A stretch of DNA of 11,153 bases from the IMG/VR virus record IMGVR_UViG_2541047938_000007, positions 1-11,153 of that record; one strand, 5' to 3'. The position numbers and the translations under genes are program-made. Positions 1-11,153 of the stretch are shown piece by piece (positions within the stretch are counted from its first letter, which is position 1; the number at the start of each line of letters is the position of its first letter). The notes under the pieces were generated by a model. That model made no database searches. It was not told where the DNA came from and saw only the letters and a program-made list of their open reading frames with translations. This DNA comes from a virus. Taxonomy: Duplodnaviria > Heunggongvirae > Uroviricota > Caudoviricetes.

Positions 1-321
1 TCATATCGCTGGATTATCGTCTTCCACTGCACGGTTAATGAGATGTGTCAGAATGCCCTTCACATCCACCTCATCAAGAACCTCACCGTCAAGAACTTCA
101 CCATCTACCGTTATCAGTGCATCACCTCTACGCTTGGCAAAGTGACAGCCTCCTGAGTACGAAATCAGGTAGGTGCTATCTGGTGATGGCTTCATTCCCG
201 TTTCTATCACAGCAAACCCATGTGATGTCTCAATCACCAGGCTGTTAGCCGTGACGCCGCAGATAGTCTCTATGGTTAGCGTGCGTTCAATGTAGTCTTT
301 GGCTGGACTTGGAAACCTCAT
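1..321 (-). CDS. hypothetical protein (106 aa), distal gene of a putative SOS-regulated two-gene operon
   Basis: Complete ORF, ATG at 321..319 and stop at 3..1. Its start lies 1 nt after the stop (325..323) of the upstream 79-aa gene, suggesting translational coupling. Contains an internal DGEVLDGEVL duplication encoded by a 15-bp tandem repeat. No family recognised. Confidence 0.5.
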   Translation of the reverse strand: MRFPSPAKDYIERTLTIETICGVTANSLVIETSHGFAVIETGMKPSPDSTYLISYSGGCHFAKRRGDALITVDGEVLDGEVLDEVDVKGILTHLINRAVEDDNPAI

Positions 322-322
322 A

Positions 323-562
323 TCAAAGCCCTCCGTTCGGATTGTACATGAACCACGTCTTGTTCTCCCCGTGGTCAGGGGTGATGTCTTTGAAGCAGGT
401 GGTGTATCTGGCTATCCACTGATTTGCCTCTTCCAGGCTGAGATCCCAGTTGACGTTTAGTAGTTCCTGCACAAAATCAGCAGTTTTCACAATCCTGCGG
501 CCTGACCTTTCATGCACAATAGAGGCCCTGAAGGCAATCTCAATATCTGAACGACGCGGCAT
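323..562 (-). CDS. hypothetical small protein (79 aa), first gene of a putative LexA-regulated operon
   Basis: ATG at 562..560 preceded by GAGGTG about 7 nt upstream (minus-strand reading TTGAGGTGACTACATG). A LexA-box-like palindrome sits 22-37 nt upstream. No family recognised; not obviously DinI-like. Confidence 0.55.
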   Translation of the reverse strand: MPRRSDIEIAFRASIVHERSGRRIVKTADFVQELLNVNWDLSLEEANQWIARYTTCFKDITPDHGENKTWFMYNPNGGL

Positions 563-583
563 GTAGTCACCTCAAAATAAGCA

Positions 584-599
584 CTGTATACATATACAG
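584..599. promoter_or_regulatory. putative LexA (SOS) operator, CTGT-N8-ACAG
   Basis: Sequence cACTGTATACATATACAGca matches the E. coli LexA box consensus TACTGTATATATATACAGTA at 17 of 20 positions, with both CTGT and ACAG arms intact and an AT-rich centre. Lies in the divergent intergenic region, much closer to the 79-aa gene start (562) than to gtrA (678). Confidence 0.6.
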
Positions 600-677
600 C
601 ACATCTTATTCTGATAGTCGATCAAGTTGTCTGTTGGTGCTAAACTTCTGCCTTCTCAGAATTGACTGATTTTTCTA

Positions 678-1040
678 ATGTTAAAACTTTTTGCTAAGTA
701 CACATCGATTGGCGTACTCAACACGCTCATTCACTGGGTTGTGTTTGGTGTTTGCGTGTATGGACTATCAACAAGCCAGGCATTGGCTAACTTCGCTGGC
801 TTCGTCGTCGCAGTGAGCTTCAGTTTCTACGCTAATGCACGGTTCACCTTCAATGCTTCAACATCTACCCTGCGCTATATGCTCTATGTGGGCTTTATGG
901 GCACGCTGAGTGCTGCGGTAGGTTGGGCTGCTGACAGGTGTGGGTTACCGCCAATCGTCACACTGGTGGCGTTCTCAGCCATTAGCCTTGTATGTGGCTT
1001 TTTCTATTCTAAGTTCATTGTCTTTAGGGAAGCGAAATGA
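678..1040 (+). CDS. gtrA: GtrA, bactoprenol-linked glucose translocase (flippase) of O-antigen glucosylation systems
   Basis: 120-aa, very hydrophobic small protein with about four predicted TM segments. ATG at 678; stop overlaps the gtrB start (ATGA at 1037-1040). Size, hydropathy and sequence resemble GtrA/YfdG of serotype-converting phages (recalled). First gene of a three-gene gtr triad. Confidence 0.88.
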
Positions 1041-1948
1041 AAATTTCTCTGGTCGTTCCGGTCTTCAATGAAGAGGCCACGATACCGATTTTCTATAAAA
1101 CGGTGCGAGAGTTCGAGGGGCTAAAGCAATACGATGTTGAAATCGTGTTCATTAATGACGGAAGCAAAGACGCAACAGAATCAATTATTAATGCGCTTGC
1201 TGTTTCTGACTCGTTAGTTACCCCGCTCTCATTTACCAGGAACTTTGGCAAAGAGCCAGCTCTGTTTGCCGGGCTTGAGCACGCTACTGGCGATGCTGTA
1301 ATTCCGATTGATGTTGACCTGCAAGATCCGATTGAAGTCATCCCTCACCTGATTGAGAAATGGCATTCGGGTGCCGATATGGTACTGGCAAAACGCTCTG
1401 ATCGTTCTACTGATAGCAGGCTTAAGCGTAAGTCTGCTGAATGGTTCTACAAGCTGCACAATAAAATTAGCTCACCAAAAATTGAAGAAAACGTTGGCGA
1501 TTTTCGTCTGATGTCTCGCGAAGTTGTCGAAAACATTAAGCAATTACCAGAGCGCAATCTATTCATGAAAGGCGTTCTTAGTTGGGTTGGTGGAAGGACT
1601 GATGTCGTCGAATATGCACGTGCAGAGCGTGTCGCTGGAGATTCCAAATTTAATGGCTGGAAGCTTTGGAACCTTGCCCTTGAAGGCATTACAAGCTTCT
1701 CAACATTCCCATTACGTATGTGGACGTACATTGGATTATTTGTTGCTGGACTTTCATTCCTTTATGGCGCATGGATGATTTTAGATAAGATTCTTTTTGG
1801 CAACAGCGTTCCAGGCTACCCATCACTACTCGTTTCTATCCTGTTCCTGGGAGGCATACAACTTATAGGTATAGGGGTACTTGGTGAATACATTGGAAGA
1901 ATCTATGTGGAAGTAAAGAACCGACCGCGATATATTAAGAAAGGTTAA
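1037..1948 (+). CDS. gtrB: GtrB, bactoprenol glucosyltransferase (GT-2 family)
   Basis: 303 aa. N-terminal GT-2 features ([15 protein letters not shown], DxD-like IPIDVDLQD) and C-terminal hydrophobic helices. Translationally coupled to gtrA. Typical GtrB/YfdH size and order. Confidence 0.9.
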
Positions 1949-1952
1949 TTTC

Positions 1953-3320
1953 ATGAATATTAAGCTTGATGCTAAATTTTTATTCTTTGGTGCGCCATTA
2001 TTTTTTTATTTCCCTTTTATTATCAATGGTGTTTTATATAGAGATGATATAAATCGAGCAACAGAGAATTTTACATACTGGTCTTGGCTGGGAAGACCAG
2101 TATCAGATTTAATTTGGAAAGTCCTATCTTTAGGAGGTCAAGGACCACTCTTAGAACCATTGACGATTATATTATCTATTTTTATATTGGGTTTTTCAGT
2201 AAATCTGTTTTATCAAAAAACCAATCACTTATTTCATGACGCAGGTCCTTTTGTATATATTTTATTAGTAATATCTCCATTTTACACTCAAAATATTTCA
2301 TATCAATATGATGGCATAACGATGTCAATCGCAGTTGCATGCGCACTGATTGCCACAATTGTCACACTGAAAGAAAACTTAATATCATATTTAGTTCACT
2401 GCGCTTTGCTTGTTATAGCAATGTCAATTTATCAGACAACTCTAAATATGTTTGCAATCCTTTCTTTGGCAATTATTTTCGCGAAGACTTGCACACACAA
2501 AGCACTGCCATTGAAATATTTAGCATGCATCGCCTCATCTTTTGTTCTTGCGTTAATTTTATATAAATTTCTAATTATAGATGTATTTATTTCATCCTCA
2601 CGAAGTGACATATCACTAGACAATCTCCACACAAACTTCATTAACTTCTCATCAATTATAGCATCACCATTTAGAGGTTATTTAGTTTCAATATTTTATT
2701 GCATTGTCGCCTTATCTTTTTATTCTTTAATAAGAAAGAGAGGTGTTTTGATTGGAGTAACGTTCCTTTTCTTCTGTGTAATGGCATTCTGTTTAATTGC
2801 AGGTCCATTTATTTTACTAAAAGAAGGGATTGCAGAGCCTAGAATGTTATTAGGATTCTCACCATTTATATTTCTCTGCCTTTACCCACTTAGAGGGAGA
2901 ATCTCAACAGTATCTTCTGTGATAGTTTTTTCTGTATTTACAATAATATCTTACCAATGTGCCTCTTCAATTAAAACACAGAATGATTATGAAAAATCGC
3001 TTGCCATGCAATCCTCTCAGGAAATTATTAACGCGGTAAAGGAAAAGTCTTCAAAGGTTTATATACAAGGCGAATTTCCGCTATCAAAAATATCCAAAAA
3101 CTCTGCGGCGGATAATGAGTTCATTAACAAAATGATTGCCCCCTCCCCTTGGTATACAAGAATGTTAATTAACATTTATTATCCCGGAACTGTACACATT
3201 GATTGGAAGGGAAAATACTTATCTAGTCACGAATTAGAAAAATGCAATGTCTTAAAGAGTAATATCTTACTAACTATATATAACTGTAATAATATTACCT
3301 ACGTTGAAATTCACAAATAA
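1953..3320 (+). CDS. serotype-specific O-antigen glucosyltransferase (GtrC / type-specific Gtr family), polytopic membrane protein
   Basis: 455-aa ORF starting 5 nt after the gtrB stop. Highly hydrophobic N-terminal two-thirds with a more hydrophilic C-terminal domain. Markedly AT-rich relative to gtrA/gtrB, as is typical for the variable third gene of gtr operons. Exact type not recognised. Confidence 0.7.
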   Translation: MNIKLDAKFLFFGAPLFFYFPFIINGVLYRDDINRATENFTYWSWLGRPVSDLIWKVLSLGGQGPLLEPLTIILSIFILGFSVNLFYQKTNHLFHDAGPFVYILLVISPFYTQNISYQYDGITMSIAVACALIATIVTLKENLISYLVHCALLVIAMSIYQTTLNMFAILSLAIIFAKTCTHKALPLKYLACIASSFVLALILYKFLIIDVFISSSRSDISLDNLHTNFINFSSIIASPFRGYLVSIFYCIVALSFYSLIRKRGVLIGVTFLFFCVMAFCLIAGPFILLKEGIAEPRMLLGFSPFIFLCLYPLRGRISTVSSVIVFSVFTIISYQCASSIKTQNDYEKSLAMQSSQEIINAVKEKSSKVYIQGEFPLSKISKNSAADNEFINKMIAPSPWYTRMLINIYYPGTVHIDWKGKYLSSHELEKCNVLKSNILLTIYNCNNITYVEIHK

Positions 3321-3328
3321 ATAGTATT

Positions 3329-3351
3329 GTGCGCCGAAAAACTCGGCGCAC
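3329..3351. terminator. GC-rich hairpin between convergent gtr(type) and tailspike genes; putative bidirectional terminator
   Basis: GTGCGCCGA-aaaac-TCGGCGCAC, a perfect 9-bp stem, sits exactly between the gtr(type) stop (3318-3320) and the tailspike stop (3354-3356). Flanking U-tracts are weak. Confidence 0.45.
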
Positions 3352-3353
3352 TA

Positions 3354-5312
3354 TCATTGAGCTTGAGCCGTTAGTATTTGACCACCAGAATACGCAGTAA
3401 GACTAGTAATTTCATTAGCCAAAAGGACTTTGAACATATTTCGATCTTGACCAAATACAGCACCAGAAAAAAATGTACCAAGATTTCTATTTCCTCCGGC
3501 AGTAGGCATTCTTATAAATAAGTATGATGTTCCTTCATATGTCCCTGTAAACCAAGCATCATAATCTGCGAGAGATTGACTATCACAGTGAGCAGCTCTA
3601 ACTAATTTTGCGCGCGTAGAGATATTGCTGCCTACTGTATTAAAGTCATACGCTCCCGCTATGGGATTAAGATCTTGCCCGCTACGTAATGTATAAATAG
3701 TTCCAATGCACCCACGTCCACCATATTGCCCCCCCATAATGCGATAGTACGGACCCGCCGTTTGGTCTGGATTGGGTAGAGTCAAATCTCTACACATTGT
3801 TGTGCTAAATGTAGGAATGGTGGCCGTGCCTCCATCAAAACCGATAGTACTGAATGTTGCTGTTGTAGTATCATAAGCATTGCGCTGAGGCCACCCTGAC
3901 TCTGGTTTGTTACTATATATAATCTCAAACTTGGCACCATTTAATGTTCTAGATCTTGCCCCATTGCAAATGGTATCTGAACTACAAACCAGTTGCTTAA
4001 TGCTTACTTTTGAATAACCTGATATGTCAAACATATACGTCCCTGCAACTTGAGTTTGTGTATACAGTTGTAGGTTATTTATCTGTAAGTTTGCGCCAGT
4101 AGATTTAATTACAGTGCCATTATTATTCCTATTTGGCTGTTCACAACCTAGCGATGAAATGCTAAATGAACCACTATTAAATACAAATGGTGTACCCAAG
4201 CAATCATCTGAAGCTAGAGGTCCAACTTCACAATAAGACACTGACAATTCGAATGAACAGTAGTTTGAACGAAACACACTGCAATTTGCAATAGTGTAGC
4301 TCGTTCCTCCCTTTATAAAAAACCCTCCGTAAATTCCAGCATTATCAGATCCTTGAACAACTATATCTTTTACTGTAATAGCAACAAATGTATTACCACC
4401 AAAGTAGACACCCCACTTCATGGCGAGGATAAATAGATCACTTAATTCTTGGTAAACCGCTGTATTAGGCGTGTAATACCCATAGCTGTCTTCAGTCGTA
4501 TCAATTATCCTGAGACCGTGAATAACATTCCCACGCTTACCTTTATTATAAAACACCGCGTTCACATCCTGTGTGCTAACGCCTACTTTCCTGATTATAG
4601 ACCCCCTACCTTCACCAACAAAACGACTACCAGGTTGTTGGTAGTATAACTCATTATATACATCCTGAAGATCATATAAAATAACACTATCGGTAATAGT
4701 ATAATCTCCAACTGGAACAAAAATGATTTTACCAAACTGGGCAGACACCTTAGATGCTCTATTAAAAGCGAGTGTCCAATCAGGGTCTGAATCAAGTTTA
4801 AAATCCAATACCGAGATTAATTCAGCGTTTTTGTTATGCTGCGTTCTGCTTGCAGTCCCATCAAAAGGCTGCTTAACAGCAATAAGAGCATCTCCGTATT
4901 CAGGAGATGCCAACATCACCCTAAGAGATGAATCTCCAATGCCTACCCATGCTCCAGCGCCAACACCACCACTTGAATCTGGGGTCGAGCCTGCATTTAC
5001 AACTTTTGGAAGGTCACCATCCCAACGGTAATATTCACCGTCACCATCAGGTAACTTCCAGCGTAAAGCTTGATCAGCTTCAGTTAACGTATTGCCTTCC
5101 TGGAAGGAGTCCATCAAATTCCATCCCATGGATGATAGTTTTTCCTGATAGCGCTTTTCCATTCCATACCAGGTAAGGCGATCAACGCCGAATCTGTCTT
5201 TCCATACCTCATTTTCTTTGTCATTAGAAAGGTAGTCAAAGTTCTGAGAATTGTCGTATAAATCTTTTGCAGCAGCAGACCCCAGCGGATTGCCGGTATT
5301 ATAAGTAGTCAT
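3354..5312 (-). CDS. phage tailspike / tail fibre protein (receptor-binding protein, probable beta-helix O-antigen-recognising domain)
   Basis: 652-aa ORF, ATG at 5312..5310 with GAGG 6 nt upstream. Last gene of the minus-strand tail module, directly after the J-like gene. Gly/Ser/Thr/Asn-rich with beta-strand-like periodicity typical of tailspikes. The N-terminal about 150 aa resemble conserved anchor domains of enterobacterial prophage tail fibres (recalled, unverified). Confidence 0.65.
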   Translation of the reverse strand: MTTYNTGNPLGSAAAKDLYDNSQNFDYLSNDKENEVWKDRFGVDRLTWYGMEKRYQEKLSSMGWNLMDSFQEGNTLTEADQALRWKLPDGDGEYYRWDGDLPKVVNAGSTPDSSGGVGAGAWVGIGDSSLRVMLASPEYGDALIAVKQPFDGTASRTQHNKNAELISVLDFKLDSDPDWTLAFNRASKVSAQFGKIIFVPVGDYTITDSVILYDLQDVYNELYYQQPGSRFVGEGRGSIIRKVGVSTQDVNAVFYNKGKRGNVIHGLRIIDTTEDSYGYYTPNTAVYQELSDLFILAMKWGVYFGGNTFVAITVKDIVVQGSDNAGIYGGFFIKGGTSYTIANCSVFRSNYCSFELSVSYCEVGPLASDDCLGTPFVFNSGSFSISSLGCEQPNRNNNGTVIKSTGANLQINNLQLYTQTQVAGTYMFDISGYSKVSIKQLVCSSDTICNGARSRTLNGAKFEIIYSNKPESGWPQRNAYDTTTATFSTIGFDGGTATIPTFSTTMCRDLTLPNPDQTAGPYYRIMGGQYGGRGCIGTIYTLRSGQDLNPIAGAYDFNTVGSNISTRAKLVRAAHCDSQSLADYDAWFTGTYEGTSYLFIRMPTAGGNRNLGTFFSGAVFGQDRNMFKVLLANEITSLTAYSGGQILTAQAQ

Positions 5313-5326
5313 ATGGGCCTCATTAA

Positions 5327-5348
5327 CAAAAAACCTGCCAATGCAGGT
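5327..5348 (-). terminator. putative intrinsic terminator/attenuator between the J-like gene and the tailspike gene
   Basis: On the minus strand ACCTGC-attg-GCAGGT (6-bp stem, 5333-5348) is followed by UUUUUUG (5332-5327), then the tailspike RBS and ATG. Confidence 0.45.
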
Positions 5349-5369
5349 TAATGGAGATGTTATTAGTGA

Positions 5370-7592
5370 TTAAGAAATGTTGCCGGGGTAAGTGGCATTA
5401 TCATATTGATAGAAAGAGTCGCGATATTCTTTGGCTGTTACCTGACATGTTCCGTCAGACTGCGGTGATATCTCTGAGATTAGTGCACTGTAACCAACAC
5501 GTGAAGATTCGCAGAATATAAGACGTGGAGGTTCTATCGATTGATCATTCAGTATGATGCCAATGAACTCATCCTGTTCAGATACCGATAGTTCATAATC
5601 ACTAACTTTAGTAACTGGAAGCAGACCAGAAGCTGATCCATCCTGGTAGCGAATCAATGCGCGAGGATTGTTGAATGTCCAGTCAAGAGGCTCTGAAACT
5701 GTGAATGTCGTTACGCCGCCACTCGTACTCATATCATCGATCAATGTGCTTATTGTTTTGCTACCAGGAATGTCATCAGTAAACACAATTCTGTCACCTA
5801 CGCTATAGCAAAGTGCATCCATTTCCGTGGTCGTTGTATGGGTAAGACGCTGCTGCCTGTACTTCATCAGTCGTCGCATACCTATCTGATAAGCCCTGTC
5901 CTGGTCAAGAACACCATCAAGATCGTAATCTTCTATTTTCACTGGCGTAGGATTGTCAGACGTTCTGCACTGAACAGTCTCTTCAGCCCACGTAGTGCCG
6001 TTAATGTAAGTGACATCCACTCCATCATAATCATCGGCTGATGGTGCAACGAAGGCCGTTTGAAGCGCTTCTGTCATTTCCTGCGGACTAATTATTCCCG
6101 TCCACGTTTTTACCCCCTCCCTTCCCACTGAAGCCATACCGTCAGACAGCAGAAAATAGCTTTTACCTGCGTTAGTGACTTTCTGTAGCATTTCAAGCGC
6201 GGAAACTGAGTCGGTTGTTGCGTAATCGAAAAACTCGCTATCAGGCGTCCAGTAAGATGATTCCAGCATATCAATCACTTCGTTATCCATCGCAAGCCCT
6301 AACTCATTACCAATGTGGTAAAGCGCGCCTGAAATGCTCCTGGAAATACCGGAATCATAAATGCGTGTGGCGACTACGTTGACACGGCGATCAGACTGAG
6401 CGGCAAGCTTTCCACCTGTTTCGACTGAGACAGCCATAGTGGTTACACCAGAGTATGATGATGGTCTTGAAAGCAACCTCCCCCTTAATGACTGCCAGTA
6501 CATGTTATCCCTGCTGTTATCCTGGCCTTGTTCGTTCGTTCTCCTGCATCTAACCTCCACCAAACCGGCCGATGCCAGCGTGATACGTTCGGTAAAACCT
6601 AACCCATTAATATTTTGCTGATTGTAAGACCCAGTTTTGCTTGTCCATCCTGAACCCGAACCGTAAACACGGTACTGAATTTCCCACTGAACAATCCTGT
6701 TCTGCTTCTTGCCTTTCTTGTTATACCCGCAAATACCGTTAGCCAGGTCAACAACGCCGCCAACCAGGTCAGTTAGTCCCTGAATCACCTGAGGGTCTTT
6801 GAAAACATCGCCCATGTCAGTGATCGCATTCTGTAATCCTGACAGGTCAACATTTGCAAGACCGGTAGCAATCTCAATTTTTACGCCGTTAACCTGCGTC
6901 TCCATGTCTTCAAACAGGGAGTTTACTTTCACCAGTTTTTCGATGTCTGCATCATCAGGGGCAACACCAAACTGCTTTGCCGCGTCCATGTACTGGCGAA
7001 GCTTTTCACCACCCTGATCAAGTAAGGGCAGGAGCTTTGACAGGTCATTACCAAGGCTTTCGAGAATGGTTGTTTTTTCGGCGTTTGTTTTTATCTTACC
7101 AAGAGCATCGCTGATAGCGAGAAGTTGTTTATCAGGTGACTCACCGGCTAATTTTTTTGCGGATAATCCAAGCGCATCAAGCGCACCGACAGCTTCACCA
7201 GATTTATTTAAGACCGCATCACCAATCTTATCGCCAATATCTTTAAAGATATCGGCCATCTGGTCACCAGATACCCCAGCCTTTTCGGCTGCATACTGCC
7301 AAGCCAGCAGAGACTGAGTAGACATATTGAGCGACTTAGCCCAACGGTCTGTTTCAGTGATCTGTTTGGAAGTGGTTTTCAGCAGGTTATAACCAGCAAC
7401 GCCTACACCAATTGCCGCAGCGCTTGCTGCTGTCGCAAAAGCGGTGAACGCGGTGGCCGCAGCCTTGGCGTCGGATTGTACCTGTTTACGCCATTTTTGA
7501 GATGCTCGCTCAGACTGGCTTAGGCCAGAGACAAAACCACCAACCTTAGCAACAAGGTCGATAGTCAACGTGCCGAGGGATTTACCAGCCAT
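5370..7592 (-). CDS. tail protein: tape-measure-like N-terminal region fused in frame to a host-specificity (lambda J-like) region
   Basis: 740 aa. ATG at 7592..7590 lies 1 nt after the stop of the GT frameshift product, the expected tape-measure position. Residues 1 to about 290 are Ala/Lys/Gly-rich and coiled-coil-like, typical of a tape-measure N-terminus. From about residue 300 there are J-like motifs (LRGRLL...PSSY; AYQIGMRRL...FSVGDRIVFTDD; PPRLIFCESSRV), aligned by eye to the central part of lambda J. Confidence 0.65.
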   Translation of the reverse strand: MAGKSLGTLTIDLVAKVGGFVSGLSQSERASQKWRKQVQSDAKAAATAFTAFATAASAAAIGVGVAGYNLLKTTSKQITETDRWAKSLNMSTQSLLAWQYAAEKAGVSGDQMADIFKDIGDKIGDAVLNKSGEAVGALDALGLSAKKLAGESPDKQLLAISDALGKIKTNAEKTTILESLGNDLSKLLPLLDQGGEKLRQYMDAAKQFGVAPDDADIEKLVKVNSLFEDMETQVNGVKIEIATGLANVDLSGLQNAITDMGDVFKDPQVIQGLTDLVGGVVDLANGICGYNKKGKKQNRIVQWEIQYRVYGSGSGWTSKTGSYNQQNINGLGFTERITLASAGLVEVRCRRTNEQGQDNSRDNMYWQSLRGRLLSRPSSYSGVTTMAVSVETGGKLAAQSDRRVNVVATRIYDSGISRSISGALYHIGNELGLAMDNEVIDMLESSYWTPDSEFFDYATTDSVSALEMLQKVTNAGKSYFLLSDGMASVGREGVKTWTGIISPQEMTEALQTAFVAPSADDYDGVDVTYINGTTWAEETVQCRTSDNPTPVKIEDYDLDGVLDQDRAYQIGMRRLMKYRQQRLTHTTTTEMDALCYSVGDRIVFTDDIPGSKTISTLIDDMSTSGGVTTFTVSEPLDWTFNNPRALIRYQDGSASGLLPVTKVSDYELSVSEQDEFIGIILNDQSIEPPRLIFCESSRVGYSALISEISPQSDGTCQVTAKEYRDSFYQYDNATYPGNIS

Positions 7593-7593
7593 G

Positions 7594-8237
7594 CTATGTC
7601 CACTCCTGCATAGCCTGTTCCAGTGAAATGGAAGGCTCGTTAATGTGTGGTGTGAAGTCTGTTACTTTGAAGTGGGGTGAATCTTTTCCACGGTTGACGT
7701 TTGCCAGCACAGAAGAAATTAGGCCAGCGGCCCACTCGGTACGCATCATTCCGTTAAGGCTTCCGTACTTTTGACGGTAAAGAACCCAGTCGCGATACTC
7801 TGTAACGCTAACGCGTTCTTTTGCTTCAGCAATGGTGCGGCCGCCGATCCCGTTGAGAACTAATTCACACCAGAATTCGTCGTCTGCGCTGAGTTCGCCT
7901 TTCCCAGGTCGTTAACCTGCTGAATAGCGACAAGCAGAGCAACCGTAAGAGCACCATCGAGTGCGCCGCGCTCAGGATCTGCTTCACCAGTGATATCGGC
8001 AACAGTGAAAACTGGAGCGCCATTTTCATCACAGATGGATGCAGCGATACGCCCTGCTACACCATCAATTTTCCCCACCGCTGAAAGAACATTTGATACC
8101 GCGTCGTGATAACCCATTGGTCGGATATAAACGGTAGCTGTGATCTCTTTATCGCCCTGCTTCCAGGTGATTTCCTTCTCAACAGGACGACCAGTAAACG
8201 CCCCTGCCTGTTTTAACGAATCCAGATTCAGTTTCAT
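7594..8237 (-). CDS. tail assembly chaperone G-T fusion made by programmed -1 ribosomal frameshift
   Basis: The -1 frame stays open from the heptamer GGGAAAG (7905..7899, minus strand) for about 100 codons to a TAG at 7596..7594, which ends 1 nt before the next gene's ATG. This is the same arrangement and the same heptamer as lambda G/GT. Confidence 0.6.
7860..8237 (-). CDS. tail assembly chaperone (lambda gpG analogue)
   Basis: 125 aa, ATG at 8237..8235 with GAGAGGAAAG upstream. Sits immediately upstream of the tape-measure-like gene. Contains the slippery heptamer G GGA AAG 13 codons before its stop. Confidence 0.75.
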   Translation of the reverse strand: MKLNLDSLKQAGAFTGRPVEKEITWKQGDKEITATVYIRPMGYHDAVSNVLSAVGKIDGVAGRIAASICDENGAPVFTVADITGEADPERGALDGALTVALLVAIQQVNDLGKANSAQTTNSGVN

Positions 8238-8254
8238 TTCTTTCCTCTCAGTTT

Positions 8255-8270
8255 GCGGGGTTTCCCCCGC
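8255..8270 (-). repeat. GC hairpin copy 1 (mRNA sense GCGGGG-gaaa-CCCCGC), between the major-tail-like ORF and the G gene
   Basis: 6-bp stem with a GNRA-type GAAA loop on the late transcript, followed by the RBS and ATG of the chaperone gene. Identical core to the copy at 8943-8960. Confidence 0.5.
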
Positions 8271-8287
8271 TTATTAATGCCTGGTTA

Positions 8288-8689
8288 TTAGCTCGTTGGT
8301 TGGGCCTTTGGAACCCAAACACCTTGCCCTGAACGCTGAATGGTTGCGGAAGTTTGCACGACCGTATTCGCCTGGAAGTCGAACGGGAAATCTGAAACAT
8401 AACCCTGGAATACATACCAGGTACGTGTATCCGGCAGAGAAAGACCATCAACTGCATCTGGATCACCAGACGTCGCTACCGTTGGTTCATCCGTTCCGTC
8501 AGCCCAGCCAATAGCGAAGGTCAGGTTTGTCTGGTCACTGGATTCAGCCAGGTTGCTCAGCATTACATGGCTGGAGTTTGCCGGGTCTGCGTTAAGAGCT
8601 ACAGTAGCCTGACCGGGGGTGCGCAGACCTTTTTTGTAGGAACGAGTATTGGTTTCACTCAGACAGGTATCTTCAATCTGGTCTGACAA
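8288..8689 (-). CDS. major tail protein-like ORF, possibly 5'-truncated (lambda V position)
   Basis: 133-aa ORF in the ORF track that actually starts at a TTG with no convincing RBS. Occupies the position just upstream of G/GT, and has weak by-eye resemblance to the lambda V core. It is in the same frame as the upstream 56-aa ORF, separated by a single TGA. May be a remnant rather than an intact gene. Confidence 0.4.
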
Positions 8690-8764
8690 AGGAAAATATC
8701 GGAGTCCAACCGCGAGATGATGGTTGCTGTAGTGCTTTCTCTTTCCGTCTAAAAGGATTCCACA

Positions 8765-8935
8765 TCAGCCATTCTCCGCGTTTTCTTTTTTACTTTTACG
8801 CACCACTGCTTTTTTGCTGGTTACGTATTCCGCCTTTTTCAGCAGAACCAGCACCTTTGCGCACTGGTCATTCACAATTTTCTCATCACCTGGCAATGAG
8901 TCATGTGTACGCTGAAGGTATCTGATTTTTGCCAT
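8765..8935 (-). CDS. small Lys-rich hypothetical ORF (56 aa)
   Basis: ATG at 8935..8933 sits 5 nt after the hairpin at 8943-8960. A strong SD-like GAAGGAGG lies immediately upstream of that hairpin. Not in the supplied ORF track (shorter than 60 aa). Coding status uncertain. Confidence 0.3.
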   Translation of the reverse strand: MAKIRYLQRTHDSLPGDEKIVNDQCAKVLVLLKKAEYVTSKKAVVRKSKKENAENG

Positions 8936-8942
8936 TTGAAAT

Positions 8943-8960
8943 GGCGGGGTTTCCCCCGCC
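8943..8960 (-). repeat. GC hairpin copy 2 (mRNA sense GGCGGGG-gaaa-CCCCGCC), between the structural-gene fragment and the 56-aa ORF
   Basis: 7-bp stem with GAAA loop, same core as copy 1. On the mRNA it is flanked by GAAGGAG upstream and an AUG 5 nt downstream. Confidence 0.5.
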
Positions 8961-8967
8961 CTCCTTC

Positions 8968-9468
8968 TTAGCTGGTTGAGCCAGTGCTGTAATCCACGTC
9001 AGAGATAACGGCTACGGCTGCATCACGGCGACGCTTCCAGTTAATCCAACGCTCGGCACGGATTGCCACGCTGTTGGTCTGGAACATAGACACCAGTTCA
9101 ACTGGAGTTGGCGTTGTGCTGTCGTGGGTCGGATCGCTCTGCATTTCCAGAGAAGCTTCGCGAGACATATCAACGGCGACGCCGCCATCATCTGCCAGAT
9201 AAACATCTGGTGCGTTAACCAGTACCAGTTGGTTGCCAACGTACTGTGAAACGATCACCGGCAAGCCCTGGAACGTACCGCCCAGCATGGTCATATCTGG
9301 GTATTCTTTCTGACCAAGCGCGTTTTTACGCATAGACAGAGTAAGTGCCGTAGTGCTGGACATCAGCCATACCGCACCATTCGGCTGCAGGTTGTTCGTA
9401 ATGAACTGACCAAATGCTGCAGAAGCATCAGTACAGGCTAACCATGAGCATAGTTCGATGTCACGCGT
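8968..9468 (-). pseudogene. 5'-truncated phage structural gene fragment (capsid or head-tail protein-like C-terminal part)
   Basis: The reading frame is open from 9468 down to the TAA at 8970..8968. The annotated ATG at 9363 has no RBS and is probably an internal Met. The fragment runs head-on into the 5' end of the integrase fragment. Family assignment is tentative. Confidence 0.4.
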
Positions 9469-10057
9469 TTACAGGTGGGGATATCAACGTGGATTTGTGC
9501 CAGGCAACCCATGCGTAGGCGTCGATAAATACCCTAAACCTCAGCGCGACCGATACATTACGGATGAAGAGTATTTAGCGATTTATGACTGTGCTACTGA
9601 TCCGGTCAAAGCAGCAATGGAAATTGCTTATCTCTGTGCCGCCAGGGTTTCCGATGTTCTGAAAATGGACTGGAATCAGATAATGGATAAAGGAATTTTC
9701 ATTCAACAGGGTAAAACTGGAGTTAAGCAGATTAAAGCGTGGACAGACCGTTTGCATTCAGCAGTCAATCTTTGCAGGAAATCAGGGGAAGATGGCGCTG
9801 TCATCAAAACCATGTACGGAGAGCGATATTCCTATAAAGGTTTCAATGAAGCCTGGAGAAAGGCGAGAAATGCGGCTGCTGAAAAAATTGGCAGACCGTT
9901 AGACTGCACGTTCCATGATCTGAAGGCGAAAGGCATTTCTGACTATGAAGGAAGTGGCCGCGATAAGCAAAAATTCAGTGGTCACAAAACTGAATCACAG
10001 GTGCTGGTATACGACAGGAAAGTAAAAATCAGCCCAACTTTGAACAGAAAAATGTGA
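9458..10057 (+). pseudogene. tyrosine recombinase (phage integrase), C-terminal catalytic-domain fragment, 5'-truncated
   Basis: 199-aa ORF with catalytic-domain features (AARVSDV Arg region, HDLKAKG, GHKTESQVLVYDR with the C-terminal Tyr). Lacks the N-terminal arm-binding and core-binding domains; there is an in-frame stop at 9407-9409 just upstream. It is transcribed toward the 3' end of the adjacent tRNA, as expected for an int next to attL. Confidence 0.8.
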
Positions 10058-10069
10058 GTTTGAGATACA

Positions 10070-10099
10070 GCGCCGGGTGCAAATCTGGCGTTATTTTTT
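10070..10099 (+). terminator. putative Rho-independent terminator downstream of the integrase fragment
   Basis: Stem CGCCGG / CTGGCG (one G-U pair) with an 8-nt loop, followed by TTATTTTTT, starting 13 nt after the int stop. Confidence 0.5.
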
Positions 10100-10126
10100 C
10101 TCAGTGGATTTTCTCATTTTTTCTCA
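10093..10126. repeat. direct repeats ATTTTTTCTCA (x2, plus a third TTTTCTC) between int and the tRNA 3' end; candidate att-arm/IHF-type sites
   Basis: ATTTTTTCTCA at 10093-10103 and 10116-10126, with TTTTCTC also at 10109-10115. Located in the expected attL arm region. Function not demonstrable from sequence. Confidence 0.3.
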
Positions 10127-10172
10127 ACGGGATGTTGGTCACTGAATCGAAACACTGTAAGTGCTTGAATGG

Positions 10173-10262
10173 TGGCGGAGAGAGGGGGATTTGAACCCCC
10201 GGTAGAGTTGCCCCTACTCCGGTTTTCGAGACCGGTCCGTTCAGCCGCTCCGGCATCTCTCC
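10173..10262 (-). tRNA. serU: tRNA-Ser (anticodon CGA)
   Basis: The minus strand reads GGAGAGATGCCGGAGCGGCTGAACGGACCGGTCTCGAAAACCGGAGTAGGGGCAACTCTACCGGGGGTTCAAATCCCCCTCTCTCCGCCA (90 nt). It has a 7-bp acceptor stem, anticodon stem CCGGT/ACCGG with loop CUCGAAA (anticodon CGA), a long variable arm, a T-loop GGTTCAAATCC, and an encoded CCA. Confidence 0.9.
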
Positions 10263-10355
10263 GTTCAGATGGTTGCCATGATGCCAGGAAATTTGGCATT
10301 TTAACAGTCCCTGTCCGTGCAATTTTGTTCAAGTGACGAGTTTGCGAGCAAAACG

Positions 10356-11153
10356 ATGATTAAGTGGCCCTGGAAAGTACAAGAATCAGCACATCAAACT
10401 GCCCTTCCCTGGCAGGAAGCACTATCGATCCCCCTTTTAACGTGTCTGACGGAACAGGAACAAAGCAAATTAGTCACTCTTGCCGAACGTTTTTTACAGC
10501 AAAAGCGGCTTGTTCCTTTACAGGGCTTTGAACTGGATTCATTAAGAACCTGCCGGATAGCACTTCTATTTTGCCTACCCGTTCTGGAATTAGGACTGGA
10601 ATGGCTGGATGGTTTTCATGAAGTCTTAATTTATCCTGCGCCATTTGTGGTCGATGATGAATGGGAAGACGATATCGGTCTGGTGCATAACCAACGTATT
10701 GTTCAGTCAGGTCAGAGCTGGCAGCAAGGGCCTATCGTTTTGAACTGGTTGGATATACAAGATTCTTTTGATGCTTCTGGTTTTAACCTGATTATTCATG
10801 AAGTCGCTCATAAGCTGGACACCCGTAACGGCGATCGCGCCAGCGGAGTTCCCTTTATTCCGTTGCGTGAGGTTGCTGGCTGGGAACACGATCTTCATGC
10901 TGCAATGAACAACATTCAGGAAGAAATCGAATTGGTTGGCGAGAATGCGGCGAGCATTGATGCTTATGCTGCCAGTGATCCTGCTGAATGTTTTGCCGTA
11001 CTTTCTGAATATTTCTTTAGCGCCCCAGAACTTTTTGCTCCTCGTTTCCCTTCATTGTGGCAACGTTTCTGCCAATTTTATCAACAAGATCCTTTGCAGA
11101 GACTGCATCACGCTAATGATACAGACTCGTTTTCGGCGACGAATGTTCATTAA
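10356..11153 (+). CDS. mtfA: MtfA (Mlc titration factor A), zinc-dependent peptidase
   Basis: 265-aa ORF from the ATG at 10356 (MIKWPWKV...); the ORF-track start at 10317 is a GTG extension. Contains the HEXXH zinc-peptidase motif ([10 protein letters not shown]). Matches E. coli MtfA/YeeI as recalled. Complete, with TAA at 11151-11153. Confidence 0.9.

Follow-up and report, generated by a model that had tools for sequence, protein, structure and literature searches.

The window analysed here is the whole stretch of 11,153 nt (positions 1 to 11,153 of the virus record IMGVR_UViG_2541047938_000007). It begins with two small genes, here called A and B, which lie beside the gtr cassette behind a predicted LexA box, and the question raised by this locus is what such an SOS-linked gene pair might provide to its carriers. 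The preliminary description had regarded the pair as the least explained coding unit in the window, with a toxin or an antirepressor among the candidate products. Comparison of sequence profiles and structure models indicated that gene B is UmuD'/HumD-like. The unit therefore loses this rank, being a variant of the humD module that is LexA-regulated in phage P1. No evidence was found for the toxin or antirepressor reading. Gene B is of a known kind, and the new element is the 79-aa A family, almost always the companion of such genes.

The coordinates of the operon are listed in Table 1. The two open reading frames agree with the arrangement described earlier, a 79-aa gene followed after a 1-nt gap by a 106-aa gene, next to gtr. 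The stop codon of A and the ATG of B are separated by a single base in the window. Of 142 distinct A-B pairs, 106 have an overlap (B starting at -1 nt relative to the last base of the A stop), while in 21, the window among them, the spacing is +1, in 13 it is +2 and in two it is 0. A GGAGG or GGGAGG sequence lies inside the C-terminus of A in all 13 loci in which the A-B junction was compared. Judging from these junctions, the translation of A and B looks coupled.

Table 1. Positions of the operon features in the window
Feature	Position	Strand	Basis or remark
Gene A, 79 aa	323..562	-	ORF; ATG 562-560, stop TGA 325-323
Gene B, 106 aa	1..321	-	ORF; ATG 321-319, stop 1-3
Shine-Dalgarno GAGGTG, gene A	568..573	-	Sequence; ends 5 nt before ATG 562-560
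Shine-Dalgarno GGAGGG, gene B	329..334	-	Within the final A codons (Asn-Gly-Gly)
Predicted LexA (SOS) operator	582..601	.	Palindromic core CTGT-N8-ACAG at 584-599
Inferred -35 element TTGATC	620..625	-	Conserved hexamer in related promoters

The LexA (SOS) operator of the gammaproteobacterial type is a CTGT-N8-ACAG palindrome with an AT-rich spacer, which overlaps or adjoins the promoter. The core of the box in the window is CTGTATACATATACAG, and the whole 20-mer agreed with the LexA consensus TACTGTATATATATACAGTA at 17 of 20 positions; none of 200 shuffles contained an equally good match. On the strand of gene A the box reads TGCTGTATATGTATACAGTG, with mismatches at positions 2, 11 and 20 and with both CTGT/ACAG arms intact. 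Its position 22-37 nt upstream of gene A and its 17/20 score were thus confirmed as first described. The CTGT-N8-ACAG pattern is present as a single copy in the window (shuffle expectation 0.14 per window; at least one copy in 27 of 200 shuffles). Conservation of the box-gene pair across relatives, which had been proposed as a check, was borne out: a perfect CTGT-N8-ACAG precedes the A start by 21-42 nt in 121 of the 142 distinct A-B pairs, and CTG-N10-CAG was found in six additional pairs of the same set. The box consensus across related pairs is TACTGTATATACATACAGT. Because the box has been kept in 121 of 142 related pairs, it is more than a chance match. By analogy, it is a predicted LexA operator in front of a two-gene prophage operon, where LexA would bind and SOS induction would follow.

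The promoter elements were compared in the same way. The hexamer TTGA[CT]N was found in 114 of the 121 related promoters, with TTGATC in 106, and its distance to the downstream CTGT is 19 nt in 99 loci and 20 nt in 12, the window being among the latter. The -10 candidate of the relatives, TACTGT, follows at a 17-nt spacer and falls on the left arm of the LexA box, so LexA would be expected to occlude the promoter. The -10 hexamer of the window is TGCTGT/GTGCTG, without the -11 A, and its hexamer-to-CTGT distance is 20 nt instead of the usual 19; lacking the -11 A, the promoter of this copy may be weaker. A consensus promoter scan of the window called no promoter at the A/B operon. A terminator-like call (602-581, minus strand) was rejected; it corresponds to the LexA palindrome with the following T-run TTATTTT, and the consensus scan probably made a false call here.

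The box lies within an intergenic region of 115 nt shared with gtrA, which starts divergently at 678, and is 78 nt from the gtrA start. It might therefore mainly regulate the divergent gtrABC O-antigen modification operon. This is very improbable, because in other loci the box goes with A/B beside any divergent neighbour, including a dinI-like gene, an acyltransferase, a tail fibre gene and a resolvase, and its position is fixed relative to the start of A or B. The TTGATC hexamer also holds the sole GATC (Dam site) between gtrA and A; several GATC sites, as arranged in phase-variable gtr promoters, are absent from this intergenic region.

Neither protein had been assigned to a recognisable family in the preliminary description, which held for A but not for B. 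Gene B matched PHROG 3469 (UmuD-like protein) from end to end (E 9e-41), and hhalign of a profile of 12 B homologues against residues 25-137 of the E. coli UmuD gave a probability of 97.7% (E 2.5e-12). The alignment contains a gap of 11-12 residues exactly at the SGDSMIDGGIS loop with the catalytic Ser60. The Ser60/Lys97 dyad of the S24 peptidases is absent from B, with the SGDSM loop deleted and Ser60 opposite Ala or a gap. The dyad is dispensable once UmuD' has formed. A phmmer search of B against the PDB sequences found UmuD' (1umu, E 0.012), with residue 3 of B aligned to residue 2 of UmuD', which indicates that B begins where UmuD' begins after cleavage between Cys24 and Gly25. The N-terminus of B in the window, M-R-FPSPAKDY, aligns with G25-FPSPAADY of UmuD, and the MGFPSPA of its relatives equals the UmuD' N-terminus.

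The AlphaFold2 model of B is an all-beta domain (pLDDT 78). The top PDB matches in Foldseek were the UmuD/UmuD' structures 1ay9, 8gmt, 1i4v and 1umu, with a probability of 1.00 and TM 0.53-0.58 and with E values of only 0.02-0.06; structures of the LexA C-domain were also matched. The FPSPAxDYxE arm, the C-terminal VxGVVT strand and the DDxPV(I/M) tail are common to B, P1 HumD, N15 gp26 and the UmuD-like protein of HK639. The curated models place B at a distance: the NCBIfam HumD model NF051876 gave 22.8 bits (cut-off 120) with only residues 1-25 matched, the NCBIfam UmuD model matched the N-terminus only and far below its cut-off, and a Pfam search including Peptidase_S24 gave no match at E up to 1. 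Since it falls under the curated HumD cut-off, B was filed as a divergent short subfamily and not as HumD proper. Taken together, the alignments and the model identify B as a divergent, catalytically dead and pre-processed UmuD' of the P1 HumD kind. Both checks named earlier, by profile and by structure, agreed on this assignment for B, and left A without a family.

At 90% identity the B family falls into 1,820 clusters, with Klebsiella as the main source, and the names given to its members vary between 'hypothetical', 'S24/S26 family peptidase' and 'UV protection protein'. The dN/dS of B against its relatives was 0.10-0.15, indicating purifying selection. The B of the window starts with MRFPSPA, where all close relatives (L015, L019-L022, L099 and L100) have MGFPSPA. 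The Gly replaced in this G2R exchange is otherwise invariant and is equivalent to Gly25, with which mature UmuD' begins; Arg at this position would also prevent the initiator Met from being removed.

The closest known system is humD of phage P1, which like B is a phage-borne, pre-truncated UmuD' homologue with a GFPSPA start and a LexA box about 20-40 nt upstream. The P1 record annotates the LexA site 20 nt upstream of humD and carries the note that the product 'functionally complements E. coli UmuD''. Work of McLenigan and co-workers from 1999 is also cited for the P1 HumD precedent. The N15 gp26 and the UmuD-like gene of HK639 share the position next to the tail fibre gene, and in HK639 the integrase gene comes next. 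HumD has 127-129 aa and keeps the Ser60/Lys97 region, whereas the B of the window has 106 aa and the loop deleted; P1, N15 and HK639 also have no A gene, unlike the window. The operons umuDC, mucAB and impCAB are LexA-repressed like this module, and their UmuD-type product partners the UmuC polymerase. The module differs from them in that it contains no umuC (except in one Pantoea lineage) and in that B would not need the RecA-mediated cleavage required by UmuD. The operator of some related A/B loci is TACTGTATATAAAAACAGTA, the same sequence as the umuDC operator. The impCAB operon reportedly has a small first gene, as described by Lodwick and colleagues in 1990. Its product ImpC is presumably DinI-like; A is set apart from DinI itself by an hhalign probability of 0.3%.

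The reading preferred here, with a probability of roughly 0.6, is that the operon is a LexA-repressed and SOS-inducible module that supplies a ready-made UmuD' for the host UmuC together with an accessory factor, A. From what is known of umuDC and P1 HumD, we infer LexA repression, induction by damage and a pol V-like enzyme of B and UmuC. LexA on the box overlapping the inferred -10 element would repress the promoter; upon DNA damage, the RecA-stimulated cleavage of LexA would free it, and A and B would then be made by coupled translation. The B protein, starting just past the UmuD cleavage site and with the self-cleavage loop lost, would serve as a ready-made UmuD' mimic. Its most likely action is that of P1 HumD, namely to dimerise and to assemble with the host UmuC into a translesion polymerase of the pol V type, which would not have to wait for RecA-mediated UmuD processing. 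For A, the most likely role is one alongside the pol V components, in which it would bind B, UmuC or a partner of these. The outcome would be help for the replication of damaged phage and host DNA while the carrier of the prophage or plasmid is under SOS conditions. Through SOS mutagenesis, pol V is a driver of mutation under stress and of resistance evolution, and mobile elements with a ready-activated UmuD' bypass the slowest control step of the host.

The short B could behave differently from HumD, as it is below the HumD cut-off and has no Pfam S24 match. It may be a decoy mini-UmuD', which forms heterodimers with the host UmuD/UmuD' or titrates UmuC, and thereby restrains or retimes the host translesion synthesis during prophage induction. 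In the short B, 11-12 residues of the active-site region are gone that are still present in HumD; this would fit such a role, as would its strongly acidic character (pI 4.1-4.7), its score under the HumD family cut-off and the DinI-like gene (a RecA modulator) in 109 of 261 loci. However, the invariant N-terminal FPSPAxDYxE arm and the C-terminal strand of B are kept in UmuD'/HumD, and the same slot interchangeably holds HumD-type proteins, for which the P1 entry records complementation; the decoy role is thus considered unlikely.

A further alternative concerns only the copy in the window, namely that the operon of this prophage remnant is a silent or decaying relic. Several features point in this direction: the inferred -10 without the -11 A, a spacer one base longer than in most relatives, the G2R exchange of B unlike all close relatives, the degraded appearance of the surrounding prophage, and the Pantoea copies that are pseudogenes. 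On the other hand, both open reading frames, both Shine-Dalgarno sequences and the core of the box are intact, the operon region has 100% and 98.3% identity in two other E. coli genomes, and dN/dS against the relatives was 0.06-0.15. A relic therefore appears improbable, and a functional module remains the preferred reading for the window.

Gene A matched PHROG 3893, annotated 'unknown function' (E 6e-33), and gave no match in Pfam, NCBIfam, PADLOC or the PDB sequences. Only noise was obtained when a profile of A was searched against the PDB sequences and when 28 members of the A family were searched against Pfam. A defence-system reading was rejected, as neither A nor B matched PADLOC at E up to 1. 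The homologues of A amounted to 98 representatives among 1.84 billion representative proteins, and nearly all have 76-80 aa. Three long, multi-stretch hits of the deep A search (P0051, P0076 and P0103) were rejected as tandem-repeat artefacts. The dN/dS of A was 0.06-0.10, which indicates selection at the protein level. Some members carry the RefSeq label 'DNA polymerase V'; this label is without model support and looks like naming by neighbourhood. Literature searches returned nothing on the A family. A is a genuine orphan, a widespread SOS-linked family without described relatives.

The AlphaFold2 model of A (pLDDT 89) has the H-b-H-H-b-b topology of a winged helix, and its Foldseek matches in the PDB were the winged helices of the forkhead, TubR, PadR and Fur types, of which the best reached E 0.08 and TM about 0.5 and is not significant. 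The sole match in the viral library was a member of its own family, gp28 of HK225. The fold of A is predicted to be winged-helix-like. Its conserved positions are mostly in the core (F11, F30, L34, W49 and I50), together with R3, N47 and D59. The A proteins are near-neutral in charge, the predicted wing is acidic, and the wing and recognition helix contain no conserved basic residues; the acidic wing and near-neutral charge are atypical for a sequence-specific DNA binder. The statement that the 79-aa protein does not resemble DinI was upheld by the hhalign probability given above, and an assignment of A as a DinI/ImpC-like protein was rejected, with no Pfam DinI match in the 28 family members either. 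Other candidate identities were also rejected: a 'split LexA' (hhalign probability 0.06% with LexA residues 1-70, and no LexA among the top 50 Foldseek matches), a P1 Hot/theta-like protein (hhalign 1.1%), and P1 Lxr (lxr is a divergent gene of 190 aa, and P1 has no A).

The distribution of the two genes was examined in phages and prophages. By tblastn, 47 phage records were found to contain A and 53 to contain B, from phages of Klebsiella, Enterobacter, Cronobacter (phiES15), Erwinia and Pantoea as well as HK225 and mEp390, and the usual site of the module is between the tail-fibre gene and attP/int. A further 160 loci were fetched via B and 82 via A. A UmuD'-like gene was immediately downstream of the full-length A in 179 of 188 cases (95%), and in 78 of the 82 loci chosen via A. 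Among the nine A genes without it are fusions and deletion remnants (HK225, P18-100, L137 and L237) and, at L007, an additional partial copy. Another is in the single locus in which the order is reversed, the enterobacterial L075 (2501-3053), where B comes first and is followed by an overlapping A. In mEp390 (NC_019721, L002, locus 2762-3000), A is unannotated, and a 42-aa ORF on the opposite strand, gp25, is given over the same bases, which is probably a mis-annotation.

The converse linkage is looser. Of 145 B genes, 87 have A upstream and 58 (about 40%) have no A; in most of the latter, a LexA box precedes B itself by 33-40 nt, as in P1 humD. In the loci L099 and L021, gtrA, the intergenic region and B are arranged as in the window, but A is missing, and the divergence of these loci from the window starts just after the -35-like TTGATCGAC. 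This breakpoint just after TTGATCGAC indicates that 'box + A' was exchanged for 'box' by recombination. A is dispensable, since A-less B genes with a direct box exist, including in the window's own gtrA-B context. Moreover, A genes of at least 90% identity are paired with B genes down to 30% identity, and the converse also holds (r = 0.51); A and B thus recombine freely. The partners of A include both the short B type and long HumD-type proteins of 127 aa. Divergent A genes were stand-alone in three of seven contexts examined, and the LexA box of the stand-alone A is intact at L271 and L272, while at L269 the box is degenerate and A is internally duplicated. The linkage of A with UmuD' is thus tight but not obligatory.

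These data bear on the possibility that A is an autonomous SOS factor, such as a DNA-binding regulator or an antirepressor, which has no role in pol V and merely occupies a LexA-controlled slot. The invariant unit is 'LexA box then A', the box is retained in front of A genes that stand alone, each of the two genes is exchanged without the other, and the predicted fold of A is the common winged helix of DNA-binding proteins. LexA-controlled antirepressors occur in other phages, including Tum of phage 186, those of the Gifsy phages and AntC of N15. Nevertheless, a UmuD'-like gene comes directly after 95% of the A genes, with the stop/start overlap, and the charge and surface features described above do not favour DNA binding. 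The module is also far from the immunity regions and occurs on conjugative plasmids without a phage repressor, and the structural matches of A to antirepressors are insignificant (E 0.14). An autonomous A is therefore rather doubtful, and a module in which A accompanies a UmuD' is still preferred.

Other SOS-related genes were observed near the module. A DinI-like gene, counted above in the fetched loci, is divergent from the module in those inspected (L002 of mEp390, L010 of HK225, and L019), and some of the loci with this neighbour have two LexA boxes. In ten loci a gene for an SOS-response-associated peptidase (SRAP) is convergent to B. Together with A/B, the DinI-like and SRAP genes form a small SOS island at the phage ends. 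Neither a DinI-like nor an SRAP gene is present in the window.

Plasmid records with gene A numbered 1,062; 951 of them are conjugative, and the majority are IncX3. In pIncX-SHV, the LexA box is followed by A and by a HumD-type gene cut by IS26, which is the 'delta-umuD' of the IncX3 literature. This region resembles the window in the order of LexA box, 79-aa A homologue (50% identical) and HumD-type gene, but differs in its conjugative plasmid backbone, in the truncation of B by IS26, and in the box broken by ISKox3 in NDM plasmids. The published IncX3 descriptions list delta-umuD among the ORFs of unknown function and make no mention of A. In pNDM-IncX3I2 (L264, about 2400-2500), ISKox3 lies inside the LexA box before A, and the left CTGT arm is replaced. 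The same 51-base stretch, attaaatacaccattatcatgccttcagccaccacaacaagggaagaccc, directly precedes the remaining right half of the box in L264 and in the record of the Enterobacter phage ENT1 (L012, 1-80). These observations suggest repeated targeting of the LexA palindrome by insertion sequences, together with loss of LexA control. Enterobacterial prophages in their hundreds and some 1,060 plasmid records carry A as a conserved partner, and the IncX3 backbone with A spreads the NDM and KPC carbapenemases.

A different arrangement was found in four near-identical megaplasmids of Pantoea agglomerans, which have the LexA box, A and then a full-length umuC, with no umuD between them. Here A occupies the umuD position directly before umuC, and in pAR8b_A (L266, 2960-4502) the umuC ATG overlaps the stop of an intact A (TGATG). 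This A-umuC arrangement is confined to these four megaplasmids, a single lineage; the other Pantoea copies are pseudogenes. The C-terminus GAM* of A in pAR8b_A might come from the end of a deleted umuD. As a tentative proposal, A might be a hitherto unrecognised, LexA-controlled component or regulator of pol V, which binds UmuD'-type dimers and/or UmuC and tunes or enables translesion synthesis from prophages and from important resistance plasmids like those of IncX3. Should A modulate pol V, a well-studied pathway would gain a new participant that is easy to test; otherwise, what remains is the correct re-annotation of a humD-like accessory (moron) gene.

In the window, the A-B operon is an accessory module at the tail-fibre and attachment-site end of an E. 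coli prophage remnant. The only RNA found by an Rfam search of the region was a tRNA. This tRNA (10176-10262) adjoins mtfA, and the CUWW10 annotation gives it as tRNA-Ser. With a length of about 10 kb, the prophage has the look of a remnant, with one ORF of 740 aa for a tail protein at 5370-7592 and an integrase-like ORF of 199 aa at 9458-10057, the counterpart of which in CUWW10 has 329 aa. In CUWW10, copies of IS1 interrupt gtrB and the tail region.

Follow-up and report, generated by a model that had tools for sequence, protein, structure and literature searches.

Does an imperfect tandem repeat of two 15-base units, lying in frame within a small prophage gene, record a recent duplication from which length variants of the protein arise, or does it reflect an older feature of the protein itself? 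The repeat considered here occupies positions 75-104 of the window, by which is meant the whole 11,153-nucleotide stretch of viral DNA that was analysed. Judged from sequence, it is not a recent duplication, but an old and conserved double peptide motif, at which one unit has occasionally been lost.

The repeat and its register

Two adjacent 15-base units, caagaacctcaccgt at positions 75-89 and caagaacttcaccat at 90-104, are identical at 13/15 bases, with mismatches at 82/97 and 88/103. Tandem Repeats Finder (TRF) delimits the array as 74-102, with a period of 15, 1.9 copies, 92% matches and a score of 51, which together with the unit-by-unit comparison bears out the preliminary description of a 15-bp in-frame tandem repeat with two mismatches, encoding DGEVL-DGEVL. 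The host open reading frame (ORF) lies on the minus strand (1..321), and residues 73-82 of its product read DGEVLDGEVL. In codon register, unit 1 spans 91-105 (D73-L77) and unit 2 spans 76-90 (D78-L82); the coordinates 75-104, as first given, denote the same array one base off this register, which is without consequence. On the coding strand the units read GAT GGT GAA GTT CTT (unit 1) and GAC GGT GAG GTT CTT (unit 2), and both mismatches are synonymous and in the third position, GAT/GAC for Asp and GAA/GAG for Glu.

Period-15 tandem pairs with at most two mismatches are expected 0.014 times per window, as estimated from 500 first-order Markov shuffles, against two observed (75-104 and 2772-2801), so the DNA repeat is not a chance match. 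Once the two DGEVL peptides are taken as given, codons drawn independently for each unit, according to the codon usage of the window, agree on average at 11.55/15 bases, with P(>=13) = 0.21. Identity at synonymous sites is thus not above the peptide-only expectation, and the DNA similarity of the units needs no recent event. The other observed pair, TTCTGTGTAATGGCA at 2772-2801, is a second two-copy period-15 tandem repeat (86% matches, TRF score 46), and sits within a GtrC-like glucosyltransferase gene (1953..3320).

A UmuD'-like host protein

The host gene (1..321, minus strand; stop codon 1-3, ATG 319-321) encodes a protein of 106 aa, whose assignment as UmuD'-like draws on the ORF, PHROG and hhalign matches, and AlphaFold2 (AF2) modelling with Foldseek. 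Its match to phrog_3469, 'UmuD-like protein', is full-length (E 8.6e-41), residues 1-105 pairing with positions 1-105 of a profile of length 106. Alignment of the family profile to E. coli UmuD by hhalign scores 98.7% (E 3.6e-16, 119 aligned columns), and the profile also matches the UmuD' structure 1umu in the PDB (E 0.004). The UmuD alignment starts exactly at Gly25-Phe-Pro-Ser-Pro, the N-terminus of cleaved, active UmuD', and the 106-aa protein bears an N-terminal GFPSPAxDY motif. An 11-residue alignment gap, at about residues 33-37 of the 106-aa protein, takes out the UmuD GDSM loop with its nucleophile, Ser60, and with the loop missing the Ser-Lys dyad of UmuD (Ser60/Lys97) was not found in the 106-aa protein; in the HMM alignment Ala37 faces Ser60, and Lys63 aligns within one residue of Lys97. 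Because the Ser60 loop is missing and the protein starts at the N-terminus of cleaved UmuD', the family would seem to consist of UmuD' relatives that are non-proteolytic and constitutively 'processed'.

The protein has no match in Pfam, S24 included, and does not reach the NCBIfam cut-offs, scoring 22.8 against 120 bits for HumD and 17 against 110 for PRK10276 (UmuD). Matching UmuD but falling far below these cut-offs, it is, by profile comparison, a divergent UmuD' relative and not a member of a curated family. Its phage homologues were detected by tblastn only, megablast of window positions 1-700 against phage records returning no match. A MORN-like reading of the segment YSGG...DGEVLEGEVL, which came from a weak PDB match to Morn1 and from multi-stretch matches to two proteins of ~830-850 aa (P0095 and P0103), was rejected, as P0095 and P0103 are unrelated low-complexity repeats.

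The AF2 model of the 106-aa protein has a pLDDT of 77.5 and a pTM of 0.60, and its best PDB matches in Foldseek are UmuD' 1ay9 (TM 0.59), 1umu, the UmuD-RecA structure 8gmt and LexA C-domains. Across these matches TM values are 0.46-0.59 and probabilities 0.99-1.00, with weak E-values (0.014-0.05), and the protein is predicted to share the S24 β-fold. In the model the repeat segment is located between the penultimate and last β-strands, where it aligns to residues 113-122 of E. coli UmuD (AYSPITISSE), a stretch that contains no repeat. Unit 1 (73-77) is modelled as a turn and a two-residue strand, and unit 2 (78-82) forms the start of a short helix (79-84), after which comes the last strand (86-95); the model thus does not make the units equivalent in structure. 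The model of a one-unit relative (P0017, discussed below) retains the same strand order without the short helix, at a pLDDT of 65.2 versus 77.5, a difference in AF2 confidence that does not gauge stability and says nothing firm on function.

Conservation of the double motif across the family

Two units are present in all of the 17-18 close two-unit genes compared, which come from E. coli, Pseudocitrobacter, Citrobacter and IMG/VR prophages, and in all five distant phage genes examined (mEp390, Flotzy, Klebsiella BUCT711, Klebsiella Kp4882-3 and Enterobacter ENT1). In an alignment reaching down to ~30% identity, 36/38 family members have the two-unit state, and the gaps at the motif consist solely of the unit loss in P0017 and a one-residue gap in P0053. 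A duplicated state confined to one lineage with single-copy outgroups was not found, the outgroup mEp390 itself having two units.

The commonest residues among the 38 aligned members, with their counts in brackets, are D (32) in unit 1 and E (28) in unit 2 at the first position, G (36) and G (33) at the second, E (25) and E (24) at the third, A (17) and A (22) at the fourth, and I (24) and L (28) at the fifth. The family motif can be written [DE]GE[AV][IL]-EGE[AV]L, with D[DE]V.V after it. Unit 2 therefore usually opens with Glu, and the perfect DGEVL-DGEVL of the window reflects the change E78D, found in the window allele alone among the sequences examined; the codon for residue 78 is GAC in the window versus GAA in E. 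coli Z142-3, which is 98.8% identical. The difference between GAA in unit 1 and GAG in unit 2 is common to most close relatives. Unit-to-unit DNA identity among relatives spans 8/15 to 13/15, and the gene of Klebsiella phage Kp4882-3, at ~50% protein identity, also has 13/15.

The reading of the repeat as a recent tandem duplication fails on this evidence, since the two-unit form is family-wide, the Asp and Glu starts of the two units are kept, and the synonymous sites have drifted. An old, fixed duplication was to be recognised, according to the preliminary description, by homologues all carrying two copies with the same substitutions, and this is largely what the comparison gave, apart from the relatives that have a single unit.

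Length variants among relatives

An intact close homologue occurs in 9/5,426 complete E. coli genomes, six with two units and three with one; the gene is rare, and the sample correspondingly small. The one-unit strains (S163-2, TUM9754 and DETEC-P61) have a 306-nt gene for a protein of 101 aa, from whose repeat 15 nt are cleanly missing. The 101-aa allele of the S163-2 type is also found on two Logan contigs (L008 and L009), and its protein cluster, P0017, has 11 members. Since its ORF is intact and is preceded by LexA-like boxes (CTGT-N8-CCAG and CTGG-N8-ACAG), the 101-aa gene may well be functional. A second lineage (P0024, on contigs L010-L013) also lacks 15 nt, in another register: the S163-2 allele (L007/L008) retains GAT and then GAG, while L010 retains GAA-GGT-GAG, that is, the Glu of unit 2. 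These different retained codons indicate that the two 15-nt losses have different junctions.

In some 100 further complete E. coli genomes, including many of O26, the matches covered the same stretch of the query and correspond to an unannotated, decayed remnant. The two remnants inspected, from O26:H11 11368 and JNE082640, adjoin intS/tRNA-Arg, between intS and an acyltransferase gene, and are 5'-truncated and stop-ridden. That of O26:H11 11368 (L025, 1408-1660) has lost 15 nt at the same place in the repeat, and that of JNE082640 (L026, 1469-1700) has lost 12 nt, which is the spacing of an internal repeat, GGTGAGGT / GATGAGGT.

In a neighbour-joining tree of ~280 sites with the repeat masked, rooted on the two-unit mEp390 and without support values, the four deletion carriers, two of which are pseudogene remnants with less certain alignment, each occupy a branch of their own, nested in two-unit lineages or next to them. 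One-unit forms nested in two-unit clades are to be read as losses. No indel was seen outside the repeat across the 106 codons of the intact close homologues. Taken together, sequence comparison indicates that the repeat region is a mild, occasional hot-spot of in-frame deletion, with four independent losses.

Neither the protein searches nor scans of viral and metagenome contigs, made with an anchored DNA pattern permitting one to three units, found a three-unit allele. The anchored scans gave five two-unit copies and one chance match, a 70-nt hit on a metagenome contig (L037) that was set aside as unrelated sequence. E. coli CUWW10 (100% identical to the window) and Z142-3 have two units each. 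The comparison of copy number among homologues that had been proposed as a check therefore yielded one- and two-unit forms, and never three. The expectation that the repeat would give rise to in-frame length variants holds for losses of one unit (15 nt); it does not extend to gains, and near-identical strains are alike.

One further Logan sequence, P0022 (171 aa), is an apparent fusion of the 79-aa partner described below with the UmuD'-like protein, and departs from the latter directly after DGEVLD, probably through a frameshift or faulty assembly at the repeat or close to it.

A putative SOS-regulated operon in a decayed prophage

Upstream of the UmuD'-like gene on the minus strand lies a 79-aa gene (323..562, stop codon TGA at 323-325), identified as an ORF that matches phrog_3893 (E 6.4e-33), a group annotated as of unknown function. 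A single base separates its stop codon from the start codon of the 106-aa gene (TGAtATG), a spacing that makes translational coupling of the two genes likely. RefSeq names some copies of the 79-aa gene 'DNA polymerase V', a label without support in Pfam, NCBIfam or PDB sequence searches with the protein.

A canonical LexA (SOS) box, CTGTATACATATACAG, is located at 584..599, ~22 nt before the start codon of the 79-aa gene; 0.04 matches would be expected by chance in the window. In most related loci, CTGT-N8-ACAG likewise stands immediately before the homologous gene or operon, and as a sequence motif it points to SOS (LexA) regulation of the putative operon. A terminator-like site at 602-581 was rejected as the palindrome of the LexA box. 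Some homologous loci (such as L005) have no 79-aa gene, and here the LexA box directly precedes the UmuD'-like gene.

Overall, the window represents a decayed prophage. It carries gtrA, gtrB and the GtrC-like gene (1953..3320), then, over 3354-10320, genes for a tailspike (652 aa), a 740-aa gpJ-like fragment, a tail assembly chaperone, a truncated tail tube protein and a 199-aa integrase fragment; a tRNA-Ser (10173-10262), followed by mtfA, marks the far end. E. coli CUWW10, which matches the first 700 bases of the window at 100% identity, carries the element between zinT and tRNA-Ser/mtfA, and this copy has IS1 insertions in gtrB and in the tailspike region. In mEp390 and Flotzy, the homologous gene has tail-fibre/DinI genes on one side and attP/int on the other. 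No experimental study of the family came up when the literature was searched for prophage proteins like UmuD in combination with DinI. To our knowledge, the sole relative that has been tested experimentally is HumD of phage P1.

Origin of the repeat and alternative explanations

The explanation that we consider likely, with good though not complete confidence, is that the repeat is an ancient, conserved and selected double peptide motif, of which the DNA repeat is a by-product, and which is subject to occasional, one-way in-frame losses. The 30 bases would encode an old double acidic motif, [DE]-G-E-[AV]-[IL] plus E-G-E-[AV]-L, and the tandem repeat seen in the DNA would follow from the repeat in the peptide. 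A founding duplication, if there was one, would be older than the divergence of the whole family, the units having presumably drifted apart at synonymous sites afterwards; the peptide repeat could stem either from an ancient 15-nt duplication or from convergence on a similar turn motif. Short direct repeats in the region (GGTGA[AG]GT.. and GA.GAGGT) may then give occasional 15-nt or 12-nt in-frame deletions, most plausibly by replication slippage between them. The one-unit (15-nt) deletions would yield the 101-aa variants, such events being rare on an evolutionary scale and restricted to losses. The repeat, its conservation throughout the family, the independent deletions and the lack of expansions are shown by the comparisons made here, while slippage and a function of the double motif are what we infer from them.

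A caveat to simple drift comes from the fourth position of the units, which is Val/Val throughout the E. coli/Citrobacter clade and Ala/Ala in the majority of distant members, a split that could reflect homogenisation, by loss and re-duplication or by conversion, instead of drift. Concerted evolution of this kind, with the units kept alike and the repeat periodically renewed, would also account for the agreement of residues 76 and 81 as Ala/Ala in 12/38 members, Val/Val in 3/38 and Thr/Thr in 1/38, and the one-unit intermediates that it calls for exist as intact genes. Mixed states at this position (A/V, V/A, S/A, T/A and others) are, however, common, the units keep their different first residues (D in unit 1, E in unit 2) throughout the family, and the synonymous sites differ as much as random choice predicts; moreover, the covariation at position 4 could equally be due to side-chain packing or contact, or to shared ancestry. 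Concerted evolution is on balance unlikely.

A recent tandem duplication by slipped-strand mispairing in this lineage, at a locus that can expand and contract, is less probable again, and we give it little credence. The in-frame units with their 13/15 identical bases, the perfect peptide repeat of the window allele and the existence of one-unit relatives would all fit such an event. Two units are nevertheless present in the outgroup and throughout the family, the degree of identity is expected from the peptide alone (P = 0.21), the GAA/GAG difference between the units is shared with relatives, the nested one-unit forms are losses, and no three-unit allele was found in the collections searched.

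A chance resemblance, without shared origin or consequence, is scarcely tenable. The window does contain further two-copy period-15 arrays with similar TRF scores, but the shuffles predict 0.014 such pairs with at most two mismatches, the peptide repeat is conserved across the family, and the deletions cluster exactly at the repeat.

Least credible, and almost certainly wrong, is a contingency locus, at which protein length would be switched in a programmed way and at high frequency, as happens in phase-variable genes for surface or restriction functions: a unit length that is a multiple of three and the existence of length variants speak for it, and nothing else does, against two imperfect units only, near-identical strains (CUWW10 and Z142-3) that agree in copy number, variation by loss without expansion, and a host protein that is small, cytoplasmic and of SOS type, encoded behind a LexA box, instead of a surface or specificity determinant. 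The repeat would accordingly not be a programmed or fast-switching device for length variation.

Comparison with known systems and significance

As an ancient motif with occasional losses, the locus resembles other cases of indels mediated by slippage between short direct repeats, in that the deletions correspond in length either to the unit (15 nt) or to the interval of a shorter internal repeat (12 nt), the junctions lie inside the repeat, the frame is kept, and the events recur on independent branches; it differs in that the relatives show losses only, and never gains. The contingency loci of Neisseria and Haemophilus surface genes consist of many perfect units of 1-7 nt, which usually shift the reading frame and vary between sibling cells. 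The present locus shares with them a tandem repeat in a coding region, but has two imperfect 15-nt units and is stable among near-identical strains.

Within the UmuD' group, the closest comparison is with UmuD' itself and with phage P1 HumD, reportedly the subject of work by McLenigan and co-workers in 1999 (J Bacteriol 181:7005, cited in PMC4713147). The 106-aa protein is like these in starting at the UmuD cleavage position, in aligning to UmuD over its whole length, in its predicted fold, in being phage-borne as HumD is, and in being encoded behind a LexA box. It is unlike them in the absence of the 11-residue Ser60 loop and in scoring below the NCBIfam cut-offs, and UmuD has no counterpart of the double DGEVL/EGEVL motif. 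The phage members of PHROG 3469 (mEp390 gp26 and Flotzy CDS0037) agree with it in full-length match, genomic position and two-unit motif, and differ in being ~50% identical and in the Asp that replaces Glu at residue 78 in the window allele.

A rather speculative proposal, which we hold to be doubtful, assigns the motif (DGEAI-EGEAL-DD) a specific role. The protein would be a LexA-controlled prophage mimic of UmuD' without a self-cleavage loop, and the motif its interface, through which, with the coupled 79-aa partner, it might bind host UmuC or the RecA filament and so tune SOS mutagenesis; the one-unit (101-aa) and two-unit (106-aa) alleles would then differ in activity.

As an instance of a known textbook process, by which short direct repeats in coding DNA lead to occasional in-frame deletions, the repeat matters little. 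It does illustrate that what appears as a 'tandem duplication' at the DNA level can mirror an old, selected peptide motif, and that for two-copy, imperfect repeats of codon length, homologues should be compared before the repeat is called variable. Of more interest than the repeat itself is the operon that hosts it, with its LexA box, its 79-aa gene and a relative of UmuD' that lacks the Ser loop.

Follow-up and report, generated by a model that had tools for sequence, protein, structure and literature searches.

A predicted new family of GtrC-type glucosyltransferases encoded in a decayed serU prophage of Escherichia coli with the O160 antigen gene cluster

The window analyzed here, the whole stretch of DNA of 11,153 nucleotides, is identical in all of its 11,153 bases (100%) to scaffold KE702357.1 of the Escherichia coli assembly GCA_000461255.1. 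It contains a prophage remnant of ∼10 kb that lies between the serU/mtfA side and, on the opposite flank, zinT. The prophage attachment site is the tRNA-Ser(CGA) gene serU (10173..10262, minus strand), which adjoins mtfA; it was identified by ARAGORN and is annotated in RefSeq at this locus in E. coli strain CUWW10. The end of the prophage is marked by a 5′-truncated tyrosine integrase gene (9458..10057, plus strand; PF00589), which encodes 199 aa, compared with 329 aa for the copy in CUWW10. This siphovirus-type prophage is decayed: no replication or lysis genes are left, and most structural genes have been lost as well. What remains of the structural part includes a 740-aa fusion ORF (5370-7592), which joins the first ∼286 residues of a tape-measure protein to a C-terminal segment of a J-like tail-tip protein. 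A tail assembly chaperone is also encoded, along with a fragment of the tail tube and a C-terminal one of the capsid.

At the other end of the window, a UmuD-like ORF (1-321) and a 79-aa ORF (orf79, 323-562), both on the minus strand, precede three plus-strand genes, gtrA, gtrB, and gtrC. The last of these is convergent with the gene for a 652-aa tailspike (3354..5312, minus strand), which contains the Tail_spike_N domain (PF18668) and belongs to the PHROG tail fiber/spike families. The best phage relative of this tailspike, from SKML-39, is 38% identical and gives no clue to its receptor specificity. Between gtrC and the tailspike gene is a G+C-rich, terminator-like hairpin with a 10-bp stem (3329..3351, assigned to neither strand), which is likely to be a bidirectional terminator; a terminator is annotated at the matching position in both P22 and SfV.

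The gtrA gene (678..1040, plus strand) codes for a small membrane protein of 120 aa, the putative flippase of undecaprenyl-phosphate-glucose (Und-P-Glc), with matches to PF04138 (E value of 3.5e-14; 53.4 bits against a cutoff of 26.1) and phrog_2224 (4e-67). It overlaps by 4 nt with gtrB (1037..1948, plus strand), which encodes a bactoprenol (Und-P) glucosyltransferase of the GT2 family (303 aa; PF00535, 3.9e-31; PHROG “GtrB,” 4.8e-177). GtrA shares 80 to 86% of its amino acid residues with its counterparts from the Sf phages, P22, and E. coli K-12, and GtrB shares 87 to 89% with the GtrB proteins of SfI, SfII, SfIV, SfV, and P22 and with YfdH of K-12. The description of gtrAB as conserved in the original prediction is therefore correct for the proteins but not for the DNA, which is only about 75 to 80% identical to other gtrAB genes in complete E. 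coli genomes. Given how close GtrA and GtrB are to the characterized proteins of the Sf phages and P22, the donor of the system can be predicted to be, almost certainly, undecaprenyl-phosphate-glucose.

The gtrC gene (1953..3320, plus strand) codes for a protein of 455 aa and begins with an ATG codon 4 nt after the stop codon of gtrB, preceded by the Shine-Dalgarno-like sequence GAAAGG. ORF analysis of the window found it free of internal stops; a disrupted ORF, which had been named beforehand as grounds for abandoning the assignment, is not what is seen here. As noted in the original prediction, gtrC is far more AT-rich than gtrA, gtrB, and the surrounding genes. Its GC content is 0.320, versus 0.479 in gtrA, 0.439 in gtrB, 0.471 in the tape-measure/J ORF, and 0.442 in the entire window, and it stays between 0.30 and 0.36 in every 300-bp segment across positions 1951 to 3300. 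The GC3 values differ in the same way, 0.272 in gtrC versus 0.529 in gtrA and 0.414 in gtrB. The AT richness of gtrC could be regarded as a mere consequence of its hydrophobic amino acid composition; this explanation was ruled out because GC3 is 0.27 in gtrC and 0.41 to 0.53 in gtrA and gtrB, even though gtrA also codes for a membrane protein. The receptor-binding part of the tailspike gene is AT-rich as well (GC3 of 0.284 for nucleotides 450 to 1959 of the gene).

An equal step in GC content is found in SfII, SfIV, SfV, P22, and the CPS-53 element of K-12, with values of 0.41 to 0.45 for gtrAB and 0.28 to 0.33 for the third gene. Furthermore, phages whose GtrB is 87 to 90% identical to that of the window have GtrC proteins that are only 24 to 28% identical to its gtrC product. 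This uncoupling of GtrB and GtrC, along with the step in composition, supports the view that gtrC would have been acquired independently of gtrAB through cassette exchange.

In the Pfam profile search, the gtrC product matched the Glucos_trans_II domain (PF14264) with a score of 72.4 bits against the gathering cutoff of 30, residues 22 to 305 of the protein being aligned with positions 3 to 314 of the 317 in the profile. It also matched the PHROG family “GtrC-like O-antigen conversion” with an E value of 2.7e-50. No match was found among the NCBIfam models or in a sequence search against the PDB, so fold comparison was used instead of the latter. The AlphaFold model of the protein (pLDDT of 94.8) has the GT-C fold, and the sequence contains at least 9 hydrophobic segments, the first of them formed by residues 10 to 28. 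An alignment of 69 homologues with 19 to 35% identity contains nine invariant columns, Asp31, Asp32, Arg35, Arg48, Asp120, Tyr160, Gln161, Tyr204, and Arg297, and all nine of these residues are present in the protein from the window. In GT-C enzymes, the catalytic acidic residues sit in the loop that follows the first helix. The Asp31-Asp32 pair is located directly after the first hydrophobic helix, and the protein therefore combines the membrane fold with conserved acidic residues in the first extracytoplasmic loop, as required of a member of the GT-C group.

The product of positions 1953 to 3320 is a GtrC-type enzyme, as seen from its PF14264 and PHROG matches and the GT-C model. With the location of its gene directly 3′ of bona fide gtrA and gtrB genes, these data bear out its initial designation as a type-specific Gtr. 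The name GtrC has also been applied to acyltransferases (the BTP1-like family II); this identity was ruled out by membership in PF14264 and the GT-C fold.

Members of any one of the GtrC families described by Davies et al. (PMC3688519) typically share >96% identity, whereas the identity from one family to another is very low. Among P22 GtrC, GtrI, GtrII, GtrIV, GtrV, and YfdI, only P22 GtrC shows significant pairwise similarity to the protein from the window (24.6% identity, E value of 3e-31 over 464 columns). P22 GtrC, which represents Salmonella GtrC family I and glucosylates the galactose of the O unit (O:1 factor), is likewise a member of PF14264 (117 bits), but at 24.6% identity the gtrC product falls far below the >96% amino acid identity expected within that family. 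BLASTP and phmmer comparisons with GtrI, GtrII, GtrIV, GtrV, and YfdI produced nothing better than an E value of about 1 (1.2 for the best of them); GtrII belongs to PF14264 (106.6 bits), and the other four proteins do not.

HMMER was run exhaustively against 1.84 billion sequences representing the clusters of ∼15 billion proteins and retrieved 791 relatives at E values of ≤0.001. The best non-self match was a Hafnia alvei protein (WP_130933976.1; 35% identity), followed by one from Citrobacter amalonaticus (HEM8610298.1; 32%), both aligned over the full length. Both are PF14264 members annotated only as “glucosyltransferase domain-containing protein,” and by the family standard both are too distant from the gtrC product to share its specificity. 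A homologue of orf79 in C. amalonaticus (HEM8610301.1) is three accession numbers away from HEM8610298.1, which suggests that Citrobacter has the same orf79-gtrA-gtrB-gtrC scaffold. No protein outside the gtrC product's own E. coli cluster exceeded 35% identity among the 1.84 billion representatives. A word-index protein search, its candidates saturated by low-complexity membrane words from the query, likewise returned none at 50 to 90% identity, only the protein's own cluster and one weak match. Membership in GtrX, GtrIc, or Salmonella GtrC families II to X, judged indirectly from the 35% ceiling of the exhaustive search, appears very unlikely.

The statement in the original prediction that the gene could not be assigned to a known type thus holds for types I, II, IV, and V, YfdI, and Salmonella family I (BLASTP/phmmer and HMMER searches). 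Near-identity to a characterized Gtr would have contradicted it, and the best such value is the 24.6% seen with P22 GtrC. A search of the available literature for the RefSeq accession number of the protein, WP_021571324, found no paper naming it. Given the >96% within-family standard of Davies et al. (PMC3688519) and maxima of 24.6% and 35%, the gtrC product is, as judged by sequence comparison, a separate family within the PF14264 superfamily, alongside GtrII and P22 GtrC. The operon has the expected features of a gtrABC cassette, namely, gtrA in the first position, a GT2-type gtrB, a divergent AT-rich third gene for a polytopic protein, and location in a (pro)phage at a tRNA gene. It is a conventional cassette with a genuine, intact, and previously uncharacterized GtrC family.

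The 115-bp region upstream of gtrA (563-677) contains exactly one GATC site, at 620-623, which corresponds to position -58 from the ATG codon; this agrees with the original prediction. A putative gtr promoter can be recognized at 618..646 (plus strand), with this GATC site, the equivalent of GATC-4, in the -35 region and an extended -10 element, TGcTAAACT, at 638-646. P22 has GATC sites at -135, -122, -71, and -58 from the gtrA ATG codon, whereas the window retains only the one at -58, similarly to the gtr upstream regions of SfII, SfIV, and K-12. The sequences around the -58 site are homologous (TCGATCAA ... TGCTAAACT in the window and TCGATCAA ... TGCTACACT in P22). The Dam/OxyR phase variation module, defined as four GATC sites with two pairs in overlapping OxyR sites, ∼128 bp upstream of +1, was not found upstream of gtrA, where the GATC-4 equivalent is its sole remainder. 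According to Davies et al. (PMC3688519), GATC-4 is located inside the -35 element. The S. Choleraesuis gtr(SCB67_I) operon, left with the -35/GATC-4 and -10 elements, showed no phase variation in experiments, and in the P22 context even a single mutation of GATC-1 abolishes switching (PMC3688519).

Since only GATC-4 is kept and an equal remnant in Salmonella does not phase vary, Dam/OxyR phase variation of this operon would be unlikely, which lends weight to the earlier suggestion that its expression may not be phase-variable. The operon is probably expressed from a constitutive sigma-70 promoter. The homology to other gtr promoters ends at approximately -75, and farther upstream there are a LexA box and a divergently transcribed gene. 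The predicted LexA box is a strong one (17 matches out of 20), and only ∼16 bp separate its end from the gtr -35 element. It could be speculated that, with the Dam/OxyR switch lost, gtr transcription is modulated by the SOS status of the cell instead.

The exact gtrC product is encoded on at least 36 contigs, all of them from E. coli. Nevertheless, only 1 of the 5,426 complete RefSeq genomes of E. coli, that of strain CUWW10, has the gene, and a tblastn search of phage records found none that carry it (best identity, 28%). A 5.58-kb block that extends from the UmuD-like ORF through the tailspike gene is 99.98% identical in other assemblies in which it occupies a second site, within a different prophage remnant beside the tRNA-Thr(CGT) gene thrW and proA and downstream of the ThsB-TIR and SLATT genes. 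The thrW gene is the classical attachment site of P22 and of the serotype-converting phages of Shigella. Altogether, the copies of the gtr-tailspike module in 10 assemblies, at serU as well as at thrW, show at least 99.96% identity. The serU remnants in different strains have lost different tail genes, while the gtr-tailspike block persists. This persistence of a near-identical block amid prophages that decayed in different ways suggests that the gtr module is being retained. Such retention is not universal, given that in CUWW10 IS1 interrupts gtrB, the tailspike gene, and the wzx/glycosyltransferase region of the O160 cluster; CUWW10 is probably a rough strain in which the gtr function and the substrate for it have both been lost.

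The state of the prophage leaves room for a different explanation, according to which the operon would be a mere leftover of a dead prophage, intact only owing to the young age of the remnant and either unexpressed or without a matching acceptor in its hosts, so that the O antigen is not affected. The tape-measure::J ORF is a fusion, the capsid and integrase genes are truncated, and an operon in such a remnant could be silent. The carriers differ by just 0 to 4 SNPs over 6.7 to 11 kb, which is too little time to judge selection on the operon, and gtrB is split by IS1 in CUWW10. Besides, two Salmonella GtrC families caused no detectable change in LPS (Davies et al., PMC3688519). However, the three gtr genes retain their full lengths and are translationally coupled, with every family-invariant residue kept, and the 5.6-kb module survives in serU and thrW remnants that lost different neighbors. 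As for CUWW10, the loss of gtrB there coincides with the loss of the O-antigen flippase gene, which is expected if gtr matters only when the O antigen is made. An inert operon is therefore considered improbable.

The O-antigen locus of CUWW10, as annotated by PGAP, encodes O160-family Wzx and Wzy, a Stealth-domain protein, and a glycosyltransferase. All four accessions listed for the O160-cluster glycosyltransferase allele of this strain come from assembly batches that also contain gtrB, gtrC, or the tailspike gene (EEZ768x, EKF739x, ELR624x, and EJF35x), and a further fragment from the same glycosyltransferase protein cluster belongs to batch EGI6720x, which is another gtr/tailspike batch. 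The window's own source strain can be linked to O160 through its protein accession numbers. WP_021571320 to -25 (UmuD-like ORF to tailspike) and WP_021571338 to -45 (hisD, hisC, hisB, O160 wzy, and gnu) are numbered consecutively in chromosome order, and WP_021571325 is found on the window's scaffold alone. Taken together, the consecutive numbering and the exclusivity of WP_021571325 imply, indirectly, that the source strain would carry this O160 wzy allele.

The O160 wzy gene is present in 16 complete genomes, of which 15 have no gtrC, including NCTC11023, whose O160 cluster is intact and encodes three glycosyltransferases and the Stealth protein. Since these 15 genomes do without it, gtrC is dispensable for the O160 antigen; its role would be that of an accessory modifier, restricted to a single sublineage of O160, and not part of O160 synthesis.

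The same 15 genomes could also be taken to indicate that the enzyme is active on an acceptor other than O160, such as a different O antigen in the carriers with the thrW site or an Und-PP-linked or periplasmic glycan (the enterobacterial common antigen or the LPS core). The acceptor cannot be read from the sequence; indeed, P22 GtrC and the family III GtrC of LT2 share <18% identity and modify the same galactose (PMC3688519). However, in every characterized enterobacterial gtrABC system with a PF14264 third gene, it is the O antigen that is modified (established knowledge; PMC7685785). The adjoining tailspike implies an O-antigen-specific parent phage, and at least five assemblies, in addition to CUWW10, combine gtrC with one and the same O160-cluster allele. 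A non-O160 acceptor is therefore regarded as a remote prospect, and the O160 repeat unit remains the preferred one.

All these data make it quite probable that positions 678 to 3320 comprise a complete gtrABC operon for O-antigen glucosylation within a decayed serU prophage of an O160-cluster lineage, with the activity, donor, acceptor, and regulation deduced rather than observed. Judging from close homology, GtrB would transfer glucose from UDP-Glc onto undecaprenyl phosphate at the cytoplasmic face of the membrane, and GtrA would flip the resulting Und-P-Glc to the periplasmic face. In the periplasm, as its family, fold, and genomic association indicate, the gtrC product would attach the glucose to a single defined hydroxyl group on the O unit, with catalysis probably relying on the invariant Asp31-Asp32 pair, part of the loop that follows the first transmembrane helix. 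The O160 repeat unit is the likely substrate, and the product would be an unrecognized glucosylated variant of O160. Such a modified antigen could be expected to protect against O-antigen-specific phages, preventing the parental one, whose tailspike gene adjoins the operon, from adsorbing again, and to have altered antigenicity.

Side-branch glucosylation by Gtr-type systems is known to alter the serotype of enterobacteria, their susceptibility to phages, and their recognition by antibodies. It can be proposed, although only tentatively, that in one clonal lineage of E. coli this GtrC gives rise to a new glucosylated form of the O160 antigen, which contains phosphate, with SOS modulation as a speculative addition. 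If so, O160 would gain its first assigned Gtr, and the glucosylated variant would be missed by O typing, whether serological or based on wzx/wzy, so that genotypic O typing would underreport the antigenic diversity of serogroup O160. A further enzyme-acceptor pair would thereby become known for a family in which sequence does not yet allow the prediction of specificity. In half of the E. coli O units that have a glucose side branch, the respective genes are located outside the O-antigen cluster, and most of these genes are unidentified (PMC7685785). The diversity of GtrC proteins was already known to be very large, and the system in the window is mechanistically conventional; the useful outcome is the concrete link of a new GtrC family to serogroup O160.

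Among the known systems, that of P22 has the same gtrA-gtrB-gtrC order and the same convergence with the tailspike gene across a terminator, but its GtrC is longer (486 aa versus 455 aa). P22 also differs from the prophage in the window in its host species, O antigen, attachment site, and phage type, the tail genes in the window being siphovirus-like. The S. flexneri phages that encode GtrI, GtrII, GtrIV, and GtrV and the CPS-53 element of K-12 similarly have conserved gtrAB genes, with 87 to 89% identity for GtrB and 82 to 86% for GtrA, followed by an AT-rich type-specific gene, and the Sf phages share the thrW site with some carriers of the gtr module described here. The other GT-C enzymes (Pmt, STT3/PglB, ALG6, AftA/B, and ArnT) are more distant, with 5 to 15% sequence identity to the gtrC product, which is smaller and has a short C-terminal soluble domain of ∼118 aa. 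The acceptors differ, too, with a polysaccharide repeat unit expected for the gtrC product in place of a protein, lipid A, or arabinan.

Upstream of gtrA, the first gene of the O-antigen glucosylation operon, lies a divergently transcribed two-gene unit on the minus strand, which consists of a 79-aa ORF (orf79; positions 323-562) and a 106-aa UmuD-like ORF (positions 1-321). The former is a member of phrog_3893, while the latter matches the PHROG "UmuD-like protein" with an E value of 8.6e-41. The 106-aa ORF retains HumD-type termini (FPSPAKDYIE at the N terminus and DDNPAI at the C terminus), and its middle part is unlike that of the 127-aa HumD-family proteins that other members of the Enterobacteriaceae encode after their orf79 homologues.

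A strong LexA (SOS) box is located at positions 582-601, between orf79 and gtrA. Its sequence, CACTGTATACATATACAGCA, is identical to the consensus, TACTGTATATATATACAGTA, at 17 of the 20 positions, and its core CTGT-N8-ACAG (positions 584-599) occurs only once in the window (chance expectation, 0.14). The box precedes the divergently oriented orf79 by 20 to 40 bp; it ends ∼16 bp from the putative gtr -35 element, on its upstream side. The orf79/UmuD-like pair is presumably under SOS control via this box.

A single assembly of Citrobacter amalonaticus encodes homologues of both GtrC (HEM8610298.1, 32% identical) and orf79 (HEM8610301.1). As their accession numbers are only three apart, the orf79-gtrA-gtrB scaffold may be conserved in this other genus, with the third gene swapped.

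The block comprising the UmuD-like gene, orf79, gtrABC, and the tailspike gene is also present in two loci from other E. coli assemblies (GCA_054243465.1 and GCA_907166305.1; locus positions ∼6000 to 14300), where it is 99.98% identical to the window over 5584 bp. There, it resides in a different prophage remnant, at the tRNA-Thr gene thrW, adjoining proA, and is directly preceded by genes for ThsB-TIR and SLATT-domain proteins, of the anti-phage defence type. Among complete RefSeq genomes, this gtrC is represented solely in E. coli CUWW10 (NZ_CP182145.1), in which gtrB, the tailspike gene, and the O160 wzx/glycosyltransferase region are each split by a separate IS1 copy. The O-antigen and its modifier are predicted to have been lost in parallel in this strain.

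The window encodes a truncated major head protein (C-terminal 131 aa; positions 8968-9363, minus strand), a 133-aa piece of the major tail protein (8288-8689, minus strand), and a 199-aa integrase fragment (9458-10057, plus strand), whose CUWW10 counterpart has 329 aa. Together, these truncations mark the element as a non-inducible remnant. In a 740-aa ORF (5370-7592, minus strand), sequence matching a tape-measure protein (residues 1-286) is joined in frame to sequence matching the C-terminal region of a J-like tail-tip protein (residues ∼283-739). This fusion, seen in other strains as a 744-aa version or with further deletions, looks like a deletion scar of a decaying prophage.

Salmonella phage SKML-39 encodes the nearest phage relative of the tailspike (3354-5312, minus strand), a hypothetical protein with only 38% identity. 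In the tailspike gene of the window, the GC3 of the receptor-binding portion, which starts at about nt 450, is 0.284, versus 0.373 in the N-terminal adaptor part; at silent sites, the receptor-binding portion equals gtrC in AT content.

Follow-up and report, generated by a model that had tools for sequence, protein, structure and literature searches.

The 740-codon open reading frame (ORF) in the window, that is, in the whole stretch of 11,153 nucleotides of DNA analyzed here, is with high probability a chimeric relic gene in a cryptic, gtr-carrying prophage of the siphovirus type at the tRNA-Ser gene serU of Escherichia coli. Comparison with undeleted relatives supports the origin of this gene through one in-frame illegitimate deletion that joined the front of a tape-measure gene to the back half of a TipJ gene. 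At the level of sequence, the alignments demonstrate which two genes are the parents, where the breakpoint lies and what microhomology it has, what the deletion removed, that the element is a remnant and that undeleted precursors exist. The chimera is a product of ordinary prophage decay and not a new kind of protein.

Domain organization of the 740-aa ORF

The ORF, its two parts and the genes immediately upstream are located as follows.

5370..7592, - strand: chimeric ORF, 740 aa, with tape-measure residues 1-284 fused to TipJ residues 450-905
6741..7592, - strand: N-terminal 284 codons of the tape-measure gene (98% identity to the L002 protein; PHROG 2854)
6740..6742: deletion joint J1, 3-nt microhomology (TAG on +, CTA on -), located by overlapping alignments to undeleted relatives
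5370..6740, - strand: C-terminal 456 codons and stop codon of the TipJ gene, with the native C-terminus (alignments to the L002 and L001 TipJ; NF040662)
7594..7749, - strand: T part of the G-T tail assembly chaperone (Pfam Phage_tail_T)
7860..8237, - strand: intact gene for the tail assembly chaperone (G equivalent), 125 aa (Pfam Phage_TAC_13, E 8e-35)

As an earlier note on this DNA had recognized, the ORF starts where a tape-measure gene should: its ATG (7592-7590) is located 1 nt past the TAG of the T frame (7596-7594), the T frame remains open upstream as far as about 7911, overlapping the end of the gene for the 125-aa chaperone, and the slippery heptamer GGGAAAG, canonical for the lambda-type G-T frameshift, is present at 7899-7905. 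Tape-measure homology was found along with this placement after the G-T chaperone genes. A search with PHROG profiles splits the 740-aa protein cleanly in two, with residues 1-286 matching positions 1-289 of 855 of the tape-measure family PHROG 2854 (E 2e-111), in line with the previously noticed resemblance over about 290 residues, and residues 283-738 matching positions 425-902 of 903 of a PHROG tail-protein family (E 1.5e-149). In the second part, the Pfam domains FNIII-A_GpJ and Phage-tail_3 were detected at residues 288-370 and 516-610, respectively, and the NCBIfam TipJ-family domain NF040662 extends over residues 284-729 (profile positions 15-477 of 477) with a score of 422.5 bits, compared to the curated cut-off of 140. 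The domain-level profile search that the earlier note had proposed as a check thus finds the N-terminal region to be tape-measure-like and the C-terminal region to be of the TipJ/Phage-tail_3 type. The match to the FNIII-A_GpJ profile does not begin until position 39 of 126, indicating that the deletion joint cuts into the FNIII-A domain. The switch between the two parts, between residues 284 and 285, corresponds to nucleotides 6740-6742; the switch itself had been perceived before, but was placed at 6690-6730, 10-50 nt away from its actual position.

The 740-aa protein is named by NCBI after its TipJ parent alone, 'host specificity factor TipJ family phage tail protein'. Annotation pipelines name chimeric ORFs after one parent, which calls for caution in annotation and in protein-family databases.

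The parent genes and the 4359-bp deletion

The main reference for the analysis of the parents was L002, a prophage in E. coli PCP07014 with an apparently intact region of structural genes. Its 841-aa tape-measure protein shares 98% identity with the chimera over residues 1-284 of both proteins, and its 905-aa TipJ protein, from residue 450 to the last residue, 905, shares 87% identity with chimera residues 285-740. A closer TipJ relative is found in L001 (E. coli Z142-3), with about 95% identity over the stretch of residues 285-740; the identity of 83% for the L001 TipJ alignment overall reflects the extension of that alignment into the tape-measure part. When the window is aligned at the DNA level to L002, L001 and L015, the two aligned segments overlap by 3 nt at positions 6740-6742, so that the alignment to intact relatives and the search for microhomology, both suggested at the outset, yield the TAG at this breakpoint. 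Compared to the undeleted tail modules of L002 or L015, exactly 4359 bp are absent from the window, which bears out the original proposal of a single frame-preserving deletion. The lost segment encompasses tape-measure codons 285-841, three minor tail/virion genes encoding proteins of 157 aa, 160 aa (DUF1833) and 126 aa, and TipJ codons 1-449. The intervening genes, which the earlier note had taken for the equivalents of M, L, K and I, were indeed removed, but this family has three of them, not four. A single illegitimate, microhomology-mediated deletion of this size would have brought the two frames into register by chance, allowing the 740-codon ORF to survive.

The comparison with the families of the two parents shows what the chimera has retained. 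With the lambda-type tape-measure proteins (gpH; TIGR01541 / PF09718), it shares the start behind a G-T pair with GGGAAAG; unlike them, it keeps only the first third, the tape_meas_lam_C domain and the C-terminus being deleted. In an intact relative, this domain (TIGR01541 / PF09718) is present at residues 433-697 and 576-662, whereas the profile search of the chimera did not detect it; the full ruler length is lacking as well. With the TipJ family (lambda gpJ relatives; NF040662, PF24801, PF13550), the chimera shares the TipJ domain, a partial FNIII-A domain and Phage-tail_3, but lacks the N-terminal 449 residues, the alignment to the 905-aa relatives starting at residue 450. At the other end, the alignment reaches residue 905 of 905 and is followed by the tailspike ORF, as in the relatives. 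The impression that the protein ends well before a lambda-type J C-terminus is accordingly correct only in that the 905-aa TipJ family itself is shorter than lambda J; the end of the chimera is the native C-terminus of this family and has not been shortened. The sole solved structure with sequence similarity to the chimera is 9occ chain E (putative tail protein gp14, 828 aa), a distant match (E 2e-11) in which only the TipJ-derived half is aligned, with chimera residues 334-730 matching residues 410-823 of 828, the C-terminal end of that chain. With the intact 905-aa TipJ protein as the query, the search of solved structures gave no match.

We considered whether the contiguous protein could be the native architecture of an undescribed phage lineage, with tape-measure and tip encoded in one gene. 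Nothing beyond the open frame itself speaks for this possibility, which we regard as exceedingly improbable: the undeleted precursors, in which the genes are separate, share 92-97% DNA identity with the respective parts of the window, and the element lacks head, portal, terminase, tip and replication genes. In the isolated E. coli siphovirus vB_EcoS-733R5, the tape-measure gene, the three small genes and the TipJ gene are all separate as well. Among 50,697 phage records, none contains a single place covering at least 80% of the chimera; the protein matches in these records cover the TipJ half or, separately, the tape-measure half, and a megablast search of the phage records gave no match at the DNA level. 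An exact search for the junction 23-mer gave no match in IMG/VR or among the GTDB representative genomes. These results agree with the previous assertion that no known phage encodes such a protein.

The identical 740-aa protein is present in the same context on 5 contigs; four of these 5 represent one assembly from NCBI and three sequencing runs that were each assembled independently, and their DNA identity to the window across its length is 99.97-100%. Given this recurrence in separate assemblies, a mis-join of two tail genes during sequencing or assembly can be dismissed as having a negligible probability. The distribution is nevertheless narrow: the exact protein forms a one-member cluster that is found on a few contigs only.

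A decayed prophage at serU

The window is 100% identical to contig KE702357.1 of the E. coli assembly GCA_000461255.1. This prophage remnant measures roughly 10 kb and is located at the tRNA-Ser gene serU, in a chromosomal setting with the yodB/zinT side on one flank and the tRNA-Ser gene followed by mtfA on the other. In addition to the genes listed above, it includes the following features.

678..3320, + strand: gtrA, gtrB and a serotype-specific glucosyltransferase gene (O-antigen modification cargo), all with intact ORFs
3354..5312, - strand: full-length tailspike gene, 652 aa (Pfam Tail_spike_N; PHROG 21710 positions 71-653 of 654)
8288..8689, - strand: tail tube gene with the 5' end deleted, 133 of 165 aa (Pfam Phage_TTP_11 positions 36-154 of 154)
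8682..8685: deletion joint J2, 4-nt microhomology TCTG, out of frame
8968..9363, - strand: C-terminal fragment of the major capsid gene, 131 aa (PHROG 617 positions 517-626 of 626)
9431..9433: deletion joint J3, capsid fragment to integrase
9458..10057, + strand: C-terminal half of a tyrosine integrase, 199 aa (Pfam Phage_integrase)
10158..10233: att repeat, 76 nt, with a second copy 133-209 nt left of window position 1
10173..10262, - strand: tRNA-Ser (CGA), the attachment site

Integration at a tRNA gene with a flanking att repeat, combined with the loss of the genes for excision, replication, packaging and virion assembly, identifies the element as a defective (cryptic) prophage, in which three deletion joints were mapped. 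Joint J2 connects the truncated tail tube gene, which is present as full 165-aa copies in L002, L007 and L015, to the 5' end of what is annotated in L002 as the portal gene; in L002 coordinates, the alignment of the window stops at 13951 and picks up at 18017, and the tail tube ORF restarts at a TTG at 8689. The capsid fragment aligns to L002 positions 18303-18698, and a 329-aa version of the integrase is annotated in L009. The window has two same-strand joints, one in frame and the other out of frame. Examination of the ORFs, Pfam and PHROG searches and alignment all failed to reveal terminase, portal, connector, tail completion, lysis or early genes in the element of the window. The earlier characterization of the element as tail-defective thus holds as far as the defect goes but is an understatement, given that what is kept amounts to no more than a fragment of the capsid, a tail tube truncated at the N-terminus and half of an integrase.

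The gtr cluster belongs to the Pfam families GtrA_DPMS_TM, Glycos_transf_2 and Glucos_trans_II. Among the serotype-converting phages of Shigella and Salmonella and their remnants, gtr-carrying prophages adjoin tRNA genes. The element in the window shares with the cryptic gtr prophages of Enterobacteriaceae the tRNA site, the integrase at one end, gtrABC next to a fibre or spike gene at the other, and the degraded state of the element with gtr left intact; it differs from them in being located at serU of E. coli and in having a siphovirus tail module of the lambda/HK97-like type. In Salmonella, a gtr operon is located inside a large remnant P22-like prophage (PMC3688519). Our literature search found no description of the serU element, its deletion alleles or tape-measure::TipJ fusions.

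Related deletion states

To place the deletion among related elements, states of the serU element were retrieved by looking up the 199-aa integrase fragment. Two of these, L015 and L020, are undeleted and contain the genes for the tail tube, G, T, the 841-aa tape-measure protein, the three small proteins and the 905-aa TipJ. The shared DNA of L016 (the same place as L007, encoding protein P0002) is 100% identical to that of L015; L016 carries a different in-frame deletion, from tape-measure residues 1-242 to TipJ residues 436-905, with TA microhomology and a resulting protein of 712 aa. L021, a member of the same clone as L015 in which the shared DNA is also 100% identical, carries a third deletion, with TT microhomology, that is out of frame and leaves ORFs of 635 and 306 aa. 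From gtr up to and including the TipJ C-terminus, L014 and L023 share 99.975% identity with the window, and in these elements TipJ is kept from about residue 115 and is joined directly to the integrase fragment. The interval from tape-measure to TipJ was thus lost repeatedly, twice within one clone.

A protein search yielded a further in-frame tape-measure::TipJ chimera, P0003, along with TipJ chimeras with other partners, one internal TipJ deletion, and a triple chimera in which a piece of a putative terminase large subunit, so recognized by a DNA match to an L002 gene, is followed by tape-measure and TipJ pieces. The breakpoints differ in every chimera. To judge from these sequences, the pattern looks like repeated, unspecific microhomology-mediated deletion in a decaying prophage. 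The in-frame chimeras came from a protein search, which is biased toward open frames, so an apparent excess of in-frame products is to be expected. The coexistence of the undeleted state with in-frame and out-of-frame deletions in a single clone indicates that frame preservation is not a rule, and the open frame of the 740-aa ORF is most probably due to chance.

Taken alone, the chimera matters little, being a textbook case of how prophage decay makes long chimeric ORFs. In addition, the near-clonal genomes that contain the precursor together with several deletion products could be used, as a natural time series, to follow the domestication of a prophage around the gtr cargo.

Function and selection

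The chimera is most likely non-functional, considering that the tape-measure C-terminal domain and the N-terminal half of TipJ are missing and the FNIII-A domain is cut, and that the element has lost its head, connector, tail-tip and replication genes. Most plausibly, the adjacent gtrABC cargo is the trait retained by the host, and the chimera and the tailspike gene would persist through linkage and because the deletion is recent. The chimera is best viewed as a pseudogene-like remnant in linkage with the gtr cargo that has been retained. Against the interpretation as a relic, the ORF is long and uninterrupted, and the G-T genes and the frameshift signal upstream are intact, so that the ORF could be translated if it is transcribed. 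A sigma-70-like promoter match was not found on the - strand upstream of the ORF, which is weak evidence for a relic.

Comparison of tape-measure codons 1-242 between the window and the L007 allele reveals 32 synonymous and 0 non-synonymous changes. The divergence of the tape-measure part between the two amounts to 4.4%, against 0.75% in the chromosomal flank, a sixfold difference. This synonymous divergence predates the deletions, given that L016 is identical to its undeleted precursor L015, and therefore points to purifying selection in working phages and not on the chimera. Because all carriers of the window junction encode an identical protein, a dN/dS estimate for the chimera itself has no power.

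These observations bear on the alternative that the ORF encodes a domesticated, functional protein, for example one in which the TipJ C-terminal half docks the adjacent tailspike, with the frame kept by selection. Such a role would be compatible with the frame being open over 740 codons, with the intact tailspike gene downstream, with the existence of at least three independent in-frame tape-measure::TipJ chimeras (the window, P0002/L016 and P0003) and with the lack of non-synonymous changes compared to L007, but the last of these dates from before the deletions and the recurrence of open frames is favoured by the protein search itself. Moreover, the out-of-frame L021 and the undeleted L015 occur in the same clone, each chimera has a different breakpoint, the joint of the window cuts into a domain, a promoter-like site was not found upstream, and the distribution is very narrow. 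We consider domestication to be quite improbable and favor the interpretation of the ORF as a relic.

A recurrent deletion endpoint in the integrase gene

In a separate observation, a single nucleotide position in the integrase gene, window 9431/9432, was found to be the endpoint of four different deletions in this prophage family. The intact integrase copies (L009, L024, L025 and L027) read AAAGCCGCG-TA-CAGGCTAACC at this endpoint. The partner to the left is the capsid gene in the window; in L014 and L023 it is TipJ at about residue 115, in L015, L016, L020 and L021 it is the gp17 tail completion gene, and in L022 and L026 it is the lysozyme gene. Three integrase alleles, distinguished by synonymous changes, are represented at the recurrent endpoint. 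L022 is L017 minus an internal segment, and the integrase of L017 is already truncated 30 nt further upstream; with the truncation preceding the L022 deletion, the element's own integrase is not required. The partners share only the TA plus 0-2 further nucleotides at the endpoint, and no recombinase-like motif beyond this microhomology was found at the four partner sites.

A hairpin at the endpoint was considered and rejected: folds of 100 nt and 40 nt on both strands were no better than those of shuffled sequences (z-scores 0.75, 0.43, -0.47 and -0.28), so that a strong secondary structure is unsupported. Candidate ideas for the cause of the recurrence include a replication pause with template switching, a cleavage site for a nuclease or topoisomerase, and a mobile element that has vanished. 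The recurrent endpoint could point to a specific deletion mechanism.

By extension, the deletion at J1 could itself be ascribed to a site-specific or hot-spot process instead of random illegitimate recombination, given that four deletions share the exact integrase endpoint and that tape-measure-to-TipJ deletions recur. We judge this highly improbable: the tape-measure and TipJ endpoints differ among the window, L016, L021 and P0003, these deletions carry only 2-3 nt of unrelated microhomology (TAG, TA, TT), and no other lineage was found to share the endpoint at tape-measure codon 284 or at TipJ codon 450. The recurrence in the integrase gene leaves the reading of the 740-aa ORF as the product of an illegitimate deletion unchanged, the endpoints of the ORF being unique.

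A broader possibility, which we put forward as a doubtful but not negligible one, is that the decay of gtr prophages at serU is non-random, with the integrase site seeding nested deletions and the chimera resulting from directed or selected pruning down to gtr, the tailspike and the TipJ C-terminus; an unrecognized site-specific activity or selection for an open tape-measure::TipJ frame would then be behind the pattern. Scans of metagenomes and IMG/VR for the integrase endpoint revealed no new junction class and recovered intact integrase copies together with one more junction of the lysozyme class. Truncations of this integrase at other positions also exist.

Deletions in the tape-measure-to-TipJ module

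Three E. coli assemblies, GCA_958335465.1 (locus L015), GCA_958335435.1 (L016) and GCA_054817025.1 (L021), whose shared DNA is 100% identical, carry the tape-measure-to-TipJ module in an undeleted form and in two different deletion states, namely an in-frame deletion that creates tape-measure(1-242)::TipJ(436-905) in L016 and, in L021, loss from the same interval with the frame broken. These loci are a natural series comprising a precursor and its products.

Two further loci, L014 and L023, have a sister arrangement that matches the window across gtr, the tailspike gene and the TipJ C-terminus (window 2770-6742) with 99.975% identity; they retain TipJ from about residue 115 onward, fused directly to the same integrase endpoint as in the window. 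Neither this arrangement nor that of the window is derivable from the other.

Deletion endpoints

In the window, a second deletion joint links the tail tube gene, truncated at its 5' end, with the 5' end of a gene that carries the portal annotation in L002, a prophage of E. coli PCP07014.

Window 8682-8685: out-of-frame joint with TCTG microhomology
Window 8968-9363: capsid C-terminal fragment, 131 aa, adjoining this joint

Deletions that join the integrase gene to four different sequences, from capsid, gp17, lysozyme and TipJ (at about residue 115), all stop at one identical integrase nucleotide, GCG|TACAGGCTAACC. The carriers of this endpoint have three synonymous integrase alleles. The joints share a microhomology of just TA with 0-2 nt more, and folding predicts no significant hairpin at the endpoint. 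Its positions are as follows.

Window: 9431-9433
L014, L015, L016 and L020-L023: about 7974/7975
L026, another locus: 12006/12007

Other decayed elements at serU

The same gtr cluster is present at the same locus, with a different decay, in E. coli CUWW10 (L009, NZ_CP182145.1), where gtrB is interrupted by IS1, and IS1A separates a truncated tailspike gene from a longer, 329-aa integrase gene. In another serU element (L013, GCA_025797805.1, 5310-8255), the two small tail genes are inverted and the TipJ gene contains an internal in-frame deletion joining residues 1-114 to about residue 385; thus, inversion and deletion are combined in one element.

Possible mosaicism of the tail module

Comparison of the tape-measure N-terminal 242 codons of the window (6867-7592) and L007 (10001-10726), the locus at the same place as L016, revealed 32 synonymous and no non-synonymous substitutions. 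The DNA divergence between the two is 4.4% in these codons, compared to 0.75% across the flank that runs from mtfA to the integrase. Hence the tail module comes from a different phage lineage, functional at that time, from the one suggested by the flank; this points towards mosaicism or recombination.

Terminator-like hairpins

Terminator-like hairpins are over-represented in window 3300-10300 (19 found versus 5.7 expected), with the following examples.

Window 8943-8960: terminator-like hairpin
Window 8255-8270: terminator-like hairpin

Some of the window's hairpins are GC-rich palindromes, located shortly downstream of the tail tube gene and the capsid fragment.

Follow-up and report, generated by a model that had tools for sequence, protein, structure and literature searches.

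Tail genes and layout of the prophage remnant

The window analysed here, that is the whole stretch of 11,153 nucleotides, carries a 10.4 kb prophage remnant from E. coli at tRNA-Ser(cga), between zinT/yodB and mtfA. The features of the locus are collected in Table 1; all the genes of the G/GT region lie on the minus strand. In intact E. coli relatives the gene order is capsid, connectors, tube, G, T, tape measure, three small tail genes, TipJ and tailspike. The remnant has no neck, lysis or regulatory genes left, and it has lost the distal tail genes and almost all of the head genes. In addition to the genes of the table, it holds an ORF of 56 aa and the ends of two further genes: the last 131 codons of the capsid gene and the last 199 of the integrase, which has lost about 130 N-terminal codons, with a breakpoint near 9433.

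Table 1. Features of the remnant, with positions counted in the window
Feature	Position	Strand	Remarks
G-like tail assembly chaperone ORF, zero-frame product	7860..8237	-	125 aa + stop; from ORF list and translation
Slippery heptamer G GGA AAG	7899..7905	-	X XXY YYZ phase; codons 111-113 CTG GGA AAG
-1 frame extension (T domain)	7594..7905	-	103 codons, GGG to TAG 7596..7594
ATG-initiated ORF inside the -1 frame, 51 codons	7597..7749	-	'tail assembly protein T' of annotation pipelines
Whole G/GT unit	7594..8237	-	predicted frameshift fusion GT of 214 aa
Shine-Dalgarno-like GAGAGG	8244..8249	-	6 nt 5' of the G start codon; read from the sequence
5'-truncated major tail tube gene	8288..8685	-	about 33 codons missing, without ATG; breakpoint 8685/8686
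Tape-measure::TipJ in-frame fusion ORF, 740 aa	5370..7592	-	breakpoint 6741
gtrABC operon, intact	678-3320	+	O-antigen glucosylation; far end of the remnant
Tailspike gene	5312->3354	-	
GC-rich hairpin GCGGGG-(loop)-CCCCGC	8255..8270	.	between the tube fragment and G

Breakpoints of the remnant are three in number (6741, 8685/8686 and about 9433), and two of them flank the G/GT module. Alignments of the tube gene to intact relatives end at 8685; the fragment covers positions 36-154 of the 154 positions of the Pfam profile Phage_TTP_11, and the ORF of one intact relative (L006) is 165 aa long. On the other side, the fusion ORF joins the N-terminal ~284 codons of the tape-measure gene to the C-terminal ~456 codons of the TipJ tail-tip protein, and matches PHROG 2854 (TMP) at positions 1-289 of 855 and PHROG 469 at positions 425-902 of 903. 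About 4.4 kb of tail genes were removed by the deletion behind this fusion, with little or no microhomology at the junction. The truncations that the original prediction had placed on both sides of the module are thus real, the tube gene being short of 33 codons and the tape measure ending at about codon 284. As the tube protein is truncated and the tape measure is without its C-terminal two thirds, most likely no tail is left to build.

Two 62-bp copies of the 3' end region of tRNA-Ser(cga) flank the element as a direct repeat, one at 10172-10233 of the window and the other at 17725-17786 of L085, ~130-190 nt to the left of window position 1. Both att sites have therefore been kept. The intact gtrABC operon is probably the reason why the island persists. 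The hairpin listed in Table 1 recurs at 8943-8960, after the capsid fragment, and reads GGCGGGG-GAAA-CCCCGCC on the sense strand; neither copy (8255-8270, 8943-8960) is followed by a T-run on the sense strand. The capsid and tube genes are the two most abundant structural genes, and a hairpin placed after the fragments of both could be an mRNA-stabilising or attenuating element.

The slip site and its two-domain product

Translation of the region bore out every sequence statement that had been made about G/GT. The heptamer lies 13 codons ahead of the G stop (Lys at codon 113, stop at codon 126), in the zero-frame context GAC CTG GGA AAG GCG. The -1 frame, which had been predicted to be open for about 100 codons and is open for 103 by count, ends 1 nt ahead of the next gene, with TAG followed by C at 7593 and ATG at 7592. 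Upstream, it is closed by TAA until 7911, two codons 5' of the heptamer, so that the -1 ORF extends over 7594-7911 and overlaps the zero-frame G by 16 codons. The heptamer is identical to that of lambda (GGGAAAG, J02459 10109-10115), and its phase is the same.

The single GGGAAAG of the window is that of G/GT. Against shuffled sequence, one occurrence is to be compared with 1.24 expected on both strands of the window (22 kb), which is no excess over chance. The placement of the heptamer was compared with that of all 94 XXXYYYZ heptamers on both strands, the features scored being a long zero-frame ORF upstream, a zero-frame stop nearby and a -1 frame running at least 50 codons beyond that stop. 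Only the G/GT site combines all three. The signal is in the placement of the heptamer and not in its bare presence.

The product of the -1 frame belongs to the tail assembly protein T family. A profile search, which had been proposed as a check, gave a match to Pfam Phage_tail_T (PF06223) of 40.8 bits against a cut-off of 25.9 (E 3e-10), covering residues 33-100 of the -1 product and positions 1-70 of the 73 in the profile; lambda T scores 54.1 bits in the same family. The -1 product also matches the tail protein family PHROG 337 (E 4e-24). G itself is a member of Pfam Phage_TAC_13 (PF16459), with 119.6 bits against a threshold of 28.8 (E 7.8e-35) over the full profile, positions 1-98, and of the tail assembly chaperone family PHROG 1749 (E 1.3e-46). 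No match of G to PF06894 (Phage_TAC_2), the family of lambda gpG, was obtained even at E<=1, whereas lambda G scores 206.9 bits. The comparison of GT with lambda GT was not significant either by blastp (E 0.034) or by hhalign with a 9-sequence GT profile (probability 0.4%), so that homology to lambda rests on the Pfam T model alone. Among the NCBIfam models there was none for G, the -1 product or the 51-aa ORF. A phmmer search of GT against PDB sequences returned only noise (E >= 0.06), and therefore no relative of solved structure was found by sequence. The single-sequence AlphaFold2 model of G had a pLDDT of 41 and was unusable for fold comparison.

The closest cultured phages are HK022, HK140, mEpX2 and mEp235, with 70% identity to GT over its whole 214 aa, followed by Klebsiella phages (~64%) and Pseudomonas phage D3 (61%). 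A nucleotide search of the phage collection by megablast with 7400-8700 gave no matches, and HK022 was found only by searching at the protein level. In HK022 (Hendrixvirinae), gp13/gp14 carries GGGAAAG at the homologous N-(D/N)-L-G-K position, as does D3, and its genes follow the same order of tube, G/GT and tape measure. GenBank gives HK022 gp14 as a join, the downstream part of a translational frameshift product, with the wording 'presumed'. The zero-frame G of HK022 extends 49 codons beyond the slip site (161 aa) compared with 13 in the window (125 aa), and HK022 is a complete phage whereas the copy in the window lies inside a deleted remnant.

The wider family with Phage_TAC_13 and T domains, including orf17/orf18 of D3, has the same two-domain GT at 38-61% identity. 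The frames overlap as in the window in D3, Synechococcus phage Yong-L1-251, Halomonas phage QHHSV-1 and Pseudomonas phages PAJU2 and IME307; no frameshift is annotated in the records of these five. GGGAAAG is kept down to 42% GT identity, in Yong-L1-251 (46%) and QHHSV-1 (42%), whereas PAJU2 and IME307 (38%) have A AAA AAC at the equivalent place.

The lambda G/G-T programmed -1 frameshift was reportedly worked out by Levin, Hendrix and Casjens in 1993 and by Xu, Hendrix and Duda in 2004, 2013 and 2014. Like the window, lambda has a -1 extension with a Phage_tail_T domain between the tube and tape-measure genes. Apart from the different families of G, the T extension is of 102 aa in the window against 144 in lambda, and lambda T overlaps the start of H, whereas a 1-nt gap separates the -1 frame from the next gene in the window. 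The module had been called lambda-type. This holds for the heptamer, the T family and the order of tube, G/GT and tape measure, but not for the G family, nor for GT as a whole, whose similarity to lambda GT is insignificant. By sequence similarity the module is of the HK022 gp13/gp14 type, lambdoid (Hendrixvirinae) but not strictly lambda-type.

The frameshift had also been taken to confirm a lambdoid siphovirus module. That conclusion stands, by virtue of the T domain, the TTP_11 tube and the similarity to HK022, but the frameshift alone is insufficient for it: most long-tailed phages, myoviruses included, have one (PMC5009743), so that by itself it is no proof of a lambdoid siphovirus.

The 2004 work of Xu, Hendrix and Duda is said to provide the reference definition of the tail assembly chaperone G/GT frameshift. 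In its terms, the locus has an overlapping pair of ORFs between the tube gene and the tape-measure gene. The second of these is read in the -1 frame and shares its beginning with the 3' end of the first, without a start codon of its own from which the whole conserved domain would be made. An X XXY YYZ heptamer in zero-frame phase lies inside the overlap, and slip site and arrangement are conserved among homologues beyond coding needs. The definition reportedly also includes that both G and GT are made at a fixed low ratio, and that both products are needed in tail assembly.

Conservation of the slip codons and expected slippage

Each of the 80 best IMG/VR relatives (75-99% G identity) has GGGAAAG in phase, together with a -1 ORF of 104-129 codons. 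In the same set the zero-frame G stop shifts, lying from 13 to 49 codons downstream of the slip site. Synonymous variation was then scored in 70 unique, collinear G sequences, at the 54 columns which combine an invariant amino acid with a degenerate code. It was absent from only two columns, Gly112 (GGA in 70/70) and Lys113 (AAG in 70/70). The other invariant Gly columns, nine in number, each make use of three or four codons, and at both of the other invariant Lys columns the two codons occur. Codon 111 is CTG, ATG or TTG and therefore its third base is always G. The seven bases of the slip site, and exactly those, are thus under selection at the nucleotide level. The GT of the window has no substitution in columns that are at least 90% conserved.

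A second in-phase GGGAAAG is seen early in G, at codons 53-55 (GTG GGA AAG), in the relatives L007 and L016; the window reads GTG GGG AAA there. Slippage at this early site would truncate the product, since the scan for open -1 frames gave the 3' heptamer only in these loci.

Elements which might stimulate slippage were looked for on both sides of the heptamer. The 59 and 99 nt downstream in the window fold no better than shuffled sequences (z +0.37 and +0.53), and a stimulatory RNA structure there was rejected. Upstream, a perfect Shine-Dalgarno-like AGGAGGT is found 10 nt 5' of the heptamer in about half of the relatives (L033-L084 and others), with a pairing energy of -11.5 kcal/mol. The 10-nt spacing is that at which a Shine-Dalgarno sequence stimulates -1 slippage in dnaX. 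The element is encoded by Q-E-V, with GAG and GAA used in 35 and 7 cases. At the same place (7916-7923) the window has CAGCAGGT, which encodes Q-Q-V in its clade and pairs weakly (-4.6 kcal/mol). An upstream stimulator of this kind is not claimed for the window, as 16% of the 10-mers in G match or beat that energy. Transcriptional slippage was rejected, the A-run being of just three bases.

With no downstream structure and a weak upstream element, the efficiency of slippage at this site may be low, although lambda, too, is not known to require a downstream structure. In E. coli the sequence G_GGA_AAG is by itself highly prone to shifting, and lambda makes G and GT at a ratio of ~30:1 (PMC5009743). 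Reporter assays on prophage chaperone genes with similarity to an HK97 protein showed 6-7% frameshifting (PMC3711429).

Reading of the module and its fate in the remnant

Taken as a whole, the sequence evidence points with high confidence to a tail assembly chaperone module of the HK022 gp13/gp14 type with a genuine site of programmed -1 frameshifting, which would work like that of lambda G/GT and which is intact in the remnant and most likely functionless there. At such a site most ribosomes translating the G ORF would stop at 7860 and yield the 125-aa chaperone. A few per cent would slip back by one nucleotide on G GGA AAG, where the tRNA-Gly in the P site would exchange its pairing with GGA for one with GGG, and the tRNA-Lys in the A site its pairing with AAG for one with AAA. 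After the slip, translation would run on for 102 codons and yield a G-T fusion of 214 aa. In a phage that is intact, the tape-measure protein is coated by G and by the G portion of GT, and the T domain recruits the tube protein. In the remnant the GT signal is intact as sequence, while its assembly function has most likely gone.

The original prediction had set the intactness of the module against the truncations around it. The contrast is real but without meaning, as 6742-8685 is one collinear block between two breakpoints. The block has no indels relative to its closest relatives in 1,946 bp, at 97% identity, and none of the ORFs retained in the remnant has a stop or frameshift. Scaffold KE702357.1 of NCBI assembly GCA_000461255.1 matches the window at 100% identity, and the remnant recurs in three Logan assemblies. 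Over 10 kb the four copies show at most 3 SNPs, all outside G/GT; as they are nearly identical, they allow no inference on selection since the deletions. The signal most likely survives because decay so far has consisted of three large deletions, and not because of maintenance. The prophage is decaying, and the module, in its undamaged block of 1.9 kb, is most likely a passive passenger in it.

At the same site, decay in sister strains has taken other courses. E. coli CUWW10 is without the tail block, in whose place IS1 elements are found, and its gtrB is split by IS1 (L002 4231-5918). E. coli Z142-3 has a related prophage with a deletion that fuses an HK97-gp10-like gene to the interior of the tape-measure gene (L003 13971-14380) and removes the tube gene and G/GT entirely.

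An improbable alternative is that the block is kept for the benefit of the host. Together with the tape-measure::TipJ fusion it would poison the tails of superinfecting HK022-like phages through an imbalance of G, GT and tape-measure protein, or it would serve as a spare part for recombination. Such a role would fit with the open state of every retained ORF, including the in-frame 740-aa fusion, with the Shine-Dalgarno sequence that G has of its own, with the intact neighbouring gtrABC operon as a reason for the island to persist, and with the need of lambda tail assembly for a balanced G:GT ratio (Xu et al. 2013, as cited in PMC5009743). However, the sense strand upstream, searched within 7400-10400, showed no sigma-70-like promoter, and the late promoter and its regulators are gone from the remnant. 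The near identity of the remnant copies makes them young, one of the sister strains lost the whole tail block to IS1 and another deleted G/GT, and an in-frame junction is expected by chance in one case out of three. The more specific proposal that G/GT and the fusion are expressed, and act as a dominant-negative decoy against tail assembly by an incoming HK022-like phage, is very unlikely; if true, it would be a defence built from leftover tail-assembly parts.

It is equally hard to believe that no frameshift takes place, the 51-aa T being made alone from the internal ATG at 7749 and the heptamer being incidental. PGAP and other pipelines do call this ORF 'phage tail assembly protein T', and the bare count of the heptamer in the window is not above chance. 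This ATG is, however, the only one in the -1 frame and lies inside the T domain; the Pfam match (from -1 residue 33) begins 20 codons upstream of it, so that the 51-aa ORF would hold just the C-terminal half of the domain. In all relatives the -1 frame 5' of this ATG encodes a conserved protein sequence (ELSADDEFWCELVLNGIGGRTI), the slip codons alone are frozen at synonymous sites, and the curators of HK022 annotate the join. Least of all can it be held that G and T were once a single ORF, and that the window has a pseudogene made by a 1-nt indel or a sequencing error in a prophage which, with three large deletions mapped, is clearly decaying: the two-frame arrangement is shared by all 80 of the best IMG/VR relatives, by intact E. 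coli prophages and by cultured phages of four host genera, and four independent assemblies of the remnant are identical across G/GT.

The reading of the locus as a passively retained HK022-type frameshift module is thus preferred. The G/GT frameshift signal is already known biology, a textbook case of recoding; the result adds one more prophage copy of it and in that respect matters little. Within the remnant, the site helps to define the origin of the element from an HK022-like siphovirus. The synonymous-site test provides a clean and cheap comparative signature for slip sites. In RefSeq (PGAP) and in a number of phage records of GenBank, T is given as the short 51-aa ATG ORF and the frameshift join is missing (for example L001 12195-12350 and L085 9844-9999, and also L091, L093 and L094); among the records inspected, the join is annotated only in HK022. 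As the records give only the 51-aa T, the GT proteins of the HK022 gp13/gp14-type family are systematically under-annotated.

Follow-up and report, generated by a model that had tools for sequence, protein, structure and literature searches.

A single late transcript of a tailed phage has to supply capsid and tail-tube subunits by the hundred, yet no more than a dozen of portal and a few of tape measure, and stem-loops past the genes of abundant proteins have long been suspected as a route to such unequal expression. In bacteria, REP stabilisers, as in malE-malF, block exonucleases, have a defined consensus and are found in hundreds of copies per genome. Extra-stable tetraloop hairpins, with C(UUCG)G or GNRA loops, were reportedly described by Tuerk et al. 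in 1988 in the intergenic regions of T4. In the phages T7 and LUZ100 a stem-loop is placed directly past the capsid gene (PMC10134795), and in SPP1 a stem-loop/terminator directly follows capsid gene 13 (PMC6316719). In the gal operon of E. coli, a hairpin at the 3' end of galE, with an 8-bp stem and a 4-nt loop, sets polarity as a barrier to exonucleases: once Rho has ended transcription or RNase E has cut the mRNA, it keeps 3' exonucleases from going further, without being a terminator itself (PMC11925234). Finally, genes 38 and 25 of T4 have a split RBS, where the distance between SD and AUG is 22 and 27 nt along the linear RNA and 5 and 11 nt when the RNA is folded (Nivinskas et al. 1999; Malys and Nivinskas 2009; reviewed in PMC3014915).

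The locus described here belongs to an 11,153-nt stretch of viral DNA (the window), a degraded siphophage remnant that carries gtrABC and is located at tRNA-Ser/mtfA. This decayed prophage is without the early region, terminase, portal, connectors and most of the capsid gene. It contains two hairpins that are an ordinary phage device, stem-loops directly past the genes of the two most abundant virion proteins (Table 1). In the whole window the 16-mer GCGGGGTTTCCCCCGC has two exact copies, on the plus strand at 8255-8270 and 8944-8959 and separated by 689 bp, against 0.03 copies expected, and two or more copies were found in none of 200 dinucleotide shuffles. On the minus strand both fold into all-G/C stems with a GAAA loop, of 6 bp in copy 1 (predicted energy -12.6 kcal/mol) and 7 bp in copy 2 (-15.9 kcal/mol), where the stem grows beyond the 16-mer to 8943-8960. 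Both fold more stably on the minus strand than on the plus, and both rank among the strongest simple hairpins of the whole window. The original prediction had described two perfect GNRA hairpins with stems of 6-7 bp, and their positions, their repetition and their minus-strand fold are all confirmed.

Table 1. Features of the hairpin-bearing region of the window
Feature	Coordinates	Strand	Description
Hairpin copy 1	8255..8270	-	transcript GCGGGG-GAAA-CCCCGC, 6 bp, GNRA loop
Hairpin copy 2	8943..8960	-	transcript GGCGGGG-GAAA-CCCCGCC, 7 bp, GNRA loop
SD-like AAGGAGG directly 5' of hairpin copy 2	8960..8966	-	last G is the first stem base
Major capsid gene, 3' fragment	8968..9429	-	~154 codons, protease-capsid fusion; 5' part deleted
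56-aa ORF (P56)	8765..8935	-	phrog_829, a family of unknown function; match 1.9e-21
Portal gene, 5' remnant	8686..8765	-	~26 codons, aligned to the L002 portal start
Deletion junction	8682..8685	none	4-nt microhomology; alignment to L002
Tail-tube (major tail) gene	8288..8685	-	lacks ~33 N-terminal codons; Phage_TTP_11 3.4e-52
Tail assembly chaperone gene (G-like)	7860..8237	-	Phage_TAC_13 7.8e-35

With a GAAA loop closed by a G-C pair on the minus strand, the two copies fall among the GNRA tetraloop hairpins, which are a structural class with no homologous family, so that membership means thermodynamic stability only. They share with that class the short G/C stems, the UUCG or GNRA loops (the relatives L001 and L223 carry UUCG) and the intercistronic location. 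A cmscan search of the whole window against Rfam (E<=1) returned only tRNA-Ser and a sub-threshold antisense match on tRNA-Ser, and the hairpins were unmatched. An RNase III processing site was rejected, since such a site needs ~20 bp or more and the stems here are 6-7 bp long, reaching no more than 11 pairs even if a weak G-U extension is counted.

Copy 1 lies 17 nt past the stop codon of the tail-tube gene (TAA, 8290-8288) and 17 nt ahead of the AUG of the chaperone gene (8237), and copy 2 starts 7 nt past the capsid stop (TAA, 8970-8968) and ends 7 nt ahead of the AUG (8935) of a 56-aa ORF, P56. As in T7 (Tphi), LUZ100 and SPP1, a stable stem-loop stands inside the structural gene cluster a few nucleotides past the capsid stop, at the point where the required amount of protein falls, and as in SPP1 the gene after the capsid gene is a small ORF of unknown function (58 aa in SPP1). 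In those three phages, unlike here, the stem-loop comes with a U-tract and is regarded as a terminator (of T7 RNA polymerase in T7 and LUZ100). The copies in the window lack a U-tract, their operon also has canonical terminators upstream of the same genes, and the tail-tube gene has a second, identical copy past it.

The identity of the flanking genes is clear from several comparisons. The ORF at 8968-9363 matches the major head protein family phrog_617 (4.8e-40; the match to Phage_capsid is weak), and window positions 8682-9429 are 89% identical to the major capsid gene region of the intact relative L002; the capsid fragment borders an integrase remnant at ~9430. The tail-tube gene shares 94% identity with its annotated counterparts in L001 and L002, and its alignment to Phage_TTP_11 covers profile positions 36-154 of 154. 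P56 is a small, basic protein with a pattern conserved over 33 unique homologues, without a match in Pfam, NCBIfam or PDB sequences, and its stop codon overlaps the portal start (UGAUG), an overlap with the portal ATG that is also seen in L002. The portal remnant is out of frame with the tail-tube remnant, as judged from the ORF list.

The two hairpins had been assigned to consecutive intergenic gaps of a late tail operon. This does not hold: copy 2 belongs to the head module, and copy 1 separates the tail-tube and chaperone genes. They are adjacent in the window because 4,065 bp between them have been deleted, and in intact relatives they are ~4.76 kb apart, as in L002, where both identical hairpins are found past the capsid and tail-tube stops. 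Window positions 8201-8685 correspond to L002 3443-3927 and positions 8682-9429 to L002 7993-8740, so that the deleted equivalent is L002 3928-7992, which encodes the portal, the connectors, the tail terminator and the 5' end of the tail-tube gene. Nor does a deletion scar coincide with one of the hairpin sites, as had been supposed, for the junction is inside coding sequence, separated by 412 nt from copy 1 and by 258 nt from copy 2; because of these distances the idea that the hairpins mediated the deletion was rejected. The exact junction had no match when one genome per species was searched. A role in the G/GT frameshift was also ruled out, since the frameshift site is at the opposite end of the chaperone gene. 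In the decayed prophage itself the hairpins are probably inert relics, with a present function unlikely.

A megablast search with positions 7500-9500 found no match in the phage collection, and the relatives of the head fragment were found by a 'distant' blastn search with word size 11. Looking for the 16-mer in related phages, as the original prediction had proposed, revealed the same hairpins at the same junctions of intact relatives, copy 1 being identical in both L001 and L002. Among the matches listed, both junctions are present in 20 viral contigs, and in 8 of these the hairpins differ between the two sites. At the tail site the stem GCGGGG/CCCCGC is combined with the loops GAAA, GCAA, GCGA, GGAA, GUAA and GAAG, five of the six loop types being GNRA, and other stems carry UUCG, UGCG, CGAU or 6-nt loops, such as the L223 variant GGGGC-UUCG-GCCCC. 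In about 40% of the related junctions between tail-tube and chaperone gene the stop codon overlaps the next start codon, leaving no gap and no hairpin, and the element is therefore dispensable at this site. At the capsid site, a hairpin is found in all but two of 42 unique junctions between the capsid gene and the 56-aa ORF, those two being start-calling artefacts. The stems there are GGCGGGG/CCCCGCC, GCGGGAGGC/GCUUCCCGC, ACGGGAGGC/GCCUCCCGU, which includes a double change from G-C to A-U, and GCGGGGA/UCCCCGC. Since these stems differ in length and register, an alignment of 23 capsid-junction variants (MAFFT and RNAalifold) gave an uninformative consensus of three pairs, and conservation of structure was judged by folding the junctions one by one. 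Structure is thus conserved while sequence varies, with different stems and loops at the same junctions. In the late operon of an intact relative nearly every gap of at least 50 nt holds some hairpin, so that a hairpin in a gap is not special to the capsid and tail-tube genes. In L001, whose HK97-type capsid gene is unrelated, that gene has a C(UUCG)G hairpin past it, without a U-tract.

Outside this group, the 16-mer has a strong strand bias. Among the 126 occurrences in viral contigs in the matches listed, 95 separate ORFs that run the same way and read GAAA on the sense strand, against 8 that are antisense, counts that do not represent independent events because the viral and genome samples contain related sequences; de-duplication of the sites leaves 36 sense clusters and 2 antisense ones among the matches listed. 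For the longer stem GGCGGGG-N4-CCCCGCC, the loop reads GNRA on the sense strand in 26 of 60 oriented sites among the matches listed, and its complement in none. The 16-mer occurs in at least 55 unrelated upstream-ORF contexts. Forty unrelated upstream ORFs among the matches listed include 15 major head proteins, with 10 different best-hit PHROGs, together with one virion structural protein, one major tail protein, one tail sheath protein and only two ORFs of other annotated function. The 16-mer recurs past major capsid genes of at least 10 unrelated families. The scan of cellular genomes was dominated by those of high GC, in which ORF-based orientation is unreliable; loci were interpreted only below 0.60 GC, and 10 of them were annotated. 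In cellular genomes the 16-mer was found past a P2-type capsid gene and past the genes for flagellin, rpoA, fusA and glnA. The original prediction had offered a shared function or a seeded repeat. Because the structure is kept, GNRA loops are confined to the sense strand and the hairpin recurs after genes of abundant proteins, the comparison supports the first of these, a putative RNA-level function (stability, processing or attenuation) common to both sites, and not the repeat element.

Both copies are probably cis-acting RNA stem-loops of the late polycistronic transcript of a siphophage. Judging from sequence and position, we consider it probable that they work as operon-internal 3' stabilisers or attenuators which would raise capsid and tail-tube expression over that of the downstream genes. 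Their placement is that of the stabiliser class, on the sense strand and 7 and 17 nt past the capsid and tail-tube stops, with downstream genes running in the same direction. From this position and from comparison with the systems above we infer an exonuclease barrier and a translational role. Each copy stands directly past the gene for one of the two proteins that a virion requires most of, copy 2 past that for the major capsid protein and copy 1 past that for the tail tube. Transcription would stop downstream, or an endonuclease such as RNase E would cut the mRNA there, and 3'-to-5' exonucleases (PNPase, RNase II) would stall at the stable G/C stem and its GNRA loop. The capsid and tube segments of the mRNA would then outlast the downstream portal, chaperone and tape-measure segments, and the outcome would be a step-down of expression within one operon. 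In addition, the capsid-side copy may have a second role as part of a translation-initiation region setting the synthesis of P56 and, by coupling, of the portal protein. As in the gal operon and at REP stabilisers, a short G/C-rich hairpin is found downstream of a highly expressed cistron; unlike in gal, it is placed in the gap and not inside the next gene, and it is unrelated in sequence to those elements. Membership of the REP/BIME family was rejected: the hairpins bear no likeness to the REP consensus, and only 2 copies are present in the window and in each 17-kb locus of the relatives.

The capsid-side copy could instead be mainly translational, a split RBS for the 56-aa ORF which would set expression of P56 and of the overlapping portal gene, and we hold this to be possible if somewhat doubtful. 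In such an arrangement folding would shorten the distance between SD and AUG from 23-31 nt to ~6-13 nt; alternatively, pairing of the SD would throttle initiation. The layout is suggestive. In the window, AAGGAGG is 24 nt from the AUG of P56 along the linear RNA and ~7 nt with the hairpin folded out. Of the 40 unique junctions listed, 38 have a GGAG-type motif directly against the hairpin, and 39 have no SD motif between hairpin and AUG. Across the junctions the linear distance from SD to AUG is 23-31 nt, beyond the 15 nt taken to indicate a split RBS, and the spacer between hairpin and AUG is 6-11 nt, the L222 clade having 2 additional nt between GGAG and hairpin. The order SD, hairpin, AUG is kept across clades whose stems differ, P56 is conserved and its stop overlaps the portal ATG, and the T4 genes 38 and 25 provide a precedent (PMC3014915), with a distant SD, a hairpin in between, a short folded distance and conservation across a phage group. 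The layout of GGAGG, hairpin and AUG spans a large family of enterobacterial siphophage head modules, including those of Stx-converting phages and Salmonella phage FSL SP-016.

Predicted accessibility of the SD differs between clades. Its predicted probability of being unpaired is 0.44-0.62 in the Stx-phage clade, where the SD lacks complementarity with the 3' flank and should be fairly open, 0.32 in L249, 0.21 in the window and 0.13 in L222. In the window the prediction has the SD largely base-paired to UUUC on the 3' side of the hairpin, and the structure could therefore throttle translation of P56 rather than enable it. Pairing of a purine-rich 5' flank with a pyrimidine-rich 3' flank is also seen in unrelated, terminator-like contexts. 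Further, a split RBS leaves the tail-side copy unexplained, for no SD is found upstream of that hairpin and the SD of the chaperone gene, GAGAGGA (8249-8243), comes after it, 5 nt ahead of the AUG and predicted to be unpaired (P 0.90). Compared with T4 genes 38 and 25, then, the arrangement concerns the capsid-side copy only, its hairpin also directly follows the stop of a highly expressed gene, its SD in the clade of the window may pair with the 3' flank, and the split RBS is a prediction from sequence. A combined reading, in which the capsid hairpin is obligatory in a split RBS and the convergence on the 16-mer past at least 10 unrelated capsid families reflects more than its stability, seems to us rather improbable.

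It is also unlikely that the hairpins are leaky terminators or pause sites past the capsid and tail-tube genes, which would let fewer transcripts reach the genes downstream. Their location directly past the major capsid gene is that of T7 Tphi and of the LUZ100 stem-loop (PMC10134795) and of the gene 13 terminator of SPP1 (PMC6316719), and they do have the G/C-rich hairpin of an intrinsic terminator, with stems of G/C pairs throughout. Among the matches listed, a T-rich tract follows the hairpin in 17 of 64 independent contexts of the 16-mer, and in the L222 lineage GCGGGGA-GAAA-UCCCCGC is followed by U7, so that termination contributes at least there. The U run of an intrinsic terminator (at least 4-5 of 8) is absent from the minus-strand 3' bases, AAACUGAG and AUUUCAAA; the bases directly past the hairpins are AAACUGAGAGG and AUUUCAAAUG, and the earlier remark that no U-tract follows either copy proved correct, in the window and in close relatives alike. 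In addition, in the same operons of intact relatives the essential genes for capsid and tail tube are directly preceded by canonical terminators made of a hairpin and a U-tract; late transcription must read through these and would ignore a weaker signal. Termination as the main role is thus unlikely. Termination and 3' stabilisation are mutually compatible.

Recognition of the hairpin by a trans-acting protein, either a late regulator of the phage or P56, which would co-regulate the head and tail modules, is very improbable. The sequence is identical at both sites in the clade of the window, and P56 is small, basic and encoded beside one copy, but the two sites drift separately (GCGA, GCAA, UGCG or none at the tail site against GAAA, GCGA or GAAC at the capsid site), the tail hairpin is present in L001, whose head module is a different one without P56, and the same hairpin is found in unrelated phages and in cellular operons. 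That one small mobile or duplicated repeat, similar to a MITE or REP, seeded both gaps is largely refuted, and we give it hardly any credence. Two identical 16-mers in one genome would fit such a repeat, and repeated hairpin cassettes do exist in phages, the viral contig L022 having four copies with ~45 nt of shared flanks. In the window, by contrast, similarity stops at the edges of the hairpins and the flanks are unlike, with neither target-site duplication nor terminal repeats around the copies; the two sites vary independently in the relatives, which hold non-homologous hairpins at the same positions; and the number of unrelated contexts of the 16-mer points to a simple, stable hairpin reached by convergence. 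Equally remote is a role at the DNA level (a cruciform, or a hotspot for recombination or module exchange) or as an antisense terminator, for although the stem is a perfect palindrome and a lenient scan called both copies terminator-like, on the plus strand only, the T tracts there are poor (TTATTAAT and CTCCTTCTT), the hairpin is the more stable on the minus strand, the sense and antisense occurrences are strongly asymmetric, and homology between L001 and L002 runs through the hairpin as far as the terminator that precedes the tail-tube gene, so that the hairpin is not a mosaic boundary.

Our preferred reading remains that of 3' stabiliser or attenuator hairpins, and the case adds comparative support for a role of stem-loops past the genes of abundant proteins. 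It also provides a cue for annotation, in that a strong tetraloop hairpin without a U-tract past a long late gene would point to a major capsid or tail gene, and it flags a candidate split RBS upstream of the unannotated 56-aa gene. If the combined reading were true, the split RBS would fix the translation of P56 and portal and help to set the capsid:portal stoichiometry, and the convergent 16-mer GCGGGGGAAACCCCGC could mean that it is recognised by, or is optimally resistant to, a host RNA-decay factor, beyond mere stability.

The 16-mer GCGGGGTTTCCCCCGC occurs twice in the window without mismatches, and a search allowing 3 mismatches found no further site there. Shuffled sequences gave an expectation of 0.03 copies and none of 200 shuffles reached two, confirming that the pair of identical hairpins noticed in the original prediction is real and non-random. 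When folded on the minus strand, copy 1, located past the tail-tube stop and ahead of the chaperone start, forms GCGGGG-GAAA-CCCCGC (-12.6 kcal/mol), and copy 2, placed between the capsid stop and the start of the small ORF P56, forms GGCGGGG-GAAA-CCCCGCC (-15.9 kcal/mol), its stem growing to 7 bp. A whole-window scan put both among the strongest simple hairpins, with the minus-strand fold ~1.5 kcal/mol more stable than the plus. Similarity between the copies ends at the hairpin edges and, as originally observed, no U-tract follows either on the minus strand. The top simple hairpin of the window (-16.4 kcal/mol on both strands) sits where the gtr glucosyltransferase gene (ending at 3320) and the tailspike gene (ending at 3354) converge, and looks like a bidirectional terminator.

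Positions of features in the window and in related loci
Locus	Feature	Position	Strand
Window	gtrA, gtrB, GtrII-type glucosyltransferase	678-3320	+
Window	Hairpin GTGCGCCGA-AAAAC-TCGGCGCAC	3329-3351	
Window	Tailspike	3354-5312	-
Window	ORF, tape measure at start, then TipJ-like	5370-7592	-
Window	T (tail assembly)	7594-7749	-
Window	Tail assembly chaperone	7860-8237	-
Window	Copy 1 (16-mer at 8255-8270)	8255-8270	-
Window	Tail-tube gene without N-terminus	8288-8685	-
Window	P56, conserved 56-aa ORF (phrog_829)	8765-8935	-
Window	Copy 2 (16-mer at 8944-8959)	8943-8960	-
Window	Protease-capsid fusion major capsid gene, last ~154 codons	8968-9429	-
Window	Integrase, truncated	9458-10057	+
Window	Sub-threshold Rfam match	10176-10227	+
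L002	P56	8080-8247	-
L002	Upstream terminators, hairpin + T6-7	10217-10274, 4028-4079	
L001	Upstream terminator, hairpin + T6-7	9286-9337	
L001	Hairpin after capsid gene	11342-11390	-
L375 (Salmonella phage FSL SP-016)	Upstream terminators, hairpin + T6-7	3105-3159, 9167-9224	
L022 (89.8-kb viral contig)	16-mer copies	398-413, 1499-1514, 1739-1754, 3388-3403	

An intact relative carrying both parts of the window was found in four complete E. coli genomes. In the TST3 prophage (L002) the order is terminase, capsid, P56 (unannotated in the RefSeq record), portal, connectors, tail terminator, tail tube, chaperone, T and tape measure, and the identical 16-mer is kept after both the capsid and the tail-tube stops, with 4,758 bp between. 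Window 8201-8685 aligns with L002 3443-3927 and 8682-9429 with 7993-8740, so 4,065 bp are missing from the window, with a junction at 8682-8685 (4 nt of microhomology). Therefore the hairpins do not occupy consecutive gaps of the tail operon, as had been supposed, and neither lies at the deletion scar. The window is a decayed prophage adjoining tRNA-Ser(CGA) and mtfA. Capsid-gene homology ends at 9429 and E. coli integrase/tRNA-Ser/mtfA homology begins at 9432, which marks a second large deletion at ~9430 that took out all sequence between the integrase end and a point midway along the capsid gene; the remaining integrase ORF has only 199 aa. A further in-frame deletion apparently joined tape measure to tip protein J in a 740-aa ORF that matches the tape-measure genes of relatives at its 5' end and carries TipJ/GpJ domains (FNIII-A_GpJ, Phage-tail_3) in its body. 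The gtr genes, which serve O-antigen glucosylation and serotype conversion, are intact while adjoining structural genes are deleted or fused, which suggests that the remnant was retained for them. Antisense to the tRNA-Ser gene, a match to the Rfam Plastid-psbl-rps4 3'UTR (40.9 bits, gathering score 68) is almost certainly spurious.

We compared the tail site in 99 listed viral loci encoding relatives of both tail tube and chaperone. Stop and start overlap without a gap (TAATG) in 40 of them, and nearly all the others have a 40-55-nt gap with a hairpin. The stem GCGGGG/CCCCGC is common to 20 unique junctions, with loops GAAA (15), GCAA, GCGA, GGAA, GUAA and GAAG; their flanks are 45-59% identical, stem identity being the criterion by which this subset was selected. 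Other hairpins at this site are GAGCGGGG-UAUGUU-CCCCGCUC, (U/A)GCGGGGC-UGCG-GCCCCGUA, GCGGGGG-CGAU-CCCCCGC, CAGGGGC-N5-6-GCCCCUG and GGGGC-UUCG-GCCCC. Judged by sequence comparison, the tail element is conserved in structure, variable in sequence and dispensable.

At the capsid site, all 80 viral loci listed with relatives of the capsid C-terminus share one layout, namely stop, a few nt, (A/G)GGAG(G), hairpin, 6-11 nt and the P56 ATG, as does the isolated Salmonella phage FSL SP-016. Stems vary by clade: GGCGGGG/CCCCGCC with GAAA, GCGA, GAAU, GAAG or GAAC loops; GCGGGAGGC-GCGA-GCUUCCCGC in Stx-type phages; ACGGGAGGC-GUGC-GCCUCCCGU, with a G-C to A-U change on both sides; and GCGGGGA-GAAA-UCCCCGC, followed in one lineage by U7. 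No SD-like motif lies between hairpin and AUG in 39 of 40 unique junctions, and the SD-to-AUG distance, 23-31 nt linear, becomes 6-13 nt with the hairpin folded out, a spacing like that of T4 genes 38 and 25 (PMC3014915). Copy 2 is thus, very probably, also part of the P56 initiation region. Its predicted effect on initiation could have either sign, because folding predicts that in the window clade UUUC on the 3' side of the hairpin pairs with the SD, whose probability of being unpaired is 0.21, compared with 0.44-0.62 in the Stx clade. P56 is small, basic and conserved (33 unique homologues; 73 aa in the Stx clade), and its stop overlaps the portal ATG (TGATG).

The 16-mer is also present in related phages, as the original prediction had asked to be checked. 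A scan of viral contigs found it in at least 120 stretches; among 126 listed occurrences, 95 have co-directional ORFs on both sides and read GAAA in the sense orientation, versus 8 antisense. Clustered by flanks, the listed matches give 36 sense versus 2 antisense clusters and a median stop-to-hairpin distance of 11 nt. Their upstream ORFs, clustered separately, form 55 unrelated groups. A PHROG scan of 40 upstream representatives identified major head proteins in 15 (10 different best-hit PHROGs), a virion structural protein, a major tail protein and a tail sheath in one each, and other functions (RecT, anti-repressor) in two; 20 had no annotation. When the loop of GGCGGGG-N4-CCCCGCC is left free, GNRA is the sense-strand loop at 26 of the 60 oriented sites and its complement at none, GAAA (14) and GCAA (8) being commonest. 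Among the cellular matches listed, the 16-mer follows a P2-type capsid gene, flagellin, rpoA, fusA, glnA and others; in diverse bacteria (L441, L458, L481, L418, L435) it lies 6-30 nt past the stop of flagellin, rpoA, fusA (EF-G), glnA and a P2-family prophage capsid. Flagellin, rpoA, fusA and glnA are classic highly expressed cistrons. Because it recurs after unrelated capsid and other abundant-protein genes, we read the hairpin as a generic device, reached convergently, after abundant-protein cistrons. In L022, four copies within 3 kb each lie in a repeated cassette, TAGACA-A-GCGGGGGAAACCCCGC-TATAAT, directly after a stop codon; the hairpin fills the 17 nt that separate promoter-like -35 and -10 elements, and the cassette looks like a joint terminator/promoter unit.

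In L002, FSL SP-016 and L001, a relative with the same tail module, canonical terminators (hairpin plus U-tract) lie directly upstream of the capsid and tail-tube genes, and hairpins without a U-tract directly downstream. Both cistrons are bracketed by structures on both sides, and the late operon of L002 (~20 genes) has six gaps, of which four flank them. The upstream terminators may act as 5' stabilisers after processing or as insulation from leaky lysogen expression. Since canonical terminators precede essential late genes, late transcription would seem to be termination-resistant, and a weaker signal without a U-tract is therefore unlikely to act mainly by termination. Partial termination, compatible with a block to exonucleases, finds some support in the T-rich tract that follows the hairpin in only 17 of 64 clusters among the matches listed and in the U7 lineage; given this resistance and the missing U-tracts in the window, we think it unlikely. 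Both copies are probably 3' hairpins that block exonucleases, so that capsid and tail-tube mRNA segments would outlast those downstream. The original suggestion of a stability or attenuator element is supported by recurrence after abundant-protein cistrons on the sense strand. Experiments on the gal operon have demonstrated segment protection by exonuclease block, there by a hairpin whose stem has 8 bp and whose loop has 4 nt (PMC11925234). Stem-loops directly follow the capsid gene in SPP1, before a 58-aa ORF (PMC6316719), and in T7 and LUZ100 (PMC10134795).

Twelve of the 20 genomes having both sites carry the same 16-mer at each, and in the other eight the sites are unlike (GCGA or GCAA at the tail and GAAA at the capsid; UGCG and GAAC; GCGA at the capsid where the tail has no hairpin; an additional C in one capsid variant). 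L001 shares the tail module and tail hairpin with the window and has an unrelated, HK97-type head module, in which AAGCGGCC-UUCG-GGCCGCUU comes after the capsid gene; this is an extra-stable tetraloop hairpin of the C(UUCG)G type without a U-tract. A small DUF7210 ORF comes next, in the place of P56. The two sites appear to evolve independently, which, together with L001, argues against a sequence-specific factor acting at both, against concerted evolution and against the proposed repeat element having seeded them.

The genes required for late expression and virion assembly are gone from this prophage, so both hairpins are relics in the window. Two features merit testing: the split ribosome-binding arrangement, and the convergence on a single exact hairpin downstream of capsid genes.
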